Assembly (NCBI GenBank): GCA_048941015.1
Contig: JBHLNZ010000061.1
Coordinates: 1-19,041 of the forward strand
Reading direction: 5' to 3'
Source: Promethearchaeota archaeon
Lineage (GTDB): Archaea; Asgardarchaeota; Lokiarchaeia; Sigyniarchaeales; SOKP01
Length of the DNA stretch: 19,041 nt
The position numbers and the translations under genes are program-made. This document shows positions 1 to 19,041 of this stretch, one piece after another. Under the pieces are notes generated by a model, which saw only the letters and a program-made list of their open reading frames with translations, was not told the origin of the DNA and ran no database searches. Positions within the stretch are counted from its first letter, which is position 1, and the number at the start of each line of letters is the position of its first letter.

Positions 1-71
1 GGTCTGTTAATTGTTATACGTGCAATTCTATCTTTTTTTTCAAAAATAATCTCTTCATAATCCATTTTCAT
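1..71 (-). CDS. 5' end of enoyl-CoA hydratase/crotonase-superfamily protein (runs off the window)
   Basis: Not in the ORF track. Manual translation from ATG at 71 gives MKMDYEEIIFEKKDRIARITINRP, the typical crotonase/MenB-like N-terminus (…IARITINRP). A GGAG RBS lies at 75-78 on the minus strand; alternative ATG at 65. Confidence 0.8.
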   Translation of the reverse strand, partial: MKMDYEEIIFEKKDRIARITINR

Positions 72-126
72 AAACTCCAATATTTTTTGAATTTTACATT
101 AATGATTAATCAATTAAAATGATCTT

Positions 127-138
127 TTTATATATAAA
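127..138 (-). promoter_or_regulatory. TATA-box candidate for the crotonase-family gene
   Basis: TTTATATATAAA about 55 nt upstream of the ATG; matches archaeal TATA consensus, but the background is very AT-rich. Confidence 0.4.
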
Positions 139-209
139 ACACACTCTCTTTATAGAATTACTATCAAATTATATTTTAATTAAGATTAGAAGATAGCACT
201 ATATATTCT

Positions 210-231
210 TCGTGAAACCTAAATTTCACGA
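210..231. repeat. Perfect 8-bp inverted repeat TCGTGAAA-N6-TTTCACGA (operator or hairpin)
   Basis: Read directly from the sequence; intergenic, between the SBP stop (284) and the crotonase promoter; adjacent to an A7 tract. Confidence 0.6.
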
Positions 232-283
232 GTAAAAAAATATAGCCTCACATTATCATAATTGATAAGAAATAAAAATTGAT

Positions 284-2077
284 TTATTTTTTAATTCTAG
301 GTTTGACCTTGTAGTAAATAATAATAATCGAACTTAAAATGACACAACAGAATAGAACTACTTCATAACTAGGAATTTCAGGATTTTCATTACCAGGTGA
401 CTCAGGATTTACTTCTATGAATGTTTCAAAATATTTATCTTTATAACCAATAGCTGATATTGTCATATTTAACAATATAGGATCTTCTCCTGGAAGCACC
501 GTTATTGGAATTAAATTAACCGAATAATTTCCATTTCCATGATTTTGAATACTAGATGATACATCTGTTCCGTTCCAGCACATTTGAATTGTAGCATCAT
601 TAATTGGATCTCCTGTAACGTTACTGAGATATAATGTTATTTTAAAGTTTTCAGCTGTGTATTCTCTATCGACGATTTCTACGTAAATTTCAGGGATTAA
701 TAAATCTGTAATATCACTCTGCATTTCTGCTAACGCTGTATCAACGTCTTTTTGGCAGCTTAACATATCATTAAAGATATCAGCAATAATACTTGAGATT
801 GACAAATAATTTTCATGCACAGGGCGAGACAACGTTAAATCTAATTGATCTGTCCAATTTTTAATCCATTCGAAACCAGTTGGAGGATTATCATAGACTG
901 ATTTCAAAGCGGGAAAGTTAGAGAGCGCTTGTATTCCTGGGTTTGGTGATGCATCGGCAGTTAGTTCTCTTTCCTGCGCTAAAGGATCACCTAAAAATTT
1001 AGTAAAATTAATTGCTGCTTCCCTTGCAGTTCCTGTGGTTGTAACAGGGATTGCTAAGTTACTACCACCTATAATTGAAGTTCTATATCCCGTAGCCCCC
1101 GCAAAATGAGGTAGGGGGGCAATTCCAAATTCTATATCGAAATCTTCAGAGCTACCATAAGCAAAATTCCATTGTCGCATGAATATAGATTCATTAGCTA
1201 ACCATACTGCTACTGAGGCTCCTTCATCATAAACTAAACCACTACGAGGGATAATATAAGGTGTACCTTGGACCCCAGTATATTGTGGTGCTATTAAAGC
1301 TTTTAAAAAGGTCATTGCTTCTGTGACTTCTGTCGTGTTAATATTCACATCACCAAAACTAGAAAGTAAATCTAATTCGCCATTACTTCCACACCATTCA
1401 AAAAAATTGACTACACCACCTTCGTACGCATCAAATTGGCCAACATATCCAACAAGATCTGAATCAGCATCAGTTAATAAGCCACTTTGATTATTAAGGA
1501 TATAATTAGCAGTTGTATTTAATTCTTCCCATGTGTCAAAATCAGCTTCTGTCCAACCTGGTAGATGGAGATCTAAAAGATCCTTACGATAATACAAAAT
1601 TCCTAGATTATTAAAGTAAGGATACGCATATTGTTTACCTTTATACATGCATGCATCAACCGAGCCAATAATATAGTCATCCATCTCATTAGCATCTAAA
1701 TAGGGATCCAATTCAATAATCCAACCGTTTGAAGCAAATAAAGCTGTCCAAATCGTATCCAAATCAATAACATGTGATGTAGCTGTTCCCGATTCCATCA
1801 GAGCTTGTAGAAAAACAAGTTGGTCAGTGGATGTGGCTCCTGAAGATAATATGGTAACAGAATCGACTCCAGAACCTAAAGGTGATGACAAAAAGTTTGC
1901 TGTGACATTTTGGATTCCTGGAAGTCTTTGAGCATAAGTATATATGGTTAAGTCTACTCCTTGAGATGTTCTTGGAAATTCAAATCTTCTAACAGGATTT
2001 CCGAATAAAGATAGTAAAAGTAAAGTTAAAAATCCAAATAAACCAAGCATACATTTATATTTATTATAATTTTTCAA
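284..2077 (-). CDS. Extracellular sugar-type ABC solute-binding protein with C-terminal Ig-like domain and IPxY-TM-basic (Loki-CTERM-like) anchor
   Basis: N-terminal hydrophobic signal. SBP motifs resemble trehalose/maltose-type binding proteins: DLDTIW…FASNGW, YKGKQYAYP…LYYRKDLL, FMRQW, GIAPLP, GGSNLAI, RP. C-terminus is IPSYEVVLFCCVILSSIIIIYYKVKPRIKK. TTG start with GGTGA RBS at 2082-2086. Confidence 0.88.
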   Translation of the reverse strand: MKNYNKYKCMLGLFGFLTLLLLSLFGNPVRRFEFPRTSQGVDLTIYTYAQRLPGIQNVTANFLSSPLGSGVDSVTILSSGATSTDQLVFLQALMESGTATSHVIDLDTIWTALFASNGWIIELDPYLDANEMDDYIIGSVDACMYKGKQYAYPYFNNLGILYYRKDLLDLHLPGWTEADFDTWEELNTTANYILNNQSGLLTDADSDLVGYVGQFDAYEGGVVNFFEWCGSNGELDLLSSFGDVNINTTEVTEAMTFLKALIAPQYTGVQGTPYIIPRSGLVYDEGASVAVWLANESIFMRQWNFAYGSSEDFDIEFGIAPLPHFAGATGYRTSIIGGSNLAIPVTTTGTAREAAINFTKFLGDPLAQERELTADASPNPGIQALSNFPALKSVYDNPPTGFEWIKNWTDQLDLTLSRPVHENYLSISSIIADIFNDMLSCQKDVDTALAEMQSDITDLLIPEIYVEIVDREYTAENFKITLYLSNVTGDPINDATIQMCWNGTDVSSSIQNHGNGNYSVNLIPITVLPGEDPILLNMTISAIGYKDKYFETFIEVNPESPGNENPEIPSYEVVLFCCVILSSIIIIYYKVKPRIKK

Positions 2078-2237
2078 TCTTTCACCAAATTATTAAAATT
2101 TAATTGTTTCTGTTTTCAATTTTTTATATTATCTAAAATTATAAATTGATAAATTATTACGAAAAACCTACTTTTATATTTTAGGGTGTTCAAAAATTTG
2201 AAAATAGGCATTAACATTAAAAAAGCAACAAAAATAC

Positions 2238-2762
2238 CTACGGAAGAACCATTTTTTCTTTAATTTCATGAACCAAACTGGAACCATCTTTATTAATCTG
2301 TGAAAGTATGTCCCTTAAAATCTCATTAATTTCAATTCCTTTTAAATCACAGGAAATATACAACAATGATAATATCTGCCGTGCCAAAGTCTGAAGCGTT
2401 TTAATATCATCAATAGGAATTCTTATACCAAGCGCCTTTAAATCCATATGTGTTTCTTTTTCTTGTTGTCTAACCACAATCAAAACATCATTTTTTCGAC
2501 CTTTCCAAATTTCAGTTATAGCACGAATTGATAAAATATATCTTTTTGTAGCGCTACCTATTCCATGGATTTCTTTAGTAAATTCTAGGGGTTCTGAATT
2601 CCTTATAGATTTAAGTCCAAAACTTCTATTCATTAAATTAGCTTTATCTAATTTATTTTTCATTTTGGAGATTTCATCTGTTAATTGTTCGACCTTTAAC
2701 GACAATTTTTCAAATTTCTCCAAAAACAGTTCTTTATTAATTGAGTTTTCAAAATCACCCAT
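2238..2762 (-). CDS. Hypothetical protein: N-terminal coiled coil plus possible PC4/PUR-like ssDNA-binding domain
   Basis: 174-aa ORF with heptad segment FEKLSLKVEQLTDEISKMKNKL. The segment KRYILSIR…WKGRKNDVLIVVRQQ…KALGIRIPIDDIKTL resembles the PC4 pattern by eye. Confidence 0.6.
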   Translation of the reverse strand: MGDFENSINKELFLEKFEKLSLKVEQLTDEISKMKNKLDKANLMNRSFGLKSIRNSEPLEFTKEIHGIGSATKRYILSIRAITEIWKGRKNDVLIVVRQQEKETHMDLKALGIRIPIDDIKTLQTLARQILSLLYISCDLKGIEINEILRDILSQINKDGSSLVHEIKEKMVLP

Positions 2763-2909
2763 TCAAAACAACATCTTGTTGAAATTAAGTGTGATATTTT
2801 TTGAATAAGTTTCTAATAAAACTAATTATTAAAGGCTTAATCTCTTTTAATTTAGTAATTTACAAACTTACATTAAAAATTAAAAGATAAGGGAATAATC
2901 TATTATTTC

Positions 2910-4184
2910 TTATATATCGTTAGAATTGATGTTCGGATTAGACTTAAAGTTATCATCATTTCCTTCTCTACTTAAGTCCAAGAAAACTTGGTTATTTCCT
3001 ACATCTTTCTTAGTTTCATATTTAATAGTATCTTCAAGGCTCAAGAAATCTTTGATTTCTTTATCTAATTCAGATTTAAATTGCTTCTCATTTCTATAAA
3101 ACTTTCTTGACTCATATAATCCAAGTATAATTAAAATGAGGATAAAGAAGAATAGTATGAAAATGTTTCTAAGTAAGTTTATTATAGCGTCATTTAGGAA
3201 TGATAAAATATTAACATACGGTAAGTATCCTAATAAGGTATAAGGAAAATTTTTAGCAAATTCATACGAAACTTTAGAAAATAATAGCCACATTAATACC
3301 GTATCAAGACCAATCCTCTTAGATTTTATCCTTTTGCTTAAAAGTTCTGCCTGAGATCCCATCAATGTACTAATAGAATACAACAAGATTCCTAAATCTA
3401 CTAATAATAAGATAATTTGTGTAGTGATAGATGATTCTTCTCCTCCTATATTTCTGATTGCTAAGAAAAGCTTTATTAATAAATAGAATGTATAAAGGAC
3501 CACCAGTAATGAAAACATCCCCAACCAAGCATTAAAAACTTTTTTAATTAGACAAACAAATGCAATTATTAAAAAAAAGATTATAACTCCTCCAATAAAA
3601 GTTACAACATAATTTAAAATTTCCATGGCAGTTTGATTTATTTCAATCCCAGTAAGTACACCTATATATTGAGAACCAAGCAAATAACCTACTAATAACC
3701 CAAGGCTTAAAACAAATCCGAAAATAAATGTAAGGGATCTATATAGTCCACTTTTAATTTTTCTTTTTAATTTATCATCTATTCTTTTACTTGAAAGATA
3801 ACCACCATACAAAATAAACCAAGATGTTAGGAAAAAGTAAGAGACAATCGAAAATAAAAACATGCCTACTAAAATAAAGATTAATAGAAACATCAGTGGT
3901 AGCGATAAAAAGAAGTAAAGTAATACTTTCCACGAGGCAATTTCTTTTACATCCTTCTTAGCAAAGATTGATAATATAAATAAAAATGTAACAAATGTTA
4001 AAAAAGGTAAGTAAATAATTATCCCAATTAGGTCTATTAAATCCATTTCAATATTAAAAAGTACTACATCCATTCTAATCGGGAATTCAATTAATAGAAT
4101 ATTAAGATGAAGCCAAACAACGAGAATCAATAATTTTCTATTCTCTTTTAACCCTAATTTCTTAAGATTTTCAATTATTTCCAT
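2910..4184 (-). CDS. Polytopic membrane protein of unknown function
   Basis: 424 aa with roughly 10-11 hydrophobic segments and a charged C-terminal tail; no recognised family motif. Confidence 0.75.
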   Translation of the reverse strand: MEIIENLKKLGLKENRKLLILVVWLHLNILLIEFPIRMDVVLFNIEMDLIDLIGIIIYLPFLTFVTFLFILSIFAKKDVKEIASWKVLLYFFLSLPLMFLLIFILVGMFLFSIVSYFFLTSWFILYGGYLSSKRIDDKLKRKIKSGLYRSLTFIFGFVLSLGLLVGYLLGSQYIGVLTGIEINQTAMEILNYVVTFIGGVIIFFLIIAFVCLIKKVFNAWLGMFSLLVVLYTFYLLIKLFLAIRNIGGEESSITTQIILLLVDLGILLYSISTLMGSQAELLSKRIKSKRIGLDTVLMWLLFSKVSYEFAKNFPYTLLGYLPYVNILSFLNDAIINLLRNIFILFFFILILIILGLYESRKFYRNEKQFKSELDKEIKDFLSLEDTIKYETKKDVGNNQVFLDLSREGNDDNFKSNPNINSNDI

Positions 4185-4338
4185 AAAAAAATCATAAACT
4201 TGGTCTATTTAAAATTTAGTAATAACATAACTCGGTTTAAAAAAGCGGGAACTTGGGAGTGTTTAAAATAAGATAACTCCAGAACAATAAATATTTAAAA
4301 GCATAATCTATCTAATATTTAAAAAAAATTTATAAAAT

Positions 4339-5034
4339 GTGATTTTTTTGATATTACAAACGGATTACTGGACTTATATTCAAGCATTTTTTGATTGGGT
4401 TGCTCAATCAGCAGGTGTTATGGTTTGTATCACTGGTTTTATTGCATTTACTTGGCTTGGATATGAAAGAAAAAGACGAGGTTCTTTTACCAAAAGAAAG
4501 GCAGAAGAGGGTAAAAAGTTTAATATTACGAAGTTCTTAAGAGTTTTATCATACACAGGAGTTATAGTTGGAATTCTTGATATCTGGGCAGGATCAATGG
4601 GCTTAATCCTAGACATCCCTCCAAGTTTTAGATATGCCGCTCTCACTGAAAATGCTGCGGATCATTTTACATGTATTTTCCTAATTATCGTTGGAATTGC
4701 AATGTTTTTCAAACCTATTAATGATTTACCACTTGCAAGTATATTAGGATTAATTGCAGGTATTGCATCTGCTGTAGTATTAGCTGCAGTAATACCTCCT
4801 GGAGTGGAAGTGGTTATTGCAGAGTGGATAAATCCAAAATTACTGCTTATTATCGTTTTTATAGTTGTTGCTGCTATTGTTGCTATTACGGCTAAATTTT
4901 ATGTTGGAATATTACAAACTATTTCTAAGTTTCTTTCATGGCCACCTATAGCCTTTATTATAATGATTTTCTGCTTAGTCCAAGGTATTTTATTGTGGGG
5001 CTTCGGAATGAGTATTTTTGTGAATTTCCTTTAA
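4339..5034 (+). CDS. Polytopic membrane protein of unknown function (about 6 TM)
   Basis: 231 aa, GTG start (exact start uncertain), basic loop ERKRRG…KRKAEEGKK after the first TM; divergent from 2910..4184. Confidence 0.75.
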   Translation: MIFLILQTDYWTYIQAFFDWVAQSAGVMVCITGFIAFTWLGYERKRRGSFTKRKAEEGKKFNITKFLRVLSYTGVIVGILDIWAGSMGLILDIPPSFRYAALTENAADHFTCIFLIIVGIAMFFKPINDLPLASILGLIAGIASAVVLAAVIPPGVEVVIAEWINPKLLLIIVFIVVAAIVAITAKFYVGILQTISKFLSWPPIAFIIMIFCLVQGILLWGFGMSIFVNFL

Positions 5035-5056
5035 GTAATAAAAATCCACCAAAAAT

Positions 5057-6313
5057 CTATTTCAAAATATTTTTCTTTTTTTTATTTGTGCTTTTTGTAG
5101 TATTATTAGAATTTTTTTTAGGGAACAGTTTATAGTCAACTTCCTCATATGGTTTCATCGGTTTTAATGAATCTATTTGAAAATTACATACCCAACACAC
5201 ATTTTCTAAATCACTTAAAGCTTTAGAGCATTTTGAACAATAGAAAGTTCCACATTCCGGACACATAAAATTATTCCCACTTATTTTAGTCTTACATACC
5301 AAGCAAATTTTCTTTTCTTTGGATACTGTTACTTCTTCTTCAGTTAGCTTCTGGGGTCTAGTGAATATACCCAAAACATCAGTTTTTATTTTTTCATCTA
5401 CCTGTATTGATTTAGAAACTATGCTTGACCGTGTATGTTTAATTATAAGATAAAAAAGGGTATACACATATGCAGCTAAAAAAAAAAATTCCAGAATAAG
5501 TTGCCACTCGAGAGAAAAAATAATATCAAGCACTATAATATATATAATTAGAGGAATAGCTAAAAGTGCAAAAAGTACCCAAAACAATAATGCACGTCTT
5601 ATTATTTTAGGCTTGACTACTGTCGGTATAATTATAATACAACAACCTAGAATTAAGAGAAGTGGACTTAGTTCTAATGGATAAATATTAAGAGATTTAT
5701 GAGCTCTCAAAGCTAGAACGAGGGAAAACATGAATAATAAAAAACCAAATAAAAAGAATGAAGAAACAGCCTTAAACTCGAGACGTGACCTTTCCGTGTA
5801 ATGATATAAAACAATTGGAACTAAGATCACTAATCCCCCTAATATAAAAAAATTAAAAATTGGTCTTGCTACATCCAAGGGATCTGTAGAGATTGAGGGA
5901 AAAATAATTACTAAAATAGTAAATATCCCAAATGCAATTGTAAAAGCAAATTTTGTGCGTTTGAATATCACATCAAAAGCTAAAACAAAAAACATTCCTC
6001 CTAATCCCAATATAGCATTACTTATTATTTCAAGAATAATATAGATTGATGAAAAGTTTTCATAATCACCATAAAATATAATATTATCAATATTAAATGA
6101 AACTGGAATTTGAAGAACTTGAATGAAAGTAATAACTAAACTAGAGGCAAATCCGAGAGGTAAACTAGCTAATCCAAACATAATGATTTTTTCACTGAAT
6201 ATCTCTCTCTTCCTTCCTTTAATTATAAAGTATACTCCACATATTAACGTTAAAGTTATTGCGATTCCCCATATGAATCGTTCATAAGTACTCCAAAGCA
6301 TTACATCTGCCAT
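5057..6313 (-). CDS. Membrane protein (about 9 TM) with C-terminal C4C4 RING-like double zinc finger
   Basis: Nine hydrophobic stretches, then RPQKLTEEEVTVSKEKK followed by CLVC-x10-CPEC-x4-CSKC-x10-CWVC. AGGAG RBS at 6323-6327. Confidence 0.8.
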   Translation of the reverse strand: MADVMLWSTYERFIWGIAITLTLICGVYFIIKGRKREIFSEKIIMFGLASLPLGFASSLVITFIQVLQIPVSFNIDNIIFYGDYENFSSIYIILEIISNAILGLGGMFFVLAFDVIFKRTKFAFTIAFGIFTILVIIFPSISTDPLDVARPIFNFFILGGLVILVPIVLYHYTERSRLEFKAVSSFFLFGFLLFMFSLVLALRAHKSLNIYPLELSPLLLILGCCIIIIPTVVKPKIIRRALLFWVLFALLAIPLIIYIIVLDIIFSLEWQLILEFFFLAAYVYTLFYLIIKHTRSSIVSKSIQVDEKIKTDVLGIFTRPQKLTEEEVTVSKEKKICLVCKTKISGNNFMCPECGTFYCSKCSKALSDLENVCWVCNFQIDSLKPMKPYEEVDYKLFPKKNSNNTTKSTNKKKKNILK

Positions 6314-6432
6314 AATTGTTTACTCCTAATTAGGATTTTTTTAGTGTTGTAATGGTTTTTGGATAAATCTGTATATCTTAATTGCCAATCTTATATATAA
6401 AAATTTTGGTATAATTATATTTTCTTTATCTT

Positions 6433-7242
6433 TTAGATAAAAAAATCAGTTAATTTTCTTTGTTGGTTAAAACTTTTGAATGGCAGTTTTAATCTCGTCT
6501 TAAGTAGGTTGACAGATTCTGGTGCAAATCCCATAAAATGATTATTTACTATAATAAATATTTCATATATCTCATGATCTTTTCGAAAGGTGTCTACTTT
6601 TTCAATTAAATCTCTAAGTATATTTTCTTGTTCTCTCTGAACTCGGTTAAAAACATTCAACTCACGATTTCCAATTAATCGAATATAATAATACAGTTGT
6701 TTAGGTAGATAATAAGCTTCTAAATCAGGTTTATAAGTTGTTCCTAAAATTTTCTCTTTACCATCAATAAATTTGTTTAATATTTCTGGTTTAAACCAAG
6801 AATTATCTCGAAACTCAAAAATGTATTTTAATCTGTCATTTAACGGTATCTCATTAATCAAGTAACTTAATTTTTGAAGATGCTCTTCAGAATAATGAAA
6901 CCAAGGAGGAAATTGAAATAAATACCCAAACATTTTCTCTTCTAAGGGTTTTATTCTGTAAAAGAACTGATCAATTTGATTATCAATCTCGGATTCGTGT
7001 AATTTGTGAGTAATTTCTTGCCATACTTTTACTATAAAACGAAATTGTTTTGGAACCTTTGAGAACCAATTAGTTACCATACTAACTGTAGGTAAATTAT
7101 AAAATGTAGAATTTATTTCAACAATATCAAAAAATTGTGAATAGTAATCTAATTGAGCAGTCGATTCAATTGATTTTGGATAGAAAGGACCAACCCAATC
7201 TTTATAATTCCATCCAGCACATCCAATCTTAATCTGAACCAT
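6433..7242 (-). CDS. DUF72 (YecE-like) TIM-barrel protein with C-terminal PIP box
   Basis: Family motifs IGCAGWNYKDWVGPFYP, VEINSTFY, F.VK…ITH, LFQFPPWF, EFR..SW, YIRLIG, NNH..G.AP. C-terminus QRKLTDFF. Likely start is ATG 7242 (MVQIKIG); the ORF track extends it to 7305. Confidence 0.92.
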   Translation of the reverse strand: MVQIKIGCAGWNYKDWVGPFYPKSIESTAQLDYYSQFFDIVEINSTFYNLPTVSMVTNWFSKVPKQFRFIVKVWQEITHKLHESEIDNQIDQFFYRIKPLEEKMFGYLFQFPPWFHYSEEHLQKLSYLINEIPLNDRLKYIFEFRDNSWFKPEILNKFIDGKEKILGTTYKPDLEAYYLPKQLYYYIRLIGNRELNVFNRVQREQENILRDLIEKVDTFRKDHEIYEIFIIVNNHFMGFAPESVNLLKTRLKLPFKSFNQQRKLTDFFI

Positions 7243-7326
7243 ATCATCTAACATATTTAAAAAATTTTTTAAATAATACTTCAAATGTGTTAAGAATTTA
7301 ATCATTAAAATAAATTTCAGTTATAA

Positions 7327-7338
7327 TCGATTAATCGA
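7327..7338. promoter_or_regulatory. Perfect palindrome TCGATTAATCGA in the divergent DUF72 / coiled-coil intergenic region
   Basis: Read directly; flanked by TATAA…TTATA. Shares the GATTAATC core with 104-111 and 13071-13078. Confidence 0.45.
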
Positions 7339-7514
7339 ATTATATTATTTTTAATAATTAAGATTGATTTAAAATTTAAAACACGAAATATTTTATAAGA
7401 AAGACTTTGATTATTTATATACAATAATTAAATCCTCTACAATTTTTATAAATTGAAAAATACAAAACTAAAGAGTAATAATTTTTTAATATAACGAAGA
7501 TTGGGTGAATTTAA

Positions 7515-8177
7515 TTGTCGATAGATTGGGAGAAAGCTGAGGAACGCCCTGAAAAAAAGCAGAGTGTTGAAGGAAGGATTCTATTAGATCTGAGGGCAAA
7601 GGTTAACGAATTAGAAAGAGAATTAATAAATACTAAAAAACAATTGAAAAAGACTGATGAAGAATTAAGAGAAACCAAAAGCAAATTGTCAGGCAGAGAA
7701 AAAAGCCTTACCCGAATGACAGAGAAATTCTCTTCAGCAAAGAAAAGTTTAGATGATGTAGCAGAACAAAAACTAAGTGTTGATATTGAATTAACTAAAC
7801 TAAAACCACAAGTCTCAGATTTTGAGAATGATTTATCAGTTGCTAAAGCAAAAATAATAGAACTAGAAGGAGAGCTAAAATTCACAACAGAGAAAATCTC
7901 AGAGTTGGAACAAAAAATTACTTTCAAAGAAAAAACCATTGAGACCCAAAGAGGAGATATTAAGAAAAGAAATGGGGATATAGATTTATATAAAGAAAAG
8001 TTAGAATTAAATCAGAAAGAAGTGGAAGATCTGTCAAGTAAAATAAGGGATCTTGAGACACAATTATCAGAACTAGAATCTTCTCCTGAAATTCTACAAA
8101 AGATTAAAGACACTATGGTTCACAAAGGCTTTCTTTCAGATAAAGAGCTCGAAGATATATTAAATGAGTTTAGTTAA
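7515..8177 (+). CDS. Coiled-coil protein, paralog A (conserved head, ~165-aa rod, conserved KGFLSDKE tail)
   Basis: TTG start with GGTGA RBS at 7504-7508; near-continuous heptad pattern; both termini closely match 8302..9033. Confidence 0.85.
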   Translation: MSIDWEKAEERPEKKQSVEGRILLDLRAKVNELERELINTKKQLKKTDEELRETKSKLSGREKSLTRMTEKFSSAKKSLDDVAEQKLSVDIELTKLKPQVSDFENDLSVAKAKIIELEGELKFTTEKISELEQKITFKEKTIETQRGDIKKRNGDIDLYKEKLELNQKEVEDLSSKIRDLETQLSELESSPEILQKIKDTMVHKGFLSDKELEDILNEFS

Positions 8178-8301
8178 ACCATTCTATTAGAAATATTATT
8201 TAAATCAAAAATTATTATATATAACCAAAAGTATATTGTAATATATTTTGAAATTTAAGAATTGTAGAAAGATAAATTAGTAAATAAAAGGTGAATAATT
8301 T

Positions 8302-9033
8302 TTGTCCGTCGATTGGGAACGTGCAAGAGAAAAACCAGATAAAAAGCAAAGTGTTGAAGGACGATTTTTAATAGATCTAAGAACTAAGATTAATGATTTA
8401 GAACAAAAATTAAAGAATTGTGAAGCAAAGCTCGAAAGAACTACAAAAGATTTAAATGAAACTAGGGAAAAATTAGCTCATGTTGAGAAAGATTTAAAAC
8501 AAAGAAATGATGAACTTGAGTCAATTAAAAAGGATATGGATGGCGTAAAAAAAGAAAAAGAGAATGCTGACTCAGAAATGGGGAGTTTAAAATCAGAAAA
8601 GTCGGATTTAGAAAAGAAACTTAATGATTCTAATGAAAAGATTTCTGATATGGAAATAGAACTTAAAAAGTTAGAAGAAATGGATATTTTAAAAGAAGAT
8701 ATGGAACAGAGAGAGAGAGAGCTAGAAGCTGTTAAAAAAGATTTACAACAAACGATTTCAGATAAATATGTTGAAATTGAGAGTTTGAAGAATGATCTCA
8801 ATAAAATTATTAACGATAAAGAAGCTGAAATAGTAGATCTTAAGAATAAGTTTGATGGAAAAACAAATGAAGTTGAGGCTTTAGGTCTCAAGATTAAATC
8901 ACTTGAAGACTACATCGCAGAATCGAAAGCAGCACCTCAAGTGATCGAAGATATAAAGGAAATGATGGCTCATAAAGGATTTCTTTCAGATAAAGAATTT
9001 GATCAGTTATTGGAAAAGAACCTAAACCAATAA
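8302..9033 (+). CDS. Coiled-coil protein, paralog B (conserved head, longer rod with an 18-aa repeat, conserved KGFLSDKE tail)
   Basis: TTG start with AGGTGA RBS at 8289-8294; TATA-like TTATATATAA near 8215-8223; termini match 7515..8177. Confidence 0.85.
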   Translation: MSVDWERAREKPDKKQSVEGRFLIDLRTKINDLEQKLKNCEAKLERTTKDLNETREKLAHVEKDLKQRNDELESIKKDMDGVKKEKENADSEMGSLKSEKSDLEKKLNDSNEKISDMEIELKKLEEMDILKEDMEQRERELEAVKKDLQQTISDKYVEIESLKNDLNKIINDKEAEIVDLKNKFDGKTNEVEALGLKIKSLEDYIAESKAAPQVIEDIKEMMAHKGFLSDKEFDQLLEKNLNQ

Positions 9034-9121
9034 ATTAATAAATTTTTATTTTATCCTTCATTTTTGTTAAAATTAATCAGATCTCATTGAAGATAGCTTC
9101 TGAATTTATAATTATTTTATA

Positions 9122-10429
9122 ATGATCTATATAAAAAACTCCATTATGTTATTACAAACAATTTCTACGGAACAATTTTATGAATTTTTTATAAAAGAAT
9201 TAGTATCTCTCTTTTGTGGATTTTTAATAGGTATTGAAAGAACACGAGCTCGAAAAATGTTTGGTGCTCGAGACCACATTGCTTATGCATTGCTTTCGAC
9301 AACTTTAATCATTCTATACGAGGATTTCATAACTGATATTGGTTTCATCTTAATTATTTTAGTTTTTGGAGCAATGGTGGCCTTTCTCTCAATTGGAAGT
9401 GTATATCGCCTTTTTCATACCCAAGAACCCGGTTATACTTCCACAATATCGATGTTGCTGGCAATCGTAACAGGAATTTTAAGTTATTATCTTCCTTATC
9501 TTGCTATTTCAATATCGGTTATATTTCTAATAATATTGTCAACTAAAAAGGAATTTGAAAAGATTAGGGGATTGCAACAAATTGAATGGACTGGAACTGT
9601 CGAATTTATTGCAATTGTTATTTTACTATTTCTTTTAATTCCTGATATTGATATTTTAGGAATTCAAATTCGCTCTATTATTATAATTTTCATCACAATC
9701 TTAGCGATTAAATATTTTAGTTATTTCTTTCTAAAAAGTTCCACTAAACATAATTTATACTACATATCATTTTTAGGGGGATTTGCTCATAGTGAAGCAA
9801 CCTCAGTAGAGTTAGCGAAATCTGGAGCATCTTCTTCATCAATTTGGCTTGTGATACAAACAATGCTACTTAGGATGATTTTAATTGTATTTTTAGGAGC
9901 ATTTAATCTATTTATATATTCACTATTCCCTTTATTAGCAACATCCATTATTGGTTTGATTGGAGCCTTTTTAATTCTAAGAAAAAAAGAAACAAGTTTA
10001 TCTCTAGCAAGCGTAAAAAATCCTTTATCATTGAAAAGTGCTCTAATTTTCTCTGGAACTTATCTCTTAGCGGTAATATTAGCCTTAGGTTTGCAAACCA
10101 TCTCGTTAAATATAGGAGAGATAAATTACTTTTTGTTTTACGTTATTGCATTCATAATTGGATTAATTTCTGGAGGTGCATCATCCTTATTTATTGCTAC
10201 AATATATACTCTATCATTAGTTAATATAGCAAATGCTTTAATAATGCTCGCAATTGGCTTGTCCGCAGCTATTATAAATAAAATATTTTATTCTACGAAA
10301 AATTTACATCCAAACAAGAATAAAAAAGTCTATGCTATCCACTTATTAATTTATCAAGTAATAACTATATCTCTATTAATAATTTTCACTTTATTAACAA
10401 TTAGTTTCTTTAATCTACCATTTTTTTAG
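9122..10429 (+). CDS. MgtC/SapB-family membrane protein with DUF4010 domain
   Basis: GFLIGIER…FGARDH (MgtC-like N-terminus), PGYTS, FLGGFAHSEATS (DUF4010-like), NPLSLKSALIF. Alternative start ATG 9146. Confidence 0.8.
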   Translation: MIYIKNSIMLLQTISTEQFYEFFIKELVSLFCGFLIGIERTRARKMFGARDHIAYALLSTTLIILYEDFITDIGFILIILVFGAMVAFLSIGSVYRLFHTQEPGYTSTISMLLAIVTGILSYYLPYLAISISVIFLIILSTKKEFEKIRGLQQIEWTGTVEFIAIVILLFLLIPDIDILGIQIRSIIIIFITILAIKYFSYFFLKSSTKHNLYYISFLGGFAHSEATSVELAKSGASSSSIWLVIQTMLLRMILIVFLGAFNLFIYSLFPLLATSIIGLIGAFLILRKKETSLSLASVKNPLSLKSALIFSGTYLLAVILALGLQTISLNIGEINYFLFYVIAFIIGLISGGASSLFIATIYTLSLVNIANALIMLAIGLSAAIINKIFYSTKNLHPNKNKKVYAIHLLIYQVITISLLIIFTLLTISFFNLPFF

Positions 10430-10508
10430 TTGGTTAAAAAAGAATTCTTATATTGTTCATTAATGTTATTATATCTAGAGAATAACTACGAAAAAGTTAA
10501 GAAGTATA

Positions 10509-11615
10509 ATGGTTGAAATTACTTGGAAAAATAAAGAAGATATTACAGATAATATACAGAATTTGAAAAATTATTATAAAGACAAGTTTAATATAATTAA
10601 GATTAAATCAGATCTTTATGAAGAATTTAAATTTATCCAAAATAGTGAAAAAATTTGGAGAAATAAATTATTTTGGGGAGATAATTTAGAAGTTTTACTG
10701 TACCTATTAAATAATTTTGAAGAAAAGATAAATCTAATTTATATAGACCCCCCTTTTTTTACAGGAGTTAATTATCACATAGATATCACTGAAGATGATA
10801 ATAACTATAATACTGTAGCTTACTATGATCATTGGAACAAAGATTTGGATTCATATTTACAAATGCTTTATGAAAGAATAATTTTATTAAGAGAATTATT
10901 AGCAAAAGAAGGTTTATTATTTCTACATTTAGATTGGCATGCTAGTCATTATATAAAACTCATTCTTGATGAAGTTTTTGGAGAAAAAAGATTTGTAAAC
11001 GAGATTATATGGTATTATTATAATAAATATTCTGCCGGTAAAATGAATCTACCTCGTGCTCATGATAATATCTTGGTTTATTGTAAATCTGAAAATCATA
11101 CTTTTAATGAAATTAGAACCCCACGAAAAGAGCCAATAAAACAATTAAAGAGAGAAATGGTTAATGGAGTTTTGAAGAATGTAAAAGATGAGCATGGGCA
11201 TGTAGTTTACAGAATAGTCACTGATAAAAAGCTAGATGATGTATGGCGTATTCCATGTATGCAACCTGCTTCAAAAGAATGGGTGGGATTCCCCACACAA
11301 AAACATCATGACTTACTTAGCAGAATTATTGAACTAGGGAGTAGTGAAAACGATCTTATAGCAGATTTTTTCTGTGGTTCAGGAACAACCCTTTTGGAAG
11401 CAACAAAATTAAATAGGAAGTGGATTGGATGTGATATCTCTGAGTATTCAATTTACCTTACAAGTAAAAGAATTATAGATTATTTGAAATCAATTCCTAA
11501 AAGTAAAAGCACTTTTTATCCTTTTGAAGTCATTTCACATTTAAATTCAAAACAAAAAAAAATCATTCGATCTGGTTTTTTCGAAAAAGAATTAAAATTT
11601 AAAAGAAAAAAATAA
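10509..11615 (+). CDS. Site-specific DNA amino-methyltransferase (N6-A/N4-C, beta class), no adjacent restriction gene
   Basis: GDNL, LIYIDPPF (motif IV), LDEVFG…NEIIW, DDVW, FPTQK, DFFCGSGTT (motif I), RKWIGCD. Motif IV precedes motif I, which is the beta order. Confidence 0.92.
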   Translation: MVEITWKNKEDITDNIQNLKNYYKDKFNIIKIKSDLYEEFKFIQNSEKIWRNKLFWGDNLEVLLYLLNNFEEKINLIYIDPPFFTGVNYHIDITEDDNNYNTVAYYDHWNKDLDSYLQMLYERIILLRELLAKEGLLFLHLDWHASHYIKLILDEVFGEKRFVNEIIWYYYNKYSAGKMNLPRAHDNILVYCKSENHTFNEIRTPRKEPIKQLKREMVNGVLKNVKDEHGHVVYRIVTDKKLDDVWRIPCMQPASKEWVGFPTQKHHDLLSRIIELGSSENDLIADFFCGSGTTLLEATKLNRKWIGCDISEYSIYLTSKRIIDYLKSIPKSKSTFYPFEVISHLNSKQKKIIRSGFFEKELKFKRKK

Positions 11616-11620
11616 TGAAA

Positions 11621-13042
11621 TTAGTATCGTATTACGTTCCAGTTTAAATAATGAGCAAGTGCTTCATTAACAACGTCTGCTACTTCGTTTAAGGTTGCTG
11701 CAACGTGATGTGCAAAGCCCTCTTTACATAATGTCTTAAGTATATCTTGTAAATTGGGAATCTCAATAACTCCAAAGCCCCCATAAGTGTCTAGAGGATC
11801 ATCTGTATAATTTCCTTCAACAAGTAAAACTTTAATATCACCAAACATGTCGTCTGTTTCAATTCTCAAAAGAGTACAAGGTTTTGCTTTAATTCTTCCT
11901 TGAATTGCTCCAAAACTCGCATCTGGCTTATCATCACCAATTATTGGATGTATGGTCATCTTAGTATCTTTAAAGAAAGATTTTGGAAGGTTGCTACAGT
12001 GAAAAAGAACCATCTTATTAGGATCATCCCCATAATTGTTATTCCAATCTAATATTGCTGAAGGTGTTTCAGAAGCAACTTGTAAAATATACATCCCAAT
12101 TAATCCTGAAATATCCACTTCACAAGCGGCAGGAACTAAACCTTCGCTAAACATACTCATAACTGCGCATGGGACAATTCCAAAATTATCTTGTATTGAA
12201 GGCCAACATTGGAACGCAAATCCATCTAATTCATTTTCTAATACCCATTTCTCTACTATTACAGCTAGTTTTGCCAACCTGAGTACATCATCTTCCTTAA
12301 AAACTTTAGTTTCTGTATAATTCTTAATAAATTGAATTTTTTCGTTCACTTTTGGATCATTATTATCTAATAGATTTATTGAACCAAATATTTCTGATAG
12401 ATCGATGGGTTCAATTGTAATTCCATTAAATTCCAAGATTTTTTCACTATAGCGAACAGTTTCAAAAGCGTTGGGCCTTGTTCCAATTTGTCCAAAACGT
12501 GCTCCTCTAAGTTTATTTACTATATTGCAAACTTTTTCGAACTTTTTTATATCTTCTTTAAATTCTTCGGATTTAATTGAGCATGTATGAGAATTTGTGA
12601 GTGAATAAGGTATTCCATATTGATACAAGACACTACATACTGAGATTTTCCCACAGAACGCATCTCTTCTATATCTTCTGTTCATTTTATTAATTTCATC
12701 CGAAGAAGCTTGAATGAGAACAGGCACGTCCAATCCAGAGAGTTTTATAGAGTTAGCAATACCTTTTTCATCCCCAAAGTTAGGGAGTATAACAATAATT
12801 CCACTTATCTTATCTTTATTAGCTTTAAAAAGTTCTGCACACTTCTTAGCATCTTGATAAGTTTCTACAACTCCAAATTTAGTATCATATTCTCCTAAAA
12901 TAACATAACCATAATTTAATTCTTCGATTACACTAATGATTTCTTTTCTTCCTTCTAGTGCAAGATGATCCGGAAAAACATCTCTGTTTCCTACAATTAT
13001 ACCAAAAATAGTTTTGTTTTCTTTTACCATTATAAATGACAT
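11621..13042 (-). CDS. L-fucose/L-arabinose isomerase-family protein
   Basis: GNRDVFP, LPNFGDEK, RRDAFCGKISV, GTRPNAFETVRYSEK, QCW, ACEVD, LDWNNNY, FHCSN, GFAHH. Start may be ATG 13030. Confidence 0.88.
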   Translation of the reverse strand: MSFIMVKENKTIFGIIVGNRDVFPDHLALEGRKEIISVIEELNYGYVILGEYDTKFGVVETYQDAKKCAELFKANKDKISGIIVILPNFGDEKGIANSIKLSGLDVPVLIQASSDEINKMNRRYRRDAFCGKISVCSVLYQYGIPYSLTNSHTCSIKSEEFKEDIKKFEKVCNIVNKLRGARFGQIGTRPNAFETVRYSEKILEFNGITIEPIDLSEIFGSINLLDNNDPKVNEKIQFIKNYTETKVFKEDDVLRLAKLAVIVEKWVLENELDGFAFQCWPSIQDNFGIVPCAVMSMFSEGLVPAACEVDISGLIGMYILQVASETPSAILDWNNNYGDDPNKMVLFHCSNLPKSFFKDTKMTIHPIIGDDKPDASFGAIQGRIKAKPCTLLRIETDDMFGDIKVLLVEGNYTDDPLDTYGGFGVIEIPNLQDILKTLCKEGFAHHVAATLNEVADVVNEALAHYLNWNVIRY

Positions 13043-13068
13043 AATTTTAAACCTTCGATAGAATTAAG

Positions 13069-13080
13069 TAGATTAATCTA
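13069..13080. promoter_or_regulatory. Perfect palindrome TAGATTAATCTA upstream of the isomerase gene
   Basis: Read directly; about 20-30 nt downstream (minus strand) of TATA-like TTTTATAT at 13101-13108. Confidence 0.45.
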
Positions 13081-13289
13081 AATTATTATGATTTTTATTG
13101 ATATAAAAGAATTACAGTTATAGTTTTGAAAAGCATAAAATTAGTATAAAATATATAAATAAATTTATTGATCTAATTTATTAAATATAATTATAATATC
13201 TATCATTCAATCATATTAATCCAAGGTGTATTTAAATTCAAGATAATGCAATCATTCTCAAAACTGGGAAAGTTAATGATTACCTCCAT

Positions 13290-14246
13290 ATGATTGATCT
13301 CCATCAATATGGACTGGATAGGATCACATCAATTTATATTGCAGAATTTGATGATTCTATAGTGATTTTTGATTGTGGTACTTCTCTTGATGTTAAAAGA
13401 TTGCTAAGGTATTTTAAAAAAAATAACCTAAATCTTGGTTCTGTTAAATATATTGTAGCATCACACTATCATTTTGATCATATGGGTGGCTCATGGAAAC
13501 TCTTCAATGAGATAGAGAAATTTAATCCAAAGGTGAAGATTATTTCTTGCCAATTAACTCAATATAGATATAACAATTACAAAAATGAACCAAGCTATGT
13601 CCATTCGCAAAAAACATTCAATGGACTCATGGGAGAAATAAGAAATATCAAAGAAAGTGCTTTTAAGATTATAGAACCGGTTGAAAAATATGAAAAGATT
13701 GATGATCCCGCATGCGTTGTCGATTATTTCACTTTAAAGGATAAAAAAGTCAAGTTGATGGCATTAAAAACTCCAGGCCATACATCTGATCATATATCTC
13801 CGTTAGTATTTAAAGATGGAAAAATAGACTTTATCTATGGTGGAGAAGCTTTAGGATTGATAAATCAATCAACACAGCTATTAACTGGTCCCAGTTCAGG
13901 TGCACCAGATTTCAATTATAAGGCCCATATGAATAGTCTCGAAAAATTAAAAAAATTAAATCTTTTAAGTATAGGTTTTAGTCATTTTGGAATAGTAATG
14001 GGAACGAATAATGTTCAAAAAATTATTTATGACCATGAAGCTCTTATGAAGGAATTTAGAAAGAAAATCATTGATTATTATCAAGAAAAACCTGAAACGA
14101 GATATGTCTTTGAAAAAGTATTTGAATTCTTAAAACCAAGGATGGAATCAAGAAATGGATATACAGATAACCCAATCGTCGTTAAATTAATATTGAGTAC
14201 GGTATATGGTATGATGATGGATTTGGGATATAGAAAAGAATTTTAA
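13290..14246 (+). CDS. Metallo-beta-lactamase-fold hydrolase
   Basis: FDCG, SHYHFDHMGG (HxHxDH), TPGHTSDH, GEALG, FSHFG. The frame stays open upstream to ATT at 13236, behind an AAGGTG RBS. Confidence 0.9.
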   Translation: MIDLHQYGLDRITSIYIAEFDDSIVIFDCGTSLDVKRLLRYFKKNNLNLGSVKYIVASHYHFDHMGGSWKLFNEIEKFNPKVKIISCQLTQYRYNNYKNEPSYVHSQKTFNGLMGEIRNIKESAFKIIEPVEKYEKIDDPACVVDYFTLKDKKVKLMALKTPGHTSDHISPLVFKDGKIDFIYGGEALGLINQSTQLLTGPSSGAPDFNYKAHMNSLEKLKKLNLLSIGFSHFGIVMGTNNVQKIIYDHEALMKEFRKKIIDYYQEKPETRYVFEKVFEFLKPRMESRNGYTDNPIVVKLILSTVYGMMMDLGYRKEF

Positions 14247-14459
14247 TTAAAAATTTGATTGAGAATTTAGTTCATTAATGAGTATGTAGATAAATTATGA
14301 TTTTTATCAAATTAGGATTTTTTTATCCCTTTAAAAATAATGACAAGTATAATGAAAAGTTAGATAGAATTAATTATGAATTTGAATTCTTAGTTTATTA
14401 ATAAGTATGTAGTATCATTTACGTTAATTTATTATTTTTATTAAAATAAGAGTTCGGAT

Positions 14460-15419
14460 ATGGCGAATAAAAGCATTATAGCATTTATTCTAATAATTAT
14501 TATCACGTTTAACTTTATTTTAATCCTCCCAATCGCATTTATGTCAATTCAATTCTCTTCTTACGATATAATTGATGAATCATTATCTTACGAATACGTA
14601 CCAGATACACCAAGTTCTATTGAAAAATTATATCTTAATGTTGACGTAGGAAATATTGAAATAAGATATGTTTCAATACCTGTTGAATATTATGTAAAAA
14701 TAGATGTGAATATTGAAATGGGTGGGGCAAATGTTAAAGGGAAATTATATTCTGACTATTTTATTACATGTTTCCAAAACACAAGCTCTTCTTTAGAGTT
14801 CACTTTTGAAATATTACCAAATTTAAATTGGATTGAAGTGCTCTCCTTAATTCATAATATTACTTTAGTTGTGAACATTAGATCTGACATTATTCTTGAT
14901 ATTATGACTGTAGTTAACGATGGAAATTTTGAAATGATAATACCATTTGGGGTTTCCATCGGAAATGCAATTACAAACGTTACGAAAGGAGATATTTTTT
15001 ATAATTTTGAGTATTGTATAATTGATGGAAACATAAGTGGAATTATAGAAGAAGGAAATTTAGATTTAAAATCATATAATGTGGAATATACTCAAAATAG
15101 TAATTGGACTCTTGATAGTAGGAATGGTGATATGAATATTGAAATCTATCAATATAAAGAGATGGGCGCTAATATAACCGGTACTGCAGTGATTCCCAGC
15201 GGGAATGTTAAATTAGTTTATGAGGATAATTCAGTTAATGTTGGAGCAAAATTTGATTTTAATTATATATCTGGAACCCCTGGCGACGCAACAGGTTTTA
15301 TTGTTATCCTATGGGATTCAATGTTTTCATATGAATCCCTTGATTTTCCAGCCGAAAATAACTATCGTTTATTGTTAAATTCCACCGGACTCCGTACTAT
15401 AGACATTGTAAGTCAATAG
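14460..15419 (+). CDS. Membrane-anchored beta-strand-rich surface protein (DUF4097/adhesin-like)
   Basis: N-terminal TM helix; recurring 'x-x-G-(N/D)-(I/F/L/M/V)' beta units (DVGNIEI, NDGNFEM, TKGDIFY, EEGNLDL, RNGDMNI, PSGNVKL); about 7 N-x-S/T sequons after the TM. Confidence 0.65.
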   Translation: MANKSIIAFILIIIITFNFILILPIAFMSIQFSSYDIIDESLSYEYVPDTPSSIEKLYLNVDVGNIEIRYVSIPVEYYVKIDVNIEMGGANVKGKLYSDYFITCFQNTSSSLEFTFEILPNLNWIEVLSLIHNITLVVNIRSDIILDIMTVVNDGNFEMIIPFGVSIGNAITNVTKGDIFYNFEYCIIDGNISGIIEEGNLDLKSYNVEYTQNSNWTLDSRNGDMNIEIYQYKEMGANITGTAVIPSGNVKLVYEDNSVNVGAKFDFNYISGTPGDATGFIVILWDSMFSYESLDFPAENNYRLLLNSTGLRTIDIVSQ

Positions 15420-15477
15420 ATATGAAGTAAAATTCATCTGCTTCATCTTTTGACCTGAATTAAATATTAATTATGCG

Positions 15478-17217
15478 TTAAACAAGATCAACGAATTTAA
15501 ACAAATCCTTAAATACATTAGGATACCAACCTCTTAGATTCGAAACATAAACATCTGTCCGTATCCATTGCCAAATCCAAATATTTGGATAGACTTCTTC
15601 AATAAGGTTTTTTTGAATTCGATAATATATTTCTTCTCTAGCAGTTTCATTAGTTTCTTCAAGTCCCTCTTCCATCCATTGTTGAACTTGAGTATCATTG
15701 ACTTGCCCTATATTCCAGTTAGGTTTTTTATTTGAAAATAGTGTATTAATAATGTTGCTAGGATCGTTATAATCCAATACCCATTCAAGGTAAGTAAGTT
15801 CAAGCATATCTCTAGTATATCCATACTTTTCCTGGGCTCTATAATCCCATTCTGCCCGAGTTAAATTAACACGTTGTAATTTTACTCCAATTTGCTTAAA
15901 GGCTTCAGTTAAATGATCAAGTATGAAAAAATGGCCCCCAGCCCATCCTTCTATCCATGAATAGTTATAGGTCGCTAGAGGGGTTGAACTATTTGCCACT
16001 AATTCCCATTCATTACCAGCACTAACATTATCATCAGCAGGTAAAGTACCAGCTATGCCACTCCAATTCACATCTTTCAAAGTTTGTCTCGCTATTGAAA
16101 TATTACAATAAGGTGCATTAATACCTGTTGTATTATGATATAAAATACCTTCAGGAATAGGAGATTCGGGTTTTTTCCATAAATGAGGAGCTACTTCAAT
16201 AAGAGAAGAATAATTAAAAGCATAGGAGATCGCCTTTCTCATAGTAATATTTATCAATTTATTGTTCATTGTGACCAACGTTAGTGATGCACGAGGTATT
16301 CCTTCATATACAGTGAACGAAGAATTACTTCTGAATTTATTGAGAAGTGTTTCATTAAAATACATATTTGCTCCCAAGTGAATTTCTCCTGATGACAAAT
16401 TGTTAGCAAAGTGAATGGGATATCCGGGAATGAAGGCTATTTTACGAAAAATCAATTTATCTATTCTTGGTTTGCCACCCCAATAATATGGATTGGCAGA
16501 CATTATAACATTAATTGGTACAATACCTTCCCACGCAATAGATTTATAAATAAATGGACCTGTTCCTACAAGATCTTCAGTTAAAATATCAATGAATTCA
16601 TCCTCTGGAGTTGAGGTTGGGGATAATATGAACGATGTCCAAGAAGTCAATAAACTTTCAAGGGGAATATAGGGAGCGTTCAATACAAATCTAACTGTGT
16701 ATTCGCCTAACACTTGAGTTTGATTAATAATGGTTCGATTATCAGGAAACAACCATAACTCCGGATAAACAGTATCATTTAAAAGTCTATGAATTCTGTC
16801 GAAATTCCATTTGACAGCAGTAGCATTGAATGGAGTTTCATCATGGAATTTAACCCCTTTTCTAAGAAGACAGGTTAGGTTTAAAGCATCATCGCTCCAC
16901 GTGTGGTCAATTGCTAAATTATGGATAATTTCGGATTTACCACTTTTGACATCAATTTCAAATAAACCTTCAGCAACTTGGTTAATAACCTGTATATCTT
17001 GAGGTCCAAAAGCTGCAAGCGGATCAATATCATATGCACAATTATACACTCCATAAACAAACACAATTTCATTTTTTCTAATCATTGAAAGAATTATAAC
17101 ACCACTTATGATACCTGTTATAGCGATCAGAGAGATTGTAACTCCAATAATAATGGGTTTTTTTAATTCTTTCAATTTTGGTATCTTTTTCTTGGTTGGG
17201 GCTTTTTCTAAAGTCAT
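15478..17217 (-). CDS. ABC transporter substrate-binding protein, family 5 (DppA/OppA-like), N-terminally anchored
   Basis: Basic N-terminus plus TM; EGLF, LRKGVKFHDETPFNATAVKWNFDR, VGTGPF, NPYYWG, MRKAISYAFNY, W..DYNDPSN, R.EIY..IQ. Confidence 0.92.
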   Translation of the reverse strand: MTLEKAPTKKKIPKLKELKKPIIIGVTISLIAITGIISGVIILSMIRKNEIVFVYGVYNCAYDIDPLAAFGPQDIQVINQVAEGLFEIDVKSGKSEIIHNLAIDHTWSDDALNLTCLLRKGVKFHDETPFNATAVKWNFDRIHRLLNDTVYPELWLFPDNRTIINQTQVLGEYTVRFVLNAPYIPLESLLTSWTSFILSPTSTPEDEFIDILTEDLVGTGPFIYKSIAWEGIVPINVIMSANPYYWGGKPRIDKLIFRKIAFIPGYPIHFANNLSSGEIHLGANMYFNETLLNKFRSNSSFTVYEGIPRASLTLVTMNNKLINITMRKAISYAFNYSSLIEVAPHLWKKPESPIPEGILYHNTTGINAPYCNISIARQTLKDVNWSGIAGTLPADDNVSAGNEWELVANSSTPLATYNYSWIEGWAGGHFFILDHLTEAFKQIGVKLQRVNLTRAEWDYRAQEKYGYTRDMLELTYLEWVLDYNDPSNIINTLFSNKKPNWNIGQVNDTQVQQWMEEGLEETNETAREEIYYRIQKNLIEEVYPNIWIWQWIRTDVYVSNLRGWYPNVFKDLFKFVDLV

Positions 17218-17397
17218 TATAATCAGCTATATGAAACTAATTAATTATGTATTTATTTCTCATTGATTTCTTATTTTTTTAATTAGTATAAAAATTAGAT
17301 ATAATATATATTAAATTTTACGTCTTTGTTTAACTCGTATAATAACTTCTAAGATTTTTAAAATTTTAATATAACATAATTTAATAAAGAGGGAAAA

Positions 17398-17844
17398 TTA
17401 CCACGCTCTGGTGTCGTTGAGAGTAATGCCTTTTTTTGCTTTTTTCCTTTCTTCTTTAAAATGATTCTCTAATCCGACTTCTTTTACTTTAAGGTAATGG
17501 TCTTTTACAAAGGGATATCTATCACGATGATAGGAGGTTTTTGAACACTCAAGAAAATCATCGCAAAGTAAACAAGATTTTAATTGTCTTGCTTTTTCAC
17601 ACTTTAAAACCTCACACCATGGTTCTTTGATACTCAAACATGTAGGACATGTATTTTTGGATAACCATTCAAGTCCTTTCCTAAGATCTTCAAATTTAAA
17701 ATCAACGATTTCTTCTGCCCATTTATATGATCCTTTTGTTAATTTTAGAAGTTCTGTTGCTAAATTTGCTATCTTTCCAGTTCCAGTTGGACACATTTCA
17801 CAAAATACACCGCATACACCATATTTATAATCTTTAAATGGCAT
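17398..17844 (-). CDS. Cys-rich DUF3795-like metal-binding protein
   Basis: GVCGVFCEMCP … CPTC … C-x3-KC … CLLCDDFLEC, the Cys spacing typical of DUF3795. Confidence 0.7.
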   Translation of the reverse strand: MPFKDYKYGVCGVFCEMCPTGTGKIANLATELLKLTKGSYKWAEEIVDFKFEDLRKGLEWLSKNTCPTCLSIKEPWCEVLKCEKARQLKSCLLCDDFLECSKTSYHRDRYPFVKDHYLKVKEVGLENHFKEERKKAKKGITLNDTRAW

Positions 17845-17919
17845 TATTAAAAATCATCTTCTTGTATTTTTATATTCAAGATAAAACCTGTTAATAGTTA
17901 AATTTTTTTCTTAGAAAAT

Positions 17920-19023
17920 ATGTTAAAAGGTATGAATATTATTTTCGTTGAGAACATGGAACTCTATAAGCGTTTTACTAAAGTTAAAACCGTAGGAGGA
18001 ATTGAAACAAATACAAATGATGTGATCACGGAATTAAGAAAAAGAGGACATTATGTTTGGAATTTTAATAAAGAAGAAATACCCCTTTGGGTTGAATTTG
18101 ATAAAGTAGACATAATTGCTGCATCAACTTTTGATCCCCTTACTTTTTTACAAGTACGAAAGTTAAAAAACAAATATAAAAAGAATGCTGCAGTGGTTTT
18201 CCATGCTCATACAACCGTAGAAGATTTAGCAGGAAATTTTCTTCCTGATAAACCAATATTCAATCTCATTTTCAAATATTGGTTGAAAATTCTTTATGGT
18301 TTGGCTCATTTAGTAATAACTCCGAGTGAATATTCAAAGAAATGCTTAGAAGGGATACAATCATCAATGACATATCCTATTTACGTTGTAAGTAATGGAA
18401 TTAGAATTGATGAATTTAATAAGGAAGAAAAGTATCGAAAAAATTTTAGAAATTATTTGAAATCAAAGTATAATATTCCTTTAGATGCAAAAATCATAAT
18501 CAATGTAGGTTTAAGTTGGAAAAAAAAAAGAGTAGATATTTTTGGTGAAGTTGCCAAAGCTTTTCCAAATTATTATTTTATATGGGTTGGTCCTATAAAT
18601 AAAAATCCTGATATCGATGAGGCGTTGAAATTAGATAATGTAATTTTTACAGGATTTTATGAAGACATTAGAGAAGCATATTATGGAGCAGATATGTTTT
18701 TAAATACATCATCCGTAGAAAATCAAGGGATTCCTTTAATAGAAGCTGCTATCTGTAAACTTCCAATCGTTGCAAGTGATTTACCAGCTTACGATTGGGT
18801 TAAACATAATATTTCTTGCTATAAGGCACGTAAAATTATGGATTATTTTAATGGAATTAAGAAAGTATTTTCGGATGTTAATTTTAGGCAAAAAATAATT
18901 GAAAACGCATATAATGAAGCGAAAGATTTACATGATTTTAATAAAATTGGTACTAAAGTTGAAGATTTATATAGAAAGGCGAAATTAATAAAAAAGTTAT
19001 GGGATAATAAAAGAAGAAATTAA
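17920..19023 (+). CDS. GT4 (GT-B fold) glycosyltransferase, similar in motifs to lipid glucosyl/galactosyltransferases
   Basis: GGIET, HAHTTVED, TPSEYSK, VSNGI, FIWVG, FTGF, ENQGIPLIEA (E-x7-E), PIVASDLP. Start may be ATG 17932. Confidence 0.92.
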   Translation: MLKGMNIIFVENMELYKRFTKVKTVGGIETNTNDVITELRKRGHYVWNFNKEEIPLWVEFDKVDIIAASTFDPLTFLQVRKLKNKYKKNAAVVFHAHTTVEDLAGNFLPDKPIFNLIFKYWLKILYGLAHLVITPSEYSKKCLEGIQSSMTYPIYVVSNGIRIDEFNKEEKYRKNFRNYLKSKYNIPLDAKIIINVGLSWKKKRVDIFGEVAKAFPNYYFIWVGPINKNPDIDEALKLDNVIFTGFYEDIREAYYGADMFLNTSSVENQGIPLIEAAICKLPIVASDLPAYDWVKHNISCYKARKIMDYFNGIKKVFSDVNFRQKIIENAYNEAKDLHDFNKIGTKVEDLYRKAKLIKKLWDNKRRN

Positions 19024-19041
19024 TGGTTAATATATATGGAT
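19023..19041 (+). CDS. Possible start of the next gene (TAATG stop-start overlap), truncated
   Basis: The GT4 stop TAA overlaps an ATG; the frame reads MVNIYG to the window end. Too short to verify. Confidence 0.3.

What the first reader, a model, noticed from the sequence alone, without database searches (positions are those of the whole stretch)
7515..9033. Tandem paralogous head-rod-tail coiled-coil genes: candidate heteromeric filament/scaffold system
Seen: two adjacent genes share a near-identical ~35-aa head (MSIDWEKAEERPEKKQSVEGRILLDLRAKVNELE vs MSVDWERAREKPDKKQSVEGRFLIDLRTKINDLE). They also share a tail (PEILQKIKDTMVHKGFLSDKELEDIL vs PQVIEDIKEMMAHKGFLSDKEFDQLL). The long heptad rods between them have diverged in sequence and length (220 vs 243 aa overall). 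Neither has a TM segment, signal peptide or Walker motif, and both use TTG plus a GGTGA RBS. Established: conserved rod ends around a variable coiled coil are how intermediate-filament proteins and tropomyosin assemble end to end, and keratins are obligate two-paralog heteropolymers. Inference: these could form a heterodimeric cytoskeletal or tethering filament in an Asgard archaeon, with the KGFLSDKE helix-turn-helix (SHOCT-like by eye) as the oligomerisation or partner-binding cap. Homology to eukaryotic proteins is not claimed.
Basis: partly seen in the sequence, partly recalled or inferred. Interest (0 to 1): 0.8.

Follow-up and report, generated by a model that had tools for sequence, protein, structure and literature searches.

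The report
Lokiarchaeial paired coiled-coil rod proteins
Two neighbouring genes of a Loki-type Asgard archaeon encode sister rod-shaped proteins of an undescribed family; their shared N-terminal head also occurs on rods with quite different tails, so they look more like modular linkers than like a self-assembling two-part filament.

Summary
Genes A (7515-8177) and B (8302-9033) are full-length paralogs (39% identity, E 2e-45). Head identity is 24/35, the tail core HKGFLSDKE is identical, and the rods are 35% identical. Both use TTG after GGTGA.

The pair is old. It stands in the same order in about 50 species loci, the upstream copies form one clade and the downstream copies (plus four single-copy rows) its sister group.

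The filament reading is only partly supported:
- The head occurs in 159/161 Lokiarchaeia genomes and in 1/239 (marginal) other Asgard genomes.
- The KGFLSDKE tail occurs only in this family (120/134 genomes, 0/26 elsewhere in the class).
- The same head sits on rods ending in the Loki "Zn domain" (also the tail of Loki gelsolin) or in other modules, so the head's ligand is probably not the tail.
- The length difference B minus A ranges from -9 to +30 aa.
- Heptad charge pairs favour homodimers in 42/42 species.
- No IF, tropomyosin, crescentin, SHOCT or SMC membership test is met.

Best reading (confidence 0.45): parallel coiled-coil adaptors with a class-wide docking head and a family-specific cap.

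This scan found the same family before in another genome (e1-5701608) and read it the same way.

Side finding: 84% of family genes use non-ATG starts (ATT 50%), while neighbouring genes use almost only ATG.

The parts
7504..7508 (+). Shine-Dalgarno GGTGA of gene A, 6 nt before the TTG start
   Evidence: Read directly from the sequence. GGTG(A) lies 5-9 nt upstream of the start in nearly all 106 family genes.
7515..8177 (+). Gene A (upstream 'U' paralog), 220 aa: head, coiled-coil rod, KGFLSDKE cap
   Evidence: It belongs to the U clade (SH-aLRT 97). Length is exactly 220 aa in 22 of 46 U orthologs.
7515..7619 (+). Head of A (aa 1-35): xS-I-D-W..E..P.KK..VEGR.LLDLR.K
   Evidence: Head profile A3 has W5 and P12 invariant. 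It is found in 159/161 genomes of the class and 1/239 elsewhere in the phylum.
7677..7757 (+). Conserved mid-rod patch of the U clade (KLSGREKSL ... EKFSSAKKSLD, aa 55-81)
   Evidence: Per-column conservation in 46 U orthologs. R61 occupies a heptad d position in 41/42.
8085..8165 (+). Tail cap of A (aa 191-217, PEILQKIKDTMVHKGFLSDKELEDIL)
   Evidence: Tail profile A2 has K, G, F, D, E invariant. It occurs only in family f1: 120/134 genomes, 0/26 in other families of the class.
8178..8301 (+). A-B intergenic spacer (124 bp) with a TATA-like TTATATATAA at about 8215-8224 and the SD GGTGA at 8290-8294
   Evidence: TATA-like words peak 70-79 nt upstream of the D start in 41 pairs. An own promoter for B is suggested, not shown.
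8302..9033 (+). Gene B (downstream 'D' paralog), 243 aa: head, coiled-coil rod, KGFLSDKE cap
   Evidence: D clade (SH-aLRT 94). AF2 models. The Atlas holds this sequence letter for letter.
8302..8406 (+). Head of B (aa 1-35)
   Evidence: AF2 with MSA: helix 5-10, loop 11-19, main helix from residue 20, pLDDT 75-87.
8710..8790 (+). Conserved mid-rod patch of the D clade (ERELE.VKKDLQQTISDKYVEIESLK, aa 137-163)
   Evidence: These are the most conserved rod columns of the D clade.
8935..9015 (+). Tail cap of B (aa 212-238, PQVIEDIKEMMAHKGFLSDKEFDQLL)
   Evidence: AF2: the main helix ends at K225, then a GFLS turn, then helix 230-241.

Best explanation
A and B are two subfunctionalised members of a Lokiarchaeia-specific family of modular coiled-coil adaptors or tethers.

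Each most likely forms a parallel, in-register coiled coil with itself, giving a rod of about 190-205 residues (roughly 28-30 nm). This rod presents three things:
- At one end, a paired N-terminal head: a short helix, a loop with invariant W5 and P12, and the start of the rod (G20, LL23-24, R27, K29). The head is conserved across the whole class and is the common docking module.
- Along the rod, a paralog-specific conserved patch.
- At the other end, a small helix-turn-helix cap (KGFLSDKE) that is an innovation of this one family of Lokiarchaeia and replaces the Zn-ribbon docking tag carried by the class-wide sister protein.

The proteins would thus link whatever binds the head to whatever binds the cap or patch.

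Shown: the architecture, the phyletic pattern, the age of the duplication and the modularity of the ends. Inferred: oligomeric state, docking function and partners. Near-cognate start codons suggest low or regulated expression.
For: Architecture and conservation:
- One continuous helix with structured ends in the AF2 models.
- A continuous heptad register over 13 heptads with Leu at position a.
- The head is the best-conserved part, with 65% mean column identity over 106 sequences.

Phyletic pattern and modularity:
- Head present in 152/154 genomes of the order and 159/161 of the class, absent from the rest of the phylum.
- The same head sits on rods ending in a Zn ribbon (including closed genomes G044, G055, G050), in the KGF cap, or in other C-termini.
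- That Zn ribbon is homologous to the C-terminus of a two-domain gelsolin, matching the Loki 'Zn domain' of PMC9433394.
- The tail is confined to family f1 and was not found on other architectures.

Oligomeric state:
- Homodimer g-e' pairs score U-U +1.67 and D-D +3.24 against U-D +1.14. The heterodimer beats both homodimers in 0/42 species.
- Rod length differences are variable.

Context:
- Each paralog has its own conserved mid-rod patch.
- No conserved neighbours outside closely related genomes.
- 84% non-ATG starts against almost only ATG in neighbouring genes.
Against: - No partner has been identified.
- No multimer model could be run and no experiment exists.
- The charge-pair test is crude. 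It ignores a-a'/d-d' core pairing, and the core is unusually polar at d in heptads 1-6, which in other systems can specify hetero-partners.
- Paralogs are retained in tandem in about 95 species, and triple arrays recur in other genera. This would also fit co-assembly.
- The head could be an oligomerisation module rather than a docking module.
Confidence: 0.45

Rival explanations
1. One reading: A and B form an obligate heterodimer that polymerises end to end through head-tail overlap. This would give an intermediate-filament-like or tropomyosin-like cytoskeletal filament.
For: - An ancient tandem pair kept in fixed order, with two sister clades and mirrored sub-clades.
- Conserved ends and a variable rod.
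- Tandem arrays of 2-3 paralogs recur in other genera for both tail types.
- Sub-threshold hits to the Filament and Rod_CreS profiles.
- The U rod length is fixed at 220 aa in 22/46 species.
Against: - The head is unchanged when the tail is a Zn ribbon or another module, so head-tail docking is unlikely.
- D minus U length varies from -9 to +30 aa, incompatible with both ends being in register.
- There is no electrostatic heterodimer preference in 42/42 species.
- Lengths are not quantised in steps of about 39-40 aa.
- Filament scores 17.6 / 22.9 bits against a cutoff of 40, and Rod_CreS 27.9 / 22.7 against 100.
- Weak start codons are unusual for an abundant structural protein (inference).
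Confidence: 0.18
2. The head is the receptor for the Loki 'Zn domain' tag. Under this model:
- Head-rod-Zn proteins would chain head to tail.
- Zn-tagged proteins, including two-domain gelsolin, would dock on any head.
- A and B, which have a head but no Zn tag, would act as terminators or adaptors that redirect such complexes through their KGF cap.
For: - Both modules are terminal.
- The head is confined to Lokiarchaeia.
- The Zn domain is expanded there: 5-12 copies per genome in families f1 and f2, 1-3 in the other three Lokiarchaeia families sampled, and 0-2 (usually 1) in other Asgard families.
- The Zn tag sits on gelsolin and on several otherwise unrelated rods.
- PMC9433394 found no binding of the Zn domain to F-actin and proposed an unknown cellular partner.
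Against: - The evidence is purely correlative.
- A single Zn-domain relative also exists in Asgard families that lack the head.
- No covariation or docking model has been obtained.
- G000 itself has 7 Zn-domain ORFs but no head-rod-Zn gene in its assembly.
Confidence: 0.12
3. A chromosome or nucleoid-associated SMC-like protein. Some public records name relatives 'chromosome segregation ATPase', and the genes lie near a DNA methylase and a DUF72 gene.
For: - JGI names on fragments.
- Weak SMC, Rad50 and ASRP hits that cover only coiled-coil segments.
- Neighbours are an N6_N4 methylase and DUF72.
Against: - SMC scores 39-42 bits against a cutoff of 567, and there is no ATPase head or hinge.
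- The neighbours are not conserved in other genera of the family.
Confidence: 0.03

Closest known systems
Head-rod-Zn proteins of Lokiarchaeia, ending in the Loki 'Zn domain' described for Loki2DGel / MKD1-2DGel gelsolins (Akil et al. 2022, PMC9433394)
   Same: The N-terminal head is the same: profile A3 scores E 1e-14 to 1e-25. Both have a coiled-coil rod of variable length. The head-rod-Zn form is present in the same genomes as a third, unlinked paralog in most species of the genus.
   Different: The C-terminus is a CPxC...CxxCGYEF zinc ribbon instead of the KGFLSDKE cap, and the rod is more polar (Q/S/T/N rich). This form is class-wide, whereas the A/B type is confined to one family. The head-rod-Zn protein itself has not been characterised, and the paper describes only the Zn domain.
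Intermediate-filament proteins (Pfam PF00038) and bacterial crescentin (PF19220)
   Same: A head-rod-tail layout, paralog pairs, and coiled-coil dimers as building blocks. This describes what they might work like.
   Different: - Profile scores are far below the cutoffs.
- The rod is about 200 aa and continuous, against about 310 aa with linkers.
- There are no rod-end consensus motifs.
- Paralog rod lengths are unequal.
- There is no heterodimer charge design.
Tropomyosin
   Same: A short, uninterrupted parallel coiled coil of similar length to yeast Tpm1 (199 aa; general knowledge). End-to-end overlap is the classical model for conserved ends.
   Different: - It has structured non-coiled head and tail modules.
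- Lengths are not quantised in actin-sized steps.
- No significant tropomyosin profile hit appears in the lists shown.
- The head is shared with proteins bearing unrelated tails.
DivIVA / GpsB-type scaffolds (general knowledge, not a sequence match)
   Same: A small conserved N-terminal module on a parallel coiled coil that recruits partners, with a separate C-terminal association module.
   Different: The head-only Pfam scans gave no DivIVA hit (no family for A's head, only a sub-threshold Pox_A_type_inc match for B's). The head is net neutral, with no exposed hydrophobic/basic membrane loop evident. It is archaeal and class-specific.
SHOCT domain (PF09851 / PF20612)
   Same: A short C-terminal helix-turn-helix with a G-h-h-S/T-x-x-E-F/L pattern by eye.
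   Different: PF09851 hits 0/106 tails and PF20612 hits 1/106 at E 0.11. The commonest sub-threshold hit is FumaraseC_C (50/106, best E 1.3e-3, score below the curated cutoff). That is a motif resemblance only.

Membership tests
Intermediate filament (PF00038) | Profile match above the gathering score | tested here: not met
   17.6 bits (A) and 22.9 bits (B) against a cutoff of 40.
Intermediate filament (PF00038) | Rod of fixed length, equal in partner chains, segmented by linkers and a stutter | tested here: not met
   AF2 shows a continuous helix 20-225 and one heptad register over 13 heptads. D minus U length ranges from -9 to +30 aa.
Obligate two-paralog heterodimer (keratin type I/II logic) | Interchain g-e' charge pairs favour the hetero over the homo pairing | tested here: not met
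   Net attractive pairs are UU 1.67, DD 3.24 and UD 1.14. The hetero pairing beats both homo pairings in 0/42 species. This is a crude test.
Tropomyosin | Coiled coil from end to end, with length quantised by the actin repeat (about 39-40 aa) | tested here: not met
   U lengths are 220-221 and 235-243 aa and D lengths are 225-258 aa, with no 39-40 aa steps. The ends are not coiled coil.
Crescentin rod (PF19220) | Profile match above the gathering score | tested here: not met
   27.9 and 22.7 bits against a cutoff of 100.
SHOCT (PF09851, PF20612) | Profile match of the C-terminal cap | tested here: not met
   0/106 and 1/106 (E 0.11) tails at max E 10. No hit for the window's own tails.
SMC / Rad50 ('chromosome segregation ATPase') | Walker A/B ATPase head and hinge, and an equivalog score | tested here: not met
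   No Walker A motif. Scores are 39-42 bits against a cutoff of 567, over coiled-coil segments only.
Lokiarchaeial head-rod family (this report; undescribed) | N-terminal head [IV]-D-W..x..P.K..x..G..LL.LR.K directly followed by a coiled coil | tested here: met
   A and B score 82.6 and 83 bits against head profile A3. The same head occurs in 159/161 genomes of the class.
Lokiarchaeial head-rod family, KGF-cap subfamily | C-terminal ...KGF[LIV][ST]D[KR]E... helix-turn-helix cap | tested here: met
   77 and 82.6 bits against tail profile A2. K, G, F, D and E are invariant in 106 sequences.
Self-assembling filament (any kind) | Polymerisation of the purified protein or filaments seen in cells | not testable with these tools
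   This needs expression, EM or multimer modelling. No multimer prediction is available here.

The most novel reading that the evidence does not exclude
The class-wide head is the missing receptor for the Lokiarchaeial 'Zn domain' tag that ends Loki gelsolin and many rods. Lokiarchaeia would then have a lineage-specific plug-and-socket system of coiled-coil rods that organises actin regulators. A and B would be its Zn-less adaptor or terminator subunits, kept at low dose by AUU/UUG initiation.
Probability: 0.12. Interest if true: 0.8.

Novelty: new variant of a known kind. Interest (0 to 1): 0.45.

Why it matters
Lokiarchaeia are among the closest cultured relatives of eukaryotes, and how their actin cytoskeleton and protrusions are organised is an open question. 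The evidence here points to three things:
- a head module conserved in essentially every genome of the class;
- the head fused through rods to interchangeable end modules;
- one of those modules being the orphan 'Zn domain' of Loki gelsolin.

That makes this family a concrete, testable candidate for a lineage-specific scaffolding or targeting system. The cultured strains carry the head-rod-Zn form, so the head's partner can be sought experimentally.

The pair in this window is one family-specific elaboration of that system. As it stands it is an uncharacterised coiled-coil family with no demonstrated function, and the scan had already met it in another genome.

Tried and rejected
- Pfam and NCBIfam scans on whole proteins, heads and tails gave only sub-threshold coiled-coil noise.
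- The exhaustive HMMER search with the full-length profile was swamped by giant coiled-coil proteins (20,735 hits). It added only some divergent 270-310 aa members.
- Word-based searches for the tail and head in longer proteins returned few hits (18 and 9). One reason is that many public gene calls are truncated fragments that lack the head, probably because of the non-ATG starts.
- ESM Atlas searches on head and tail gave nothing at 0.9 or above.
- PDB sequence searches on head, tail and Zn domain gave nothing significant.
- Foldseek against PDB with the AF2 model gave nothing at E <= 0.001.
- Gene neighbourhood as a functional clue was rejected. DUF72, MgtC/DUF4010 and the methylase are syntenic only among close relatives, and other genera have unrelated neighbours.
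- Homology between the KGFLSDKE cap and the 'GGFASEER' stretch before the Zn ribbon: hhalign aligns them, but with E 0.056 and probability 1% this is not significant.
- A genome-wide ATT-start habit in G000 was not seen (1.4x enrichment).
- Literature searches found no paper on this family.
- The careful ML tree did not finish in time, so the quick tree was used.

Full report
**Observation.**
The window holds two same-strand ORFs, A (7515..8177, 220 aa) and B (8302..9033, 243 aa). Both start at TTG, 6-7 nt after a GGTGA. BLASTP aligns them over the full length at 39% identity, E 2e-45. Identity is 24/35 in the head, 35% in rod residues 36-120 and 14/27 in the tail, where the core HKGFLSDKE is identical. 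There is no Walker A motif and no hydrophobic segment.

AlphaFold2 was run without and with a 106-sequence alignment. It gives a short N-terminal helix (5-10), a loop (11-19), one continuous helix (20-225), a GFLS turn and a last helix (230-241), with mean pLDDT 88-90. The long antisense ORFs (7511-7939, 8478-8891) overlap the K/E-rich coiled-coil genes almost entirely and are probably not genes.

**What family it is.**
Pfam and NCBIfam give only sub-threshold coiled-coil hits:
- Filament: 17.6 / 22.9 bits against a cutoff of 40.
- Rod_CreS: 27.9 / 22.7 bits against 100.
- SMC: 39-42 bits against 567.

The isolated heads and tails hit nothing. SHOCT PF09851 matches 0 of 106 tails, and the commonest sub-threshold match is FumaraseC_C, a motif resemblance only. 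PDB sequence searches, Foldseek and the ESM Atlas give nothing. No paper on the family was found. Public gene calls for relatives are often truncated fragments. A few carry the name 'chromosome segregation ATPase' or 'chromosome segregation protein', which looks like a coiled-coil artefact.

**Distribution and history.**
- The window's own genome (3.59 Mb, 95% complete) has only these two copies.
- All 66 loci recovered from species-representative genomes are Promethearchaeota/Asgard MAGs.
- About 50 of them carry the pair in the same order and on the same strand. The stop-to-stop gap is 55-263 bp, and the spacer from stop to assigned start has a median of 155 bp. One locus is interrupted by 3.5 kb.
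- In a quick ML tree all 50 upstream copies form one clade (SH-aLRT 97). The downstream copies, together with four single-copy rows, form the sister group (94). The two show mirrored sub-clades, and eleven other single-copy rows branch outside both.
- The duplication is therefore old and the order has been kept. It is not a recent lineage-specific event.

**The ends have different ranges.**
- A head-only profile (A3) finds the head in 152/154 genomes of the order and 159/161 of the class, across all seven families. It finds it in only 1 of 239 genomes in the rest of the phylum, at a marginal E-value.
- A tail-only profile (A2) finds the KGFLSDKE cap only in the window's own family: 120/134 genomes and 11/13 genera, against 0/26 in the six other families of the class.
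- A word-based search for the tail on longer proteins recovered only this family.

**The head is modular.**
- Most genomes carry a third, unlinked head-bearing protein of 270-400 aa. It has the same head, a more polar coiled coil, and a C-terminal zinc ribbon (CPMCG ... EDKxKVLSYVGHxPxYAKK.CKKCGYEF). This includes three closed genomes of the sister family.
- That ribbon is homologous to the C-terminus of a two-domain gelsolin in closed genome G044: PF00626 at 1.2e-25, with the invariant residues shared in alignment A5. It therefore corresponds to the 'Zn domain' that Akil et al. described. They found it at the C-termini of Loki gelsolins and unrelated proteins, with no F-actin binding and an unknown partner (PMC9433394).
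- In other genera the head is fused to yet other C-termini with no Pfam match.
- Tandem arrays of three head-rod-KGF genes or three head-rod-Zn genes occur with unrelated neighbours.
- The DUF72, MgtC/DUF4010 and N6_N4-methylase neighbours of the window pair are therefore lineage synteny, not functional partners.
- G000 has seven Zn-domain ORFs on other rods but no head-rod-Zn gene in its assembly.

**Tests of the heteromeric-filament idea.**
1. If heads docked on tails, replacing the tail by an unrelated fold should go with a change in the head. It does not: within one lineage, the heads of KGF-type and Zn-type proteins are nearly identical.
2. A parallel in-register heterodimer with both ends aligned needs equal rods. 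U is 220 aa (22/46) or 235-243 aa, D is 225-258 aa, and D minus U ranges from -9 to +30 aa.
3. The heptad register is continuous over 13 heptads, with a = 30+7k. Position a is strictly Leu, and position d is polar in heptads 1-6. Counting g-e' charge pairs in 42 species gives net +1.67 (U-U), +3.24 (D-D) and +1.14 (U-D). The heterodimer beats both homodimers in no species. This is a crude measure, but it shows no heterodimer design.
4. Lengths are not quantised in the 39-40-residue steps expected of a tropomyosin-like ruler.

In favour of some co-assembly remain the long retention of tandem paralogs and the recurrent arrays. Each paralog also has its own strongly conserved mid-rod patch: KLSGREKSL/EKFSSAKKSLD in U, and ERELE.VKKDLQQTISDKYVEIESLK in D. 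These look like partner-binding surfaces.

**Best explanation.**
A and B are subfunctionalised coiled-coil adaptors or tethers, most likely homodimeric. They present a class-wide docking head at one end and a family-specific helix-turn-helix cap at the other, with paralog-specific patches along the rod. Architecture, phyletic pattern and modularity are shown. Oligomeric state, docking function and partners are inferred. Confidence is 0.45.

The rivals are:
- a more specific and more novel version in which the head is the receptor of the Zn-domain tag (0.12). It is supported only by the terminal position of both modules and by the Zn-domain expansion in the head-bearing lineages (5-12 copies per genome in families f1 and f2);
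- an SMC-like chromosomal role (0.03).

**Side finding.**
Of 129 unique KGF-type genes, 64 start at ATT, 23 at TTG and 20 at ATG. The rest use ATA, GTG, GTT or ATC. Most follow a GGTG(A) SD-like motif at a few nt, and some have an in-frame stop within two codons upstream. Neighbouring gene families in the same loci use ATG almost exclusively: 52/52, 46/46, 44/44, 34/34 and 36/42. G000 shows no genome-wide ATT habit. Near-cognate initiation is thus a trait of this family. It argues, by inference, for low or regulated expression rather than for an abundant structural polymer.

**Precedent within this scan.**
The same family was already followed up in another genome (e1-5701608), with the same 'shared head, swappable tail' reading, and the Zn tail was treated in e1-5663417. 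I reproduced both points here with independent searches.

**Verdict.**
This is an undescribed, Lokiarchaeia-specific variant of the coiled-coil scaffold theme. Its function is unknown, and it offers a testable link to the Loki Zn-domain/gelsolin system. Interest is 0.45.

Noticed in passing
window 7515-7517 and 8302-8304; family loci L022-L087: Family-specific near-cognate start codons. Of 129 KGF-type genes, ATT accounts for 50%, TTG 18% and ATG 16%. Most follow a GGTG(A) SD-like motif, and some have an in-frame stop within two codons upstream. Neighbouring gene families in the same loci use ATG almost only. This recalls AUU-based translational autoregulation of bacterial infC (general knowledge).
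   Followed up: partly
L099, L104, L105, L126 (G044), L128 (G055), L129 (G050): A third paralog, head + polar coiled coil + C-terminal Zn ribbon, is found across Lokiarchaeia, including closed genomes. It is not in the G000 assembly, which has only two head matches.
   Followed up: yes
G000:C64:105421-105585, C123:48775-48906, C15:33629-33769, C122:27886-28026 (L133-L136): The window's genome has several other rods (106-396 aa) ending in the same Zn domain but with unrelated N-termini. One has a proline-rich N-terminus and a Q-rich coiled coil. The A5 profile finds 7 Zn-domain ORFs in G000.
   Followed up: partly
L168 (G086:C3), L169 (G065:C2), L170 (G156:C5): Other genera of the same family carry tandem triples of head-rod-KGF genes, or of head-rod-Zn genes, with neighbours unrelated to those in the window.
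   Followed up: partly
L146, L150, L156 (G060, another family of the class): Head + rod + globular C-terminal domain, 380-395 aa in total, with no Pfam match. This is a further tail module of unknown fold.
   Followed up: partly
L104:2134-2373 and relatives (alignment A6) versus the window tails: Head-rod-Zn proteins of this family carry 'GAGGFASEER' just before the Zn ribbon, which resembles 'HKGFLSDKE'. hhalign pairs the two motifs but without significance (E 0.056).
   Followed up: yes
window 7511-7939 (-) and 8478-8891 (-): Long antisense ORFs (142 and 137 aa) lie almost entirely within the K/E-rich coiled-coil genes A and B. They are probably not genes.
   Followed up: no
window 6433-7305 (-), 9122-10429 (+), 10509-11615 (+), 5057-6313 (-): The neighbours are DUF72 (2.4e-46), an MgtC + DUF4010 membrane protein, an N6_N4 DNA methylase (2.5e-45) and a polytopic membrane protein with a weak RING-like finger. 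They are syntenic with the pair only in closely related genomes.
   Followed up: partly
public protein records P0004-P0009, P0013-P0028: Many public gene calls for this family are fragments of 94-209 aa that lack the head, probably because gene callers skip the ATT/TTG starts. A few JGI records name relatives 'chromosome segregation ATPase' or 'chromosome segregation protein'.
   Followed up: partly
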